Positions 1 through 64,000 of a stretch of DNA of 64,000 bases are shown here, piece by piece. The notes beneath the pieces are model-generated. The model was not told the DNA's origin. It was given only the letters and a program-made list of their open reading frames with translations, and did not search any database. A program made the translations under genes and the position numbers. Each line of letters opens with the position of its first letter. The first letter of the stretch is position 1. Origin of the DNA: Gloeobacterales cyanobacterium (GTDB taxonomy: Bacteria; Cyanobacteriota; Cyanobacteriia; Gloeobacterales; PMM-0068); contig JBBRSB010000006.1 of assembly GCA_038245785.1 (NCBI GenBank), positions 91,938 through 155,937 on the forward strand. Direction: 5' to 3'.

Positions 1-1317
1 CGGGCAAATCTAAAACCTCTGGTGTTCGAAGGTTTTCAGGCAGGAGGCATCCCCGGTGGCCAATTAATGACTACCACTGAAGTCGAAAATTTCCCTGGTT
101 TTCCTGAAGGGATTCAGGGGCCAGATCTAATGCATCGTACCCGTGCCCAGGCAGAACGTTGGGGGGCAGAAATCATCACAGAAGATGTTGTCTCGGTAGA
201 CCTGAGTAAGCGTCCTTTCACCGTTAAGTCGGAAACGCTGGAAGTCCAAGCCCATAGCATCATTATTGCTACTGGAGCCACGGCCAAACGGCTAAACCTG
301 CCTGGGGAAGAAGAATTCTGGAACAAGGGGATCTCAGCCTGCGCTATCTGTGATGGCACGATTCCAATATTCCGTAATGCAGAGCTGGCGATTATTGGCG
401 GAGGGGATACAGCCGCAGAAGAAGCTGTTTATCTGACAAAGTACGGCTCTAGGGTGCACATGCTCGTCCGTAGAGACCAGATGCGCGCTTCTAAAGCGAT
501 GCAAGATAGGGTTCTGCGTCATCACAAAATCAAAGTCCACTGGAACACCACGCCTCTTGCTGTTTACGGAGATGATGTGGTAAAAGGCATCAAAATCCAA
601 AATACGCAGACAGAAGAAGTTTCCGATCTTCCAGTCCGGGGGCTGTTCTATGCAGTGGGTCACACTCCTAATACCAACGTATTTAAAGGGCAAATTGCTC
701 TGGACGAAGTGGGCTACATCGTCACCGAAGGTAAATCCGTCGAAACCAGTGTAGAAGGAGTCTTTGCCGCCGGTGATGTACAGGACCACGAATACCGCCA
801 AGCAGTTACAGCAGCAGGTACAGGCTGTATGGCCGCCTTACTCGCAGAACGATGGTTGTCGGCTCAGGGTCTACTCCAAGAGCATCATTCGGCAAAAGAG
901 ACCACCGAGACTACAACCGCTCACGTAGAGCCGGAGCCCAAGTCAGAACAGCCAGAAACCCAAGCTAGTGTTCCGGCTTCAGAGCATTTCTCCTTGAACG
1001 AGACGTTCTTTGAGGGAGGCTACGCCCTAAGAAAGCTTTACCATGAGTCTGACAAGCTGATTATGGTCAAGTATGGTGCACCCGAATGTGGTCCTTGCCA
1101 TATGCTCAAACCAATTCTCAAGAAAGTAGCTTCGGAGTTTGAAGGCAAGCTTCATGCTGTAGAGATCGACATCGAAGCCGAGCCGGAAATGGCTGAAGCC
1201 ACAGGAGTGACGGGGACTCCTACGGTGATGTTTTTCAAAAATAAAGAAATGGTCAGCCGTCTGGTGGGAATGAAACCGAAGAAGGAGTATCAGGAAATCA
1301 TCCTGAAGCACCTTTAA
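1..1317 (+). CDS. trxB: NADPH-dependent thioredoxin reductase with C-terminal thioredoxin domain (NTRC-type), 5' truncated by window edge
   Basis: [20 protein letters not shown] redox motif, GGGDTA, C-terminal Trx domain with CGPC. Confidence 0.95.
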
Positions 1318-1475
1318 GGACCTTCGTTGTCCCCAGTCGAGATCTTCACGCTCTAGACCCTTGGCTGGAGCGTGAATTTTTATAGACACAGCGCTCAGGT
1401 AGAGAGTGTGGCAGAATTACTCCGGGTCCATCATTTATATCTTGATTACCTAGCCCTACTCTTCTGAGCTTCTTC

Positions 1476-2570
1476 ATGGAACAGTTTATCCAACAGCTTG
1501 TGAATGGCCTGACGCTGGGCAGCATGTATGCCCTAATCGCTCTGGGTTACACCATGGTGTACGGCATCTTGGAGCTGATTAACTTTGCCCATGGCGAAGT
1601 GGTCATGGTTGGAGCCTACACCGCTCTAGGTGTATTGGTAATCACCTTAGGGGCTGGACTACCCTGGGGATTAGCCTTTGCTTTGGCTCTTGTGATAGCG
1701 GTCCTGGTGTGCTGCTTACTGGGGGTCGGAATCGAGCGCTTGGCCTACCGTCCGCTGTTGGGCGAAGCAAAACCCCTAAATTTTCTAGAATTAGGCTTGA
1801 TCACTGCAGTGGGAGGAGGCATCTGGATACTGTCTACCCTACTCAGAGGAACGTATAGCCCCATCGCTATCGCTCAAGGGCTTGGGTTTGGGGCTCTAGG
1901 CGCTGCTGCGCTAGGGGGACTCTTTTGGTGGCTGAGTCAAGCGATCCCCACCCGCAAAGTCCCTAAACTCTCGTTGCTGATTACTGCCCTAGGCATGTCC
2001 ATTTTTCTGCAAAATGCCGTTCGTTTAGTTGTCGGGAGCAGAGATCAAGTTTTGCCCCAAGTCCTTCCTGCCATTACTTGGCGCTTTGAAGGCATACAAA
2101 TTACCTTGACTCAAGTATTGATTCTGAGCGTCAGTGTTTTCCTGATGGCTTCACTCACCTTTCTTATCCAAAAAACTCGTTTGGGTAAAGCGATGCGGGC
2201 TACAGCACAAGACATGCAGGCGGCCCAATTGATGGGTATCAATACCGAACAGATTGTAGTGATCACCTTTATTTTGGGGTCTTCCCTGGGGGCTGTGGCA
2301 GGGGTACTGTTTGGAGTATTTTTCCAAACGATTAACTTCTTTATTGGGTTTCAAGCAGGCCTGAAAGCCTTTACTGCAGCTGTTTTAGGAGGAATTGGAA
2401 ATATTCCGGGAGCAATGCTCGGGGGCTTGCTTTTGGGGGTAATCGAGTCATTGGGAGCAGGCTACTTATCAAGTGAATGGAAGGATGTTTTTGCATTCAC
2501 TATCTTGGTTGGAGTTTTGCTATTTCGCCCTTCAGGGCTCTTGGGCGAAAACGTTCCAGATAAAGTTTAA
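1476..2570 (+). CDS. livH: Branched-chain/neutral amino acid ABC transporter permease (LivH/NatD family)
   Basis: QQLVNGLTLGSMYALIALGYTMVYGILELINFAHG, GLKAFTAAVLGGIG, RPSGLLG motifs. Confidence 0.9.
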   Translation: MEQFIQQLVNGLTLGSMYALIALGYTMVYGILELINFAHGEVVMVGAYTALGVLVITLGAGLPWGLAFALALVIAVLVCCLLGVGIERLAYRPLLGEAKPLNFLELGLITAVGGGIWILSTLLRGTYSPIAIAQGLGFGALGAAALGGLFWWLSQAIPTRKVPKLSLLITALGMSIFLQNAVRLVVGSRDQVLPQVLPAITWRFEGIQITLTQVLILSVSVFLMASLTFLIQKTRLGKAMRATAQDMQAAQLMGINTEQIVVITFILGSSLGAVAGVLFGVFFQTINFFIGFQAGLKAFTAAVLGGIGNIPGAMLGGLLLGVIESLGAGYLSSEWKDVFAFTILVGVLLFRPSGLLGENVPDKV

Positions 2571-2985
2571 ACTAATGGCCTTATACAATGAAGATTAACT
2601 CTTTACATATGTAGGCAGAGATTGCTAGTCTAAGAAGCTAGATTTTTTATCCAGCCTACTTACTAATCGCTCAATAAAAAATCTTCAAGCTATAAAATTT
2701 TTCGCTCAAGTTTGTCATATCCGTGCTCTGTCCGATAGACGTCTTTCTCAGCGAGAGGCAACAAGAGCAGAAAAAGAGGAAAAAGTTTAAATATTTATCA
2801 GAGCTTGTCCTCTGAGTTTGTTGTGAATACTGAAGCAGGTCACTAGTTTTTGAAACAAAATCTTGATTTATCTATATTCATAGATTCAGACAAGTAAACT
2901 TTTGCTGAAACTGTTATATATTTATACGAAATTCCCTAAATGACTAGTCTAGAGTAGCTAGTTAATTAGCTCTTCTGAAATCGCC

Positions 2986-3807
2986 GTGACTTCTTCTTCT
3001 GTTGCAAGCCCTGTCACTAAAGCACAGTTTATCGCCCGACGCCAGTCAATTCGTCGGCAGCGTCAGAGGCTCCATTTTCTCAAATTTTGGCGTTTTGCAG
3101 TAGTTTCTGCCTTAGCCATTGGCTTGGTTGGCCTAGTGCGCTCTCCCTTGGGTCAGCTTAGAGGGGTAGAGCAGATTACAGTTGAGAACAATAAGGTTCT
3201 AACTCCCACTCAGGCTTATGAGCAGCTTGCCCTCACCTTTCCAACGCCTATTTACCTGATCGAGCCTCATCAATTAGAAGAACGTCTAGAAGCACTGCCC
3301 CTCATCTACCGTGCCCATGTGACCCGACAGTTACTCCCGCTCGGACTCCATATCGAAGTCCAGGAGCGAGTCCCCGTGGCGACAGCAACCCGTTTGGGGA
3401 CAGAAGGTGTGGTCGATGCCGAAGGCATTTGGATATCTCGTGCAACTTATCCTAAAGTAGACACCCCCCAGCTCCAGGTCGAAGGCTATACTGTCCAGAG
3501 ACAAAAAGACTGGCAAGCACTCTATCCCCTTCTCCAGAGCGCTCCAGTACCTATCAAAAGAGTAGATTTCAACGATCCCCGCAACCTGATCTTGACTACG
3601 CACCTTGGAACTATATGGTTTGGCTCTTTAGATACTCAGCGTATACAGCAACAGTTCCAAACCCTGAAGCAATTAGTTCCGCTCACACGGAAATATGCTC
3701 CAGAGCAGATTCAATATTTTGACCTCCGGGACCCGACCATGCCTGCTTTCCATCTTCGTCCCAGACCTCAAGCCAAGCTTAAAGAGGTTTCTAAGCTCCA
3801 GAACTGA
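2986..3807 (+). CDS. ftsQ: Cell division protein FtsQ/DivIB
   Basis: Basic N-terminus, single TM, POTRA-like region with VQERVPVA, YFDLRDP C-terminus; directly upstream of ftsZ. Confidence 0.85.
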   Translation: MTSSSVASPVTKAQFIARRQSIRRQRQRLHFLKFWRFAVVSALAIGLVGLVRSPLGQLRGVEQITVENNKVLTPTQAYEQLALTFPTPIYLIEPHQLEERLEALPLIYRAHVTRQLLPLGLHIEVQERVPVATATRLGTEGVVDAEGIWISRATYPKVDTPQLQVEGYTVQRQKDWQALYPLLQSAPVPIKRVDFNDPRNLILTTHLGTIWFGSLDTQRIQQQFQTLKQLVPLTRKYAPEQIQYFDLRDPTMPAFHLRPRPQAKLKEVSKLQN

Positions 3808-3884
3808 GATATGCGCCCTATTAGCCCTCAGCTACTCATTTCTCAAGGAAAGCGCCCATTTTGCCCCATTACCCCCACAAAGCC

Positions 3885-5084
3885 ATGCCAAACTGGACAA
3901 AATACCTACGCAATAGTCAGAGTGATTTTCCTGAAAGTCGGGTAAGATTAGACGAAGTTTTACCCGGTTCTAGCCACCTGATGTCTCCTCAAACTGGCAC
4001 AAATTCTCGCTTTGAAGAATTCACTTCCTCTGGTTCTGCTCGCATTAAGGTCATTGGCGTTGGCGGTGGAGGCGGAAATGCCGTCAACCGCATGATTGCC
4101 AGCAATGTCACAGGCGTGGAATTTTGGGTGGTCAATACGGACGATCAAGCACTCCGAAACTCGTCTGCTCAAAATCGCTTACAGATTGGTCAAAAGCTTA
4201 CCCGTGGTCTTGGGGCTGGGGGAAATCCCGCGATTGGTCAAAAGGCAGCCGAAGAATCCCGTGAGGAAATTGCCGCAGCCCTGGATGGCGCGGATATGGT
4301 TTTTATCACTGCCGGAATGGGCGGTGGAACAGGAACGGGTGCAGCCTCCATCGTTGCAGAAGCGGCAAAAGAGGTTGGTGCTTTGACCGTAGGGGTAGTG
4401 ACTAAGCCCTTTACCTTTGAAGGTCGCCGCAGACTTCAGCAAGCAGAAGAAGGTATTCAATCGTTCCAGGGTCGGATCGACACGTTGATTGTGATCCCCA
4501 ACGACCGCTTGCTGCAAGTAATTTCAGACCAAACCCCCGTTCAGGAAGCTTTCCGTATTGCCGATGATGTACTCCGTCAAGGGGTGCAGGGGATTTCCGA
4601 TATCATCACGATTCCCGGATTGATCAATGTAGACTTTGCTGATGTGCGCGCGATTATGGCAGATGCAGGTTCTGCCTTGATGGGGATCGGCATGGGATCA
4701 GGTAAATCTAGAGCCCGAGAAGCAGCACTTACTGCTATCTCTTCTCCTCTATTGGAATCTTCGATCGAGGGAGCTTCTGGTGTTGTCATCAACGTGACGG
4801 GCGGGCATGACCTTACCCTGATGGAAGTTTCGGAAGCTGCTGATGCTGTCTATGAAGTAGTAGACCCCAACGCGAATATTATCTTCGGAGCTGTAATTGA
4901 TGAACGCCTCCAAGGTGAGCTAAGAATTACAGTCATTGCCACAGGCTTCAATGGTGCCTTGCGAAGAGGAGCAGCAGAAAGAACTCGTCCCGAGTCTGCA
5001 CCGCTAACCGCTTCCTCAGCTCAAGCAATGGGAGATGATCTCCTGGATATTCCAGAATTCTTGCGTAAGCGTAAGCCACTCTAG
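3885..5084 (+). CDS. ftsZ: Cell division GTPase FtsZ (start uncertain, 3861-3981)
   Basis: [20 protein letters not shown] tubulin signature, C-terminal LDIPEFLRK. Confidence 0.98.
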
Positions 5085-5092
5085 GTGACCCG

Positions 5093-6004
5093 ATGAAGGT
5101 TGTCGTACTTCTAGGGGGAACTTCTCCTGAGCGGGAAGTTTCCTTGATGACAGGGCAAGCTGTAGTGGATGCTTTGACCCGATTAGGTCATCAGGCTATC
5201 CCTGTGGACCCGGATAGAGAACTCCCAAAAAAATTGTTGGAGCTTGCCCCTGATTTTGTTTGGATTGCCCTTCATGGGTCAACAGGAGAAGACGGGACCG
5301 TCCAAGGGCTTTTGGACTGGCTAGGTTTTTTTTACAACGGCTCTGGAGTGCTCGCTAGTGCCTGTGGTATGGACAAAGTTGTTTCTAAAGATCTGCTTCA
5401 TGGTGCTGGTTTACCTGTGATCCCCTATCGGGTGCTAGAAAGTACAGATATTGATCCCCAAGACAGGCTGGAGGCGCTGGGACTTCCGATGGTAGTTAAG
5501 CCTGCCCAAGCGGGATCATCCGTAGGCGTGTCTATCGTCCGAGACATGGCTGAGTTTCCTGAAGCCGTGGAGAAAGCCCTGCGCTATAGTCCCCAAGTGC
5601 TTGCCGAAACCTTTATTCCGGGAAAAGAGATAACTGTCACCGTCTTCGGGAAGAAAACCTATCCGGCGATTGAAATTACCCCTCAGGTAACCTCCTTCTA
5701 CAATTACGAAGACAAGTACAGCGCAGGGGGCTCTCACCATCTCTTACCTCCAGACTTGCCAGGAACTACACTTGACCTCTTAAGTGACCACGCCCTTAAG
5801 GTCTATCGCGCTTTTAAGTGTAGCGGAGTCGCCCGTGTAGATTTTCGGGTCACTCCAGAAGGAAACGCATGGGTTCTAGAAGTGAATACCTTGCCAGGAA
5901 TGACCAGTACTTCTTTGGTGCCAGAGTCCATGGCAGCAGCAGGAATTTCTTTTGAACAATTGGTCAAAATCAGCTTAGAAAATGGGCTTTCCCATAGGTC
6001 ATAG
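5093..6004 (+). CDS. ddl: D-alanine--D-alanine ligase
   Basis: GGTSPEREVSL, LHGSTGEDG, GSSVGVS, LEVNTLPGMT. Confidence 0.95.
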   Translation: MKVVVLLGGTSPEREVSLMTGQAVVDALTRLGHQAIPVDPDRELPKKLLELAPDFVWIALHGSTGEDGTVQGLLDWLGFFYNGSGVLASACGMDKVVSKDLLHGAGLPVIPYRVLESTDIDPQDRLEALGLPMVVKPAQAGSSVGVSIVRDMAEFPEAVEKALRYSPQVLAETFIPGKEITVTVFGKKTYPAIEITPQVTSFYNYEDKYSAGGSHHLLPPDLPGTTLDLLSDHALKVYRAFKCSGVARVDFRVTPEGNAWVLEVNTLPGMTSTSLVPESMAAAGISFEQLVKISLENGLSHRS

Positions 6005-6038
6005 AAGCTACCAACGTTCCTTACCCTCACATAGCGGT

Positions 6039-6143
6039 AGGGCTGGATTCATACCCCGCAGGGACTGAGGGGTTGGTCTAGAGGCTTACACACAAGCTTG
6101 ATGCTGATCCCCCATGCCCCCCTTTCGAAGAATGAATCAGCCC
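6039..6143. repeat. Short MITE/REP-like element bounded by GGGCTG(G)ATTCAT ... ATGAATCAGCCC inverted ends, containing a GGGACTGAGGGGTT repeat half
   Basis: Same end motif as the 55738-56030 element; inner motif matches repeats at 18856, 55774 and 63826. Confidence 0.55.
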
Positions 6144-6212
6144 AGCTTAGTAAGGGGGAGTAAGCGGTAGTAATATGTTCCTAGTGCCCTAAGACTTGGA
6201 TATCCAAAAGAC

Positions 6213-7736
6213 ATGGAAGTAATCAAGACAGCGGATTTGGTAAAGTCCCTGAATCTCGGCTTGCTCGCCCCAGAATACATAGTCACGGGAACCTTGGTTG
6301 TTCTGCTGCTCGTAGATTTGATCTGGGGTCGTCCGGTGAGCGGTAAGCTTCCTTGGATTGGTCTATTGGGTCTAGGAGTTGCTTCCCTATCACTGATTCC
6401 TATTTGGTCTGTCAGTAATACCGATTCTTTTCTGGGAGCCTTTACCGGAGACCCCTTGGGATTGCTGTTCCGAGGGATCATCCTGATTAGTGCCGCTGTC
6501 GCCATTTTGATGTCTGACCGATATATCTATCAATCGGGTACAGCTCCCGCCGAATTTTTTGTGATCTTGCTTACGGCTACCCTGGGAGCCATGCTTTTGT
6601 CAGGTTCTTCAGAGATGGTCATGATCTTCGTGGCCTTGGAAACCTTGAGTATCGCGAGCTACTTACTTTCGGGCTACACCAAGCTAGATGTGCGCTCCAA
6701 TGAAGCAGCTTTGAAGTATCTGTTGCTTGGAGCCGCTAGTTCTGCCATTTTTCTCTATGGGATGTCTTTGCTCTATGGCCTTTCCGGTGGAGAAACCAAG
6801 CTGACGGAGATCGCTCCGAAGATCGCTTCCATGGGCTTCCCGAGCATCTTGGCTATGGTTCTAGTAATCGCGGGGATCAGTTTTAAATTAGCGGCCGTCC
6901 CCTTTCACCAGTGGACGCCTGACGTATATCAGGGGGCTCCCACGCCTGTAGTCGGCTTTCTCTCCGTAGGCTCCAAAGCCGCAGGCTTTGCCCTCGCCAT
7001 TCGCTTTATGACCTCAGCCTTTCCTGACTTCGCTACCCAGTGGCACACCATTTTTGCGGTCCTTGGTATCCTCAGTATGGTCCTAGGCAATGTGGTCGCC
7101 ATCGCCCAGACTTCGATGAAGCGGATGCTGGCTTACTCCTCCATTGCTCAGGCTGGCTACATCATGATTGGCCTCGCTATCGGTACGCCCGATGGCTATG
7201 CCAGCATGATCTACTACATGCTGATCTACCTGTTCATGAACATGGGCGCTTTCCTTGGTGTAGTTCTGTTCGCCCTGAAAACCGGAACCGATGAAATTTC
7301 TGCCTATGCTGGTCTCTATCAGAAAGACCCTTTTCTAACCCTTTGTCTATCGCTTTGCTTGTTCTCTCTAGCTGGTTTCCCCCCGCTGGCAGGATTCTTC
7401 GGAAAGCTCTATCTCTTCTGGGCCGGTATCCAGGCAGGAGCCTATACCCTGGTCTTTGTTGGTCTAGTCACCAGTGTCGCCTCTATTTACTACTATGTTC
7501 GAGTTGTCAAACTGATGGTCGTGAAAGAGCCTTCTGAAATCGTTAAGAAGTACACCCCAACCGACTGGTCCCTGCCCGGCATGCGTTCTTTGCAAATTGG
7601 CTTAGTCTTTACGCTGGTTACTACGGTGACCCTAGGGCTTGCCAGTCCACTGCTCAACTTCACCAAAGACTCGATTAAGAATACGCCGACCTTGGCAACC
7701 ACTCCCGTGGCGGCAGTACAAAAAAACGCTCCTTAG
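6213..7736 (+). CDS. ndhB: NAD(P)H-quinone oxidoreductase subunit N (NDH-1 subunit 2)
   Basis: [51 protein letters not shown]. Confidence 0.97.
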
Positions 7737-7819
7737 CCTGAATGGATCTCCTAATAGTTGAGGATTGTAGTTCCATCAGGTAGGGCAGATGTATTTGGGT
7801 TGAGATGGATAAAATCATC

Positions 7820-7857
7820 AGCGCGATAGCCGGGTTCACTGCAGCGCATGGTTGGGC
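7820..7857 (-). other. Truncated attC-like half site (R'' GCCCAAC plus L''-like GCGCTGCAGTGAACCCGG)
   Basis: On the minus strand just after the 7884 stop: GCCCAACCATGCGCTGCAGTGAACCCGGCTATCGCGC; no matching L'/R' arm. Confidence 0.5.
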
Positions 7858-7883
7858 ATTCTGTTCAACAACTAAAAGATTAT

Positions 7884-8198
7884 TCAAACCGCGAAATTCA
7901 AAAGCCCAGGACCGCGAACGCCTTCATCATCTGTGAGCAAGCGGAAACAAGCACCTCGCTCAAAATTGAGCAAAAGCATTTCGGGTGCGGTGGTTGTGAC
8001 GGAAATCACTCGCTGACCGATAAGTCCTACAAGCGCATCACAGAATCCCGACTCGCCTTGGCGCACGGAAATCCCTTTATGAAAAAATTCAGCAACATTG
8101 TAGATGTTGAATATTTCATCCTGAAATACCAACTGGCAATAGTCATCCACGAAAACAAGCTGTGATAACGCTTCTGACAGTTTTAGGTCGGGTGGCAT
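7884..8198 (-). CDS. Hypothetical protein, gene cassette
   Basis: 104-aa ORF starting 10 nt after the attC R' site GTTAGGC. Confidence 0.6.
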   Translation of the reverse strand: MPPDLKLSEALSQLVFVDDYCQLVFQDEIFNIYNVAEFFHKGISVRQGESGFCDALVGLIGQRVISVTTTAPEMLLLNFERGACFRLLTDDEGVRGPGLLNFAV

Positions 8199-8207
8199 AC
8201 GCTTGAT

Positions 8208-8274
8208 GCCTAACGTTTAACATTAGCGACGAGTCCCTAGGCCAAAAGGCGTCCGCTCGATAGAAGGGTTAGGC
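8208..8274 (-). other. Integron attC site (67 bp)
   Basis: Minus strand GCCTAAC-ccttcta-TCGAGCGGACG...GTCGCTAATGTTAAAC-GTTAGGC; the upstream ORF's TAA lies inside R''. Confidence 0.8.
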
Positions 8275-9129
8275 ATCGCGCTTGGCAAGCTCAACGCTCA
8301 AACCCCACTCGATTGGCTGACCTGCGTCATCGAGAACCTCATCCATCGTATTTCCGTAGGCTTCGCCGCGCACAAAAACTATACGTGTAGATGGCAGGCC
8401 AGCTTGGATAAGCATTGACCGAACCATAGATTGACGCTTGTATGCGAGTTCATTCGCTTCCATCGAGAACGCTTGCATTTCGCGGGGAACGTAGGGGATG
8501 AGCCGTATTTCAACTGCCGTGTGGCCGCGAAGCTTTCGCGCCAGCGCTTGTAGGTAGACCACTGATTCGCGGGCTAGAGTATGCTGGCCTACAACAAACG
8601 ATATCGCAGGCTGGCTAGCTTCAAGAAGTTGTTCCTCTTTGCTTCGTCGTTGACGCGAAGCGTTCCGGATAGTGGAACTGCTACTTGCCGACGGATGTCC
8701 TTCGGGTCGGCTAGCATGACTTGAAACCGGCGGTCGTGATTGTGAGCTATTTGAAGTGACAGCGCTCTGTTGCAATGAGAACACCTTGCTGGAGAACTGT
8801 TCCCACCGACGGAGCCGCTCAGACGAAGTCAGGCTTGATGATCGAAGAAGCGAGCAATAGGTAGAAGCCATCATCTGTATGGTCAAGATACGATCAACAT
8901 TTGGATATTTCGCAAAGAGATTCTTGGCCGTGACGTCTGCTTTTGCAGCGAGTTCGCCAGCGACCACCTTGCCTAACGAACCAACGCGAGCTTGAACGTC
9001 CAAGCGGACGTCTCGATTGACCTGCGTTACAGCACTTGGCATTGCTGGGCATTCGATGTCCCCTACAGCATACGCTGGGAGTAGGATTCCGAAAGTAGAG
9101 AGAGCAATGGTGATTAAGGTGATTCGCAT
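8269..9129 (-). CDS. Secreted protein with Ser-rich linker and OmpA-like C-terminal domain, gene cassette
   Basis: Signal peptide (AYA cleavage), low-complexity linker, NELAYKRQSMVRSMLIQAGLPSTRI resembles OmpA C-terminal domain; bounded by two attC sites. Confidence 0.65.
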   Translation of the reverse strand: MRITLITIALSTFGILLPAYAVGDIECPAMPSAVTQVNRDVRLDVQARVGSLGKVVAGELAAKADVTAKNLFAKYPNVDRILTIQMMASTYCSLLRSSSLTSSERLRRWEQFSSKVFSLQQSAVTSNSSQSRPPVSSHASRPEGHPSASSSSTIRNASRQRRSKEEQLLEASQPAISFVVGQHTLARESVVYLQALARKLRGHTAVEIRLIPYVPREMQAFSMEANELAYKRQSMVRSMLIQAGLPSTRIVFVRGEAYGNTMDEVLDDAGQPIEWGLSVELAKRDA

Positions 9130-9156
9130 GATCAGAACTTAGGGCTGTTGACGAAT

Positions 9157-9245
9157 GACTAACGGCGTTTGCATCAGCGGACGGCGATACATTTTAAGCG
9201 TAGAATTAGCTTATCCTTCCGTTCCGCTGCATGCAATAGTTAGCC
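9157..9245 (-). other. Integron attC site (89 bp)
   Basis: Minus strand GGCTAAC...TGCAT[G]CAGCGGA...TCCGCTGATGCA...GTTAGTC; complementary L arms with one extrahelical base. Confidence 0.75.
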
Positions 9246-9319
9246 AGCCGCCTAAACTAGGCTAAGACTGCTATGAGCCTGTGATGCGTTTGTTTGTGTT
9301 GTCTTCTGCCTTTTCTTTT

Positions 9320-9937
9320 CTATTGAAGATTTCGTCCTAAGACACACACCGTGGAAACCGGTTTCATTATCTTCCGTTCCACTTTGATGCCTTTGAATCC
9401 AGCCGCTTCTAGATCAGCTGCGAACTTTACCCCCGCTTTAGTCGCATCTTCTTCTGTGGCGGCGAGGTTTCTTGGCTGATGAACAAGGGCGATGAGTCCC
9501 CCTGCGCCCAACTGCTCTTTCAGCCGCTCCAGTATATCAATCTTGTTATCCCAGAACTGATAGGAATTGACATCCAGAATCTTATCAAGTGAGCTATCAA
9601 AGCTGGGCAATTGCGATACGGAGGCCAGCAGCAGTCGCACTCTTCCAGCCGAAATGGCATGTTGATTTCTTTTTGTAGCTTGGCTGACCATCACTTCAGA
9701 GTGATCAATACCCCAGATAACACCATCGGTCACAACTTCGCTCATTTTTTGGATTGTCACGCCTGGTCCGAAACCGATTTCCAAGACGCGGTCGGAGGGT
9801 TGCAGGTTCAGCAGAGAAATTGCCCACGCATTGCGTTCAAGATTTGATGACCTATGTGCCATGATGAAGCCGACGATATGCCCCCAAAATCCCGTGGGCT
9901 TGGCGAACTGGGCAACTACTTTCTCCACAAGGCTCAT
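9320..9937 (-). CDS. Class I SAM-dependent methyltransferase (probable cassette gene)
   Basis: VLEIGFGPG motif I, GIDHSEVMV; GGAGGA RBS; followed by attC. Confidence 0.85.
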   Translation of the reverse strand: MSLVEKVVAQFAKPTGFWGHIVGFIMAHRSSNLERNAWAISLLNLQPSDRVLEIGFGPGVTIQKMSEVVTDGVIWGIDHSEVMVSQATKRNQHAISAGRVRLLLASVSQLPSFDSSLDKILDVNSYQFWDNKIDILERLKEQLGAGGLIALVHQPRNLAATEEDATKAGVKFAADLEAAGFKGIKVERKIMKPVSTVCVLGRNLQ

Positions 9938-10039
9938 CAGAGATCCTCCATGACCATCTTATCGGCAGAACACGGATATACAAGGTAAAGCGGGCTAGCT
10001 GGTTATTGTACAGAAACTTTCCGAATAGTCCTTGAGAAT

Positions 10040-10143
10040 CAGGATCATATCCAGAAAAATATCGGCTGAAATCTTAATGTAACGTTGAATATTTCTAGAT
10101 AATATCCAAAATCAGCACTATATCCAGAAATATTCTGGATATA
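10040..10143. repeat. Palindromic ATATCCAGAA/TTCTGGATAT repeat cluster
   Basis: Perfect 11-bp inverted repeat TATATCCAGAA-ata-TTCTGGATATA at 10119-10143 plus a further ATATCCAGAAA near 10047. Confidence 0.5.
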
Positions 10144-10152
10144 ACCCCATAA

Positions 10153-11067
10153 CTAGTTGAGACTCCCAAAGCGCTCAAGCAATTCATTATGGGATAGATT
10201 CGCCATTTGTAGCATCAACCCGGCAAGCTCTGTATCCGAAAGCTGGGCCATCGTTGGAATAAGACTAGCCATTTCTGCGTCTAAAGCCCCAAACCGACTG
10301 GCTAAGGCAGCTTCAAGTAGCTTTCGCCTCTGCTCCTGTTCTCCTTGCTGTTTTCCCTTTTGTAAAGTCTCTTCCTTCCAACGCTCATAAACGGGTGACA
10401 AACTCATGATTAATCCCCTTTCATCCTTATTCAAATTTTGACGTGCCTGCAACGATACGCGCAAGTTTGCCAGCTGCTCCAAGGTATGTCGTCTGAACGG
10501 GTGCGTAGCAGGGAGGGCTACCAATTCGGTAACTGCCTGATTCTGGACCGTCCCCCTGCCCAACAACCTTAACCATAGTGTATCTGCGCTGACAGGGAGT
10601 TGGTGAATACAGACCAAAGCACAGCCTAGATGAGCTGGCAGAAAATACATGCCCTTGGACCAGTCCTCTTTCTCAACAGCCCCAAACCCCTGCCAAACGC
10701 TCTTTGAAACGGTAGGGGTCAAAATCCACAACCTGGGTAAATCTGCTTCTGGTAATTGGGTCTTCTGGCGCTTTGCTTGCCGGAGCAGTTCTATCTCCAC
10801 ATCAAACAGCTTTCCTAAGCAACCACGTACATCCATCGCTTGAACTGGATTGCGAAAGGGTTCTATCAGACAGGGGCCTTCCACCATCCGGCCCAAAAGA
10901 CCTAAAACCTGTTGCGCTTCTGCGGTACTGGCTGGATTGGGCTCAAACCAGACATCCACTTGACGAACTTCGCTAGTAATTTCTCGACTAACCAGAGGCT
11001 TGCCAAAAGGTTCAAGAAACCCTGACATACATTGCTTTGCAAACTGGTCGTGCGGTGTGCGCGTCAT
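10153..11067 (-). CDS. Rpn/PD-(D/E)XK-like cyanobacterial hypothetical protein (HDQFAKQ family)
   Basis: MTRTPHDQFAKQ, EVRQVDVWF, TLWLRLLGRG and QKGKQQGEQE motifs typical of this multicopy family. Confidence 0.75.
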   Translation of the reverse strand: MTRTPHDQFAKQCMSGFLEPFGKPLVSREITSEVRQVDVWFEPNPASTAEAQQVLGLLGRMVEGPCLIEPFRNPVQAMDVRGCLGKLFDVEIELLRQAKRQKTQLPEADLPRLWILTPTVSKSVWQGFGAVEKEDWSKGMYFLPAHLGCALVCIHQLPVSADTLWLRLLGRGTVQNQAVTELVALPATHPFRRHTLEQLANLRVSLQARQNLNKDERGLIMSLSPVYERWKEETLQKGKQQGEQEQRRKLLEAALASRFGALDAEMASLIPTMAQLSDTELAGLMLQMANLSHNELLERFGSLN

Positions 11068-11170
11068 CTTATTCCTGCTCCCCAGTGATTTTACCCACAT
11101 TTCGCAGGTCTCGATGAGATTCAGGAGATTTTCATAGGTGACAGTATTCTAAGCCTGGATCTGTGCTACC

Positions 11171-12313
11171 TCATTGCGCTTGAGCCCGGAACCGATAACT
11201 ACTGAAGGCCATAAATACAAAAGCAAAGATTCCTAGCGCTAGTATTTGAGGCCAGAGAACAAAGAATCCAACATCTTTGAGCATGATGTCGCGAACGATG
11301 GTGATGTAGTGGCGTAGAGGATTGAACAAGGAGAGCGCTCGAAAGAAAGAGGGCATACTCTCAATTGGAGCCAGCGCGCCAGAGAGGATGATCATTGGCA
11401 GGGTGATGAAAAATGAGGTGAGAATCGCCTGTTGCTTGCTGCGGGAAACAGTAGCCAGCAGAATGCCGAGGGAGATTCCGATAAAGATTTGGAGGCTGGA
11501 AAGAGCCATAAATAAGGGCAAATTTCCCCGGAAGGGCATACCAAATACGAAACGAGCCACGCCCAGCGATAAGAAAACATCGCCTATCAGTAAGAAAAAT
11601 AGCGGTACGACCTTCGCCATGAGGATTTCTAGAACACTGGCCGGGGTCATCAAGAGTTGTTCAAGCGTCCCTGCATCTTTCTCTTTAACCACTTCGACGG
11701 CTGAAGACAAGACGCTCATCATCGTCAGCAGCATACCCATGACACCAGGGACAAAGAACCAGCTGCTGATCAGCCCTGGATTATAGAGATAGACAATCTG
11801 GGGATCAATATTGGCGCGTTCTGGGCGAGGAACCAGCCGATAAGCATACTGATTCACCATTTGATTCACATAGTTACCGGCGACGCCAGCGGTATAAGCA
11901 TTCACCCCATCTACTAAAACTTGAACCTCGGTCGTATGCCCCCGCTCTAGATTGCGCTGGAAGTCTGGAGGAATGACCACACCCACATCCACCTGTCCGC
12001 GACGAACCTGTTCGCCTAAAGCACGAGGATTAACAGGATAAGTTTGCGGGATAAAGACTCGATTCTCGGTCAGGGTGGCAACCAGTTCTCGACTAACCTG
12101 TGTCCTGGACTCATCTAGAATCCCTAGTTTGAGATGGCGCACATCGGGGCTGAGGGCAAAACCAAAAATACACAGTTGCACCGTCGGTGGAAAGGTAAGC
12201 AGAAATAGGAGCTGCTTGTTTCTAAAAATTTGGCGAACCTCTTTGATCGCTAAAGCCCAAAAGCAACTTTCGAAGATTCGCTCAAAAAATCTAATAAAAA
12301 ATTTGATATCCAT
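11171..12313 (-). CDS. ABC-2 type exporter permease (YbhR-like)
   Basis: KEKDAGTLEQLLMTP, LSGALAPIESMP, NPLRHY. Confidence 0.9.
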   Translation of the reverse strand: MDIKFFIRFFERIFESCFWALAIKEVRQIFRNKQLLFLLTFPPTVQLCIFGFALSPDVRHLKLGILDESRTQVSRELVATLTENRVFIPQTYPVNPRALGEQVRRGQVDVGVVIPPDFQRNLERGHTTEVQVLVDGVNAYTAGVAGNYVNQMVNQYAYRLVPRPERANIDPQIVYLYNPGLISSWFFVPGVMGMLLTMMSVLSSAVEVVKEKDAGTLEQLLMTPASVLEILMAKVVPLFFLLIGDVFLSLGVARFVFGMPFRGNLPLFMALSSLQIFIGISLGILLATVSRSKQQAILTSFFITLPMIILSGALAPIESMPSFFRALSLFNPLRHYITIVRDIMLKDVGFFVLWPQILALGIFAFVFMAFSSYRFRAQAQ

Positions 12314-12324
12314 AGCCTTAATTC

Positions 12325-13437
12325 CTAGTCTGAAAACTGCATACGATGTAGCTTTTGCCAGGCACCCCAGAAGAGCATCAGACCCAAGGCGGCTAAAGCA
12401 GGGAATATATACCAAATTCCTGTCCAGCCTGTTCCGCGAACAAAAGAATCACGGGTCAGTTCGATGTAATAGCGAACAGGGACCAGATTGGCCAGTAGAG
12501 AAAGGGGCCAGGGGATATTGCTGATCGGATAGATAAAGCCAGAAAGCAACATTGCAGTCAGAGCGTTGGTAGCCCCAACCGCCTGCACGGCAGCACTTTG
12601 GCTATTGCTGCGTGCACCGACAAATAAGCCAATCAAGACACTCGTGGCTAAGAAAAGCGGAGTGCCCAACAGCAAGGGCATCGGATCCCCAGCCAGCCGA
12701 AGACCAAAAATGAGGGCAGCGGAAATCATTAGAAATACGGCCTCACTTAAGGCAATCAGGAGATAGGCCAGACCTTTACCCAGCAATAGTTCTGCAGCGC
12801 TAGCGCTAGAGGCATAGACCTGGACTACAGTTCCTTCTTCCTTATCGCGGACCATAGCAATGGCTGCCAAGAGAGAGGGATAGAGGACAAGGTTCACCGC
12901 TAGCACCCCTGGCACAATGTAGAGCGATTCTTGACGGCCTGGATTGAACCAAACCCGCGCCCGAGATGTAATCAGGGATTGCTTAGGAAGTAGATTTTCC
13001 GTTTTCAAGAAGAAATTGTTGGTGGCACGGATACTGTTTTTAATCACCCGTGCATTGGCCACGTCACTGCCATCGATTAAGACCTGGACCGTACTGGTTT
13101 TTCCTTCTTTGAGGCGACGAGAAAAATCCGGCGGAATAATCACAGCCGCAGAAGCTAAGCCTGGATTGATCGCATCATGGATGGGATCACGGCCGGACCA
13201 GCGGACGGGTTCCAGTTGGTTGGTGGCATAGAGTCGTTCGATGTAGGCACGGCTCAGGGAACTATTATCAAAATCTTGGACAACCAAAGGAATATTTTTG
13301 GTCTCTAAACGAATGGCAAAGCCAAAAACCAGGAGCGTCACAAAAGGCAATAAAAAGGCCAGAGCAACGGTCAGACGGTCACGACGAAATTGAGAAATTT
13401 CCTTAACGCATTGCGCCCAAATTCGCTTGAAAGTCAT
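12325..13437 (-). CDS. ABC-2 type exporter permease (YbhS-like)
   Basis: KEISQFRRDRLT, WFNPG, LSGFIYPISNIP. Confidence 0.9.
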   Translation of the reverse strand: MTFKRIWAQCVKEISQFRRDRLTVALAFLLPFVTLLVFGFAIRLETKNIPLVVQDFDNSSLSRAYIERLYATNQLEPVRWSGRDPIHDAINPGLASAAVIIPPDFSRRLKEGKTSTVQVLIDGSDVANARVIKNSIRATNNFFLKTENLLPKQSLITSRARVWFNPGRQESLYIVPGVLAVNLVLYPSLLAAIAMVRDKEEGTVVQVYASSASAAELLLGKGLAYLLIALSEAVFLMISAALIFGLRLAGDPMPLLLGTPLFLATSVLIGLFVGARSNSQSAAVQAVGATNALTAMLLSGFIYPISNIPWPLSLLANLVPVRYYIELTRDSFVRGTGWTGIWYIFPALAALGLMLFWGAWQKLHRMQFSD

Positions 13438-15416
13438 CCTGCACCCCCAGGTTGAGTATCCAGGGCTCGAGATATGGTGCCGATAAAGGCATCTTCTAGA
13501 GAAAACGGGATCGCTCTCAAAGAGCGAATCTCTATAGCTGCAGCCTCCAGAATTGACTTAAGCTCTGGGATTTGCTCATCCGGTCGGTCAAGCACAATGT
13601 GCAGGTAATCGGCAAAGATCGACACCCGCCAGGGATCGAACTTAGTTTTCAGTAAATTGGAAGCGGCTTGTGTTTCTTCAAGGCCAATCTCAATCAGTTG
13701 ACCGGGTTGTTGAGCCTTGATTTGGCTGGGGGAACCCTTGGCAACCGTCTCTCCACTAGCCATAAAAGACATCTGGTGGCAGTGTTCCGCCTCTTCCAGA
13801 TAATGGGTGGTGACGAGAACCGCCGTACCGTTATGGGCAAAGTCTTCAATCAAGCGCCAGAACTGACGGCGGGCAAGGGGGTCTACGCCAGAAGTAGGTT
13901 CATCTAGAAATAGAATTTTAGGTTCATGCATCACCGATGCACCGAAAGCAACCCGCTGCTTCCAACCACCGGGTAGCTGTCCGGTAATCATGTTCTCTTG
14001 CCCCGTCAAACCACAGGTTTCTAGCACCCAATCAATTTTGGCGCGACGAGCATGGCGGGGTACCCCATAGACTCCGCAGTAGAATTCCAGGTTTTGCAGA
14101 ATCGTCAGGTCGTCGTAGAGGGTAAACTTTTGGCTCATGTAGCCAATACGCTTGCGCAATTTAGCACTGCGCAGGTCGCTCGTTTGACCGCCCAGGGTGA
14201 TTGCTCCGGCGGTGCGCTCCAAAAGACCACAAAGCATTTTAATGGTGGTGGTCTTTCCAGCTCCATTGGCACCGAGTAAACCATAAATTTCGCCGTAGTG
14301 AATTTCCAGGTCTACATCTTTGACCGCCTGGAAATCTCCAAAGTTTTTGCTCAAGTCCTGGGCGTAGATAGCTACTTCTCCAGAATGATTTTCAAGGGGA
14401 AGAATCCGTGGAAAGGGGATAAAAGGGGGGTCTGAACCTTGTTGGCGCAGTTGGGTTACAAAGACGTTCTCCAGTGTGGGTTGCGTTTGCGTGATATTCA
14501 GCGAGCTTCTATCTTGGTCAGGCAGATTATTACCATCCAAAGTTGAACGGATTTGGGCTTCTCCTCGCTCAGGGTCTTTGACCAAGACATCCAGTCGGTC
14601 GCCAAAAGTTTGGACATCGACAATGTTGGAATCCGCTCCTGGCTGAGTCATAAGCGCCCGTTCAGCCTCTTCAATAGCTTCGGTGCGGACTTCTAAGCGA
14701 TGTAGGCCAAGTCTCGCCCGCAGTTCATCGGGAGTGCCAATTTGTTGAAATTGACCTCCATACATCAGGGCCACTCGGTCACAGCGCTCTGCTTCATCGA
14801 GATAGGGCGTAGCCACCACCATCGTCACGCTCTCAGCCGCCAAGGTTGCCAGCACATCCCAAAACTCTCGACGGGATACGGGGTCTACCCCCGTCGTCGG
14901 TTCATCCAGCAGTAAAACCCTGGGCTGCGCAATCAACGCACAACAAAGCGCTAACTTCTGTTTCATTCCGCCGGAGAGCTGCCCTGCCAAACGATTGGAA
15001 AACTTATCTAAATTCATCAGCCGCAGATATTTACTGCGACGTTCCTGAAAAAGGTCTTCCGGGACTTCCCGCAGGCCAGCGCTATAGCGGAGATTTTCTT
15101 CCAGGCTCAGGTCCAAGTAAAGCGAAAACTTTTGGGTAAGATAGCCGATTCCTAAACGGGCATCACGGGGAGCTTTGCCCAGAACCTGAACATGGCCCCC
15201 GGTCGCTTCCATGACCCCAGCCAGAATTTGGAAGGTTGTGGTTTTCCCGGCACCATCCGGTCCAATGATGCCAAAAACTTCTCCCTGATGCACCTCAAAA
15301 TCAATTCCCTGAACGGCTTCCAGGGCTCCATACTTTTTGCGTAGACCCTTAACCTGAATAATCAGATCCTGAGCGGATAGATCAGGAGAAACCTGTTGCG
15401 GGGCAGTGCTGGTCAT
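13434..15416 (-). CDS. ABC transporter ATP-binding protein with two NBDs (YbhF-like)
   Basis: Two Walker A motifs (GPDGAGKTT, GANGAGKTT) and two LDEPT motifs. Confidence 0.93.
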   Translation of the reverse strand: MTSTAPQQVSPDLSAQDLIIQVKGLRKKYGALEAVQGIDFEVHQGEVFGIIGPDGAGKTTTFQILAGVMEATGGHVQVLGKAPRDARLGIGYLTQKFSLYLDLSLEENLRYSAGLREVPEDLFQERRSKYLRLMNLDKFSNRLAGQLSGGMKQKLALCCALIAQPRVLLLDEPTTGVDPVSRREFWDVLATLAAESVTMVVATPYLDEAERCDRVALMYGGQFQQIGTPDELRARLGLHRLEVRTEAIEEAERALMTQPGADSNIVDVQTFGDRLDVLVKDPERGEAQIRSTLDGNNLPDQDRSSLNITQTQPTLENVFVTQLRQQGSDPPFIPFPRILPLENHSGEVAIYAQDLSKNFGDFQAVKDVDLEIHYGEIYGLLGANGAGKTTTIKMLCGLLERTAGAITLGGQTSDLRSAKLRKRIGYMSQKFTLYDDLTILQNLEFYCGVYGVPRHARRAKIDWVLETCGLTGQENMITGQLPGGWKQRVAFGASVMHEPKILFLDEPTSGVDPLARRQFWRLIEDFAHNGTAVLVTTHYLEEAEHCHQMSFMASGETVAKGSPSQIKAQQPGQLIEIGLEETQAASNLLKTKFDPWRVSIFADYLHIVLDRPDEQIPELKSILEAAAIEIRSLRAIPFSLEDAFIGTISRALDTQPGGAG

Positions 15417-15427
15417 CTGCGGCCCTC

Positions 15428-16708
15428 CTAGTGAGCATCGGTCAGAATTTCTCCGTCTGCAGGCATGCCGGGTTTGGCGAAACCACCAGGATTATCGATG
15501 GCCAGTTTGACGCCAAAAACCTGCTTGACCCGTTCATCTCGGAAATAGATATTCTCTGGAGTGAAGGAAGCTTGGGGATCAATAGCTGTGACTTTTGCAC
15601 CCAGCGCTTTATCCGGAGCAGAATCTAAAAAGACGTTTGCTTTTTGACCTACCCGTACTTTGCCCATTTCTCCTTCTGGGATGAAGCCTCTTAGATAGAC
15701 CGTGTTCAGGTTGACCAAAGAAAGCAGGGTCTTGCCTGAAGTGACGACCGCTCCTGGTTCTACGCTCCGTGCAGTGACTACCCCTTCAATCGGGCTGACT
15801 ACATTGAGATAGGCCATTTGGGCGATAATCTGCTGGCGCGTCGCTTGGGCATTGGCCACATCTGCCCGACCGGCCGCAAGCTTGAGTTTGTTCTGGGCTA
15901 ACTGTCTACGCAAAGCGTTAAGTTGGGCATCGCGGATTTGTGGATTTAGTCCTGTTGTCTGGACTTGGACCAACTGTCCTTGGGCTGCACTGACTAACTT
16001 ACGGAAAGAATTCACCGCCGCTTCCCTACTTTTTAGGGTTGCCTGAGCCGTTTCCAATTTAGTTTGGGCCTGGTCCGCTTGCTGTTGAGTGGAGGCTCCT
16101 TCCTGCGCCAGTTGCCTAAAACGGTCGCGGTCTAAGGCCGCTAGTCGCAGTTCTGCACGAGCTTGAGTCACCTGAGCTTCTGCCTGTTGGCGCTGGGCTT
16201 CGGCTGAGGCAACATTGGCTTGTGCTTGGAGAATACGACCCTTGGCATCTCCCTGCGCTTGTTCAACGTTGAGCCGTGATTCTTGGATTTGACTATTGTT
16301 CACCTCTAGTTGGACACGGGCCTGACGCTCTTGTTGTTGGGCAGCATTTAGACGAGCGTTGGCTCCTTCTAACTGAGCTTTGACCTCGGCATCATCCATC
16401 CGGACAATAACCTGCCCCTTTTTAACCTGGTCCCCTTCCCGCACGGCAATAAGATCAATGCGCCCCGGCACTTTGGCCCCAATATCAGTTTCATACCCTT
16501 CAATCCGACCACTTAATCGCAAGGGGCCTGCCTTGGGCAGCGAGGAGAAGTACCATAGACCACCGCCTGCGACTCCAAGAGCCACAAGTCCTGCGAGGAG
16601 CAGGGGTCGCAGATTAGACTTCGGTTTATCCGCTACGGTAGGCGCTTGCACTTCTTGAAAAGCCGATGGCGGTGTGTCCGAGGTCTTATCCGTTCGGGTT
16701 TGTGTCAT
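15428..16708 (-). CDS. HlyD-family membrane fusion protein (YbhG-like)
   Basis: N-terminal TM, VREGDQVKKGQ, coiled coil, ASFTPENIY, AKPGMPAD. Confidence 0.92.
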   Translation of the reverse strand: MTQTRTDKTSDTPPSAFQEVQAPTVADKPKSNLRPLLLAGLVALGVAGGGLWYFSSLPKAGPLRLSGRIEGYETDIGAKVPGRIDLIAVREGDQVKKGQVIVRMDDAEVKAQLEGANARLNAAQQQERQARVQLEVNNSQIQESRLNVEQAQGDAKGRILQAQANVASAEAQRQQAEAQVTQARAELRLAALDRDRFRQLAQEGASTQQQADQAQTKLETAQATLKSREAAVNSFRKLVSAAQGQLVQVQTTGLNPQIRDAQLNALRRQLAQNKLKLAAGRADVANAQATRQQIIAQMAYLNVVSPIEGVVTARSVEPGAVVTSGKTLLSLVNLNTVYLRGFIPEGEMGKVRVGQKANVFLDSAPDKALGAKVTAIDPQASFTPENIYFRDERVKQVFGVKLAIDNPGGFAKPGMPADGEILTDAH

Positions 16709-17037
16709 AAGGTGAACCTTCCTTTGTTCACAAGAGCCAGCAAAGCTTAGTTAGACAATATGGACTACAGACTCTCTATAGTCTTGAGCGTAGTCCTCAA
16801 AAGTGAAGAACCTGTGAGGTAACATTTTCAACTATTAGCCCCAAGATCTGCATGCTAGACCTAGCCTGGAATCACCTGACTGTTTTTTATGTAACTTCAC
16901 AGATAAGGATTAATAACGTTACATTCAATTCAAAAGTGCCGTAATGAATAGGTTAAAACGGATGATTTGCATACAGAGAAACAGTTGAAAAAAGCTTATT
17001 CTAGTTCGTTTGCTTTAGGCTGCTTACGGGAGATTGG

Positions 17038-18846
17038 ATGAAACATGAACTGACATGGCAGGCCATAGTAGGTGGAGTTCTTGTCTCGTCCCTGATTTCT
17101 CTAGCCTATCCCTATATCGTTTTGAAGATTGGCCTGGGGCCGAATGTGAGTGTGCTTTCTGCCTTTCTGGGAGCTTTATTTCTGCAGGTCACCGCCCAGA
17201 AAACGCGGGGACAAAATCGGTTGATGAATAACATCATTCAGACCGCAGGCACCTCTGCTACGTCTACGGCTTTTATGTGTGTGGTCGCTGCTGCTTTTGG
17301 TTATCTCAATCAAAACGAAACGGTCAATGTTCACTTTACGATCACGCCCTGGCAGATGTTTAGCTGGCTGACCTGTTCAGGTATGATTGGCGTTCTCTTT
17401 ATCGTTCTCTTTCGACGCTATTTCTTGGATGATACCCAAATGGTATTTGCCGATGGGGTAGCAGCAGCTGAAACAATTAAGGTTCTAGATAGTAGCCAGG
17501 CGCAAAGGAAATTACAAACTCTTGGTTTAGGTTCTCTGATTGGCATGGTCATCAGTTTCTTGCGCGATGGCTTGGGCCTGATTCCCCTGACCTTCATTGC
17601 CCAGCGGTTCAAAATCGGTATCGAGTGGAATGTCCTTTCCGTAGGCACGGGGATGCTAGTGGGCATAAGGATGGGTCTTTCTATGCTGCTCGGTACCGTG
17701 ATTGTTTTTTTCGCGGGACCTGTGATTATGAACCAGGTAGGAATGGATATTATTCACGGCAGCATCGCCCCCCGCTATATAGCCCAGTGCGATGCGCTAG
17801 CAACGTTGGCTCCCGAAGCCCTAAAAGCGCAACAAGCTCTTCTAAACCAACATTGCGGGATGATGGGCGACTATCTTAAAGGAAATCACTTCGGCATTAT
17901 CCTGTTTTGGCTGATGTGGCCCGCTTCAGCACTGATGATTACGGCGGCGATTACGGCAGTGGTCTTGGAGTGGCGGTCTTTAGTCCAAATGTTCCGAACG
18001 CTTTCGATTCAGAAAGCTAGGGCACCCCAGGAAGATATCCCGCTGAGTATTATCTTTCCTGGTGTTGTCGTGCTGACCATCCTTTTAGCCTATGTGCAGA
18101 ACGTACATTTTGGCATGTCTTACCTCCAGACTTTTTTCGCTGTTCTCTGTGAACTGCCCCTGATGCTCGTTGGCGTCCGCGTCTTAGGTGAAACCAATCA
18201 AGGACCCGTTTCTCTGATGGCCAATAGTTTACAGGCCGTATTCGCTATTTTTTGGCCGCAGCAGATTTCCCTTAACTTGATTGCGGCAGGCATGGCTGGA
18301 GATGGCAATGCTCAAGCGGAAGGGACGATGCAGGATTTTAAAACGGGGCAAATCGTTGGCTCTACGCCCTGGATTCTCACCTGTGTCCAACTTTGCGCTA
18401 TTCCAATTGGGGCCGCTGCTGTGGCAATTATGTATCCACTCTTGATCGCTCGTTACGGACTAGGCGGCGATGGATTGATTGCTCCCACGGGCTTGAAGCT
18501 GGCAAATATGGCCGTGCTCTTGTCTAAGGGAATTTCTGCTTTTCCACAAGGGGCACTTCTGGCAACAGCGATTGCAGCTGTCTTGGGTATGGTCTTCACA
18601 CTGCTAGAAGCTCGCTACAAAATCCGCTGGCTACCGAGTGCCGCTGGACTCGGTTTTGCTTTGATTCTTCCGGGACTTTTGAATATTCCCGTCGCCATGG
18701 GTGCAATCCTCGGCTGGCTATGGGAAAAATTATCTCCAGAATCCTATGCCCAATATCACGTCACCCTGGCCTCAGGCTTGATTGGAGGAGAGGCTTTGAT
18801 TGCAGGATTACTGTTACCAGCCCTGTTTTACTTTGGGATTTTGTAG
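17038..18846 (+). CDS. OPT/YSL-family oligopeptide transporter
   Basis: ELTWQAIVGG, NNIIQTAGT, MQDFKTGQIVG, ASGLIGGEAL. Confidence 0.88.
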   Translation: MKHELTWQAIVGGVLVSSLISLAYPYIVLKIGLGPNVSVLSAFLGALFLQVTAQKTRGQNRLMNNIIQTAGTSATSTAFMCVVAAAFGYLNQNETVNVHFTITPWQMFSWLTCSGMIGVLFIVLFRRYFLDDTQMVFADGVAAAETIKVLDSSQAQRKLQTLGLGSLIGMVISFLRDGLGLIPLTFIAQRFKIGIEWNVLSVGTGMLVGIRMGLSMLLGTVIVFFAGPVIMNQVGMDIIHGSIAPRYIAQCDALATLAPEALKAQQALLNQHCGMMGDYLKGNHFGIILFWLMWPASALMITAAITAVVLEWRSLVQMFRTLSIQKARAPQEDIPLSIIFPGVVVLTILLAYVQNVHFGMSYLQTFFAVLCELPLMLVGVRVLGETNQGPVSLMANSLQAVFAIFWPQQISLNLIAAGMAGDGNAQAEGTMQDFKTGQIVGSTPWILTCVQLCAIPIGAAAVAIMYPLLIARYGLGGDGLIAPTGLKLANMAVLLSKGISAFPQGALLATAIAAVLGMVFTLLEARYKIRWLPSAAGLGFALILPGLLNIPVAMGAILGWLWEKLSPESYAQYHVTLASGLIGGEALIAGLLLPALFYFGIL

Positions 18847-18855
18847 ATCCCCCCA

Positions 18856-18884
18856 ACCCCTCAGTCCCGTAGGGACTGAGGGGT
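18856..18884. repeat. REP-like perfect hairpin between convergent genes (likely also a terminator)
   Basis: ACCCCTCAGTCCC-gta-GGGACTGAGGGGT, 13-bp arms; same family as repeats at 6057, 55774 and 63826. Confidence 0.7.
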
Positions 18885-18917
18885 GGAATTACTACTGCAA
18901 GGGGTTCAATGAATCGA

Positions 18918-19643
18918 TCAAGCAGAAGCAAAGAACGACACTTTATTGCTACCCCGTCTACTGCGTCCCAGAAGAATGAATAAAACGCCAGCAATTAAAG
19001 CCCCTAAATTCCATTTAATTGAGCGCTTGAATAGGGAAAATTTCATCGCTTCTATGCGGGCATTTGTATGAAAATTTATTTGACTTTCCATTTCAGGAAT
19101 TTTCTTTGCCAGAAGTTCGCGGGTTACAGGTTGCTTATCTCCTGACTTTTTGGGCAAAGAATTAATACGAGCTAAAGACTGCTCAATATCTTTGAGCGCC
19201 TTAGGATTATTCAGTTGTTTTTTAAATCGCTGCAGATTGGCTAGTTGCTGATTGGCTTGGGTATTGATTTGAGCATCATTTTGCTTATTAATAAGTAACG
19301 TACTGCTAATGCCTAGGGGTATAAGTAAAAAAAATAAAATTCCAACTATTACAGAAAGGGTAGACATCAACTTGATCAGTTTTGACCGCTTTTCTCCATA
19401 TAGCACCAGTAATAGACCGATTGCTGGCACAGGAACGCGCTCCACCAGATTGCCAATCACCTGAAATTCCCAATTCGCATCGGCAAATTTGAAAGGGATG
19501 AAAATATCAATAATATCTAAGGCCACTAAAAGTAATAGGCTATAACCGACCAGGCGGCTAAGAGTGCGGGGCAATTCTTCACTATGTGCTGGTCCTGAAT
19601 TCGTATCACCTGAGGAAGTGCTCTCAGATTTTTGGAAGGCCAT
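18918..19643 (-). CDS. HpsJ-like protein, cyanoexosortase-associated
   Basis: RLVGYSLLL, WEFQVIGNLVERVPVPAIGL, FFLLIPLGI, SIKWNLGALIAG. Confidence 0.8.
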   Translation of the reverse strand: MAFQKSESTSSGDTNSGPAHSEELPRTLSRLVGYSLLLLVALDIIDIFIPFKFADANWEFQVIGNLVERVPVPAIGLLLVLYGEKRSKLIKLMSTLSVIVGILFFLLIPLGISSTLLINKQNDAQINTQANQQLANLQRFKKQLNNPKALKDIEQSLARINSLPKKSGDKQPVTRELLAKKIPEMESQINFHTNARIEAMKFSLFKRSIKWNLGALIAGVLFILLGRSRRGSNKVSFFASA

Positions 19644-19664
19644 GGGGTACGTTTATCCTCAAGA

Positions 19665-20339
19665 TTAAGGGGTATGCAACTGCGGATAGAGAGAAGACCA
19701 AGCTTTTTCTAAGATTGGATAGACAGCCTTTGGTTGCACTTTGCGTGTAGACAGAGCTAAACGTACCCACAGACAGCGATGGTCATTCAAACGTTCCTGT
19801 CCCCATAGCAGAGCAATTAGTCGATGAGGTTGCATAACATAGTTCGTTTGGTTAGCCATAAACTGTTCGCGAGTAAAAGTACCCTTTCCTCGTGTATTGA
19901 GGCAAGTATCTAAATAAGCCTGCTCTTGACTTAGTGAGAGACCATAACTACCTATTCCTTCTTTTTTACGAATCATGATCGATGAATCATCTTTGGAATC
20001 AGCGTGCACTCTGTAGCGTTGCACTAAGCGCTGCATATCACCATCTGTATTAAGGATAGGGCGTACTTCTAAGATTAAAAGCACATCATTCTGAATTAAT
20101 TGATAGCGTTTCCCTGAAACCATGGCGTTTGCTCCCGATAAGTTTTCATTTTCTTTTTGAGGAAGCTCACTGCTCTTCGTAAGTTGCCATTCAGGAAGAG
20201 TAATCCGTTGCGGGAAAGAATACGATGGACTAGAGTCTTTACTCAGGGTTGTGGATAAGTTGATCGTTACCAATACGAAAAAAACGCTAACACACGTGGA
20301 ACCAAGTAAAAATATCCGTAGCTGCGGCCATAGTTTCAT
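19665..20339 (-). CDS. Cyanoexosortase A system-associated protein
   Basis: FPQRITLPEWQ, AYLDTCLNTRGKGTFTREQF, DHRCLW; overlaps the stop of crtA. Confidence 0.8.
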   Translation of the reverse strand: MKLWPQLRIFLLGSTCVSVFFVLVTINLSTTLSKDSSPSYSFPQRITLPEWQLTKSSELPQKENENLSGANAMVSGKRYQLIQNDVLLILEVRPILNTDGDMQRLVQRYRVHADSKDDSSIMIRKKEGIGSYGLSLSQEQAYLDTCLNTRGKGTFTREQFMANQTNYVMQPHRLIALLWGQERLNDHRCLWVRLALSTRKVQPKAVYPILEKAWSSLYPQLHTP

Positions 20340-21205
20340 GGTTTTGGCAACTTTACAGGTGTAGTATCACTAACTTCGTTTTTAAAAAGAAGGAAATAGC
20401 AAAAAGATCCAAAAATGAAAGCACTGATGAGAGAAAAAGCCTGGGCACCATCCCCTTCATGCCAATATCTAAAAGCATCCTGATTTGAATAGGCGACTAA
20501 GAAAGCCATGAGAGCAACCCGAGCACTATTCACTAAAAAGCCTAGAACAACAGCTATAATCGGCACTAAAATTTTCTTCCACAAAGTGCTAGGAAACAAT
20601 ATTAAAAATAATGCCGCCAGCCGAAGGAGCCAAATCATGTTTTCAAATCCAGAGCAGCCTGGAGTAACTTCGACGGCTCCTGTTGGAAGAATTAGATTCA
20701 CGCCTTGCAGGGATACATCAAAGCCTAAGTGAATTAGGAAAAAAGCTGCAAATTTGGCGGTAATCAGAGATACATCAACAAGCTGGAGCAGCAAGGTTTC
20801 GGGAATGGATATAGCCAGAATCAGCGTAAATTCTTGACTATATTGCTTAAGCCCTTTTATACCGGAAGCTAATAATGCAATTCCAAGTCCTGAAAGTAGA
20901 GGAGAAATCTGAAAAAGAAATCCAAAATAGGGATCGACCGTATTCTTAACAAGGACAGAGGCAATCAGCAAGAGGCCTAAAAAAGTAGAAAAAACATCAC
21001 TTTCCAAATTAAGACTATCTCGCTTCTCCCATAATAGGTAGAAGACAGTCCCTAACAGAACTAGACTGATACTGAGAAAACTGAAATTCCCTGTGAGTTT
21101 CCAAACCAAGCTTAGGTAAACACAACTGAGGCCAATCGTTGTTGCTGATAGCCAAAATTTATGGTCTTGGAGTAACTTGACCGGAGTGGAGAGAGTAGAG
21201 CTCAT
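20336..21205 (-). CDS. crtA: Cyanoexosortase A
   Basis: Multi-TM; exosortase catalytic Cys/Arg/His motifs VEVTPGCSG, NSARVALMA, FRYWHEGDG. Confidence 0.88.
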   Translation of the reverse strand: MSSTLSTPVKLLQDHKFWLSATTIGLSCVYLSLVWKLTGNFSFLSISLVLLGTVFYLLWEKRDSLNLESDVFSTFLGLLLIASVLVKNTVDPYFGFLFQISPLLSGLGIALLASGIKGLKQYSQEFTLILAISIPETLLLQLVDVSLITAKFAAFFLIHLGFDVSLQGVNLILPTGAVEVTPGCSGFENMIWLLRLAALFLILFPSTLWKKILVPIIAVVLGFLVNSARVALMAFLVAYSNQDAFRYWHEGDGAQAFSLISAFIFGSFCYFLLFKNEVSDTTPVKLPKP

Positions 21206-21310
21206 ACAAAAAATCTACCAGGGTTGCATTACAGACGACAAACCCTGAGGCGTTTTCCATCAAATCTAATTGAGCTGTTTTGAGGAATGTGGCAGAAGCA
21301 AGATCTATTC

Positions 21311-22054
21311 CTACTCTATTTTATTTTTAGCGCGGGCTTTAAGCGCAGAGAATCTCCCTTTGAGCAAACCTAGACCAAGAGGCACCATTCCAATCAGCCA
21401 GGGAGCAGGTAAAGGCTCTGGAACAGAGGTGCTTTCCCCACGCAGGACACCCGTAAGGCCTAAGGAGAAATCATTAGCTTCAGGAGAAACAATAAGAGGA
21501 TTTATTCTAGTGGCACTGACTCTAAAGTTGCCACTATCGTTGATACCAATGGCGTTGGCGCCTTGGGTTGCGCTGGGGGTAGAAATGCCCGAAGGAGTCA
21601 CGGTCAGGTAGTACTTACCAGGCTCTAAGGAAATATTTAACCCACTTACGGTGAAGGTGTATTCCGGGTTGGGGACTGAATTTGAAGAATTTGTTGCTGT
21701 GCGGCCTGTAGGAGTCACCGTTGTGTCCGACAAACCAGAGGCAATTACAGTTCCAAGATTGCTCTGTGAAGTACCTGCAGAAACCCCAGAGAGGATTGCC
21801 CAGTTTGCCTTAGAGGGTGCTCCACTGACAGAGAAATTATTTGAAAAGACACTGTCTACCTGCCAGCCAGCACTGTCAGGAACTGCAAAGTCCTCAAAAA
21901 AAAGGTTTTCCGCAGCACCACCAGTTATGCTGACTTGGTTGGTAAGGCTTCCATCATTATCTCCGCTATACCAGAGTGTAGCGGCTTGGACTGGGAGCGT
22001 AGATAGGAGCACAAGGAGTGCACCCGGTAAGAGTACTTTAGGCAACAGAGCCAT
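21311..22054 (-). CDS. PEP-CTERM sorting-domain surface protein
   Basis: Signal peptide (VQA), Ser/Thr-rich body, C-terminal VPEP + TM + basic tail. Confidence 0.85.
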   Translation of the reverse strand: MALLPKVLLPGALLVLLSTLPVQAATLWYSGDNDGSLTNQVSITGGAAENLFFEDFAVPDSAGWQVDSVFSNNFSVSGAPSKANWAILSGVSAGTSQSNLGTVIASGLSDTTVTPTGRTATNSSNSVPNPEYTFTVSGLNISLEPGKYYLTVTPSGISTPSATQGANAIGINDSGNFRVSATRINPLIVSPEANDFSLGLTGVLRGESTSVPEPLPAPWLIGMVPLGLGLLKGRFSALKARAKNKIE

Positions 22055-22165
22055 AACGTTTCTGAGATCCCTTAAAGAAATACACCAGAGAGATTTTAGT
22101 ATCCATCTCCATAAAATGCATGTATTAACGAGCACCAAGCTTTGATAATAAGTTTGAATAAGAGT

Positions 22166-23353
22166 CTAGAGTCCCATGTCTAACAAACCCTGGCCTAAGC
22201 GTTCTGCTTCTGCAAAATTACCCTGTTCATGATGAAGGATAATCGCCCGTTGCAGAGCAGCTTTACAGTCAGCAATTTCACCAACTTTCAGAAAAACAAC
22301 GCCTATATTTTGGTAGGCTTCTGCATAATTTGGATTCAGATTGATCGCTCGGCGGTAGGCCTCAATCGCTTCCATCCAGCGGTTCGAGGCTTTCAAAACC
22401 ATGCCTAAATGGCAATAGCCCATCGCAAAAGTGGGATCAATTTCCACGGCGGTCTGGTAGGCAAGAATAGCGCTAGGAAAATCCTTCCGCTCTCTTAGTA
22501 GATTCCCTAAATTGTTGTAGGCTCCGATTTGAAGAATGGGCAAGATCGGTTGCTCGATCGCTTCTTGGTAATGGAATTCTGCTTTTCTGGGATTCTTGAG
22601 ACGGGTGTAGGCAAGTCCCAGATGATAGTGCAGCTCATACAAAATCGCAGGATTGGCCTGATTGGACTGCAGTCCGAGTTCCAATAAGGCTCTGCCTCGG
22701 TCTGGCTCACCCTCTTCCAGATACAAAGCTCCCAATTTGCTACAGGCATAGGGTTCGTCTGGATGAGTAGTCAAAAACGATTCCATCGCTGCTTTTGCTG
22801 TGGCGAATTTATTGCGCTCGGCAATTACGCTGGCCCTATAGCCATCGTGTCGAATAGCCACATCTTGCAAAGAGCCAATCTGCCAGTGGGGTTCCTGGAT
22901 CAGAAGTTTTTCCACACTTTCATCAATCATGGCGTGGTAGGGCCGGGAGTAATAGATTCCCGGATGCCTGCGAAAGAGCCGTGATACCAGCGAATAGGGA
23001 GATTGGGCCGCTCCAAGTTCTTGACAGACCAGATTAAATGCCAGGTACTCTTCCTTCTGAATCAATTGTCTAAGGAGAGGCACTACCTCTGGCACCAAAA
23101 CTTCGTCGGCATCCAGCACAAGAACCCAGTCTCCCTGGACATATTTCAACGATTGATTGCGGGCTATAGAAAAGTTATTAGGCCATTTAAAGTGGTGAAC
23201 CTTGGCACCAAATTCCTGAGCAATCTCAGGAGTTCGGTCTGTGGAGCCCGTATCCATGATCACGAGTTCATCCACAGCCTCGCGTACGCTAGCTAAGCAG
23301 CGGGGTAGATTGGTTTCTTCATTTTTGACAATCATGCACAGGCTGAGCTTCAT
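22166..23353 (-). CDS. GT2 glycosyltransferase with TPR repeats
   Basis: LSLCMIVKNEE, DTGSTDRT, WVLVLDADE, TPR repeats. Confidence 0.9.
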   Translation of the reverse strand: MKLSLCMIVKNEETNLPRCLASVREAVDELVIMDTGSTDRTPEIAQEFGAKVHHFKWPNNFSIARNQSLKYVQGDWVLVLDADEVLVPEVVPLLRQLIQKEEYLAFNLVCQELGAAQSPYSLVSRLFRRHPGIYYSRPYHAMIDESVEKLLIQEPHWQIGSLQDVAIRHDGYRASVIAERNKFATAKAAMESFLTTHPDEPYACSKLGALYLEEGEPDRGRALLELGLQSNQANPAILYELHYHLGLAYTRLKNPRKAEFHYQEAIEQPILPILQIGAYNNLGNLLRERKDFPSAILAYQTAVEIDPTFAMGYCHLGMVLKASNRWMEAIEAYRRAINLNPNYAEAYQNIGVVFLKVGEIADCKAALQRAIILHHEQGNFAEAERLGQGLLDMGL

Positions 23354-23401
23354 GGCGGTAGATTACATAGGTCTGGACTTCATTGAACCTTACTACACCC
23401 T

Positions 23402-24481
23402 ATGGATGTAACCGAAAAAGTAAACACTCCTTATTCGTCCCATTTTCGCCAACCGGCAGAATGGGAGCCACATCAGGCCTGCTGGTTGGCCTGGCCGAGT
23501 CATGAAGACCTTTGGCTGGAGGATTTAGAAGCCGCTCGTACAGAATTTGTGGGCCTATGTCGGGCGATTACAGAACAAGGCGGCGAAACGCTAGAAATCC
23601 TAGTCCCGAATCAGGCACAGCAAGCTTTAGCGAGTGAAGCGCTGAAGGGTCTTCCCGTTATCTTTCACCGGATTCCCTTTGGCGATATTTGGCTAAGAGA
23701 TACCGCCCCGATCTTTCTGATCAATCCTCAAGGAGCCATAGCCACCGTCCGTTTTCGCTTCAACGGCTGGGGCGAAAAGTATGTCCTACCCAATGATGCT
23801 CAGGTCGCTGCCCAAATTGCGGAGATTGTAGAACAGTCGAAACAGTCGAAACAGTCCGGCGGTATAGCCTTTAGCTTCCCTTGGGTCTTAGAGGGAGGCT
23901 CTGTCGAAGTAGATGGGCAAGGAACCTGTTTGACAACCCGTCAGTGTTTGTTAAACCCCAACCGCAATCCATCCATGACTCAGGATGCCGTAGAAGAGGG
24001 ATTGCGGGAGGCGTTAGGTATTGAAAAGGTCCTCTGGTTGGAAGAAGGACTGCTAAATGACCATACAGACGGTCATATTGATACCCTGGCCCGCTTTGTC
24101 GCCCCTGGGATCGTGATTTGTATGGAGGCACGGGATCAAGAAGACCCTAACCGGGCCGTTTTAGAGAAAATTGCCCAGGATTTAGCCTCTTTTACCGATG
24201 CTCAGGGGCGTTCTCTAAAAGTAGTACGCATTCCTTCTCCGGGTAAAATCCTCAATCAAGCGCAAGAGGTGATGCCTGCGAGCTATGTCAATTTCTACAT
24301 TGGCAACCGCACCGTCGTTGTCCCCACCTATTGCACTCCCTATGATGCGGAAGCCGGCACCCTTATCAGTCAGTGCTTTCCTGACCACCGGACCCTAGGG
24401 CTATCGGCTAAAGCTATCCTTAGAGGGGGAGGTGCTTTTCACTGCATCACCCAGCAACAACCGATCTCTGTCTCAAAATGA
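23402..24481 (+). CDS. aguA: Agmatine deiminase
   Basis: PAEWEPH, DIWLRDTAP, DHTDGHID, GGGAFHCITQQQP. Confidence 0.93.
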   Translation: MDVTEKVNTPYSSHFRQPAEWEPHQACWLAWPSHEDLWLEDLEAARTEFVGLCRAITEQGGETLEILVPNQAQQALASEALKGLPVIFHRIPFGDIWLRDTAPIFLINPQGAIATVRFRFNGWGEKYVLPNDAQVAAQIAEIVEQSKQSKQSGGIAFSFPWVLEGGSVEVDGQGTCLTTRQCLLNPNRNPSMTQDAVEEGLREALGIEKVLWLEEGLLNDHTDGHIDTLARFVAPGIVICMEARDQEDPNRAVLEKIAQDLASFTDAQGRSLKVVRIPSPGKILNQAQEVMPASYVNFYIGNRTVVVPTYCTPYDAEAGTLISQCFPDHRTLGLSAKAILRGGGAFHCITQQQPISVSK

Positions 24482-25338
24482 ACGCTCGTCCTTCCGAATT
24501 GTTTACCGTAGCAGCCCTCCAAACTTCTTTCACAGAGGATATAGCCAGCAACGTCGCTAAGGTGACGGACCTGGTGCGCAAAGCCGCCTTTCAGGGAGCA
24601 CAGGTGATTTTGCCTTCCGAGCTTTTTGAAGGGCCATACTTCTGCCGAGAAGAACGGGATGAATTTTTTGATTGGGCCAAACCGCTCACGGAACATCCGA
24701 CGATTAGACACTTCCAGCAATTGGCGCAGGAGTTGGAAGTCGTGATTCCTGTTTCTTTCTTTGAAAAAGCTGGACAGAACTACTACAACAGCATTGCTAT
24801 TGTCGATGCTGACGGTGCGCTCCTGGGGACCTATCGCAAGAGTCATATTCCAGATGGTCCCGGCTATGAAGAGAAGTTTTACTTTCGGCCCGGCAACACA
24901 GGCTTCAAGATATGGCCTACCCGATTTGGCACGTTAGGAGTAGGGATTTGCTGGGACCAATGGTTTCCTGAGTGTGCACGAGCCATGGTGCTCCTGGGCG
25001 CCGATATCCTGCTCTATCCCACGGCCATTGGCTCTGAACCGCAAACGCCGGACTTGGATACGAAAGACCCCTGGCAACGCGTCATGATCGGTCATGCCGT
25101 TGCGAATGTGATTCCCGTTGTAGCGGCGAATCGGATAGGAACCGAAGGAGAACAGACCTTCTACGGACATTCTTTTATAGCCAATCAGCGTGGAGATAAA
25201 GTCGCGGAATTGGGCAGAGCCGAGGAAGGAGTGGTTTGTGCCGCTTTTGACTTGGCTGAAATCCGGCGCAACCGGGCTTCATTTGGCTTCTTTCGAGACC
25301 GTCGACCAGAGCTTTATGGGACGTTAACGGCTCCTTAA
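24478..25338 (+). CDS. aguB: N-carbamoylputrescine amidase
   Basis: YRKSHIPDGPGYEEKFYF, GICWDQWFPE, YPTAIGSEP, FFRDRRP. Confidence 0.93.
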   Translation: MNARPSELFTVAALQTSFTEDIASNVAKVTDLVRKAAFQGAQVILPSELFEGPYFCREERDEFFDWAKPLTEHPTIRHFQQLAQELEVVIPVSFFEKAGQNYYNSIAIVDADGALLGTYRKSHIPDGPGYEEKFYFRPGNTGFKIWPTRFGTLGVGICWDQWFPECARAMVLLGADILLYPTAIGSEPQTPDLDTKDPWQRVMIGHAVANVIPVVAANRIGTEGEQTFYGHSFIANQRGDKVAELGRAEEGVVCAAFDLAEIRRNRASFGFFRDRRPELYGTLTAP

Positions 25339-25570
25339 TTCTTATTCAATACTGCATTTTTCAGGAATTCCCGAGTTGTGCCACTGAGTTTGGGGAACAT
25401 TTAGTTGTGTGAAGAGTCCTAAATATTCACAACACCTTCTATCTATCCGCTGGTTAATACCCAGGTGCGTTCCTGGACTTATTCCGGAAAATACAGGCCC
25501 TGGTCAAGAATTTGTGAGGAGAGTTTATGCCTTTTGCTTCTATGCACATTAGTCAGTGGGGAGAAGTTTT

Positions 25571-27478
25571 ATGCTGATTGACTTCGGTGGCTTGATTACC
25601 GCAGGTCTATTATTCGCAACCCTTGCTTTTGGTGCGTCTGTCCTTCTCGTAGTGCTACAGCGGAATTTTGATAATTCCCTCTTGGGCAAAACCGATACCT
25701 CCGGACTTTCAGCGCTGACTTTTATTGCGGTGCACATTGGGGCAGCACTGGCGACCTGGGCTCTCACAGATCAATCGGGGGACGTGTTCATCCCCTTGGT
25801 TCTGAGCTTGGTCGGAGGTGGCTTCGCCGCTCGTTCGCTGAAGAACTACACCATGGGCGGCCAGCTATTGTTGATCACCAATGTTCAGGTGATGGTATTT
25901 GGAGCTATTTGGGGCGGTTGGTTCGTTTCCACCATGCCCGTGAGTGATACGACCCGTACCCTAATGCTAATCAGTTACCCTTTATTTGTCCCGGCTTTCT
26001 TTGTCGGTTTATTCCAGACCGTAGAGCAGTGGGAAGTCCTCTGCCGCAAAATTTGGCTCCGTCCTCGCAAACCGCTTCCGGTTGGTCCTCGCTCCTACTA
26101 CCCCAAGGTTTCTCTCCATGTGCCTACCTGTTCTGAGCCCCCTGAATTGGTAATCGCGACCTTAGATACCCTGGCGAACTTGAACTATCCCAACTTTGAA
26201 GTCTTAGTCATTGATAACAACACGAAGGACCCTGATTTATGGCGTCCGATTGAAGCGCATTGCCGTAGACTTGGTAAGCGTTTCCGCTTCTTTCATCTGC
26301 AAGAGTGGCCGGGTGCCAAGGCTGGTGCCCTTAACTTTGCAATTACGAAAGTGGCTCCAGATGCAGAGCTTATTGCTGTTATTGATAGCGACTATCAAGC
26401 CGATCCCGATTTCCTGGCCTCTTTGGTAGGCTACTTTGATGACCCGAAGATGGGTTTTGTGCAAACGCCCCACGACTATCGAGAGTGGGAAGATAGCCCC
26501 TACTTACGCATGTGCTACTGGGAGTACAAGTGCTTCTTTGAAACCAAGATGGTTAGCCTCAATGAGCGGGATGCCGCTTTGACCGTAGGAACCATGTGCG
26601 TCCTGCGTCGCCAAGCCCTGGAAGAAGCTGGTGGCTGGGCGGAGTGGTGTGCTACTGAAGACTCAGAGTTGTCTATTCGCATTCATTCTCTAGGCTATTC
26701 TTCGGTCTACCTGCCCTTTACCTTTGGTCGGGGCCTGATTCCTGAGACTTTCTTCGGCTATAAGAAGCAGCGTTTTCGGTGGACGATTGGCCCTGTACAG
26801 GAACTCAAGCGCCATTTCCGCCTGTTCCTGCCCAAACCGCTGGCTCAGCCTTCTCAGTTCACAGTGGCTCAGAAGATTCACCATCTCTGCCATGGCCTAG
26901 GCCACCTAAATATAGGTTTGCGATTCCTGCTCATCCCGGTCAGCTTTGGGATTGTGGCCTCCATGCTGATCCATCGTGAAGTGGTCAATGTCCCCCTAGT
27001 CCTCTGGGTCTCTGCTTCCACTTCCTTGATGGCGGGAGCCGCTCACTGGTGGATGGTCTATCGGGGCGTGATGGGCTGCTCATGGAGAGATATGTTCGGC
27101 GCCTTGCTTGCTGGTAGAGCCCTCAGTCATACGGTTGCCATTGCCAGTTTCTGGGGCGTCTTCACCCGCGAAATTCCCTGGTTCCGGACCAATAAGTTCA
27201 AAGCCTTGCCTGGAGGTTTGGAAGCCCTGAGTTCTGCTCGCGTAGAAATCGCCTTGGGTATCTCTACCCTCGCTTTTGCGATCGCCGCTTCCAATATCCT
27301 GCCTGGCCCAGGATTGCACTTCATGCTGATCATCGGAGCGTTCTATCAGAGTCTGGATTACTTCATGGCTCCTGCTTTAGCACTCTTGGCCGAACGAGAT
27401 GTGCGGATACGCCAGCTGGCTACAGAGACAATGGCAAAATCTGTAAAACAGTTGGTCAGTGGTGTAGCGGCTGAGTGA
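25571..27478 (+). CDS. Membrane processive GT2 glycosyltransferase (cellulose-synthase-like / NdvB-like beta-glucan synthase)
   Basis: DNNTKD, KAGALN, DSDY, QTPHDY, TEDSEL, QRFRW (QxxRW) motifs; multiple TMs. Confidence 0.85.
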   Translation: MLIDFGGLITAGLLFATLAFGASVLLVVLQRNFDNSLLGKTDTSGLSALTFIAVHIGAALATWALTDQSGDVFIPLVLSLVGGGFAARSLKNYTMGGQLLLITNVQVMVFGAIWGGWFVSTMPVSDTTRTLMLISYPLFVPAFFVGLFQTVEQWEVLCRKIWLRPRKPLPVGPRSYYPKVSLHVPTCSEPPELVIATLDTLANLNYPNFEVLVIDNNTKDPDLWRPIEAHCRRLGKRFRFFHLQEWPGAKAGALNFAITKVAPDAELIAVIDSDYQADPDFLASLVGYFDDPKMGFVQTPHDYREWEDSPYLRMCYWEYKCFFETKMVSLNERDAALTVGTMCVLRRQALEEAGGWAEWCATEDSELSIRIHSLGYSSVYLPFTFGRGLIPETFFGYKKQRFRWTIGPVQELKRHFRLFLPKPLAQPSQFTVAQKIHHLCHGLGHLNIGLRFLLIPVSFGIVASMLIHREVVNVPLVLWVSASTSLMAGAAHWWMVYRGVMGCSWRDMFGALLAGRALSHTVAIASFWGVFTREIPWFRTNKFKALPGGLEALSSARVEIALGISTLAFAIAASNILPGPGLHFMLIIGAFYQSLDYFMAPALALLAERDVRIRQLATETMAKSVKQLVSGVAAE

Positions 27479-27506
27479 TAGATAAGTAACCTGCTGATAA
27501 CTTTGG

Positions 27507-27536
27507 AGAGACGTTTAGATAACGTCTCTTTTTTTT
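27507..27536 (+). terminator. Intrinsic terminator
   Basis: AGAGACGTT-tagat-AACGTCTCT followed by a T-tract. Confidence 0.75.
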
Positions 27537-27640
27537 GAGGATTTTTCGGCCCTTAGATGAGAATTTCAGGCCCGACACAGTCATTTTTAATTACATATAA
27601 AAGCCAACTAAATTTATCGAAGGATCGAAAGATCGTTCAA

Positions 27641-27668
27641 TTGACATTCAGTAGTCCCTCAGTATAAT
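27641..27668 (+). promoter_or_regulatory. Consensus sigma70 promoter upstream of EACC1-caspase pair
   Basis: TTGACA-N16-TATAAT, both hexamers exact consensus. Confidence 0.65.
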
Positions 27669-27850
27669 AATGCTGAGATATCTACGCATTAAACCGGATG
27701 TCTAACCCAATGTACATTCCTGGATCTATAGCAACAGAGATTCTTCTATGTGCATCCCTCATGTTTTCCTGAATGTACACAAACTCTTCTCGATTTAGAC
27801 AGCACCGATTATGTTTATCCTGCTAACTTTTCCCTTATCTACAAAATTCT

Positions 27851-28231
27851 ATGACAAGCACACCTGGCGTTCAGATCACTATCGACTGTAGAAATCCTGA
27901 TTTAGATGATGAAGAGCTGGAAAAGTTAACCCAAAGCCTTCGGGATGGAATGCTTGACTTAGACGAAGTAACGGACGTTAAGCGCGTGCTTGATCCCAAT
28001 CCACCCAAAGGGAATAAAGCACTGGGTGCTGTTTTAATTGGCCTGTTAACAACCGAGGTAAATATAAACAGTATTAAGGTGCTGTTTGGATTTCTGGCCG
28101 ACCGCTTGGGGAACAAACCGATTTCCATGGAAGTAGAAGCCAACGGCAAGAAACTCAAAGTGACAGCCAACAGTCGGCAAGAGTTGTTAGCGGCAGTTCA
28201 GACTGCCCAGCAATTTGTAGCATCCATCTAG
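27851..28231 (+). CDS. EACC1-like (effector-associated constant component) small protein
   Basis: DDEELEKLTQSLRDGMLDL...PPKGNKA, hydrophobic hairpin, ISMEVEANGKKLKV; directly upstream of a caspase. Confidence 0.7.
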   Translation: MTSTPGVQITIDCRNPDLDDEELEKLTQSLRDGMLDLDEVTDVKRVLDPNPPKGNKALGAVLIGLLTTEVNINSIKVLFGFLADRLGNKPISMEVEANGKKLKVTANSRQELLAAVQTAQQFVASI

Positions 28232-28241
28232 GAGTTCACAA

Positions 28242-31118
28242 ATGGCAAAGATGGCCTTGCTGATTGGCGTCAGTGAGTATGAGCTTGGACTAAATCCTTT
28301 ACCTGCAGCAGTTAAGGATCTAGATGCCCTGCAAGAAGTGTTAATTCATCCCAATATTGGTGAATTTGCAGCATCAGATGTAACTTTGCTCAAGAATCCT
28401 GATCGCCAGGTTATGGAAGAGGCAATTTATACCCTGTTCGCGGGTCGCCAGAAAGATGATCTGTTGCTTTTTTTCTTCTCAGGGCATGGTATCAAGGACG
28501 ATAATGGGACCCTTTACCTGGCAACGCGCGGTACGCGCAAAGCACCTCAAGGAGAGCTCATTATTCCCACAGCAGTCTCTGCCAATTTTGTCCACGACAG
28601 AATGGATTGCAGTCGCTCAAAGCGGCAGATTGTGATTTTAGATAGTTGTTTTAGTGGTGCTTTCGCAGAAGGAATGTCTGCCAAGAACGACGGCAACGTT
28701 GATATTCGCAATCAGCTAGGGGGTGAAGGAAGAGCGGTACTGACATCCTCCAGTTCAACGCAATACTCTTTTGAACAGGAAGGAGAAGAGTTATCGCTTT
28801 ATTCCCGTTTCTTGATTGAGGGGATCAAAACGGGAGAAGCCGATCTCGATGGAGATGAAGTTGTTTCCATCGACGAACTGCACGAATACGCCAGCAGAAA
28901 AGTACGTGAAGTGAAGCCAGAACTGAATCCAGAAATTTATGCTTTTCGAGAGGGCTTCAAAATCCGCCTAACGAAAGTTCCACCGGGTGATCCGCTCAAA
29001 AAGTATCGCAAAGAGGTTGCCCGGTTCATTAATCGGGGCGAAATCTCTTTTGTAGGACGTAAAACGCTGGATGTTTTTAGGACTCGTTTGGGACTCAAAG
29101 CAGCGACAGCAGAAGGGATTGAGGATGAGGTTCTAGAACCTTACCGCAATGATTTTCGTAACAAGCTTCAGCAGTATGAGCAAGTTTTTAGAGCGTTAAG
29201 CGAGCGTGAAGAGCCCATTGACGAAAGGGATCACGTCGATCTGCAAAACCTGCAACAGATCTTAGGACTGAGGAATGAAGATACCGTACCCATTGAGGTG
29301 CGTGTAGTAGCTGCTCTGAAGGCTCAAAAACAAAATCTACAAGCCTACGAACAAGCCTTGGGAGACGCACTGCGGCAAACCTATCCCTTGAGCAAAATGC
29401 AACAGCGCAAGTTTCAGCAGATGCAGCAACAGATGGAATTGACCGATGCAGAGATAAATACCATCACCGTTCGTGTCACAGCAGAGGTAGAAACGTATCG
29501 ACAGCACGCGCAGCAGTATGAGCAGCAGTTTGCTAGCGCAGTACAGCAGCAGTACCCCTTGAGCGATCAGCAACAGATAGAGCTTCAGTTGTATAAGCAA
29601 AGCCTGAGCTTATCGGAAGTGGATATTGCGCCTATTGAGGCCAAGATCACATCGGAGATTAAAACCTATCACCAGAAAGTCCGAAATTACAAAGACGCCT
29701 TTGTTCAAGCGACCCAAAACAAACATCACCCCAATGAGGTGATTCATCAGCAATTGCAGCAAACCTGGCAAACCCTGGGCTTGGTTAAAACTGATGTCCA
29801 AAGCGTTGAAGCTCCTATCCTCGCTCAAATTGAAAAGCACCAGTCAAACATGCATCAGTATGAGCAGGAGTTTACAGAGGCTACACAACAGCAATACCCA
29901 TTACTAGAAGAAAAGCGACTGAGCCTGCAGCAGCGCCAGCAGCAATTAGATCTGAGCAATGAGGATATTGAACCGCTCCAAACCAGAATTACGGCGGATC
30001 TTGAGGAACATCTGCAAAAACTTAAGCAGTACAAGCAGGTCCTGAGCGCAGCTATCCAGTTTGAATATCCCTTTAATGAACCTACCCGCGAGGAAATTAG
30101 ACGCTTCCAACAGGTATTAGAACTGAGTAATAAGGATGCTGCACGGATCGAAGAGCAAATTTTAGCCAATCAAGGGCTTAAGCCTCCCGTCGACAAGCCA
30201 ATGGCTGAACCACCATTCAAGTCTGAATTTGCAGGCTTGTTTCCTCAAAGTGAGCTGACAGCAGTAGACAGCTTTTTAGCACCACCACCTGAACAGTTTT
30301 TAACTCCAGAGCCACTACCGCTTGCAGTATCTAAGGGACAGCTAGGACAGATGCAAATGCAATCAGAGCAAGTCATTGCAGCACCTAAAGAACAACTTAG
30401 AGATGCAATGAGAAAACCCTTGTTAGGGCCAATATCTAAATCGAGGTCTAAATATCACTCGGTGCCAACCATGATATTTACAGGAGCAGGTATCGCGATC
30501 TTCGCAATGGTGGGCACTGCCTTTTGGCTAAGAAACAGGCCTGCTCAGCCCTCAATCCTGACTATTTCTAGTAATGCTCAGGTAACCCTTGCTAACGCAC
30601 AGCAACAAGCGAAGGAGGGCAAATTGAAGCAAGCAATTACAACAGCATCTAAAGTTCCAGAGAATGATCCTGCCATTAAAGAAGCAAAAAAGTTGGTTGA
30701 TCAAAGTTCAGAAATTCTAATTCAACAAGCAACTAAGCAATATGAGACAGGAAAATTGAACAAGGCCATTGATATCGCTAAGTCAATTCCTGCAGATAGC
30801 ATTACAGGAAAAAAGGCACAGCAGTTAATTACTCAATGGAAGAAAAAACGGGCGTCTAATATTGTTAGAAGGAGGAAAGAACAGAAAGCAAAGGAGCAAA
30901 AAGAATGGCAAGAGGAAAACCCTCCGGAGCATGAATCAACTATTCCTAGCTATCATACGAGATATTCACCGAAGAGGTCACAACAAAGACAAAATTTACC
31001 ATCACAAACAGAGCAGGTTCAACCACCAAGACAACAAGGAAACCCACCTAAAAGCTCAAGTTCTTGCAGCACACCACAACTCTCGTTAGAGGAGGCTGTT
31101 CGTCTGGGATGTTCATAA
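28242..31118 (+). CDS. Caspase-like (peptidase C14) protein with ~57-aa helical repeats, a TM helix and an extracytoplasmic helical domain
   Basis: ALLIGVSEY, FSGHG and LDSCFSG catalytic dyad, repeated YEQ..QQYPL..L..Q..L.L..D units, TM MIFTGAGIAIFAMVGTAFWL. Confidence 0.85.
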   Translation: MAKMALLIGVSEYELGLNPLPAAVKDLDALQEVLIHPNIGEFAASDVTLLKNPDRQVMEEAIYTLFAGRQKDDLLLFFFSGHGIKDDNGTLYLATRGTRKAPQGELIIPTAVSANFVHDRMDCSRSKRQIVILDSCFSGAFAEGMSAKNDGNVDIRNQLGGEGRAVLTSSSSTQYSFEQEGEELSLYSRFLIEGIKTGEADLDGDEVVSIDELHEYASRKVREVKPELNPEIYAFREGFKIRLTKVPPGDPLKKYRKEVARFINRGEISFVGRKTLDVFRTRLGLKAATAEGIEDEVLEPYRNDFRNKLQQYEQVFRALSEREEPIDERDHVDLQNLQQILGLRNEDTVPIEVRVVAALKAQKQNLQAYEQALGDALRQTYPLSKMQQRKFQQMQQQMELTDAEINTITVRVTAEVETYRQHAQQYEQQFASAVQQQYPLSDQQQIELQLYKQSLSLSEVDIAPIEAKITSEIKTYHQKVRNYKDAFVQATQNKHHPNEVIHQQLQQTWQTLGLVKTDVQSVEAPILAQIEKHQSNMHQYEQEFTEATQQQYPLLEEKRLSLQQRQQQLDLSNEDIEPLQTRITADLEEHLQKLKQYKQVLSAAIQFEYPFNEPTREEIRRFQQVLELSNKDAARIEEQILANQGLKPPVDKPMAEPPFKSEFAGLFPQSELTAVDSFLAPPPEQFLTPEPLPLAVSKGQLGQMQMQSEQVIAAPKEQLRDAMRKPLLGPISKSRSKYHSVPTMIFTGAGIAIFAMVGTAFWLRNRPAQPSILTISSNAQVTLANAQQQAKEGKLKQAITTASKVPENDPAIKEAKKLVDQSSEILIQQATKQYETGKLNKAIDIAKSIPADSITGKKAQQLITQWKKKRASNIVRRRKEQKAKEQKEWQEENPPEHESTIPSYHTRYSPKRSQQRQNLPSQTEQVQPPRQQGNPPKSSSSCSTPQLSLEEAVRLGCS

Positions 31119-31197
31119 CATGCTTGCTGTTAAGTATTGATTAGCGATAAAGGATAATTTTTGGATAGAAAATAATCAATTAATACAGGATGAGACA

Positions 31198-32535
31198 TTG
31201 CATATGAAACGAGGTATTATTCCGTTAACATTTTCTCTTTCCATTTTAAGCGCGATTATAATCCTGAGCAGTACAGAAACTAAAGCGGCTCAAGAAACCA
31301 AGGAAAAATTAAACAGTTATGAACTGCATCAATCTGCCCAAACAGATAGACAAAAACCATTAGAAAGCTTCAATCAAGTACCTATGCGAATTGCTCAAAC
31401 GATCGAAGGGCGTGTCTATAAACAGGCTCAATCTCCGGTAAAAAGTATTTCTGCTCTTAAAGACGTCCATTCTAATGCAGAGTATTTTCAAGAACTCAAA
31501 TCTCTGATTGAGCAATATAGTATAAGTATTCATCCATTTAGTGACGAGACTTTTAGAGGCGAATTGCCCATGACCCGAGCTGAGGCTATCGATTGGCTTG
31601 GCTCAGCTTTGGATAAAATGTACTCCATGGGAGAGTCAGCGTGCCTTGTTCTTCATCGACCAGCAGAAGTTCCAGCCCCAGCAGATATTGATCAAAAAGC
31701 ATATTATTATGAGTCCTACAAGACTCTTCTGAGAGGACTTCCAGAAGCAGTTAAAGAGAAACGTTTAGTCTATGGAATCGAGAAAGAAGAAAGAAAATTC
31801 AATGGAAACAATGCTCTAACCAATGCAGATACTGCAGTAATTCTAAATCGCTATTTTCTTAGAGCTTTAGAAAGATTTTTAACCTTGCCTGTTTCATCTA
31901 ATCCAGATAGAGCATTGCTGATTGCCAGTACACACTTAAGCCCTACGCACAAAGAACCTCTTCTAATTACTCAGATTGCTTCCATTTCTGAGATTACAGA
32001 TGTTTCTAAGTCTGAATGGTACTATGGCGATGTTAAGGAAGTAGTAGAACGTTGGAATCTCATTGATACACCAGATCATAAGTTTCGTCCTAATCAAGTA
32101 ACTACGCGGGCAGAGTTTGTTCTAGTCTTAAGTATTGCTTTAGAGCGAGCTAAAGAATTAGTCTCTAAAGCAAATGCTCAATGTTCAGCTAAAACTCCTG
32201 CAACAGAATCAGTTGACAATTTAAAAATCTCAGTTCCTATTAGCTTTGCTTTCAAAACAGCACAAGCCTACAGCCTATGCGTAGAAGATATTCTGCAACT
32301 CCGTCTGGACCGACAAAATTTTCAGAAAAACGGCAGAACCAGTGATTGTTTGCCAGAAGTTTTTCAAAACTACTCAGCAAAAGGACTTTCTAAAAATCAA
32401 ACGCTTGAGCTACTTCAGGCAGCAAACACCTATGCAACAAAAGATCTTTCCATAAGGCTGTTTCCCCTACAAGGACAACGCTCTAGAATTCAACAGCTTT
32501 TTGGTTTTGCCTACGAGATAGATGCACCAAGGTAG
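31198..32535 (+). CDS. S-layer homology (SLH) domain secreted protein
   Basis: Signal peptide; SLH repeats TFRGELPMTRAE, FNGNNALTNAD, FRPNQVTTRAEF. Confidence 0.75.
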   Translation: MHMKRGIIPLTFSLSILSAIIILSSTETKAAQETKEKLNSYELHQSAQTDRQKPLESFNQVPMRIAQTIEGRVYKQAQSPVKSISALKDVHSNAEYFQELKSLIEQYSISIHPFSDETFRGELPMTRAEAIDWLGSALDKMYSMGESACLVLHRPAEVPAPADIDQKAYYYESYKTLLRGLPEAVKEKRLVYGIEKEERKFNGNNALTNADTAVILNRYFLRALERFLTLPVSSNPDRALLIASTHLSPTHKEPLLITQIASISEITDVSKSEWYYGDVKEVVERWNLIDTPDHKFRPNQVTTRAEFVLVLSIALERAKELVSKANAQCSAKTPATESVDNLKISVPISFAFKTAQAYSLCVEDILQLRLDRQNFQKNGRTSDCLPEVFQNYSAKGLSKNQTLELLQAANTYATKDLSIRLFPLQGQRSRIQQLFGFAYEIDAPR

Positions 32536-32795
32536 TATGACTAAAAAGTTACTTGGAACGTGGTCTCTGCAGCGATTACCTGGATGCATTACGCGTCCCT
32601 TGAGTCCTGACCGCGCTGCATGTACTCAACTACGCAACGCTTCGCTGGACCTCTTGCATAAAACAAGATTTTAAACGTAATTATGAAAGTTTCAGCTCTT
32701 AAAATGGCATTTTTGTAGGATTTCTGTTGATCTTAGTGTTGGAGTTTTCATATAAAAGTATGGTTATTTATATGGCTTTGCGCTAATGTTGGCTT

Positions 32796-33086
32796 GTGGC
32801 AAAAACCAAATTTGACTGGGATACAGAGAAGGATGCGCTCAATCAAGAAAAGCACGGCATTTCATTTCCCATTGCTCAGTATGCTTTTGCAGATTCACTT
32901 CGCATCATTGCAAAAGATGAATCCCATAGCCAATCTGAAGAGTGATTTTATTGTTTTGGTGAAGTTGATGGTGGCATTCTAACGGTGCGCTTTACTTATC
33001 GCGCCTCTGTTATTCGAATTATCGGCGCTGGTTACTGGCGCAAAGGAAAGGCAATCTATGAGCGCGAAAATCAAATACACAGATGA
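32796..33086 (+). pseudogene. brnT: BrnT-family toxin interrupted by in-frame TGA at 32943-32945
   Basis: Manual translation: MAKTKFDWDTEKDALNQEKHGISF...SHSQSEE*FYCFGEVDGGILTVRFTYRASVIRIIGAGYWRKGKAIYE. Confidence 0.8.
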
Positions 33087-33315
33087 ACCTTTGGGTGATG
33101 TTAAGGTGATTGCAGATTTCTTGCCATCACCGGCTGAGCTGGCATTCAATGAAGAAGGTGTCAAAATTACACTCGTATTGAGTAAAAAAAGCATTGAGTT
33201 TTTCAAGTCTGAGGCAGCAAAAAACCGTACTCAGTATCAACGTATGATTCGACGCTTAATTGATGCTTACGTTGACGCACACAACCCTAACCCATCATTC
33301 AAGCGCGCCCCTTAA
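33058..33315 (+). CDS. CopG/BrnA-like RHH antitoxin
   Basis: DFLPSPAEL, VKITLVLSKKSIEFFK, YQRMIRRLIDAY; overlaps brnT. Confidence 0.8.
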   Translation: MSAKIKYTDEPLGDVKVIADFLPSPAELAFNEEGVKITLVLSKKSIEFFKSEAAKNRTQYQRMIRRLIDAYVDAHNPNPSFKRAP

Positions 33316-33490
33316 TTTAGATATTATGCTTGACACTCCCCATCGAATGAAGGGTATCAGACAGGCCTCGTTTGGGAGGGACCGAGCAAGGCTGGCAATG
33401 GATGGAGTTGAAATGAGGTTAAGCCAAAAATCTAAATGATTTCCCCTGAATCCTAATTAGGATAGAACTAGACTAGCAAGAGGCTGCACC

Positions 33491-33784
33491 ATGACTCCAA
33501 AACTCGAAGCAGCGATCGCTGCTATCCAACCGCTTTCACCGACAGAGCGCCAACAACTGCTCCAACTCCTCATCCAAAGTAATCCATCCTCAAATTCCCA
33601 AACTGACCTCAAAACGTTTAGTGACCAGTTTTGGCAAGGTACTACGCTCAATCAGCTACTCGCCAACTAAACGCCCACGACCGTTCATAACCTCAAAGAT
33701 CTCGCTGCTGACTTTTGGCCCGAAGAAGACTCCATTGAGGAATTCCTCACTTTCTTGCGCCAACAGCGCCAAGGAGTAATCTAA
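33491..33784 (+). pseudogene. Cyanobacterial small antitoxin-like hypothetical protein with in-frame TAA at 33668
   Basis: MTPKLEAAIAAIQPLSPTERQQLLQ...TLNQLLAN*TPTTVHNLKDLAADFWPEEDSIEEFLTFLRQQR in one frame. Confidence 0.6.
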
Positions 33785-33804
33785 AGCGTCCGGCAATTCA
33801 TCGT

Positions 33805-34632
33805 CTAAATTTTGTAAATTTTTCTAATTAGATAGAAATAGATACTATCTGGTAAAATCTTGCGCAAGCTGAGAAGTAAGGGCGCGGGTTTCCCAATCAG
33901 ATAGCGCATCTTATTACTGCCATCTGTGGCTGCTTTGAAAATTTCTTGCGCTACTAATTCGGGAAGTTCACCATTCTTACCTGTTTCTTGGGAAAGCTTA
34001 TCTACTTTATCGACAAAGTTCTTATACATCGTCAAATCATCGCGCATGATGAATTGGCGACTACTGCCGTAAAACTCAGTTTTGATACTGCCCGGTTCGA
34101 TAATTTTGACTTTGATATTGAACGGTTCCAGCTCATAGTGCAAAGCTTCGCTAAAGCCCTCGACGGCCCATTTGGTCCCATGATAAATACTGTACAGAGG
34201 AAAAGTGACCCGTCCTCCCATACTGGCAACTTGAATGATTATGCCTCCCCGTTGTTCGCGCATATGGGGAATGATCGCTCGGGTTACCCGCATCAGGCCA
34301 AATACATTGGTATCGAACTGCTTTTCGATGACTTCATCGGACATAGCTTCAAAAACTCCATCGGCTGCATAGCCTGCATTGTTAACCAAGACATCGATCT
34401 GACCAAATTCTTGGATCGCTTCCTCCAAAGCCCTCTGGATACTGTCAGAATCCGTAACATCCAGACGATAGAGCTTAATATTTGCGACAGTCCCAAGCTC
34501 TCTTTCTTGGTCAGGATTACGCATAGTCGCCGCTACATTCCAACCCTGGTTCGCAAAGTAGAGGGCCGTAAGTTTGCCAATACCGCTTGAAGTCCCAGTG
34601 ATAAAGGCAGTTTTACGTTTGGTGGGACTCAT
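33805..34632 (-). CDS. Short-chain dehydrogenase/reductase
   Basis: TGTSSGIG, NNAG, YHGTK motifs. Confidence 0.92.
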   Translation of the reverse strand: MSPTKRKTAFITGTSSGIGKLTALYFANQGWNVAATMRNPDQERELGTVANIKLYRLDVTDSDSIQRALEEAIQEFGQIDVLVNNAGYAADGVFEAMSDEVIEKQFDTNVFGLMRVTRAIIPHMREQRGGIIIQVASMGGRVTFPLYSIYHGTKWAVEGFSEALHYELEPFNIKVKIIEPGSIKTEFYGSSRQFIMRDDLTMYKNFVDKVDKLSQETGKNGELPELVAQEIFKAATDGSNKMRYLIGKPAPLLLSLRKILPDSIYFYLIRKIYKI

Positions 34633-34827
34633 TCTTGACTCGCGCGTCGTGTTGGCTCAAAACAAGTGTAGCGGCTTGGAAAATCAAGGCTACGTCCGTA
34701 GTCATTCTGGGAGAAGCCGTTGAAGTTGCAGCTTACACCTTTCATGATTTGACCAGCCAACAACCTCTTTTTTCTCTGTCCAAGGTCTTTGTGAAACAAT
34801 GGAGTCCTAGTTTTAACAGGCAACAGG

Positions 34828-36108
34828 ATGAAGGTTTTGGTGGTGGGCAATGGTGGCAGAGAACACACCTTGGTTTGGAAACTAGCGCAATCTGCAGACG
34901 TGGAGCGGGTATTCTGTGCGCCAGGCAATGCAGGTACAGCCCTAGAACCTAAAAGCCAGAATGTTGCGCTAGAGGTCCTTGACTTCGCAGGACTCGCTGA
35001 ATTTGCCCAAAAAGAAGGGATTGACTTGACCGTGATTGGTCCGGAGGTGCCGCTGTGTAGGGGCATTGTGGACTACTTTCAAGAGCGCGGACTCCTCGCT
35101 TTTGGCCCTAACCAAGCAGGAGCCCAGATTGAAGGTTCTAAATCTTGGGCTAAAGAATTCATGGTCCAAGCAGGAATCCCTACGGCTAAGTCCCGAACCT
35201 TTACAGACTTTGAATCCGCAAAAAGCTACATCCAACTTCGTTTAACCCAGGTGCGCAAACTGGTGATCAAAGCGGATGGGCTCGCAGCCGGGAAGGGCGT
35301 AGTAATTGTGAAAGACCTTGCTGAAGCCTTGAGTGCTCTGGAGTCTATGTTCCAGGGCTTATTTGGCAGTGCGGGATCTGTCGTCGTCATTGAAGAATTC
35401 CTAGAAGGTCAAGAAGCTTCTGTTCTGGCCCTTTGTGATGGAAAAACCATTGTTCCTCTACTAGCAGCCCAAGACCACAAAACTATTGGCGAAGGCGACC
35501 AGGGACCGAACACAGGGGGCATGGGAGCGTATTGCCCTGCTCCTGTGGTCACAGCGAAAACGCTTGCCTTTACGCAAGAAGAAGTTCTAAACCGGGCTTT
35601 GGCAGAATTCCAACGTCGAGGAATCGATTACCGAGGCATTCTCTACGCAGGTCTTATGGTTCATCCAGATGAAACTGTCGCTGTTGTGGAGTTCAACTGC
35701 CGTTTTGGCGACCCAGAAACACAGGTAGTGCTTCCCTTATTAGCGAATCCGTTGGAACAAGTCTTAATCGCTACGGCTAAGGGGCAACTTCAGTCCGTTC
35801 CGTTGCAATGGCATCCAGATTCTGCCGTTTGCGTGGTTATAGCCGCAGGAGGTTATCCCGGACCCTACTGCCAGGGCAAAGAAATTACAGGTTTAGCCGC
35901 TCAAGTTGCAGAAACGGTAGTTTTCCATGCGGGAACAGAAGAACGAGATGAGCGCATTCTTACGAAAGGAGGACGAGTTCTAGGCGTGACCGCCACCGCT
36001 CCGACCCTAAAGGAAGCCGTAGACCGTGCCTACCAGCGTTGTAGTTTTATCCAATTTGAGGAGGCCTACTACCGAAAAGATATTGCTAACCGAGTGCTGA
36101 GAACTTGA
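34828..36108 (+). CDS. purD: Phosphoribosylamine--glycine ligase
   Basis: GNGGREH, KADGLAAGKGV, GPNTGGMGAY, EFNCRFGDPETQ. Confidence 0.97.
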   Translation: MKVLVVGNGGREHTLVWKLAQSADVERVFCAPGNAGTALEPKSQNVALEVLDFAGLAEFAQKEGIDLTVIGPEVPLCRGIVDYFQERGLLAFGPNQAGAQIEGSKSWAKEFMVQAGIPTAKSRTFTDFESAKSYIQLRLTQVRKLVIKADGLAAGKGVVIVKDLAEALSALESMFQGLFGSAGSVVVIEEFLEGQEASVLALCDGKTIVPLLAAQDHKTIGEGDQGPNTGGMGAYCPAPVVTAKTLAFTQEEVLNRALAEFQRRGIDYRGILYAGLMVHPDETVAVVEFNCRFGDPETQVVLPLLANPLEQVLIATAKGQLQSVPLQWHPDSAVCVVIAAGGYPGPYCQGKEITGLAAQVAETVVFHAGTEERDERILTKGGRVLGVTATAPTLKEAVDRAYQRCSFIQFEEAYYRKDIANRVLRT

Positions 36109-36129
36109 GGCTGATGATTTTCTAGAAAA

Positions 36130-36443
36130 ATACCCACACAAAATACAGCGCCCCAGCCTTTAGAGCTAAGGCACACCATTCAGTTATGGGTAGCGTGGTT
36201 GGAGGCCTAGACTGAGCTAAGGACATCCCTGTATATCACTTGTCTGGCGTACATAACCAAGGTTGAGGCGACTGTATACTCGGATTTTTTATGGAAGTGA
36301 ATACCCCATAGAGTAGTTAGTCAATGTGGATGAGAATTAAAACTTGCTCTTACGAAGTTTTGGCGGGACGAACAGTTGGAAAGAAGTAATCTTTTCCCGT
36401 CTGCTTCTTCGTTTGAGCCCCTGAACTTAGTGTGTAAGTTGAT
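36130..36443 (-). ncRNA. Putative structured ncRNA, copy A (~310 nt)
   Basis: No long ORF; paralog of copy B with covarying helices; minus-strand TTGTTT-N16-TATAGT promoter at 36477-36450. Confidence 0.6.
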
Positions 36444-36574
36444 GGACTAACTATACTCTTTTCTCACATCTAAACAAGTACTTGAAAGAATCCTTAACAC
36501 TTAGCTTACTATCGCAATACTTGCTCTTATTTGTCGATTTCTTGCTACTACTTGCACAAAGAACTCTTAGGGAT

Positions 36575-36886
36575 ATACCCACACAAAATACAGCGCCCCA
36601 GCCCTTAGAACTGAGGCACACCATTAAATAAATAGATCACGGTTGGAGCTTAGACAATGCTAGAAGCATCCCTGTGTAACACTTTTATGGCGTATCAGAC
36701 CGAGGTCGGGGCGACTGTAATTTTTGGAGCTTTTACGAACAATGTGCAACCCTTTAGAATTAACTGAGGTGGATGCAAACAGAGAGTCGTTCTAACGAAG
36801 CTTTGGCGGGGCGAACAGTTAACAAGGAAGTTATCTTTATCCCGTCTATTTCTTCGCTTTGAACCGTTTAACCAATGAAGGTTGAT
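36575..36886 (-). ncRNA. Putative structured ncRNA, copy B (~310 nt)
   Basis: Paralog of copy A at +445 offset; minus-strand TTGCAA-N16-TATATT promoter at 36920-36893. Confidence 0.6.
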
Positions 36887-37089
36887 AAATTAAATATAGC
36901 CTCTTTCAAAACTCTTGCAAGCACTTAGAAAAATCCTTAACATTTGGTTAAATTATCGCAATATTTTCCTCAGGAAGCTGGGAGTGCTGGAACGGGGATC
37001 AGCAGGTCATACAAGTCATATGGATCAGGCCATAGGCCGATGTTGTATCCTCTTTCTGTAGTACTCAAGCAAGACCTAGGCTTCTTTTT

Positions 37090-38799
37090 ATGAACAGACG
37101 GATTAGAAAATCCAACAGAACTGGTCAAAATATGCCTCGTCGGAGGTCCAAGGGATCCAGGTTCAAGCTGTGGTCCGCAGCCATGGCAGCAGCGTTTATC
37201 GCTGGAGGAATCCTCTGCTATATCCAGTTCTCTCAGATGCCTACGTCCGCAGCACCAGCAGCAGGCACGGCCCAAGAGGCCACCACTACCGAGACCAAGG
37301 CTCCCGCACCCAGCTCTTTTGTAGAGATGACCCCAGAATCCCGCAAGTTCAGGGTGCCTGTGATCATGTATCACGATGTCAAAAAGAAGAAAGATGTCTC
37401 CTACGATGTGCCCCCGAGGAAATTCCGGGCGCAGATGGAGTCTATTAAAGAAGCAGGCTTTACCCCGATCACCATTGACCAGCTCCATGCCCATCTCACC
37501 GAAAACAAACCGCTACCCCAAAAACCAATTCTGCTCACCTTTGATGATGGTTATCTTGGGAATTATGCCGAGGCTTATCCGATCCTCAAAGAGTTCAACT
37601 ATCCAGCAGTATTCTTCATCGTCCCTGCTTATGTAGGCGTGAAAACGAGCAAAGACCACGTCACCTGGGACCAGCTCAAAAAAGTGGTGAAAGAAGGATT
37701 GGTGACGGTAGCTGCCCATACGATGAGTCATCCGGTAGACCTCACGAAGTTGGATGATGCCAAGCTCCACCGAGAACTGTTTGAGTCCAAAGCGATCCTC
37801 GAAAAAACGCTGGGGGTTCCGATGAATTACCTGGCCTATCCCACGGGTAATCGGGATGAACGAGTGACCGCGCTTGCAAAAGAAGCAGGGTATCAGATGG
37901 CCTTCACGATGGATGAAGGCTACGCGGGTGAATCTGCTGATATCTTGCAGCTCAATCGTTTTGGACAATCTAATCTAAAGCTTGCGCTTACAAAAGGAAC
38001 GGGTGAACAGGATACGGACTTGTCTATTTCTCGTCCTCCTGTCAATTTTGAAGCCAAGCTCTCTTATCTCTCCGTAACCGTGGACAAAGTAGAGCTTTCC
38101 ATGGCTGTGGGAGGCCGTCCGGTCACGTTTCATGGAGATGGACGCAATAGCTTAGAAGACTATTTAGCCCAAAATCCTGGGACACAGGCTGCCGTGAACG
38201 GTGGATTTTTCCCTTTAAGAACCCGTGAACCGGCAAAGATGATTGGTCCGATTCTGAGTACCAATATCACCACTTTTGAGCCAATTGTCCTTGCAGAATC
38301 CGGAGGCTTGGCGGGTCGTCCTTTGGTGATCATTAGTCCCAAGGCTTTTGTCGTGGCTCCCTTCAATAGGGGCTATCTCAATACGCTGCAGGGCATCCAA
38401 TCCCTAGTTCCCGACGCAACCGATGTATTTCTGGGTGGAGCTTGGCTGGTTCGGGATGGACAAGGTCAGACCAAAGAGCAAATGGATAAAGTGATTGACT
38501 CTTGGATGCAGACCCGCCATCGCTCCTATATGGGGATGATGGGAGACGGTCGGTTTGTGGCGGGGATTACCCAGAATCGGGTCGATGCTGTAGATTTGGC
38601 CCAAGCCTTGGTGAAAGCAGGCGTCCAAGATGCCGTACTTCTTGATTCTGGAGCTTCCACTTCGCTGGTTTATCGGGGGCAACGCCTAACAGCCTATGAA
38701 CCCCGACCCGTGCCCCATGCTATTTTGATCCAAACCAAAGAGCCTGTAAGCAACGTCTTGGATAATCCTGCGTTGCCCATAGCGAAAGGGCGTCCTTAG
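37090..38799 (+). CDS. Polysaccharide deacetylase (CE4) fused to a phosphodiester glycosidase (NAGPA-like) domain
   Basis: PVIMYHDV, LTFDDGY, AHTMSH, AYPTG; C-terminal NGGFF and LLDSGASTSL. Confidence 0.85.
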   Translation: MNRRIRKSNRTGQNMPRRRSKGSRFKLWSAAMAAAFIAGGILCYIQFSQMPTSAAPAAGTAQEATTTETKAPAPSSFVEMTPESRKFRVPVIMYHDVKKKKDVSYDVPPRKFRAQMESIKEAGFTPITIDQLHAHLTENKPLPQKPILLTFDDGYLGNYAEAYPILKEFNYPAVFFIVPAYVGVKTSKDHVTWDQLKKVVKEGLVTVAAHTMSHPVDLTKLDDAKLHRELFESKAILEKTLGVPMNYLAYPTGNRDERVTALAKEAGYQMAFTMDEGYAGESADILQLNRFGQSNLKLALTKGTGEQDTDLSISRPPVNFEAKLSYLSVTVDKVELSMAVGGRPVTFHGDGRNSLEDYLAQNPGTQAAVNGGFFPLRTREPAKMIGPILSTNITTFEPIVLAESGGLAGRPLVIISPKAFVVAPFNRGYLNTLQGIQSLVPDATDVFLGGAWLVRDGQGQTKEQMDKVIDSWMQTRHRSYMGMMGDGRFVAGITQNRVDAVDLAQALVKAGVQDAVLLDSGASTSLVYRGQRLTAYEPRPVPHAILIQTKEPVSNVLDNPALPIAKGRP

Positions 38800-38866
38800 G
38801 CATAGGCGGGGCGAGGACCGATTACCATAGATGTAGAGCACTCCATCCAATCTATTAGACAACCCT

Positions 38867-40144
38867 ATGGTAGGTCCTTTGACTAAGCGTACGCTGCAAC
38901 TTTCTGGCCTTTGGCTCGCCTCTGCCTTGTTGATAACCAGTTGTTCCAACAACTCCTTGCTAGCCCAGGGAGGGTTAGGGAATGTCGCCCAACAGGTTTG
39001 GGAAATCGTCAATAAAGACTACGTGGATGGAACCTTCAACAATCAAGACTGGAAGGCTGTACGGGACCGCTTCGATAAACCGACAAAAGATACCAAGCAG
39101 TCCTATGAGAACGTTCGCAAGATGCTAGAAACCCTGGGAGACCCTTACACCCGTTTTCTAGATCCAGAACAATACAAAGCCTTGCAAACTACTACCACTG
39201 GTGAGCTGTCTGGGGTAGGAATCATTGTTGGCCTCGACCCAGACACCAAAAGAGTTGTGGTCATCTCTCCTGTGGAGGGGACACCAGCGGCACGGGCGGG
39301 GATTAAAGCAAGAGACTACATTGTTCAAGTAGATGATAAGACTACCAAGAATGTGACCTTAGAGGAAGTCACAAAACTGATCCAGGGACGCAAAGGAACC
39401 AAGGTGACTATGGTCCTAGAGCGGGAGAAAAAAGAATTTACCGTTACCCTACAGCGTGACCGGATAGAGATTGATCCGGTAATTGCTGAGGTAAAGAAAG
39501 ATAAGGGTTTCAAAGTAGGCTATGCCCGACTTTCCACCTTCAATGCCAATGCTGTAGACAAGATGAGCAAAGCGATTCAGGAAGAAAACGATAAGGGCGT
39601 AGATGGCTACATCATGGATCTGCGGGCCAATCCAGGAGGACTTTTTACCGCAGGACTCGATATTGCGCGCCTATGGTTAGACAAAGACCAAATGATTATC
39701 AAGACCGTTTATCGGGAAGGGAAACAGGACATCATTCGAGCAGACCGTCCTTCTCTCACCAATAAGCCCTTAGTCGTTTTGGTCGATGGAGGGACAGCCA
39801 GTTCCAGTGAAATTCTCGCCGGGGCCTTACAGGATAATAAACGGGCTATTCTCGTAGGGGCCAAAACCTTCGGTAAGGGGCTGATTCAACAGGTGTACAC
39901 CTTGAATACTTCAGAAGAGGGAGGGATAGGAGTAGCCGTTTCGATTGCCAAATACCAGACTCCTTCTGGAGCAGATATTCATAAAAAAGGGATCAAGCCT
40001 GATATCGCCGTGGAACTTTCTAAAGAGTTTACGGCTGACCAGATTGCTACCAGCAAAGATAACCAATACGCCAAAGCGCTAGAAGTATTGGAAGGTAAAA
40101 TTGCGGCTCAGAGAACAAGTCAGCAGGTGGTGGTAGGAAGTTAA
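38867..40144 (+). CDS. ctpA: Carboxyl-terminal processing protease (S41A), paralog 1
   Basis: LGDPYTRFL, PDZ domain, DLRANPGG, TASSSEILAGAL, KTFGKG; lipobox-like ITSC. Confidence 0.88.
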   Translation: MVGPLTKRTLQLSGLWLASALLITSCSNNSLLAQGGLGNVAQQVWEIVNKDYVDGTFNNQDWKAVRDRFDKPTKDTKQSYENVRKMLETLGDPYTRFLDPEQYKALQTTTTGELSGVGIIVGLDPDTKRVVVISPVEGTPAARAGIKARDYIVQVDDKTTKNVTLEEVTKLIQGRKGTKVTMVLEREKKEFTVTLQRDRIEIDPVIAEVKKDKGFKVGYARLSTFNANAVDKMSKAIQEENDKGVDGYIMDLRANPGGLFTAGLDIARLWLDKDQMIIKTVYREGKQDIIRADRPSLTNKPLVVLVDGGTASSSEILAGALQDNKRAILVGAKTFGKGLIQQVYTLNTSEEGGIGVAVSIAKYQTPSGADIHKKGIKPDIAVELSKEFTADQIATSKDNQYAKALEVLEGKIAAQRTSQQVVVGS

Positions 40145-41406
40145 TGGCCATTCAGCGTATACAAAAGCTTTCTGGCCTATGGCTGGCCGCTGCCTTGCTC
40201 ATGACCGGTTGTTCTAACGATTCCCTACGGGCTCAGGGAAAAGCGGAGAATCTAACGCAACGGGTTTGGGAAATCGTTAACAAAGACTATGTGGACGGAA
40301 CGTTTAATAAGCAAGACTGGAAGGCCGTACGGAACCGCTTCGATAAACCGACGACAGATACCAAGCAGTCCTATGAAAACGTTCGCAAGATGCTAGAAAC
40401 TCTGGGAGACCCTTACACTCGTTTTCTAGACCCAGAGCAATACAAAGCGCTACAGACCAGCACGACGGGTGAACTCTCTGGGATAGGGGTAAAAATTGAA
40501 CTGGACCTGGATACGAAGAGAATCGTAGTTATTGCTCCCATCGACAAGACGCCAGCAGCACGGGCGGGGATCAAAGCGCGAGATTTCATTGTGCAGATAG
40601 ATGGCAAATCGACCAAGAATATGACCATAGAACAAGTAGCCAAGCGACTACAGGGCCGCAAGGGCAGTAAAGTGACCTTGGGCATAGAGCGGGACAAAAA
40701 AGAACTTACAGTAGCCCTACAGCGAGACCGGATAGAGATCGATCCGGTGGTAGCCTCTGTAAAGGAAGATAAGGGCCTCAAAGTAGGCTATGCTCGACTT
40801 TCCACCTTCAATGCCAACGCCGTAGACAAGATGCGCAAAGCGATTCAAGAAGAAAACGCGAAAGGCGTAGATGGCTACATTATGGATCTCCGGGCCAATC
40901 CAGGTGGACTGGTAACAGCAGGCATCGATATTGCTCGAATGTGGTTAGCTAAAGACCAAGTGATCATCAAAACCGTCTATCGCGGCGGAAAACAGGAAAT
41001 TGTTCAGGCAGACCGAACGCCTTTGACGAATAAACCGCTGGTTGTTTTGGTAGATGGGGGCACGGCCAGCGCTAGTGAAATTCTCTCCGGAGCCTTGCAG
41101 GATAATAAGCGCGCTGTTCTTGTCGGGACGAAAACTTTTGGAAAAGGCCTAATTCAAGAGTTCAAGACCTTAAACCAGGAAGAAGGAATAGGCGTAGTCA
41201 TTTCGATTGCTAAATACCAGACTCCTTCCGGAGCCGATATTCACAAAAAAGGGATCAAGCCCAATGTGGTCGTCGAACTTTCTAAAAAGTTTACGGCTGA
41301 CCAAATTGCCACGAGTAAAGATAGCCAATATGCCAAAGCTTTAGAAGTTTTAAAAGGCAAAATCGCTGCTCAGAAAACGGGCAAACAGATCGGGGTTGGG
41401 CGTTGA
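40144..41406 (+). CDS. ctpA: Carboxyl-terminal processing protease (S41A), paralog 2
   Basis: Same motifs (TASASEILSGAL); lipobox-like MTGC; close tandem duplicate. Confidence 0.88.
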   Translation: MAIQRIQKLSGLWLAAALLMTGCSNDSLRAQGKAENLTQRVWEIVNKDYVDGTFNKQDWKAVRNRFDKPTTDTKQSYENVRKMLETLGDPYTRFLDPEQYKALQTSTTGELSGIGVKIELDLDTKRIVVIAPIDKTPAARAGIKARDFIVQIDGKSTKNMTIEQVAKRLQGRKGSKVTLGIERDKKELTVALQRDRIEIDPVVASVKEDKGLKVGYARLSTFNANAVDKMRKAIQEENAKGVDGYIMDLRANPGGLVTAGIDIARMWLAKDQVIIKTVYRGGKQEIVQADRTPLTNKPLVVLVDGGTASASEILSGALQDNKRAVLVGTKTFGKGLIQEFKTLNQEEGIGVVISIAKYQTPSGADIHKKGIKPNVVVELSKKFTADQIATSKDSQYAKALEVLKGKIAAQKTGKQIGVGR

Positions 41407-41425
41407 GGCCCGTCATTCCAGAAGA

Positions 41426-41446
41426 TGTACATCATAATGATGTACA
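41426..41446. promoter_or_regulatory. Palindromic operator of the DUF1778-GNAT TA operon
   Basis: TGTACATCAT-a-ATGATGTACA, overlapping a -10-like CATAAT ~30 bp before the ATG. Confidence 0.6.
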
Positions 41447-41473
41447 CTAGAGAAATAGTGTCTCGTAGTTCAC

Positions 41474-41758
41474 ATGGCAACTTCTCCTAAGTCAGAACGT
41501 CTCAGCTTGCGGCTAGACCCGCTTACAAAGCAAAAAATTGAGCAAGCCTCATCCTTGGCGAACTGCTCTGTCAATAGTTTTATTCTGTCTAGCGTTTTGG
41601 ACAAGGCAGAACAGTTGATCCTTACTCATGAAGCAGTCGTGCTCAGTGACCGAGATCGGGATTTGTTTTTTGCGGCCATTCTGAATCCACCCGCGCTTAA
41701 TCCAGCCTTGAAAGAAGCCTTCGCCTTGCACCAAAAGTTAGCTGAGTCTGATGTCTAG
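41474..41758 (+). CDS. DUF1778 RHH antitoxin (TacA/AtaR-like)
   Basis: KSERLSLRL, LSDRDRDLFFAAILNPPALNPAL. Confidence 0.85.
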   Translation: MATSPKSERLSLRLDPLTKQKIEQASSLANCSVNSFILSSVLDKAEQLILTHEAVVLSDRDRDLFFAAILNPPALNPALKEAFALHQKLAESDV

Positions 41759-42254
41759 TCTGGAGACCCCCTTCCTCATCCAGCCACTTGGCAAAGAGCA
41801 CGATAAAAGTTGTTTCTCTTGTGGTGTTGAAGCTCTTGATCGTTATCTCAAACAACAGGCCAGCCAAGATGTCAAACGACGCTTAACACAGGTCTTTGTG
41901 GTCGTTCCTAGAGAGATGCCGCAGACCATAGCAGGCTTTTACACCCTAAGCGCAACATCCGTACAAGCAGTTTCCATGCCTGAGGAACTTGCTAGAAAAT
42001 TTCCACGCTATCCTCTACCAGCTGCCCTGATTGGCCGCCTCGCTGTTGCTGAGCATTTCCAAAGGCAAGGTCTAGGAAAAATTCTTCTAGCCGATGCATT
42101 GAAAAGAATCGTAGCCGCCAGTCAGAGTGTTGGCATGTTCGCAGCCATTGTCGATGCCAAAGATGAAAAAGCCAAGCAGTTCTACCTAAAATTTGGTTTT
42201 ACTTCCTTCCATGACCAACCCTTGCGGTTGTTCTTGCCCCTAGAGAGCGTTTAG
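41751..42254 (+). CDS. GNAT acetyltransferase toxin (TacT/AtaT-like)
   Basis: FSCGVEALDRYL, PAALIGRLAV, QRQGLG, VDAKDEKAKQFYLKFGF. Confidence 0.88.
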   Translation: MSSLETPFLIQPLGKEHDKSCFSCGVEALDRYLKQQASQDVKRRLTQVFVVVPREMPQTIAGFYTLSATSVQAVSMPEELARKFPRYPLPAALIGRLAVAEHFQRQGLGKILLADALKRIVAASQSVGMFAAIVDAKDEKAKQFYLKFGFTSFHDQPLRLFLPLESV

Positions 42255-42276
42255 AGAAGCCCAAATCACCAGAGCC

Positions 42277-43698
42277 CTATTGTCTAGAGCATCGGTCACA
42301 GTGTCCACAAGCGCCGTGGGTAAAACCAAACGCTTGGAGCAGAAATTGCCAGCGGCATAGTGGAGTAGTTGCATAAGCAGCCATTTGTGGAGTAGCCGAG
42401 TCTTCCTCTAAAAATTGAGGATCAAATTGCTGCATCTGGAGCTGATATTCAAAAGGGCTATCCCACTTCAGGGCTCTAGCTCGCTGCAACAGCGCTAAAG
42501 CTCGATAGAACGTATCGCTAGAAGAAGAGGCAAATTGGCGCTGTACTTCCGTGACATGACCCTGTGCAGGAAGTTTTCGGGCGAGCATGAGGGCATATTT
42601 CTGTTGCTCCTGTTGTTGCGCTCTGAAATATTGCCGCATCTGCTTATCGGAAGGGTCAAGCCATCCCGTCGGTTCGCTGACAAGCAGCAGAGCTTCAGCA
42701 GGTTTTTGGTCCCTTCCGGCCCGACCAAATTCTTGCAGATATTCCTCTAGCGAGAGAGAAGGCTCATAGTGTAGCACCCAGCGCACATCTGACCGATCGA
42801 TGCCCAATCCAAAGGCACAGGTTGCCACGACAAAGGGGAGTTCGCCCGTCTGCCACTGCGCTTCCACCTTGCGTCGTTGGTCCGTACCCATCCCTGCATG
42901 GTAAGCAGCCGTTTTCCAACCTAGCTCTTGTAGTTTTTGTGCCAGGTCCTCCGCCCCCGCACGGGTGCGTCGGTATACCAGCCCTCCCTGATTACGGTGC
43001 TGTTTGAGAAATTCCAACGTAGCCGTGTAGCGCTGGCGGGGAGTCCAGCAGGTCTGGACACGCAGAAATAAATTAGGACGATAGGGCTTGAGAATAGTCC
43101 TCTGGGCTGTCTCTAGTTCCAACAGTTCAACTAGGGCCTTGAGCGTGCGCGGTGGAGCCGTAGCTGTAAAAGCACAGAGGGCCGGAGCCTGAGGTAGAGC
43201 CCGACGGACCGCCGCCAGGCGCAGATAATGGGGACGGAAAGTTTCTCCCCAACTGATCGCACAGTGGGCTTCATCTAGAACCAGCCGAGCCACCAGACTT
43301 TTTTGCACTACGCTCCATACACCAGGATTGAGCAGTCCTTCGGGTGAGATATAGAGCAAATTCCAGGAGCCTTCGGCAATACCCTTTAGTACCGCTTTAC
43401 GCTCTGGACGACTGAGTCCTCCATGCAGGGCCGCCGATTTCAGCCCTCGTTGACGCCCTTTGGTCACCTGGTCTTGCATCAGGGCCACCAGCGGCGTGAC
43501 CACTAAAGTTAGGCCAGCAGTGAGCACGGCTGGCAATTCAAAGCAAAGGGTTTTGCCATAACCTGTGGGCAATACTGCCAAGAGGTCTTGTCCAGAGAGT
43601 ACTTTCTGAATCAGGACTTCCTGCTGTTCGCGGAGGTCCTCAAAGCCCCAGACCGTTTGTAAGGTCTTTTTGATTGCATCTTGGGGGACTTCAGTCAT
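42277..43698 (-). CDS. recQ: RecQ-family ATP-dependent DNA helicase
   Basis: PTGYGKT, DEAHC, QEFGRAGRD, C-terminal CGHCDRC zinc site. Confidence 0.93.
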   Translation of the reverse strand: MTEVPQDAIKKTLQTVWGFEDLREQQEVLIQKVLSGQDLLAVLPTGYGKTLCFELPAVLTAGLTLVVTPLVALMQDQVTKGRQRGLKSAALHGGLSRPERKAVLKGIAEGSWNLLYISPEGLLNPGVWSVVQKSLVARLVLDEAHCAISWGETFRPHYLRLAAVRRALPQAPALCAFTATAPPRTLKALVELLELETAQRTILKPYRPNLFLRVQTCWTPRQRYTATLEFLKQHRNQGGLVYRRTRAGAEDLAQKLQELGWKTAAYHAGMGTDQRRKVEAQWQTGELPFVVATCAFGLGIDRSDVRWVLHYEPSLSLEEYLQEFGRAGRDQKPAEALLLVSEPTGWLDPSDKQMRQYFRAQQQEQQKYALMLARKLPAQGHVTEVQRQFASSSSDTFYRALALLQRARALKWDSPFEYQLQMQQFDPQFLEEDSATPQMAAYATTPLCRWQFLLQAFGFTHGACGHCDRCSRQ

Positions 43699-43710
43699 AG
43701 GCTCAATGAT

Positions 43711-44898
43711 GTGGAACCAGAATTTGTGCCCATCATCCAAGAAACTGGAAGCTGGTATGCGGTCCCCGCTACCACGCTTCAGGTAACCCAGGCCCTAGCT
43801 TGGGCAAGGACTAGAGCGATGCCTGTGGGCGTTCATCAATCCTTAGATTTCCCGCAATATCTCTACTTAGACCTAGAAAAACTGAACCAAGTGGTGAGCT
43901 GCAGTCCAGAGGACCGCGTGGTGACGGTGGAAGCAGGAATCAAACTCCAAGAATTAGACCGTTATCTGGCCGAGCTAGGCCAACAGGTAGGCATGGAATC
44001 CCATAATCCAGCGGCGACTTTAGGCATGGTCTTAGCTGGTGACCATTGGGGACCCCGCCGGGGCTATTTCGGTGGAGCCAGAGACTTAGTCCTGGGGACA
44101 GAGGCCGCCTCTATGGATGGAACACTCATTCAAAGTGGCAGTAAAGTTCTGAGAAATACAGCAGGCTATGACCTGACCAAGTTATGGATAGGTTCGAGGG
44201 GGACGCTTGCTGTCATAACCCAAGTCTCCCTGAGGCTTTCGCCTCTATGGACCAATCCCCGGACTCTTTTGTTGAGCTTTCGAATCCTGGATCGCGCTAT
44301 CCAAGCGGCTGAACGCCTGATCAAAGCGCACGTCACGATTCAAGGCTTGGAGTTGCTGTCTGACACGCTGGCAAGGTCTTTGATTGTAGAGAGCGATACG
44401 GCGCCCTGGTATGTCGCTATCCGCATAGAAAATCAAGCGGCTCTGATCGCAAGTGAAATAGGCTATATCCAGGAACTGTGTGCTCCTCTAGCAGACCGGA
44501 TAGAAGATATAAGTCTCCAGCAAACAGGCCTTTGGCAAGCGCTCACCTGCCCTAGTACGACAGAGCAAGTCCGGGTGGAAGCTATTCTTCCCGTTGGCTG
44601 TGTACAAGACTATTGTGAAGCAGTGGGCCCTGGAGCGATGCATGGCCATTTAGCCTGTGGCATGGTCAGTCGCTATTTGGACCGAGGGCCTGACCTACTC
44701 AAAACGATTCGTTCTTTGCGGCGGATTGCAGCTCGATTAGGAGGCTCCCTGAGAGTCTATGATCCCAGTGGCACAACCAAAGTAGAGGGTATTAAACGCT
44801 GGCAGGTGAAGATGAATACCCTCCAAGAACTCCTCAACCAAAGACTCAAAGACCAGCTCGATCCCAGTCGTCTCCTCAATCCAGGGGAAGAGCTGTGA
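43711..44898 (+). CDS. FAD-binding oxidoreductase (GlcE-like); start uncertain
   Basis: VTVEAG, RDLVLG, KVLRNTAGYDLTKLWIGSRGTL, LKDQLDPSRLLNPG. Confidence 0.8.
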   Translation: MEPEFVPIIQETGSWYAVPATTLQVTQALAWARTRAMPVGVHQSLDFPQYLYLDLEKLNQVVSCSPEDRVVTVEAGIKLQELDRYLAELGQQVGMESHNPAATLGMVLAGDHWGPRRGYFGGARDLVLGTEAASMDGTLIQSGSKVLRNTAGYDLTKLWIGSRGTLAVITQVSLRLSPLWTNPRTLLLSFRILDRAIQAAERLIKAHVTIQGLELLSDTLARSLIVESDTAPWYVAIRIENQAALIASEIGYIQELCAPLADRIEDISLQQTGLWQALTCPSTTEQVRVEAILPVGCVQDYCEAVGPGAMHGHLACGMVSRYLDRGPDLLKTIRSLRRIAARLGGSLRVYDPSGTTKVEGIKRWQVKMNTLQELLNQRLKDQLDPSRLLNPGEEL

Positions 44899-44956
44899 GC
44901 GATAAGAGTGCCGAAGAAGCACTAAGCTGAAAAGAGTTTTTTACTGGAGTCCTCTC

Positions 44957-46507
44957 GTGCGTGCATCGACCCTGGCAGAACTCCAGGAATATTTGGGCCG
45001 TCTGGCTCATCCTCTGGGTTTTGTCCCGACGATGGGAGCTTTGCACCAAGGGCATCGGAGCCTAATGCGGTGGGCTAAGGTCCACAATCAAGCGGTTGTA
45101 GCCAGTATCTTTGTCAATCCGCTACAGTTCGGCCCTACGGAAGACCTGAACCGCTATCCTCGCACTTTGGAAGCCGATCTCCTTGTCTGTAAAGAAGAAG
45201 GCGTGGACCTTGTTTTCACCCCCACCATCGATATGCTCTATCCTTCAGGATTAGAAACAAACGGGGAAAACACCTTTGTCGTTCCTCCTGCCAACTTAAC
45301 CAATAAGCTTTGCGGAAAGAGTAGACCAGGACATTTCACGGGAGTAGCCACCGTAGTGACCAAGCTGCTCCATCTCGTGCAACCTGACCGTGCCTACTTT
45401 GGCCAAAAAGACGCCCAGCAACTGGCCGTAATTCAACAGTTGGTGCAAGACCTACATATTCCCATCGAAATATTCTCCTGCCCCACCGTGCGAGATGAAG
45501 ATGGTCTCGCCCTCAGTTCGCGCAACCGATATCTATCCTTGGAAGGACGGACAACTGCGTTGGTTATTCCCCAGACCCTAGCCTGGGCTAAACAGCAGAT
45601 ACAGGCGGGCGTTACGGATGCCAAAGAGCTTTTTAGTCAAGCAGAAATCACACTCTCTAAAGAAACGGGCCTGGCGTTGGAGTACTGCGCTCTGGTGGAT
45701 CCTCAGCGTCTAGAACCTGTCACGCAATCGATCCAAGAACCGAGCATCCTTATGGTTGCCGCCAAGGTAGGCAACACACGCCTGATTGACAACGTCACCC
45801 TGGACCCACGACCCCCTATCATCGCTTTGGATGGTCCAGCAGGCGTGGGCAAGTCCACGCTCGCTAAACTACTTGCCCAGCATCTGGGGTTTCTCTACAT
45901 CGATACAGGCGCTATGTATCGGGCCGTGACCTGGGCGGTACTCCAGCAAAATCTCCAGTCGGCCATTGAGCTACAGGATAAAGCAATCATCGGTCCTTTA
46001 GTCAAATCCTTGGACCTGCATCTACAACCGGGCATAGACCCCGCCTATCCCACTAGAGTTTGGTTAAACGGGACCGAAGTTACCCAAGACATCCGCACAC
46101 AGCCTGTGACTGATTTTGTCTCTCAGGTATCGGCCTTCGGACTCGTCCGAGAAGCTTTGGTGACTAAACAGAGAAAACTGGCTCAGAACGGTGGAATAGT
46201 TATGGATGGTAGGGATATTGGCACCGAAGTATTTCCGCAAGCTCCCGTCAAAATTTATCTAACGGCTTCTGTTGAAGCACGGGCTCTGCGCCGCCAACAG
46301 GACCTGCAGGAGAAAAAACTGCCGGTCCCTGATTTGAAAATCCTGATCGAGGATATTAGCCAGCGAGACCATAAAGATTCCACGCGCAAAAAATCTCCCC
46401 TGCGTAAGGCTCCAGACGCTCTGGAAGTATGCACCGACGGCTTCTCTATTGAAGAGACGTTAAGCCGCTTACTCGCTATCTATCAGGAAAGAATTACGTA
46501 TCTTTAA
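44957..46507 (+). CDS. panC/cmk: Bifunctional pantoate--beta-alanine ligase / cytidylate kinase
   Basis: PTMGALHQGH, YFGQKD, RLIDN; then ALDGPAGVGKST, DTGAMYRA, DGRDIGT. Confidence 0.95.
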   Translation: MRASTLAELQEYLGRLAHPLGFVPTMGALHQGHRSLMRWAKVHNQAVVASIFVNPLQFGPTEDLNRYPRTLEADLLVCKEEGVDLVFTPTIDMLYPSGLETNGENTFVVPPANLTNKLCGKSRPGHFTGVATVVTKLLHLVQPDRAYFGQKDAQQLAVIQQLVQDLHIPIEIFSCPTVRDEDGLALSSRNRYLSLEGRTTALVIPQTLAWAKQQIQAGVTDAKELFSQAEITLSKETGLALEYCALVDPQRLEPVTQSIQEPSILMVAAKVGNTRLIDNVTLDPRPPIIALDGPAGVGKSTLAKLLAQHLGFLYIDTGAMYRAVTWAVLQQNLQSAIELQDKAIIGPLVKSLDLHLQPGIDPAYPTRVWLNGTEVTQDIRTQPVTDFVSQVSAFGLVREALVTKQRKLAQNGGIVMDGRDIGTEVFPQAPVKIYLTASVEARALRRQQDLQEKKLPVPDLKILIEDISQRDHKDSTRKKSPLRKAPDALEVCTDGFSIEETLSRLLAIYQERITYL

Positions 46508-46628
46508 TCTTAACTTTAGGAAACTTTCTTATTAGAAGATGGAGGGGATCGCAACTGTCCACTATGATGGAAGAAGCATATAAGATGTTCGGGGCAAACA
46601 TTATGCTTTCATTGAAGGGACCGCTTAC

Positions 46629-47066
46629 ATGATTGCTATAAAGCTCCGCCCTTCAGGCCAGACGGTCAAAAGTTTTCAATTTCGCTCTACGCTTTATCTT
46701 CATCCAATTATTGACCTGCTTTTGGCCGAAGTAGTTCCTTTTTTACGTCCAGAACTGCGTTTGGGTCTACAAGAGGCTTTGGTAAATGCAGCCTTGCATG
46801 GCAACGGCTTAGACCCTAATAAGAAGATTGTGATCCAGTTTTTGATGACCTCCACCCATTATGTCTGGATTATCTGGGATGAGGGTACTGGCTTTTGTAC
46901 AGAACAAAAAGAGCAGCATGACCCGCTGGATGAAAGTTGCCTCGACTGTGAACGCGGTAGAGGACTGTACCTGATGAAGCAAATCTTCGATGAAGTGCAA
47001 TGGAACTCCCAAGGTAATCAACTGCACCTCAGACGGGGCTTAGACCGTTCTCCTATAATTCGGTAA
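46629..47066 (+). CDS. pmgA: PmgA-like anti-sigma regulatory factor (HATPase_c)
   Basis: FRSTLYL, ELRLGLQEALVNAALHGN, DEGTGF, GRGLYLMKQIFDEVQWN. Confidence 0.8.
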   Translation: MIAIKLRPSGQTVKSFQFRSTLYLHPIIDLLLAEVVPFLRPELRLGLQEALVNAALHGNGLDPNKKIVIQFLMTSTHYVWIIWDEGTGFCTEQKEQHDPLDESCLDCERGRGLYLMKQIFDEVQWNSQGNQLHLRRGLDRSPIIR

Positions 47067-47087
47067 GAGAAGCTAGAAAGAACCATC

Positions 47088-47771
47088 TCAGAAGCCACTT
47101 AGACAAATAGGCGGTACAGGGTAAGCTGCTCGCTGCGTCCCCGTCTCTCGCACTACATAAACCTGGAGGTCTTCCAGGCAGAGACAAGCTAAAGCTCCCG
47201 TCACCGTGCTGCCCACATCTAGACCAATCATGCCGGGTCCAAAAAAAGGCTCTACTTCTGGATTGTCATGAAGAATACAGGGCGTTGGCGTATGGCCAAA
47301 CACAATCGTTTTACCGGGCATTGGAACTTCTGGAATTCCCCAGAAATCGCCCCGAATCCAGCGTAGGGCCTGTATTTTTTGTTGCTCTAAGGCTACCCCT
47401 CGTTTCACGCCCGCATGGACTTGGACAAACGAACCATGCTGGTGAATATCAGACAGGCTTCTGAAATAATCCAGAACTTCTACAGGAACACTGCCCCCAA
47501 AACTATCCAGTGTTTGGGTACCGCCTGCGGTTAGCCAGCGTGCGGCATAGGCAGGATCTTGATGCGCTTCTAAGCACATCTGCTCATGATTGCCTACCAA
47601 ACAAGAGCCGTAGGTCCGGACAAATTCCACGACTTGGGCACTATCCGGGCCACGGTCAATCAAGTCTCCCCCAAACCAGAGCAAGTCATCTTGGGTGGGG
47701 CTGGCATAGTCTAGGAGCTCCTGGAGTAGGTTCCAGCTCCCGTGGATATCTGTGAATAAATAGTGCTTCAT
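47088..47771 (-). CDS. PPP-family metallophosphoesterase (Ser/Thr phosphatase)
   Basis: DIHG, GDLIDRGPDS, GNHE, HAG, GHTPT. Confidence 0.9.
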   Translation of the reverse strand: MKHYLFTDIHGSWNLLQELLDYASPTQDDLLWFGGDLIDRGPDSAQVVEFVRTYGSCLVGNHEQMCLEAHQDPAYAARWLTAGGTQTLDSFGGSVPVEVLDYFRSLSDIHQHGSFVQVHAGVKRGVALEQQKIQALRWIRGDFWGIPEVPMPGKTIVFGHTPTPCILHDNPEVEPFFGPGMIGLDVGSTVTGALACLCLEDLQVYVVRETGTQRAAYPVPPICLSGF

Positions 47772-47895
47772 GCTTACTACATATTGTGCCTCGCTTAGAT
47801 GCGAATCATCATGAGACCTAGATGAAGACGCACAGGGGTATAGTTAGAAATACACGTTTTTTGCTCACGTTTCTAGACTTAAAGGCCAGCACAGG

Positions 47896-49254
47896 ATGAA
47901 AGTTACTCAGGAGAAGCGCCCCAACTCCCAAATTGGGCTCAATATTGAAGTAGATGAAGCGTCAACTCAGCTTGTCTACGACAAAATGGTGCAAAAACTT
48001 ATGCGGACGGCCCGGATCCCTGGATTTCGTCCTGGGAAGGCCCCTCGTCCAATTGTGCTCCAGTATTTGGGCAAGGACTATATCAAAGCGGAAGCCCTGA
48101 AAGAGGTGATTCAGAGAAATCTGGAACAAGCTCAAAATCAGGTGAGCATCCCTGCTATTGGCGAATATGAGCTGACGGATCGATTCGAGGCTCTGTACAC
48201 ACAGTTTGAGCCAGGCAAGAGTCTCAGCTTCCAGGCTGCTGTCGATGTGGAACCAGAAGTCACCCTGCGTGAAGGTTATAACAACCTCAGCATTAAGTAT
48301 GCCGAAGTCTCCTATGACCCCACCCGGATAGAGACAACCTTGGAAGACTACCGTAAGCGCAAAGCCACTTTAATCCCTGCGGCTGAACGTCCTGCCCAAA
48401 TTGGAGACATAGCGATTATGGACTTCAGTGGCAAAACCGTAGACGATGGAGCTGAAATTCCTGGCGGTTCTGCGATGGATTTTCAGATTGAACTGCAGGA
48501 AAGCCAGTTTATTCCTGGGTTTGTCCTGGGCATTATCGGAATGAATCTGGAAGAGACCAAAGAAATCTCCGTTCGTTTTCCTGACCAATATGCCCAAGAA
48601 GATCTCCAGGGCCGTGAAGCGCTGTTTACAGTTACCTTGAAAGACTTGAAAGAACAGGAGCTGCCTGTCTTGGATGATGCTTTTGCCAAAGAAATCAGCG
48701 AATTTGAAACCTTGGATGCGCTGAAAGCAGAACTGGAAAAGCGTTACCGCGAGGAAGCTGAGGAAGCAAGCCAAGGCAATCGAGACATTGCTATCGTCGA
48801 TGCGATCCTAGAAGGCACTACGCTGGAACTGCCTGCTACGCTGGTCAACCGGGAAGTTGAATTCCTGGCCAACCAAACGTTCCAAGATTTTCAGCGGCGC
48901 GGTATCGATCCCGCTGCCCTGTTTACTGAAGAAAATCTCCCCCAAATCCGCGCTCAGTTCCAAGAGGAGGCCGCTAAGCGGTTGAAGCGAACCTTAGCTT
49001 TAGCCGAGGTGGCACGGACTGAAAAATTGACGGTAGATCAAGCAGCGCTTGACGTTCGAGTCGAAGAGCTGGTCGCAGCCAGCCCAGATTTAGACCGCAA
49101 AGCGGTGGTTGACTTTGTCCAGAATGAACTGCTTACCCAGAAAATTCTCGATTGGCTAGCGGAACATTCTACAATTGAGTTAATAACGGAAAGCTCCACT
49201 GACCCTTCAACGGATGCAAATGAGGTTAACGATGAATCTTCCTCTGATAAATAG
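47896..49254 (+). CDS. tig: Trigger factor
   Basis: [14 protein letters not shown] domain [13 protein letters not shown]. Confidence 0.95.
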
Positions 49255-49903
49255 TCAGATGTCCTATGGTCAGATGCACTCTGGTCTGAACGTCCAAAAT
49301 GTGATCCCCATGGTTGTGGAGCAATCCTCCCGTGGCGAGCGCGCCTTCGATATTTTCTCTCGCCTTCTGCGTGAGCGAATTATCTTCCTCGGCACCCCTA
49401 TCGATGATATGGTTTCCAACCTGGTAGTAGCCCAGCTGCTCTTTTTGGAAGCGGAAGACCCGGAGAAAGATATTTTTCTTTATATCAACTCTCCCGGTGG
49501 TTCGGTGACTGCAGGTATGGCGATCTACGACACGATGAAGCACATCCGCCCGAAAATCTCCACGATCTGCGTCGGTCTGGCTGCTTCGATGGGAGCCTTT
49601 TTGCTCTCAGCTGGAGAAAAAGGTAAGCGCCTCTCGCTTCCCCATGCCCGGATCATGATCCACCAACCTTTGGGGGGTGCTCAAGGGCAAGCCACAGACA
49701 TTGCTATCATGGCTAAGGAAATCCTGTATCACAAGACCAGGTTGAACCAATTGATGGCCGAACATACGGGTCAGCCTCTAGAGCGCATTGAACGGGATAC
49801 GGATCGTGATTTCTTTATGTCTGCAGAAGAGGCAAAAGAGTATGGTTTAGTAGACCAAGTAATCGTTCGTCGTCCAGTTCCTGAGGCCCTTGCGGCACGC
49901 TAA
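49232..49903 (+). CDS. clpP: ATP-dependent Clp protease proteolytic subunit (start uncertain)
   Basis: [42 protein letters not shown]. Confidence 0.97.
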
Positions 49904-49937
49904 GCGTCTCACGTTCTAAATTTGAGGTTGTAACTCC

Positions 49938-51260
49938 ATGGCTACGAAATCTTACGATGCCCATCTGAAATGCTCTTTCTGCGGCAAATCTCAGGAACAA
50001 GTTCGTAAGCTGATTGCTGGCCCTGGGGTCTACATCTGCGACGAATGTGTGGAACTGTGCAATGAGATCCTGGATGAGGAGTTGTTCGAAGCTCCTATCC
50101 AGGCTCAAGCCAGCCGTAAATCCGCCCGCACTACAGGCAAAGAACTCAGCAAATCTGCACCCGATCTGAAGAGTACGCCCAAACCGCAGGAAATCAAAGG
50201 CTACTTGGACCAACATGTAATTGGTCAGGAAGAAGCTAAAAAAGTCCTCTGTGTAGCGGTGTACAACCACTACAAGCGTCTGGCCAATCGTTCTGAAAAT
50301 AGGGACGATGACATTGAAATTCAAAAATCGAATATCCTCCTGATTGGCCCAACGGGTTCTGGCAAGACTCTGTTGGCCCAAACTCTAGCGAAAATGCTAG
50401 ATGTTCCTTTTGCCGTGGCGGATGCCACGACTCTAACCGAAGCAGGCTATGTGGGCGAAGATGTAGAAAATATTCTACTCCGCCTCCTTCAAGTCTCCGA
50501 TGGAGATGTGGAGAAAGCGCAGCGGGGGATCATCTACATTGACGAAATTGACAAGATTGCCCGTAAGAGCGAGAACCCTTCGATTACTCGGGATGTCTCT
50601 GGAGAAGGGGTACAGCAGGCCCTCCTCAAAATGTTAGAAGGGACTACGGCCAACGTTCCTCCGCAGGGTGGACGGAAGCATCCCTATCAGGAATATATCC
50701 AAATTGACACCAGCAATATCCTATTTATCTGTGGTGGCGCTTTTGTCGGTCTAGAGCGAATTATTGAACAGCGCACAGGAAAGAAGAGCATTGGCTTCAT
50801 GCAAAATGCTGACCCTCAGAAAGACAAGCGGGTGATTGAATCTCTCAAGACGATGGAACCGGATGATTTGGTCAAGTTTGGTCTGATTCCAGAATTCATT
50901 GGCCGGATCCCGGTCATAGCGGTTCTAGAACCCTTGGATGAAGAAGCACTGACGCAGATCCTCACCGAGCCTAAGAATGCGATTATCAAGCAATATCAGC
51001 GGCTGATGAGTATGGACGGGGTAGAGCTTGTATTCGAGCTGGATGCCATCGATGCCATCGCCAAAGAAGCTTATCGACGCAAGACAGGAGCTCGTGCCCT
51101 GCGAGGCATTGTGGAAGAGATCATGCTTGAGATGATGTACGAAATCCCTTCCCGCAATGACATTCAGCACTGTACTATTTCCAAGGAAATGGTGGAGTCG
51201 CGCTCTACTTCTGAAATTCTATTTCATCCCCATTCTTTGCCGAAGCCTGAGTCAGCTTAG
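49938..51260 (+). CDS. clpX: ATP-dependent Clp protease ATP-binding subunit ClpX
   Basis: CSFCGK zinc finger, [17 protein letters not shown] loop. Confidence 0.98.
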
Positions 51261-51912
51261 ATACGGAAACTTCAAAGCACTCTTCCAGGGCAGCAATCAG
51301 GGCTTCGCAAATAGTTTCTATAGGTACAGGCTGAATTTCATTCAGTCCTACCACAGGATCTACTGTGCCAAAGACCTGTTCCATCAAGGAGCGGTCAGGA
51401 TTTAGCAGAATGGAACCGTGCTGAAGGATGCCTCGGCCTCGACGTAGCTGGGCGCTACCAATCAGCTTCTGACCTTGCCAAACCAAATCGCCACGGGTTG
51501 CGGTGCCGAAACAACTGGTCTTGCCAATATAGCCTCGACCTTGGCTACCAAAATCGATAGGCACACCCAAACGGGCCATACCTTTAATCAAGAAAGCAGA
51601 AAGTTGCTGGTAAGTATGCTCCACAGTTCCTTGAAGCCCGCTACAGACAACCATATAGGTCAAGTCGCCGTGATGTAAGACCGCTCGGCCTCCCGTGGGC
51701 CTACGGACGACCTCTAAGCCCAGAGTCCCTCCATGAGCAAAGTCCTCCTTTTGGTGGTAGCCGATAGAGAGAGCCGCTGGTTGCCAACGATAAAAGCGCA
51801 CCACCGGCGGCAGTTCTCCCGCCAAGTGACGCGCTAATAGTTCTGCATCTAGGTCCATATGGGTCTGACCGTCGGCTTCCATGTAGGGCCATAAAAGCCA
51901 GGACGTAGCCAT
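51205..51912 (-). CDS. Lipoate--protein ligase family (LipM/LplA-like)
   Basis: [26 protein letters not shown]. Confidence 0.88.
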
Positions 51913-51929
51913 TATCCGAGTTTCTTCAT

Positions 51930-52382
51930 CTATTTAAACTTCTCAATCAGCAATTCATCGTACTCATCAGCCAAGGTCGCGACAATCGTAATCGCTCGAG
52001 AAACTTCACCAGGGTCTAAGTCTTGCAGCGTCCGAGAGCAGGTGAGTACTACCTGGTCGCCCTTGAGGGCAAAACGAGCCTCCAAAGTATCCAGCCAATT
52101 TTTTTCTAGCAGAAACTTATCCAGTCCTGCTTCATCCTTCGCGGGCAGGGCTAGGACCGGAGACCAGACGATCAGCGTATCCGCCGCCGATTCTCCCGTG
52201 AGATAGACAAAGACATCTACAGTGCCATAGCGGAATTTCCAAACATGCTGTGGAAGTTGAATCTTAGTATCCCGTTGGGGGTTTTCGCCCAAGGTAGAGA
52301 TAATCGCTTCGACGGTCTCTACATAATTATTGAGATTTATATCAGCTTCGGTGTAAGGTTCATTTGCCTCAACAGACATCAT
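51930..52382 (-). CDS. YbjN / type III chaperone-like domain protein
   Basis: WKFRYGTVDVFV, LLEKNWLDTLEARF, DLDPGEVSRAITIVATLADEYD. Confidence 0.75.
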   Translation of the reverse strand: MMSVEANEPYTEADINLNNYVETVEAIISTLGENPQRDTKIQLPQHVWKFRYGTVDVFVYLTGESAADTLIVWSPVLALPAKDEAGLDKFLLEKNWLDTLEARFALKGDQVVLTCSRTLQDLDPGEVSRAITIVATLADEYDELLIEKFK

Positions 52383-52495
52383 GGCCTCCTGTGTGTTTCT
52401 CTCATTATGACGTGGCTATGACCCAATCTGGGTTAAGCATCCTGTACGTAGTGTCCGCATTGGCCTACATTATTGTTACGGACTGTTAACTACTG

Positions 52496-53911
52496 ATGAC
52501 GAATAAAGACTGGCTCAAAAGTGCGGGAATCCCTTTTCAGATTGCGATCCAAGCTCCCGAAGAAGGAGTTTGCCGTCCGATTTTTTTCGTCGAAGCTGAA
52601 AAAAAAGGAGTCCTTTGGATTCATCCTGACAATTATGACAATCAGAGACAGATTTTAAATGAAGCGAGTGCGCTTTTAGCGAGCACCCTTACTGCCCTAG
52701 AGGAGATGGAGGATGCCCTGTCCGCTGCGGTAAAGGGTCGCCTGTCTGTAGTAGTAGATGAGACGCTTTTCGACAGCGAGGAAGTTTTCATAGAGGATAC
52801 GGAGAATTATCTGCGCCTAACGGCGAGCAATCTCCACAAAGCCTTTGAGCTAATGAGCAAGAAAAGTCAGGTGCGGTTTATTGATTTTTCTAGCACAGGC
52901 ACTTCTGCCCAAAAAAATAAAAATCGTAAACGGGTGCTTTCCGGCATCCAACCTTCGGGAGATATGACGCTAGGCAACTGGCTGGGAGCGGTAGAGCTAT
53001 GGAAGAAACAAATTGAGGAATATCCCAACTGTTACTTTTTTCTGGCTGATTTGCATAGTTTGACCGTTACGCCAGAGCCGCAAGAGTTGCGCGAACGAAT
53101 TCGCAAAACGGCAACGCTCCTATTGGCTTGTGGTCTGGATATGGAACGGGCCGCCATGTTTCGTCAATCCCAACTGGGGGGCATGCATACTGAACTGGCC
53201 TGGTTATTTTCTTGCATCACGCCAGAGGGCCGCCTGGAGCAAATGACACAGTTCAAGGAAAAAGCACAAAAGCAAACATCGGTCGGCACTGGCTTGAAGA
53301 TTTATCCGATTTTGATGGCTGCGGACATCGCTATTTATCAAAGCCATCTGGTGCCCGTAGGCGATGACCAGCGCCAGCACCTGGAGTTGGCCCGCGAGAT
53401 CATCCGCAAATTCAACAGTCGCTACGGTCATACCTTTGTTGTCCCTAAAGCTTTAGTGCGGGAGGGTTCAACAGCGCGGGTAATGGACTTGACCGATGGC
53501 ACAAAAAAAATGTCGAAATCGTCTGCGAACAAAGATGGCTGTATCTATCTATTGGATAGCCCAGATGAGATCAACCGCAAAATCAAACGCGCTAAAACCG
53601 ATGCGATTCGAGAAATTTATTCAGATCCGATAGCGAGACCCGAGACCACCAATCTCCTGGGAATTTACCAAGGACTTACCGGATTGAATGATGAAGCGGT
53701 TGTTGCTGAATTTGAAGGGCAAGGGCACGGAGCGTTGAAGAAAGCACTAACAGAATGCTTGATTGCTAAGTTAGAACCTGTACGAGAACGCTATGCTCAA
53801 TATTCGGCTGAACCAGGCTATGTGGAAGGAATCCTGAAGCGGGGAGCAGAGCGTGTCTATCCGATAGCCAATGAGACCTTGAGCAAGGCTAAGGAGAGGG
53901 TTGGTTTATAA
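52496..53911 (+). CDS. trpS: Tryptophan--tRNA ligase with ~140-aa N-terminal extension
   Basis: RVLSGIQPSG, TLGN, YPILMAADI, VPVGDDQRQHLEL, KMSKS. Confidence 0.93.
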   Translation: MTNKDWLKSAGIPFQIAIQAPEEGVCRPIFFVEAEKKGVLWIHPDNYDNQRQILNEASALLASTLTALEEMEDALSAAVKGRLSVVVDETLFDSEEVFIEDTENYLRLTASNLHKAFELMSKKSQVRFIDFSSTGTSAQKNKNRKRVLSGIQPSGDMTLGNWLGAVELWKKQIEEYPNCYFFLADLHSLTVTPEPQELRERIRKTATLLLACGLDMERAAMFRQSQLGGMHTELAWLFSCITPEGRLEQMTQFKEKAQKQTSVGTGLKIYPILMAADIAIYQSHLVPVGDDQRQHLELAREIIRKFNSRYGHTFVVPKALVREGSTARVMDLTDGTKKMSKSSANKDGCIYLLDSPDEINRKIKRAKTDAIREIYSDPIARPETTNLLGIYQGLTGLNDEAVVAEFEGQGHGALKKALTECLIAKLEPVRERYAQYSAEPGYVEGILKRGAERVYPIANETLSKAKERVGL

Positions 53912-54033
53912 AATTAGAATGGTTAGACTATAAGAATATGCTTGATTACAGCTAAAAACTTAGAAGTCGGTAGTTTTCTATCTTAATCACACATACATTT
54001 CAGTGCTTTATTTTGTGTTGACTTTCAAAAAGT

Positions 54034-54399
54034 CTAGGGACTTAAGGTAATCCACCGCAGGGCAAACGGCATCAGTAACCCTGTCAATGCTCCAGCTAAC
54101 ACCATAGTTACTGTTAGCTTAGCGGCATGCTTTTGCCACCAAGTAAGGGAACTTTCTAAATCACCTTGGTCATCTTCATCTTCTTGTGCCCCTGTGAAAT
54201 AGAGGTTGTAAAAGATACGGGCCTCGTCATCAGAGAGAATGGTATAAGCCTGGGAGATTTCTTCAAAATGTTCTTTTGCACTAGGGTCTTCGCTGACATC
54301 GGGGTGATACTGGCGTGCCAAACGCAGATACGCATCCCTAATTTCTTCTTTACTGGTAAAGGGAGGAATATCTAAGACACTATAAAAATCTTTTGCCAT
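54034..54399 (-). CDS. J-domain protein with C-terminal TM
   Basis: DFYSVL, YHPD motif, C-terminal hydrophobic helix. Confidence 0.85.
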   Translation of the reverse strand: MAKDFYSVLDIPPFTSKEEIRDAYLRLARQYHPDVSEDPSAKEHFEEISQAYTILSDDEARIFYNLYFTGAQEDEDDQGDLESSLTWWQKHAAKLTVTMVLAGALTGLLMPFALRWITLSP

Positions 54400-54516
54400 A
54401 GGTGTCCATTTACGCCTGGAACAGGATATTACCGTGTAAACACTTAAACAGCATGTAGCCAAAGTAACATCGACTTCTCCGGTTACCCCGATGGATATGC
54501 AGATCTGAACCAAGTT

Positions 54517-54972
54517 CTAAATGCTGAAACGCTTTTCTAGAGAGGCTGCCTGGGTAGTTACCCACGCACTACTGCCATCTAGCCAATACTCTTTCTTCCA
54601 AACAGGAGCATGGTACTTCAAGGTGTCAATGGCATACTGACAAGCCTCAAAGCCTTCTTTTCGGTGAGGAGAGCCAACCGCTATGATTACTGAAATCTCA
54701 CCGATATGTAGCTTGCCGATCCGATGGTGGATCACTACTTGGGTAGTATCGGGCCATTTTTGGTGAATCTGGTCCGCGATTTCAGCAAATACTTTGAGGG
54801 CCATCGGTTCGTAGGCTTCGTATTCGAGAAAATCGACTGGTTTTTTGGCCGTTTGATTGCGCACGGTCCCGCACATGAGATTCACAGACCCATTGGCGGG
54901 GTCAGCGGCCAAGTCATAGACAGCTTGGAGGTTAAGTGGGTCTGTGGTGATGATCAGTGGTTCTTGGGCCAT
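54517..54972 (-). CDS. moaE: Molybdopterin synthase catalytic subunit
   Basis: GTVRN, LEYEAYEPMA, HRIGKL, SPHR, IDTLK, PVWKKE. Confidence 0.93.
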   Translation of the reverse strand: MAQEPLIITTDPLNLQAVYDLAADPANGSVNLMCGTVRNQTAKKPVDFLEYEAYEPMALKVFAEIADQIHQKWPDTTQVVIHHRIGKLHIGEISVIIAVGSPHRKEGFEACQYAIDTLKYHAPVWKKEYWLDGSSAWVTTQAASLEKRFSI

Positions 54973-55038
54973 AGCTGCATTATCGCAGTTCCATAGAGCA
55001 AGATGGGAGTAGCAGCCAGTGATTTGAGGATAGGTCCT

Positions 55039-55715
55039 ATGGCTCAACGAACTTCCAAATGGGATGCCGGACGATTTTGGCAAACCCTGGTTTATTTCAA
55101 GGTACTGGAACCACCAGCCTGGATACGTGCTCTATTTCAGGGCGCAAGTGCTCAATCTGGGGGAGGAAAGATGCCCATAAACAATATGATTTTTGATTTT
55201 CAGCATCCATCTCAGGATCTAAAAGAAACCTGGGGTGCGCTAGATGATGTAGTGATGGGTGGGGTCAGCCAGAGTGGAATCCAACTGGTTGAAAATTCGG
55301 CTTTATTCTCGGGCAATGTTTCTACCGAGAATTCAGGCGGGTTTGCCTCGATTCGTACCCGAAATTTTGAAACGCCCTTTGATCTATCTGCCTATACAGG
55401 TCTGGAACTCCGCTTGCGGGGAGATGGTAAGCGCTATAAATTCATGCTCCGCAGCGAAACGAAATGGGACGGTGTTGCCTACTGTTATTCTTTCGATACG
55501 GTAAAGATACCTGGATAACAGTACAGATTCCTTTCACCCAATTGATTCCCGTCTTTCGGGCCAAAACCCTTAAAGATATGGCCCCCCTTAATACGCACCA
55601 AGTCTCTTCTTTCCAAATCATGCTCAGTAAGTTTGAGTATGACGGGGGATTGAATCCATTTTTTGCACCTGGTTATTTTGAATTGCAGGTGGAATCAATT
55701 AAGGCTTACGGGTGA
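55039..55715 (+). pseudogene. CIA30-family protein split by a 1-nt frameshift near 55503
   Basis: WGALDDVVMGGVS, ENSGGFASIR in one frame; DTWITVQIPF...MLSKFEYDG in another; one extra A in GTAAAGAT would rejoin them. Confidence 0.75.
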
Positions 55716-55737
55716 CGCCCCCCTGCCCCCCAACTTT

Positions 55738-56030
55738 GGCAGGGCTGATTCATTCCTGGAAAGGCTGTAATCCAACCCCTCAGGCCCTTGCGGGCCAGCT
55801 CCCCTTAAGGGGAGCCTTTGCTGCAAAGAGGCTCAAGCTTATGAAATGCACCGCACATTGATTCTAGAAAGCTCAGGCATCCAAGCAGTAGAGAGAGTGG
55901 ACTATCGCTTGGGTAGTGTTTGCACCCAAATCCAAACTATCTTTCTGCCCCCAGAGGAGGCTCCCCTTGAGGGGAGCTGGCCCGTAGGGCCTGAGGGGTT
56001 CAAGACTCAGGAGTATGAATCAGCCCTGCC
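55738..56030. mobile_element. MITE/REPIN-like element with nested inverted repeats around a degenerate DUF559-like fragment
   Basis: 16-bp perfect outer IR GGCAGGGCTGATTCAT (55738-55753 / 56015-56030); ~43-bp inner IR (55774-55817 / 55958-56000). Confidence 0.6.
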
Positions 56031-56120
56031 CACCCTTCGGGAAGGCTAGGGTGGGGGCTGTTGATAATAGAGGATCTCTGATTCAAGTCAAAGTTGAGAT
56101 TAATGATTTTTGCAAAAGTT

Positions 56121-57890
56121 CTAACTAGTTGTCTTACCCTTATATGTAGCCAGAGCATCCTTACAAAAACCTTGTGCACCAGGAAATAATTCTGGACATC
56201 TCTCATCAACCACTCTGAGCAAATCCTCAATATTTGGATATACTTTGTCAAGCCAATGAGGAAACTCACCCAGAAGATGTTTTATAGGATGAATAGCTTT
56301 ATAAAAATAAATGTATTTCCCTCCAAAGTAATCAGTATGGTTAGACTTGATGGTTCCTAATTTAAGAACAAGTTCTCCCTGGAAAAATGAGCTCTCTTCA
56401 TCTGCAAGCAAATCACCAACCCACGGGGAAATAACTTTCGCTACTCTTATTGCAAGAGGGTTATCATTGATGCCTGTAATAGTTTTGAATAGATCATAGG
56501 AATATCCACGCATAGTTTCAAGGCTGAATGCAAGTGATTCACTTTCACTCTGACCATATTGTATTGGGAGTGAAATATTGAGAAGGGATTCGAGTAACAT
56601 ATCTTTTCGTTCTTGAACACCCACTATAAATATTGAATAAGTAGTTAATATAAGAGGATACATTCTCAAGCAACGACCCTCTATTTTAGAGGATATACCT
56701 ATCGGTTCTCTGACAGCTTGGGCAAGAATAGTCACAGCCTTTTTGACTAAATTAATATACTCTGACTGGTGGTCATAGCGGGTAATGTTAGCTAGGATGC
56801 TTGCTAGACGTTCACTCTTAGTTTCTATATACTTAATTGCTTTTAGGCATGTGTCCCTATCATTTAGGCCAAGATTCCAAGGACAAACTTCAGAGGGTTC
56901 CTTCATCACTTTGGCAAGGTCACGGGCTTCTTTGAGAACCAAATCTTCCAAACGTATGCGATAGCGCACAGGTTCAGACATGCACCTCTTAACCTCAGAC
57001 AGCAGAGCTGTGATGCTGTGGGGTGGATTTCATGAGCCTTCTTCCAGTGATTCAACTTTCAATAGAAGAGTTTTGAAGAATTCATCTGCGCCCATCCCTT
57101 GAATATCTCGCCCTCGCCGAAAGTCTATTAATTCTTGTGCTTCGGCACTCGGCTCGCTGTAAGCCAACCAGTATAACGAGTAACGGCGGTTAGGCATCCG
57201 CAGAATGGCATTACGTAAAGCAGTGTCCCACTCTCCAGACCATCCAGCCGGGATCAAACCAAACTCATCAAGAATTCTATCCAGATAGGTATTCATTGAA
57301 GGATTATAAGTTGCTAATTCCGTAGGGCTGTTCTTGATGCGATTATCTTTGTAGTCTCCATGTATCTTAACGACTACGCATTTTTCATGGACATAAGGTG
57401 GAGCCCCATTTATATTCTCTGGCTGGTCAATCACCATATGCTGAATCCCCTCACCTCTCAGGGCATCCTCCATAAGTCGGTCAAAATTAGTTGTCAGGAT
57501 CATGCGAACATAGCCTTGACTAACTAATTTCGCTACAGTCTGATGCGCTTTTGTAGGGAGTTTTTTGCCCTCTTCTTGTTCAGTTTCTGTAGGTTCGAAG
57601 TAATTTTCTAAAATGCCCCGTCGCTCTGATTCAGTCTGAGCTATCTGTTCCAGTAATTTACTATAGTCAGGTTCTTCTTTATATTCTTTCCGGTACCAGT
57701 CATAAGGGTCTTGCTCAGTCCACCCATTTGATAATGGAGCGGCTAGCTGACGAATAAGATCCAATGTAATTTCCCAACCCGTTGGTATATCTGCGGATCT
57801 GGAGAGGCCAGAACCAAGGAGGAGTGCATATACTCCCTTTTGACGGTGAATATTAACAGCTAACTCAGACAACCTGGCATCTTGATCCAT
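56121..57890 (-). pseudogene. SIR2-like (SIR2_2) protein interrupted by one in-frame TGA at 57030-57032
   Basis: LLLGSGLSRSA, TTNFD, KIHGD motifs; the two ORFs are in frame and joined by EEGS*NPPHSITALLSEVKRCMSEPVRYRIRLEDLV. Confidence 0.75.
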
Positions 57891-57975
57891 AGTTACATTC
57901 ACAGAGAAGAGACTGGGCAATTATAATCCACCCAAACTCCAAAAATGTACCGATAAGCTCTCAAGAAGGATGCTT

Positions 57976-58004
57976 CTCCCCCCAGAATTGGGGGGCCGGG
58001 GGGG
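57976..58004. repeat. Cyanobacterial short dispersed GC-rich repeat
   Basis: CCCCCCAGAATTGGGGGCCGGGGGGGC; related inverted copy at ~55717-55737. Confidence 0.5.
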
Positions 58005-58196
58005 CAAGATTCAGAAAAATTCGTCCTTACTAGGATATTCCATTAGACTCTCAAGATGTTTCATTCTAATAAGTTTAACAAAGCTTATATCAGCACAAAT
58101 CAACCTTAGCAGTACAGAGTTTTCATCAAATAGCTCTGGTACTTTGAATTGGAATCTATCATGCTAAAATTTGGCCGAAGTTCTTCTGAGGTCCAG

Positions 58197-58941
58197 ATGG
58201 AATTCGATCTAAGCAAGTGGGCACAAATCATACTCGGTTTAATCGGCGTGCCCTTCGCATTATTTAAAGTATCCAAAGATCGCTTTGATGTCTCTATTGG
58301 CAAGCAGAGTCAAAGGCGCGAGGAGTACAAGTTCGCAAAAGACTTCCTAGAGGAAATCAAAAACAATCCAAATATGCACCCGTTTGCACGGGAAAAGGGA
58401 TACAAAGCTATCGCCCCAGACAAACAACCAGGAGTCGGCTTACGAGACAAACTGGGGGCTAAGGAAATTGAGTATCTGCTTGCTGACAAAAACAATCCTG
58501 AGCTGGCGCTCAACAATTACATTCTCGGTCGGCGTTACCTAGAAAATATTTTTGATAATGAAACTCCAAAAATTGCCTTCAAAAAGGAGTACGAAGTCAA
58601 CTGGTCAAGAGGGGTACACAAAAATATATGTTTTACCTTGTACTGGATTTTTGGGTTCTTTGCCTTTGCACCCCTCTTTTTGTACTTACTGATTCCGTTC
58701 TGGCCTGAATCCGGAACTTCTGCTTAAAAAATGGAACTGGGTAACCTGGCTACTCATACAGCTCCTTTCTCTGGATATCTTTGGCCCCGTCGCGTGGTTA
58801 TCGTTGGGGGTTGTAACTGGTATCAATCACGCAGAGGAGCTTGTTCATGGGATCGAGCCTCCTCGCCTTCATCGAGAGTTATGGGAACACTTTCTTAGCT
58901 TGAAAAAGGCCATCCTTTCATTCTCTAACGGAGGCAAATAA
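58197..58941 (+). pseudogene. Membrane hypothetical protein, probably frameshifted near 58695-58725
   Basis: ORF stops at 58727 just after a TM; an alternate frame continues PELLLKKWNWVTWLLIQLLSLDIFGPVAWLSL...HAEELV to TAA at 58941. Confidence 0.45.
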
Positions 58942-58975
58942 GAGGAACAGGCAAGAGTCTGTGCCAGTGAGGGAA

Positions 58976-59452
58976 CTACTGGCCAGCTCTCCCCAGACGC
59001 AGTTCTTCTATCAAGTCCCGTATAGCCACCTGGTTACTTTGGGCCAGGGCTTGCGCAGCCTCTGATGCTTGAGCTGACCTTTGCGCTGATTCCAGGAGCG
59101 CATGTCGGTCCAGGTTCATCGCGGCATTTGTCCGGCTCAATTCTGCCATAGCGGAAACCAGAGTTTCGATAGTTTTAGATTGCCGCTCGGCAGTTTCTGC
59201 TTGTCTTTCGACGGTGACGGCTATTTTATCCAAACGGTCGTCAAACTGCTCAAACCATTCACCCTGTCTTTCGGTGGCGGCGGCTATTCTATCCAAACGG
59301 TCGTCAAACTGATTACCCTGCCTTTCTGCAGTCTGTGCTTGCTGTTGGGAAACATCTTTAAGCTCTGCGATACTTTGGGCCTGCCGCTGAGCTACGGCTA
59401 AGAGTCCTTGCAGTTGTACATCAATAGTGTCTAAACGATCTGCACTCATCAT
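58976..59452 (-). CDS. Coiled-coil hypothetical protein with internal repeat
   Basis: ERQG..QFDDRLD.IA unit duplicated; heptad-rich; AGGAG RBS. Confidence 0.65.
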   Translation of the reverse strand: MMSADRLDTIDVQLQGLLAVAQRQAQSIAELKDVSQQQAQTAERQGNQFDDRLDRIAAATERQGEWFEQFDDRLDKIAVTVERQAETAERQSKTIETLVSAMAELSRTNAAMNLDRHALLESAQRSAQASEAAQALAQSNQVAIRDLIEELRLGRAGQ

Positions 59453-59771
59453 CGCTCTCCTGTGGTTTCATTGTACATTTATAGCCAGAAGCCCCTCTAT
59501 TCTCTGTCGTACACATTTATGGGGTGCCCGATCCTGATCGGTGCGAAGTTCACCTACCATTTGTCCAACCTTTTTTGAGAACAACCCTTTCTATCTTAAA
59601 ATCAAGGTTTTGGGTGAGCTGACCAGCGGAGCTTTAAGGGTGAAGGTTGTAAAGTTAAGATAGGACTACTGAGCATTAGATTTAGCCTTAGCTCAATGTG
59701 AACTATGAATCAGTGAAACAAGCCACCTATCTTTGATAGTCCAAAAGCAGTAAATAATAAAGGAAGCCCCG

Positions 59772-59981
59772 ATGTCTGAAATTACTTTGAACACTGAACA
59801 ACTAAAAACACTGCTTAAAGTTGCGATCGTCGAGATTTTGCAAGAACAAAAAGAAGTCTTTACGGATCTGATCCTTGAGACAATGGAAGATATTGCTTTA
59901 GCGCAAGCGATCAAAGAAGGCGAAAGCACTGAAATTGTTAGCCGGGAAGCAATTTTCAAGATTTTGAGTCAGCAATCGTGA
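59772..59981 (+). CDS. Antitoxin partner of the RelE/ParE toxin
   Basis: EDIALAQAIKEGESTEIVSREAIF; overlaps the toxin start. Confidence 0.75.
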   Translation: MSEITLNTEQLKTLLKVAIVEILQEQKEVFTDLILETMEDIALAQAIKEGESTEIVSREAIFKILSQQS

Positions 59982-60244
59982 ATGTTGAATTCAGAAAAAG
60001 CTTTGAGAAAGATCTTGGCAAAATCAGAGATTTAGAACTGCTACAAAGAATTCAAGCCGTTATCGAAGAGGTCGAAAATACTAGTAGCCTAAAAGATTTC
60101 AGCAACGTTAAAAGACTCAAAGCAGAGGGAGACTACTACCGCATTAGAATTGGCAACTATCGAATTGGTTTCTCCACACACGGAGATGTTGTAACCTTCG
60201 TTCGAGTGCTACATCGAAAAGAAATTTATCGCTATTTCCCATAA
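59978..60244 (+). CDS. relE: RelE/ParE-family toxin
   Basis: FRKSFEKDL, KRLK, YRIRIGNYRIG, VLHRKEIYRYFP. Confidence 0.88.
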   Translation: MNVEFRKSFEKDLGKIRDLELLQRIQAVIEEVENTSSLKDFSNVKRLKAEGDYYRIRIGNYRIGFSTHGDVVTFVRVLHRKEIYRYFP

Positions 60245-60262
60245 TTAGTATTGCAAGAGATA

Positions 60263-61834
60263 TTACTTCCAGCTAATCGGCAAAGTAGGGGATAAAGACC
60301 AAACTTTAGAAGCCGTATAATCTTCTGTCTCTTGGTCCAATACCTGAACTACACGGTCATAAATAGCCTGCGCTTCTTCTAGTGAATTACCAATACTGGT
60401 TAGCCCCAACTTTCCGTATTCTGACAGAGAACCGATCAGATGAAAAACTGTACCTGTCTGGGTACTGCTATCAAAATGCAGTCGATGATAGGCAATGATA
60501 TCCATCAAATCGGTGGGCAGCAAGCCACGGTATTGTTCTTTTTGTAAATTGTCAGAGGCGATGTAGTACTTAGGATGACCTTGCTGACTGTAGAACAGTC
60601 CATTTTCTAAATTGTAATGGCCGTGGGTGAGGAACTTAAGCGTCATAAAAGGATGGGTAGTCCCACCCTTACGCAGATTGATTTCGATTGCCTGGAGATC
60701 CCAAGAACCGTCTGTTTGCTCTACGGCGATAAAATCTACCCCGAAGCGTTCTAGAACTCCTTTTTCTGCAAGATTTTCGCCAATCCGCAGACCCAGCTCC
60801 TGCAACGCTAAGCGATAACATTCATCGGCAGGGAAGGAGCAACCAAGAAAAATTTGTCCATCAGGTCCTCCTAAGATTTGGTCATGGGTCGATAGGATTT
60901 CCACTTCGCCCGTAGGCGCAATCCGCCCTTGAACGCTGGGAGAACGCTTTTCTTCACCTTCGATAAAGGCTTCGACAATCGCCCCCAACTCTGGGATGCG
61001 ACTACTGAAACTCGTCCAGGTTTCAGACTTGGACTGGAACCGTAACGCAGAGAAGTGAGCCTGTAGCATTTTTGCTTTTTGCTCAGGAGACTTGGAACTT
61101 GCGCTTTGCATTGGCTTCAGATCTAAGAGTGCATTTCCTTCGCCCGAAAAGCCTTCATTTAATTTGATTACCATCTGCTGGATATCAGGCTGCCGCTCCC
61201 ATAGCGCTGCTGCTGCTATAGCCAGATCTTCCACATTCCGCACTAATTCGCTGCCATCAGGATGAGGTACTGCACACTCGGCAAAAATACGCCGACTGCC
61301 ACTCTTAGTCCCTAAATAGAGAAGTTCAGGAGCAGCGGCTAAGAGGGGGATGCCTAACTGAACAGACAACTCCTGTTCTAGGTTCGTTGAGTTGTAGCAG
61401 ATGATGTAAGACCGCCCTGGACGTAGGGCTTGGCGAATGCGCTCTATCAAGCGTGGACGTTCCAAAATCTTCTGTGTTAGGGGTTTTTGCGAAGAATCAT
61501 AGGTGGACAGCAATAGTAAACGGTCATGGGCATGGGAAAAAGGAATGCCCGGTAGTAATTGCAGATAATAATCCACCACAATCGGATGCAAGGGCTGAGA
61601 AGTGATGTAGACCAGCCGGGTGCGGGGATTCCAAAGGCGGATCAAAGAGAACAACAACCGCTCTTCATAGTGATGATTGCCGGGAATCTTTAAAAGTTCA
61701 CGTTGATCGATGCTATGGGAAGGGAGAACCAGAATGTCATAGTCTCCCAATTCAAATTCTTCTATCTCCTGCCAGCGCTGACGCAACTGCGCCTGGAGCG
61801 CTCGGAAGGTATCGGGTATATCCGTGTCTAACAT
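60263..61834 (-). CDS. Peptide ligase PGM1-related ATP-grasp protein
   Basis: HYEERLLFSL, KLNEGFSGEGNA, STHDQILGG, RFGVDF, EINLRKGGTTHP. Confidence 0.8.
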   Translation of the reverse strand: MLDTDIPDTFRALQAQLRQRWQEIEEFELGDYDILVLPSHSIDQRELLKIPGNHHYEERLLFSLIRLWNPRTRLVYITSQPLHPIVVDYYLQLLPGIPFSHAHDRLLLLSTYDSSQKPLTQKILERPRLIERIRQALRPGRSYIICYNSTNLEQELSVQLGIPLLAAAPELLYLGTKSGSRRIFAECAVPHPDGSELVRNVEDLAIAAAALWERQPDIQQMVIKLNEGFSGEGNALLDLKPMQSASSKSPEQKAKMLQAHFSALRFQSKSETWTSFSSRIPELGAIVEAFIEGEEKRSPSVQGRIAPTGEVEILSTHDQILGGPDGQIFLGCSFPADECYRLALQELGLRIGENLAEKGVLERFGVDFIAVEQTDGSWDLQAIEINLRKGGTTHPFMTLKFLTHGHYNLENGLFYSQQGHPKYYIASDNLQKEQYRGLLPTDLMDIIAYHRLHFDSSTQTGTVFHLIGSLSEYGKLGLTSIGNSLEEAQAIYDRVVQVLDQETEDYTASKVWSLSPTLPISWK

Positions 61835-61923
61835 AATTAAGGCCGACCTTGAGCCTCTTGTCGTATCTTAGCTTCTTTTCTCACCACCAGCAGGAGCCGT
61901 CACGTAGAGTTACAGTTAACACT

Positions 61924-63066
61924 ATGGCTCTTTCACCATTATTTACCGAGCAGTTTTGGGGATGGGATATTCCTTGTCCCTACGACGAAATCATTGATGT
62001 CCGCTCTCCCTCAGAATTTGCGGAAGACCATATCCCCGGTGCCATCAATCTCCCCGTCTTAGACGATGCAGAACGGGCTAAAGTCGGAACGCTCTACAAG
62101 CAAGTGAGCACCTTCGAAGCGCGCAAACTAGGAGCAGCCCTGGTTTCCCGAAATATCAGTCGCCACCTAGAGGAACACTTTGCCTCTAAAGATAAAGACT
62201 ATCGGCCTTTGGTCTATTGCTGGCGGGGCGGACAACGTTCGGGCAGTATGGCAGCAGTCTTAGTGCAGGTTGGTTGGCGGGTGACTCTGGTACAGGGTGG
62301 CTACAAGACCTATCGAGCCCATGTCCGCCAGCAAATACAAGACCTGCCCTCGCAGTTTAACTATCGGATTTTGGCGGGAGCAACAGGCACTGGCAAAACC
62401 CAGGTCCTGAAGCGGTTGGCTCAACGAGGAGCCCAAGCGCTGGATTTGGAAGGTCTCGCTCAACACCGAGGCTCCCTACTCGGAGCCCTTTTGGATGTTC
62501 CCCAGCCTTCCCAAAAATACTTTGAATCGCTCTTGGTCGAAAAATTGCAGCAGTTTGACCCGAAAGAAGCGGTATGGGTAGAGGCAGAGAGTAACAAGAT
62601 TGGACAGGTCTACATTCCACAGGCCCTCTGGCAAAAGATGCAGCAGGCCGAGGGCTTTGAAATCCAGATGCCTTTAGCCCAACGTATCGAACATCTGATT
62701 AAGGAATATCCCTATCTGGGCACCCATCCAGAAGTACTTAAGGACAAACTCCAGCAATTAAAATCCCGCTATGGGAAGAAACAACTGGAAGAGTGGAATC
62801 GTTTAATTGATGCCCGGCAAGGAGAGCTGTTTATTGGTCTGCTCCTAGAACAGCACTATGACCCCAGCTATGCCCACTCCTTTCATCGTTGCTATCCGCA
62901 TGTACAGCAAACAGCTTCTTTATTGGACACATCCGTAGAGCAGATTGATACTTTGGTCAATGAGCTTCTAGTTTCCACCGCTGATCTATCAGATGAGTCA
63001 TCAGCTCTTTCCTCAACAGAGAGCACTGCAGGAGATTCTACCCATGCCGCATCTCGCCCGCATTGA
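61924..63066 (+). CDS. selU: tRNA 2-selenouridine synthase
   Basis: IDVRSPSEFAEDHIPGA rhodanese, YCWRGGQRS, GATGTGKT, HRGSLLG, EAESNKIG. Confidence 0.92.
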   Translation: MALSPLFTEQFWGWDIPCPYDEIIDVRSPSEFAEDHIPGAINLPVLDDAERAKVGTLYKQVSTFEARKLGAALVSRNISRHLEEHFASKDKDYRPLVYCWRGGQRSGSMAAVLVQVGWRVTLVQGGYKTYRAHVRQQIQDLPSQFNYRILAGATGTGKTQVLKRLAQRGAQALDLEGLAQHRGSLLGALLDVPQPSQKYFESLLVEKLQQFDPKEAVWVEAESNKIGQVYIPQALWQKMQQAEGFEIQMPLAQRIEHLIKEYPYLGTHPEVLKDKLQQLKSRYGKKQLEEWNRLIDARQGELFIGLLLEQHYDPSYAHSFHRCYPHVQQTASLLDTSVEQIDTLVNELLVSTADLSDESSALSSTESTAGDSTHAASRPH

Positions 63067-63859
63067 TCTCTACCCGATTAAATCCTTAGATGGTTTGACT
63101 GTAAACCAAGCCACCGTGCTCTCCAGTGGTGCACTCCAGCATGACCGGGAATTTGCGCTCTTTGATGAACGAGGCAAGTTCGTTAATGGTAAGAATAATA
63201 AAAAAATACATGCCATCCGGTCACATTTTGATATCCAAAAGCAAGCTCTGAGCCTACAGCTAGATGTGCAAAAACACGTTTTTCATATAATTAACGAACA
63301 TCTCAAGTTAGAAGCCTGGTTTAGTGACTATTTTGGATTTCCTGTCAGCTTGAAGCAAGACATCCAGGCAGGTTTCCCTGATGATACCTATTCTCCAGGA
63401 CCAACGGTGATTAGCACCGGAACACTTAAAGAAATCACTTCTTGGTTTCCTGGTTTGAGTCTAGATGAAGTCAGAAAACGCTTTCGGGCCAATCTCGAAA
63501 TTGATGGAGTTCCTTCTTTTTGGGAAGACCAGTTATTTGCTGAAGCAGACCAAGTTGTCCAATTTCAGATCGGTGAAGTAGCCTTCGCAGGAGTCAATCC
63601 CTGCCAACGTTGCCCAGTCCCTACACGAGATACTTTGACAGGTGAAGTGTATCCTGATTTTCAAAAAACATTTGTTAGTAAGAGAAAAGAAACCCTGCCA
63701 AACTGGGCTCCCAATAATCGATTTAATCATTTCTATAAACTTAGCGTAAACACTCAGGTTCTTGATCCAAATGGTCCCAAAACTTTAAATATAGGCGATG
63801 AAGTAAAGATAGTAGAGTATATAGCAACCCCTCAGTCCCTACGGGACAGCTCCCCTTAG
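63044..63859 (+). CDS. MOSC domain protein
   Basis: YPIKSLDG, DREFAL, RFRANLEI, PCQRCPVPTRD. Confidence 0.88.
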   Translation: MPHLARIDLYPIKSLDGLTVNQATVLSSGALQHDREFALFDERGKFVNGKNNKKIHAIRSHFDIQKQALSLQLDVQKHVFHIINEHLKLEAWFSDYFGFPVSLKQDIQAGFPDDTYSPGPTVISTGTLKEITSWFPGLSLDEVRKRFRANLEIDGVPSFWEDQLFAEADQVVQFQIGEVAFAGVNPCQRCPVPTRDTLTGEVYPDFQKTFVSKRKETLPNWAPNNRFNHFYKLSVNTQVLDPNGPKTLNIGDEVKIVEYIATPQSLRDSSP

Positions 63860-63862
63860 AGG
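63826..63862. repeat. REP-like repeat copy truncated by an IS end; supplies the MOSC stop codon
   Basis: AACCCCTCAGTCCCTACGGGACAGCTCCCCTTAGAGG matches 55774-55810 but lacks the final GGAGC. Confidence 0.65.
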
Positions 63863-64000
63863 CTATCCATTACGCAAAAGTCTCTAGGATAGCCTCAGGG
63901 GCTAGGGTTTAGCGGTGAGTTGTGCCCCTTCCAGTAGGTGAAAGAGCACGCCGATGCCGCGCCAAAGGGTTTTCAGTCCGGGTTCCCCATCCCCTTTACG
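63863..64000 (-). mobile_element. IS4-family (IS50/Tn5-like) element right end: transposase C-terminus (63902-64000) and terminal inverted repeat
   Basis: Minus-strand RKGDGEPGLKTLWRGIGVLFHLLEGAQLTAKP*; CTATCCATTACGCAAAAGT at 63863-63881 resembles the Tn5 19-bp end. Confidence 0.8.

Follow-up and report, generated by a model that had tools for sequence, protein, structure and literature searches.

6S RNA and mycobacterial Ms1 are RNA-polymerase-binding RNAs, which is the basis on which they are compared with the locus described here, and PrrF1/PrrF2 and OmrA/OmrB are tandem sibling sRNAs of ~90-120 nt that depend on Hfq and act by base-pairing through single-stranded seeds. The closest described system is PmgR1 (Ncr0700, DsiR1) of Synechocystis. 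In the parts of the literature drawn on here, PmgR1 is reported to be the most abundant sRNA of dark-grown Synechocystis and to be needed for photomixotrophic growth, and it dominates the sRNA pool in the dark, in stationary phase and upon heat (PMC6596454, PMC5386190). According to the same selection of sources, RNase E processes the transcript (PMC8682795, PMC10939160), glycogen control involves it together with the kinase PmgA (PMC12831587), and in strain 6803 it is joined to a downstream gene as a chimeric unit (PMC5386190). Its gradient peak, in fractions 8-9, lies close to that of RNase P RNA (fractions 9-10), and it sediments with large complexes (PMC12475003, section consulted); the part of PMC8682795 used here describes neither its targets nor its mechanism as known. 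A model made from the alignment of the original PmgR1 paper gave 34 matches in its search regions (PMC12873609, in the portion used). No PmgR1 from Gloeobacterales was found in the literature that we searched, the homologue lists of the original PmgR1 paper and of the PMC12873609 supplement lying outside its coverage.

Here we describe two RNA copies in a window of 64,000 nucleotides, the whole stretch of DNA analysed, from a Gloeobacterales cyanobacterium. Our best reading of the locus, to which we assign a probability of roughly 0.58, is that it encodes a trans-acting, protein-binding RNA of PmgR1 type. The pair occupies the intergenic space flanked by purD (34828-36108, +), with which copy A is convergent, and by a gene for a polysaccharide deacetylase (37090-38799, +). 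The copies are 71.4% identical across 402 nt (blastn, E 3e-41), offset by 445 (3' ends) or 443 (promoters), and no other significant blastn match was found in the 5.0-Mb genome. The picture of a diverged tandem duplicate, with 3 differing positions in the opening 51 nt of the plus strand and no long ORF, was thereby confirmed: among six copies and homologues compared, neither strand holds an ORF with a conserved start, frame and stop. Peptide coding was rejected in the individual cases as well, as neither a 34-codon ORF of copy A nor a 'MVCLSS' frame has a shared stop and a 15-codon TTG frame is confined to B-type copies, and a type I toxin-antitoxin system or small-protein mRNA failed the small-ORF conservation test.

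Several other features were observed near the pair or in the same genome. A tandem pair of genes for CtpA-family C-terminal proteases is found at 38867-41406 (+), followed at 41474-42254 (+) by a small antitoxin-like gene and a GNAT acetyltransferase gene, a probable type II toxin-antitoxin pair. At 27851-31118 (+) a 126-aa gene precedes a gene for a 958-aa protein with a long coiled region and an N-terminus that by eye is caspase-like. The start of a Fur/Zur-like gene (G000:C16:58157-58179) shares 21 of 23 nt with the 5' domain of copy A on the sense strand (E 0.15), probably by chance.

Table 1. Positions in the window of the features assigned to the two RNA copies.
Feature	Position	Strand	Basis or remark
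Copy B upstream motif, TTAAC-N5-GTTAAGGAT	36933-36951	-	duplicated with the RNA; present in every genus copy
Copy B sigma70-like promoter, -35 TTGCAA, -10 TATATT	36893-36920	-	promoter scan, 9/12 match
RNA copy B, ~310 nt	36578-36886	-	start predicted from the -10
Copy B 5' domain	36789-36865	-	consensus fold of 5' parts; genus-specific
Copy B PmgR1-type 3' domain	36588-36718	-	descriptor rank 1 in genome, alignment, covariation, terminator scan
Copy A upstream motif	36490-36508	-	duplicated counterpart of copy B motif
Copy A -10 element, TATAGT	36450-36455	-	sequence, aligned to promoters of orthologues
RNA copy A, ~310 nt	36133-36443	-	fold and alignment; ends predicted
Copy A 5' domain	36346-36419	-	fold of 5' parts
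Copy A PmgR1-type 3' domain	36143-36275	-	descriptor rank 2 in genome

The -10 element of copy B (36898-36893) is conserved in orthologues, and the promoter of copy A was not called by the promoter scan. The motif upstream of copy B, ~50-65 nt ahead of the predicted start, is likely to be a transcription-factor site. A genome-wide PWM scan gave no regulon for this motif, and its interpretation as a Pho-box-like or other regulon element was discarded as no set of upstream matches was obtained. On the minus strand both copies end as a GC-rich hairpin followed by U's, and for copy B the candidate 3' ends are a U-tract near 36585 and a GUGUGGG tail at 36578. We infer that each copy is a transcript of its own, ~310 nt in length and ending at the U-tract. 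In copy B, the 5' domain consists of GGUUC/GAAC and CGAAG/CUUCG helices around CGGG/CCCG. Its 3' domain starts from a closing helix, ACAG-CGCC/GGCG-CUGU, and continues with a core of CUGA/UCAG and ACGCC/GGUGU that surrounds a small internal loop, an asymmetric bubble, a GGA/UCC helix and an apical hairpin, while its 3' strand is alternatively able to form a terminator hairpin. The UGA/UCA core is slightly eroded in copy A.

The RNAs are placed on the minus strand because of their promoters, their terminator-like ends, one-sided changes of G-U type and their orientation relative to PmgR1. The G-U-tolerated changes had been put forward in favour of this strand by the original prediction, and one-sided changes of that type are indeed seen; folding energy was uninformative as a strand test (z -1.2 to -3.7 for the RNA strand, -1.1 to -3.8 for the other). 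Support was obtained for the predicted helices GCUC/GAGC versus GUUC/GAAC and CCU..AGG versus CUU..AAG, the 5' hairpin AACUUA/UAAGUU versus AACC/GGUU, and UACGCCA/UGGUGUG, which corresponds to the core of the PmgR1 family. Three further helices held up less well: ACGAA/UUCGU versus GCGAA/UUCGC is disrupted in one of five copies, AAC-cuug-GUU is disrupted in the congener copies and its strand is more likely to belong to the rod, paired with the 3' end, and CAUCC/GGAUG competes with the GGA/UCC helix that is kept family-wide. The general claim of a structured, multi-domain ncRNA pair on the minus strand under selection at the RNA level stands.

Parts of the stretch are held by 13 public runs, ten of which are RNA runs from five studies. 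Contigs were compared for four of the ten RNA runs, from four studies, and in all four they lie on at least one of the copies (36601-36863; 36637-36864 and 36174-36430; 36639-36865 and 36192-36377; 36588-36780 and 36209-36583), showing neither strand, ends nor level. Since these are contigs without a DNA control, they bear on presence in RNA libraries and not on level or strand, and presence of RNA copies of the pair in these libraries is weakly shown. Two observations were not counted as evidence, namely that contigs from three studies end at 36863-36865, and that in the four RNA runs the deacetylase side has no contig and purD short foreign pieces only. The 36209-36583 contig spans the 3' end of copy B across the promoter of copy A, reflecting either read-through or DNA.

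Formation of the terminator hairpin excludes that of the rod, and vice versa; in copy A the two are nearly equal in energy (-83.8 against -84.1 kcal/mol), and in copy B they differ by 7.8. Together with the contig bridging the two copies and the chimeric unit reported in part of PMC5386190 for PmgR1 in strain 6803, this could speak for a cis-acting switch (riboswitch, attenuator or actuaton). We nevertheless give such a switch hardly any credence, as copy A is followed by no sense gene at any genus locus and is equipped with a -10 and an upstream motif of its own; a decaying neutral duplication, to which we attach equally little weight, is at odds with the retention of both paralogues in three species with compensatory changes.

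Rfam gave no match in the window at the gathering threshold and just two chance snoRNA matches at E<=10. With the window and seven homologous loci, no gathering-level family was obtained, and loose E-values returned chance snoRNA or miRNA matches only. RNase P, tmRNA and SRP hallmarks had been noted as absent, in agreement with the lack of any Rfam or ARAGORN match at the locus. A role as substitute housekeeping RNA was rejected, 6S, RNase P, tmRNA and SRP RNAs all being encoded elsewhere in the genome (canonical 6S RNA at 60.3 bits; SRP as a weak match below cut-off at 33.5 bits), and so was identity with 6S RNA (RF00013), for which the locus has no gathering-score match. Separate from the canonical RNase P gene, a second weak match to the RNase P model, below cut-off with 46.8 bits, was observed at G000:C1:100151-100468 (-). 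The pair had been proposed to represent an undescribed family; it does not, because the 3' domain is homologous to PmgR1/Ncr0700, a relationship unflagged by Rfam and set out below.

Within Gloeobacterales, the RNA pair is kept in both congeners (G001 and G002) beside the same deacetylase gene. On the other flank the congeners carry metallophosphatase and tig genes in place of purD, and the position downstream of purD, part of the original description, is therefore incidental. The duplication appears to predate the split of the three sampled species of the genus. Building a covariance model and searching genomes with it had been suggested as a check, and this was done with a model of the 3' 140 nt trained on Gloeobacterales copies only (R1), which found homologues in the copies' own and a sister family: two copies in each of three genomes of the former, and a single copy in three of four genomes of the latter, one of these being in the training set. 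In seven genomes of a third family neither R1 nor the extended model R2 (see below) gave a match, and five pattern matches in three genomes of that family did not score with the models; this non-detection does not amount to absence, because the same search missed a locus in genome G022 that scores 41 bits with R2.

The sister-family copies have a different 5' part of ~100 nt and different neighbours (mnmA/catalase; DUF7482/unknown; aminotransferase/Tic20). The shared piece is the rod, i.e. the closing helix, CUGA/UCAG, ACGCC/GGUGU, the bubble, and the GGA/UCC helix with its hairpin. Double changes occur in 18 of 39 pairs of the model-fitted alignment, a fitted and hence optimistic figure. At all genus loci, and at L028, the RNA is convergent with the next gene. 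Scans with exact patterns, too strict to reach PmgR1, returned one locus in metagenome contigs, three loci in genome contigs, none in viral contigs and a match in one of 401 phylum genomes.

Some of these loci show peculiarities of their own. In one congener lineage a short repeated insertion is found behind both RNA copies (L019:1545-1610 and 2030-2100; L003:1880-1950), possibly a small mobile repeat that targets RNA 3' ends. In genome G003 the catalase gene is preceded, on the side of the RNA homologue, by a palindromic site that we take to be Fur/PerR-box-like (L004:1320-1345).

The connection to PmgR1 was examined in both directions. When 151 genomes of the class were searched with R1, the sole match outside the family was in G128, with an E-value of 0.004 per genome that is not significant over 151. 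Addition of this sequence to the R1 set yielded R2, which matched G067 (E 1e-7), G046 (E 9e-7) and G025 (E 0.04). All four loci share a promoter motif, GTAAACTTT, and 5' blocks missing from the window copies, and by eye these 5' blocks match the Ncr0700 sequences in the part of the PMC6596454 supplement used here. Locus L103 is, by eye, identical to the published ncr0700 sequence of strain 6803. Further PmgR1 members were picked via the promoter pattern and a 5' pattern regardless of the 3' domain, the 5' pattern being too loose for counting (283 of 300 genomes) and used to pick candidate loci only; some PmgR1-type genomes have 2-3 copies each.

On the loci L104, L135 and L134, chosen by the 5' pattern, R1 scored 30.5, 30.2 and 23.3 bits (E 1e-6 to 7e-5), with the matches sitting directly behind the PmgR1 5' motif. 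The three belong to one genus and thus represent one independent event, and three of the six PmgR1-type loci in the same set were unmatched. Among 18 further PmgR1-type loci, R1 hit precisely the 3' domain, in the right orientation, in ten (7.7-11.8 bits, none significant alone), hit one in part, and missed seven, L103 included. Eight control loci with 6S, RNase P, tmRNA or SRP RNAs gave short hairpins of at most 11.3 bits and one 155-nt match of 7.2 bits.

In the reverse direction, a block-plus-base-pair descriptor was trained on 19 PmgR1-family domains from outside Gloeobacterales; of 20 fetched regions, L098, L099 and L101 were too divergent, and L085 and L094, which have internal repeats, were omitted from training. 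In the genome the two top ranks went to copy B (62.7) and copy A (42.3), the latter 1.6 above the third match (40.7), with a maximum of 36.6 in the reversed genome; these ranks carry a bias, as the descriptor was designed with the window copies known (allowing a 0-2-nt bulge and a 5-7-bp helix). Congener copies scored 56.6-68.5 and L103 53.6, and the sister-family copies, owing to insertions, 18-24, under the null maximum. With nhmmer, using sequence only, the locus ranked first (E 0.95) or sixth when training sets included model-selected sequences, and was unranked in the genome with an independent training set. Plain, unfitted MAFFT placed four genus copies collinear with 17 PmgR1-family domains in an alignment of 21 sequences that is nearly gapless except in the apical hairpin. 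In this alignment 93.1% of the cells of 24 named pairs are paired, compared with 35-49% in slid controls and with none of 500 shuffles as high, and double changes are found in 16 of the 24 pairs. Copy B matches the consensus from outside Gloeobacterales at 27 of 39 conserved columns. The 5' ~165 nt have no detectable homology to PmgR1, and a PmgR1 5' HMM matched none of nine Gloeobacterales 5' parts.

As judged from features defined on the homologues collected in this analysis, the copies possess the closing helix, the UGA/UCA core with its adjoining 5-7-bp helix, the GGAG/CUCC helix and the fixed spacings of PmgR1. It is very probable that the 3' ~140 nt are structurally homologous to PmgR1. 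The alternative, a Gloeobacterales-specific ncRNA whose likeness to PmgR1 is a convergence of rod-ended RNAs, could draw on the different 5' half and promoter motif, the weak sequence-only scores and the low descriptor scores of the sister family. Reciprocal top ranks, the collinear alignment of all blocks with compensatory changes, and control RNA loci without a full-length R1 match above 7.2 bits make it improbable. Because the 5' and promoter features of PmgR1 were looked for and are absent, we treat the RNAs as a PmgR1 variant.

The collected homologues yielded some further observations. The paralogues L085 (G571:C34) and L094 (G072:C62) seem, by eye, to repeat a module of GGAGGU plus 3' domain head to tail. 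At L083 (G096:C144) and L097 (G020:C1), GTAAACTTT stands at the same spacing and is followed by protein-coding sequence, with no RNA, which hints at the regulon of a transcription factor. A PmgR1 homologue lies directly upstream of the same conserved gene (its protein begins with MAIIA) at L086, L087, L090, L092, L093, L104 and L135, a recurrent, actuaton-like arrangement. A PmgA-like gene for an RsbW-type kinase is located in the window at 46629-47066 (+), by panC/cmk, its product being 54% identical to a protein annotated as PmgA-like, and was found in all five RNA-bearing relatives tested. Its distance to the RNA is about 10 kb in the window, 7.6 kb in G002 (same contig) and 77 kb in G003, so that the proximity is not a conserved linkage.

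Conservation in the shared 3' domain is concentrated in its helices: a threshold of >=80% is reached by 27 of 48 columns that pair and by 3 of 96 that do not, and no conserved unpaired stretch exceeds 1 nt. The spacings between blocks in 19 homologues are 18-20, 24-26, 30-33 and 17-22 nt, i.e. they vary by 2-5 nt. Helical conservation, near-fixed spacings and the lack of a conserved unpaired seed suggest a shape read by a protein rather than an mRNA seed, and the change of neighbours between families together with the convergent orientation points to action in trans. A protein-binding role, already envisaged in the original prediction, is thus backed as probable, and given the homology we hold a protein-binding mode to be the likelier one by a fair measure.

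On this interpretation, the locus would comprise two free-standing, separately promoted ncRNA genes that are early-branching PmgR1 (Ncr0700) paralogues arisen by tandem duplication. Their functional core would be the 3' domain of fixed geometry, with closing rod, UGA/UCA core and internal loop, asymmetric bubble and GGAG/CUCC helix, and this core may bind a protein or protein complex in trans, as a scaffold or sponge. The lineage-specific 5' half might tune stability, processing or a second contact. If the analogy with Synechocystis PmgR1 holds, the likely setting would be the dark or stationary phase and the control of carbon storage.

A PmgR1-family sRNA that base-pairs, via its 5' half or via a fragment released by RNase E, is an unlikely alternative to protein binding. 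It would be in line with the RNase E processing of PmgR1 (PMC8682795, PMC10939160, in the parts used) and with the recurrence in 5' parts of Shine-Dalgarno-like GAGGU and UCCAC, which by eye are loosely present here, whereas the shared 3' domain has no conserved unpaired run, the 5' halves differ among three lineages, and no significant match exists elsewhere in the genome on either strand. In the 5' halves of the PmgR1 homologues L082-L103, (G)GAGGU is conserved with no obvious start codon after it, and the window copies show a looser UCCAC..RGGGU in their 5' parts.

A special case of the protein-binding model is that the RNA binds RNA polymerase as a promoter mimic in the manner of 6S RNA and mycobacterial Ms1. 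The long closing duplex, asymmetric bubble, apical helix and nearly fixed spacings would suit such a mimic, as would the dominance of PmgR1 in the sRNA pool in the dark, in stationary phase and upon heat (PMC6596454) and its sedimentation with large complexes (PMC12475003), both as given in the sections used. The genome, however, already has a canonical 6S RNA and the locus is without an Rfam 6S match, R1 made no full-domain match on five 6S loci, and the apical stem is just ~12 bp here, so that we regard polymerase binding as doubtful, more so than base-pairing. Equally speculative is the broader idea that the 3' domain is an ancient module predating the split between Gloeobacterales and thylakoid-bearing cyanobacteria, fitted with lineage-specific 5' halves and binding a core machine, e.g. 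RNA polymerase. If true, PmgR1 would be a second, cyanobacteria-specific global regulator of 6S/Ms1 type for darkness, and the tandem paralogues would be specialised for different partners or conditions.

The original prediction also considered a guide-type scaffold (omega-RNA, bridge-RNA or tracrRNA-like) with targets in the variable segments, on account of conserved blocks that alternate with variable stretches. This we consider very improbable, because the variable AU-rich segments follow the paralogue lineage and have no significant match elsewhere in the genome: they track orthology and drift as AU-rich linkers, and the proposed search for their targets gave no significant off-locus match by blastn and none in viral contigs with one pattern. 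Furthermore, none of the flanking ORFs examined encodes a nuclease or recombinase, and each genome has 1-2 copies only.

PmgR1 homologues as such were already known. The novelty is that the family extends to the earliest-branching order and has a replaced 5' half there, from which a minimal conserved core can be defined, and a PmgR1-type RNA in Gloeobacterales suggests that such RNAs predate thylakoids. As only the 3' domain is common to PmgR1 and this order, the window copies are natural deletion experiments. A domain that is shared alone and conserved as a helical shape names the segment and base pairs to mutate, and makes the search for a protein partner more promising than the prediction of mRNA targets.

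In comparison with described systems, the copies resemble 6S RNA (RF00013) and Ms1-type RNAs in their rod with an asymmetric bubble, and in the abundance of the PmgR1 family in stationary phase or darkness (PMC6596454, part used), but differ from 6S RNA in that the locus has no Rfam match and a separate canonical 6S gene is present in the genome. Like PrrF1/PrrF2 and OmrA/OmrB they are duplicated head to tail, with a promoter and a regulator site for each copy and with a possible read-through transcript, whereas a conserved single-stranded seed is not seen in their 3' domain. As compared with PmgR1, neither the GAAGC/GCUUC hairpin nor the GGCAGA/UCUGUC arm is present in the 5' half, the upstream motif is TTAAC-N5-GTTAAG instead of the PmgR1-type GTAAACTTT at fixed spacing (one PmgR1 genus has GTTAAC-N4-GTTAA, loosely like the window motif), the apical hairpin is shorter, the closing helix has a bulged base, the 3' strand doubles as a terminator hairpin, and the genes form a head-to-tail pair with two promoters. 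On the other hand, the copies share with PmgR1/Ncr0700 (DsiR1) of Synechocystis sp. PCC 6803 and 6714 a similar length of about 290-310 nt, a free-standing gene, the occurrence, also in other cyanobacteria, of several copies per genome, and a collinear 3' domain with the same four helices, the same spacings and compensatory changes.
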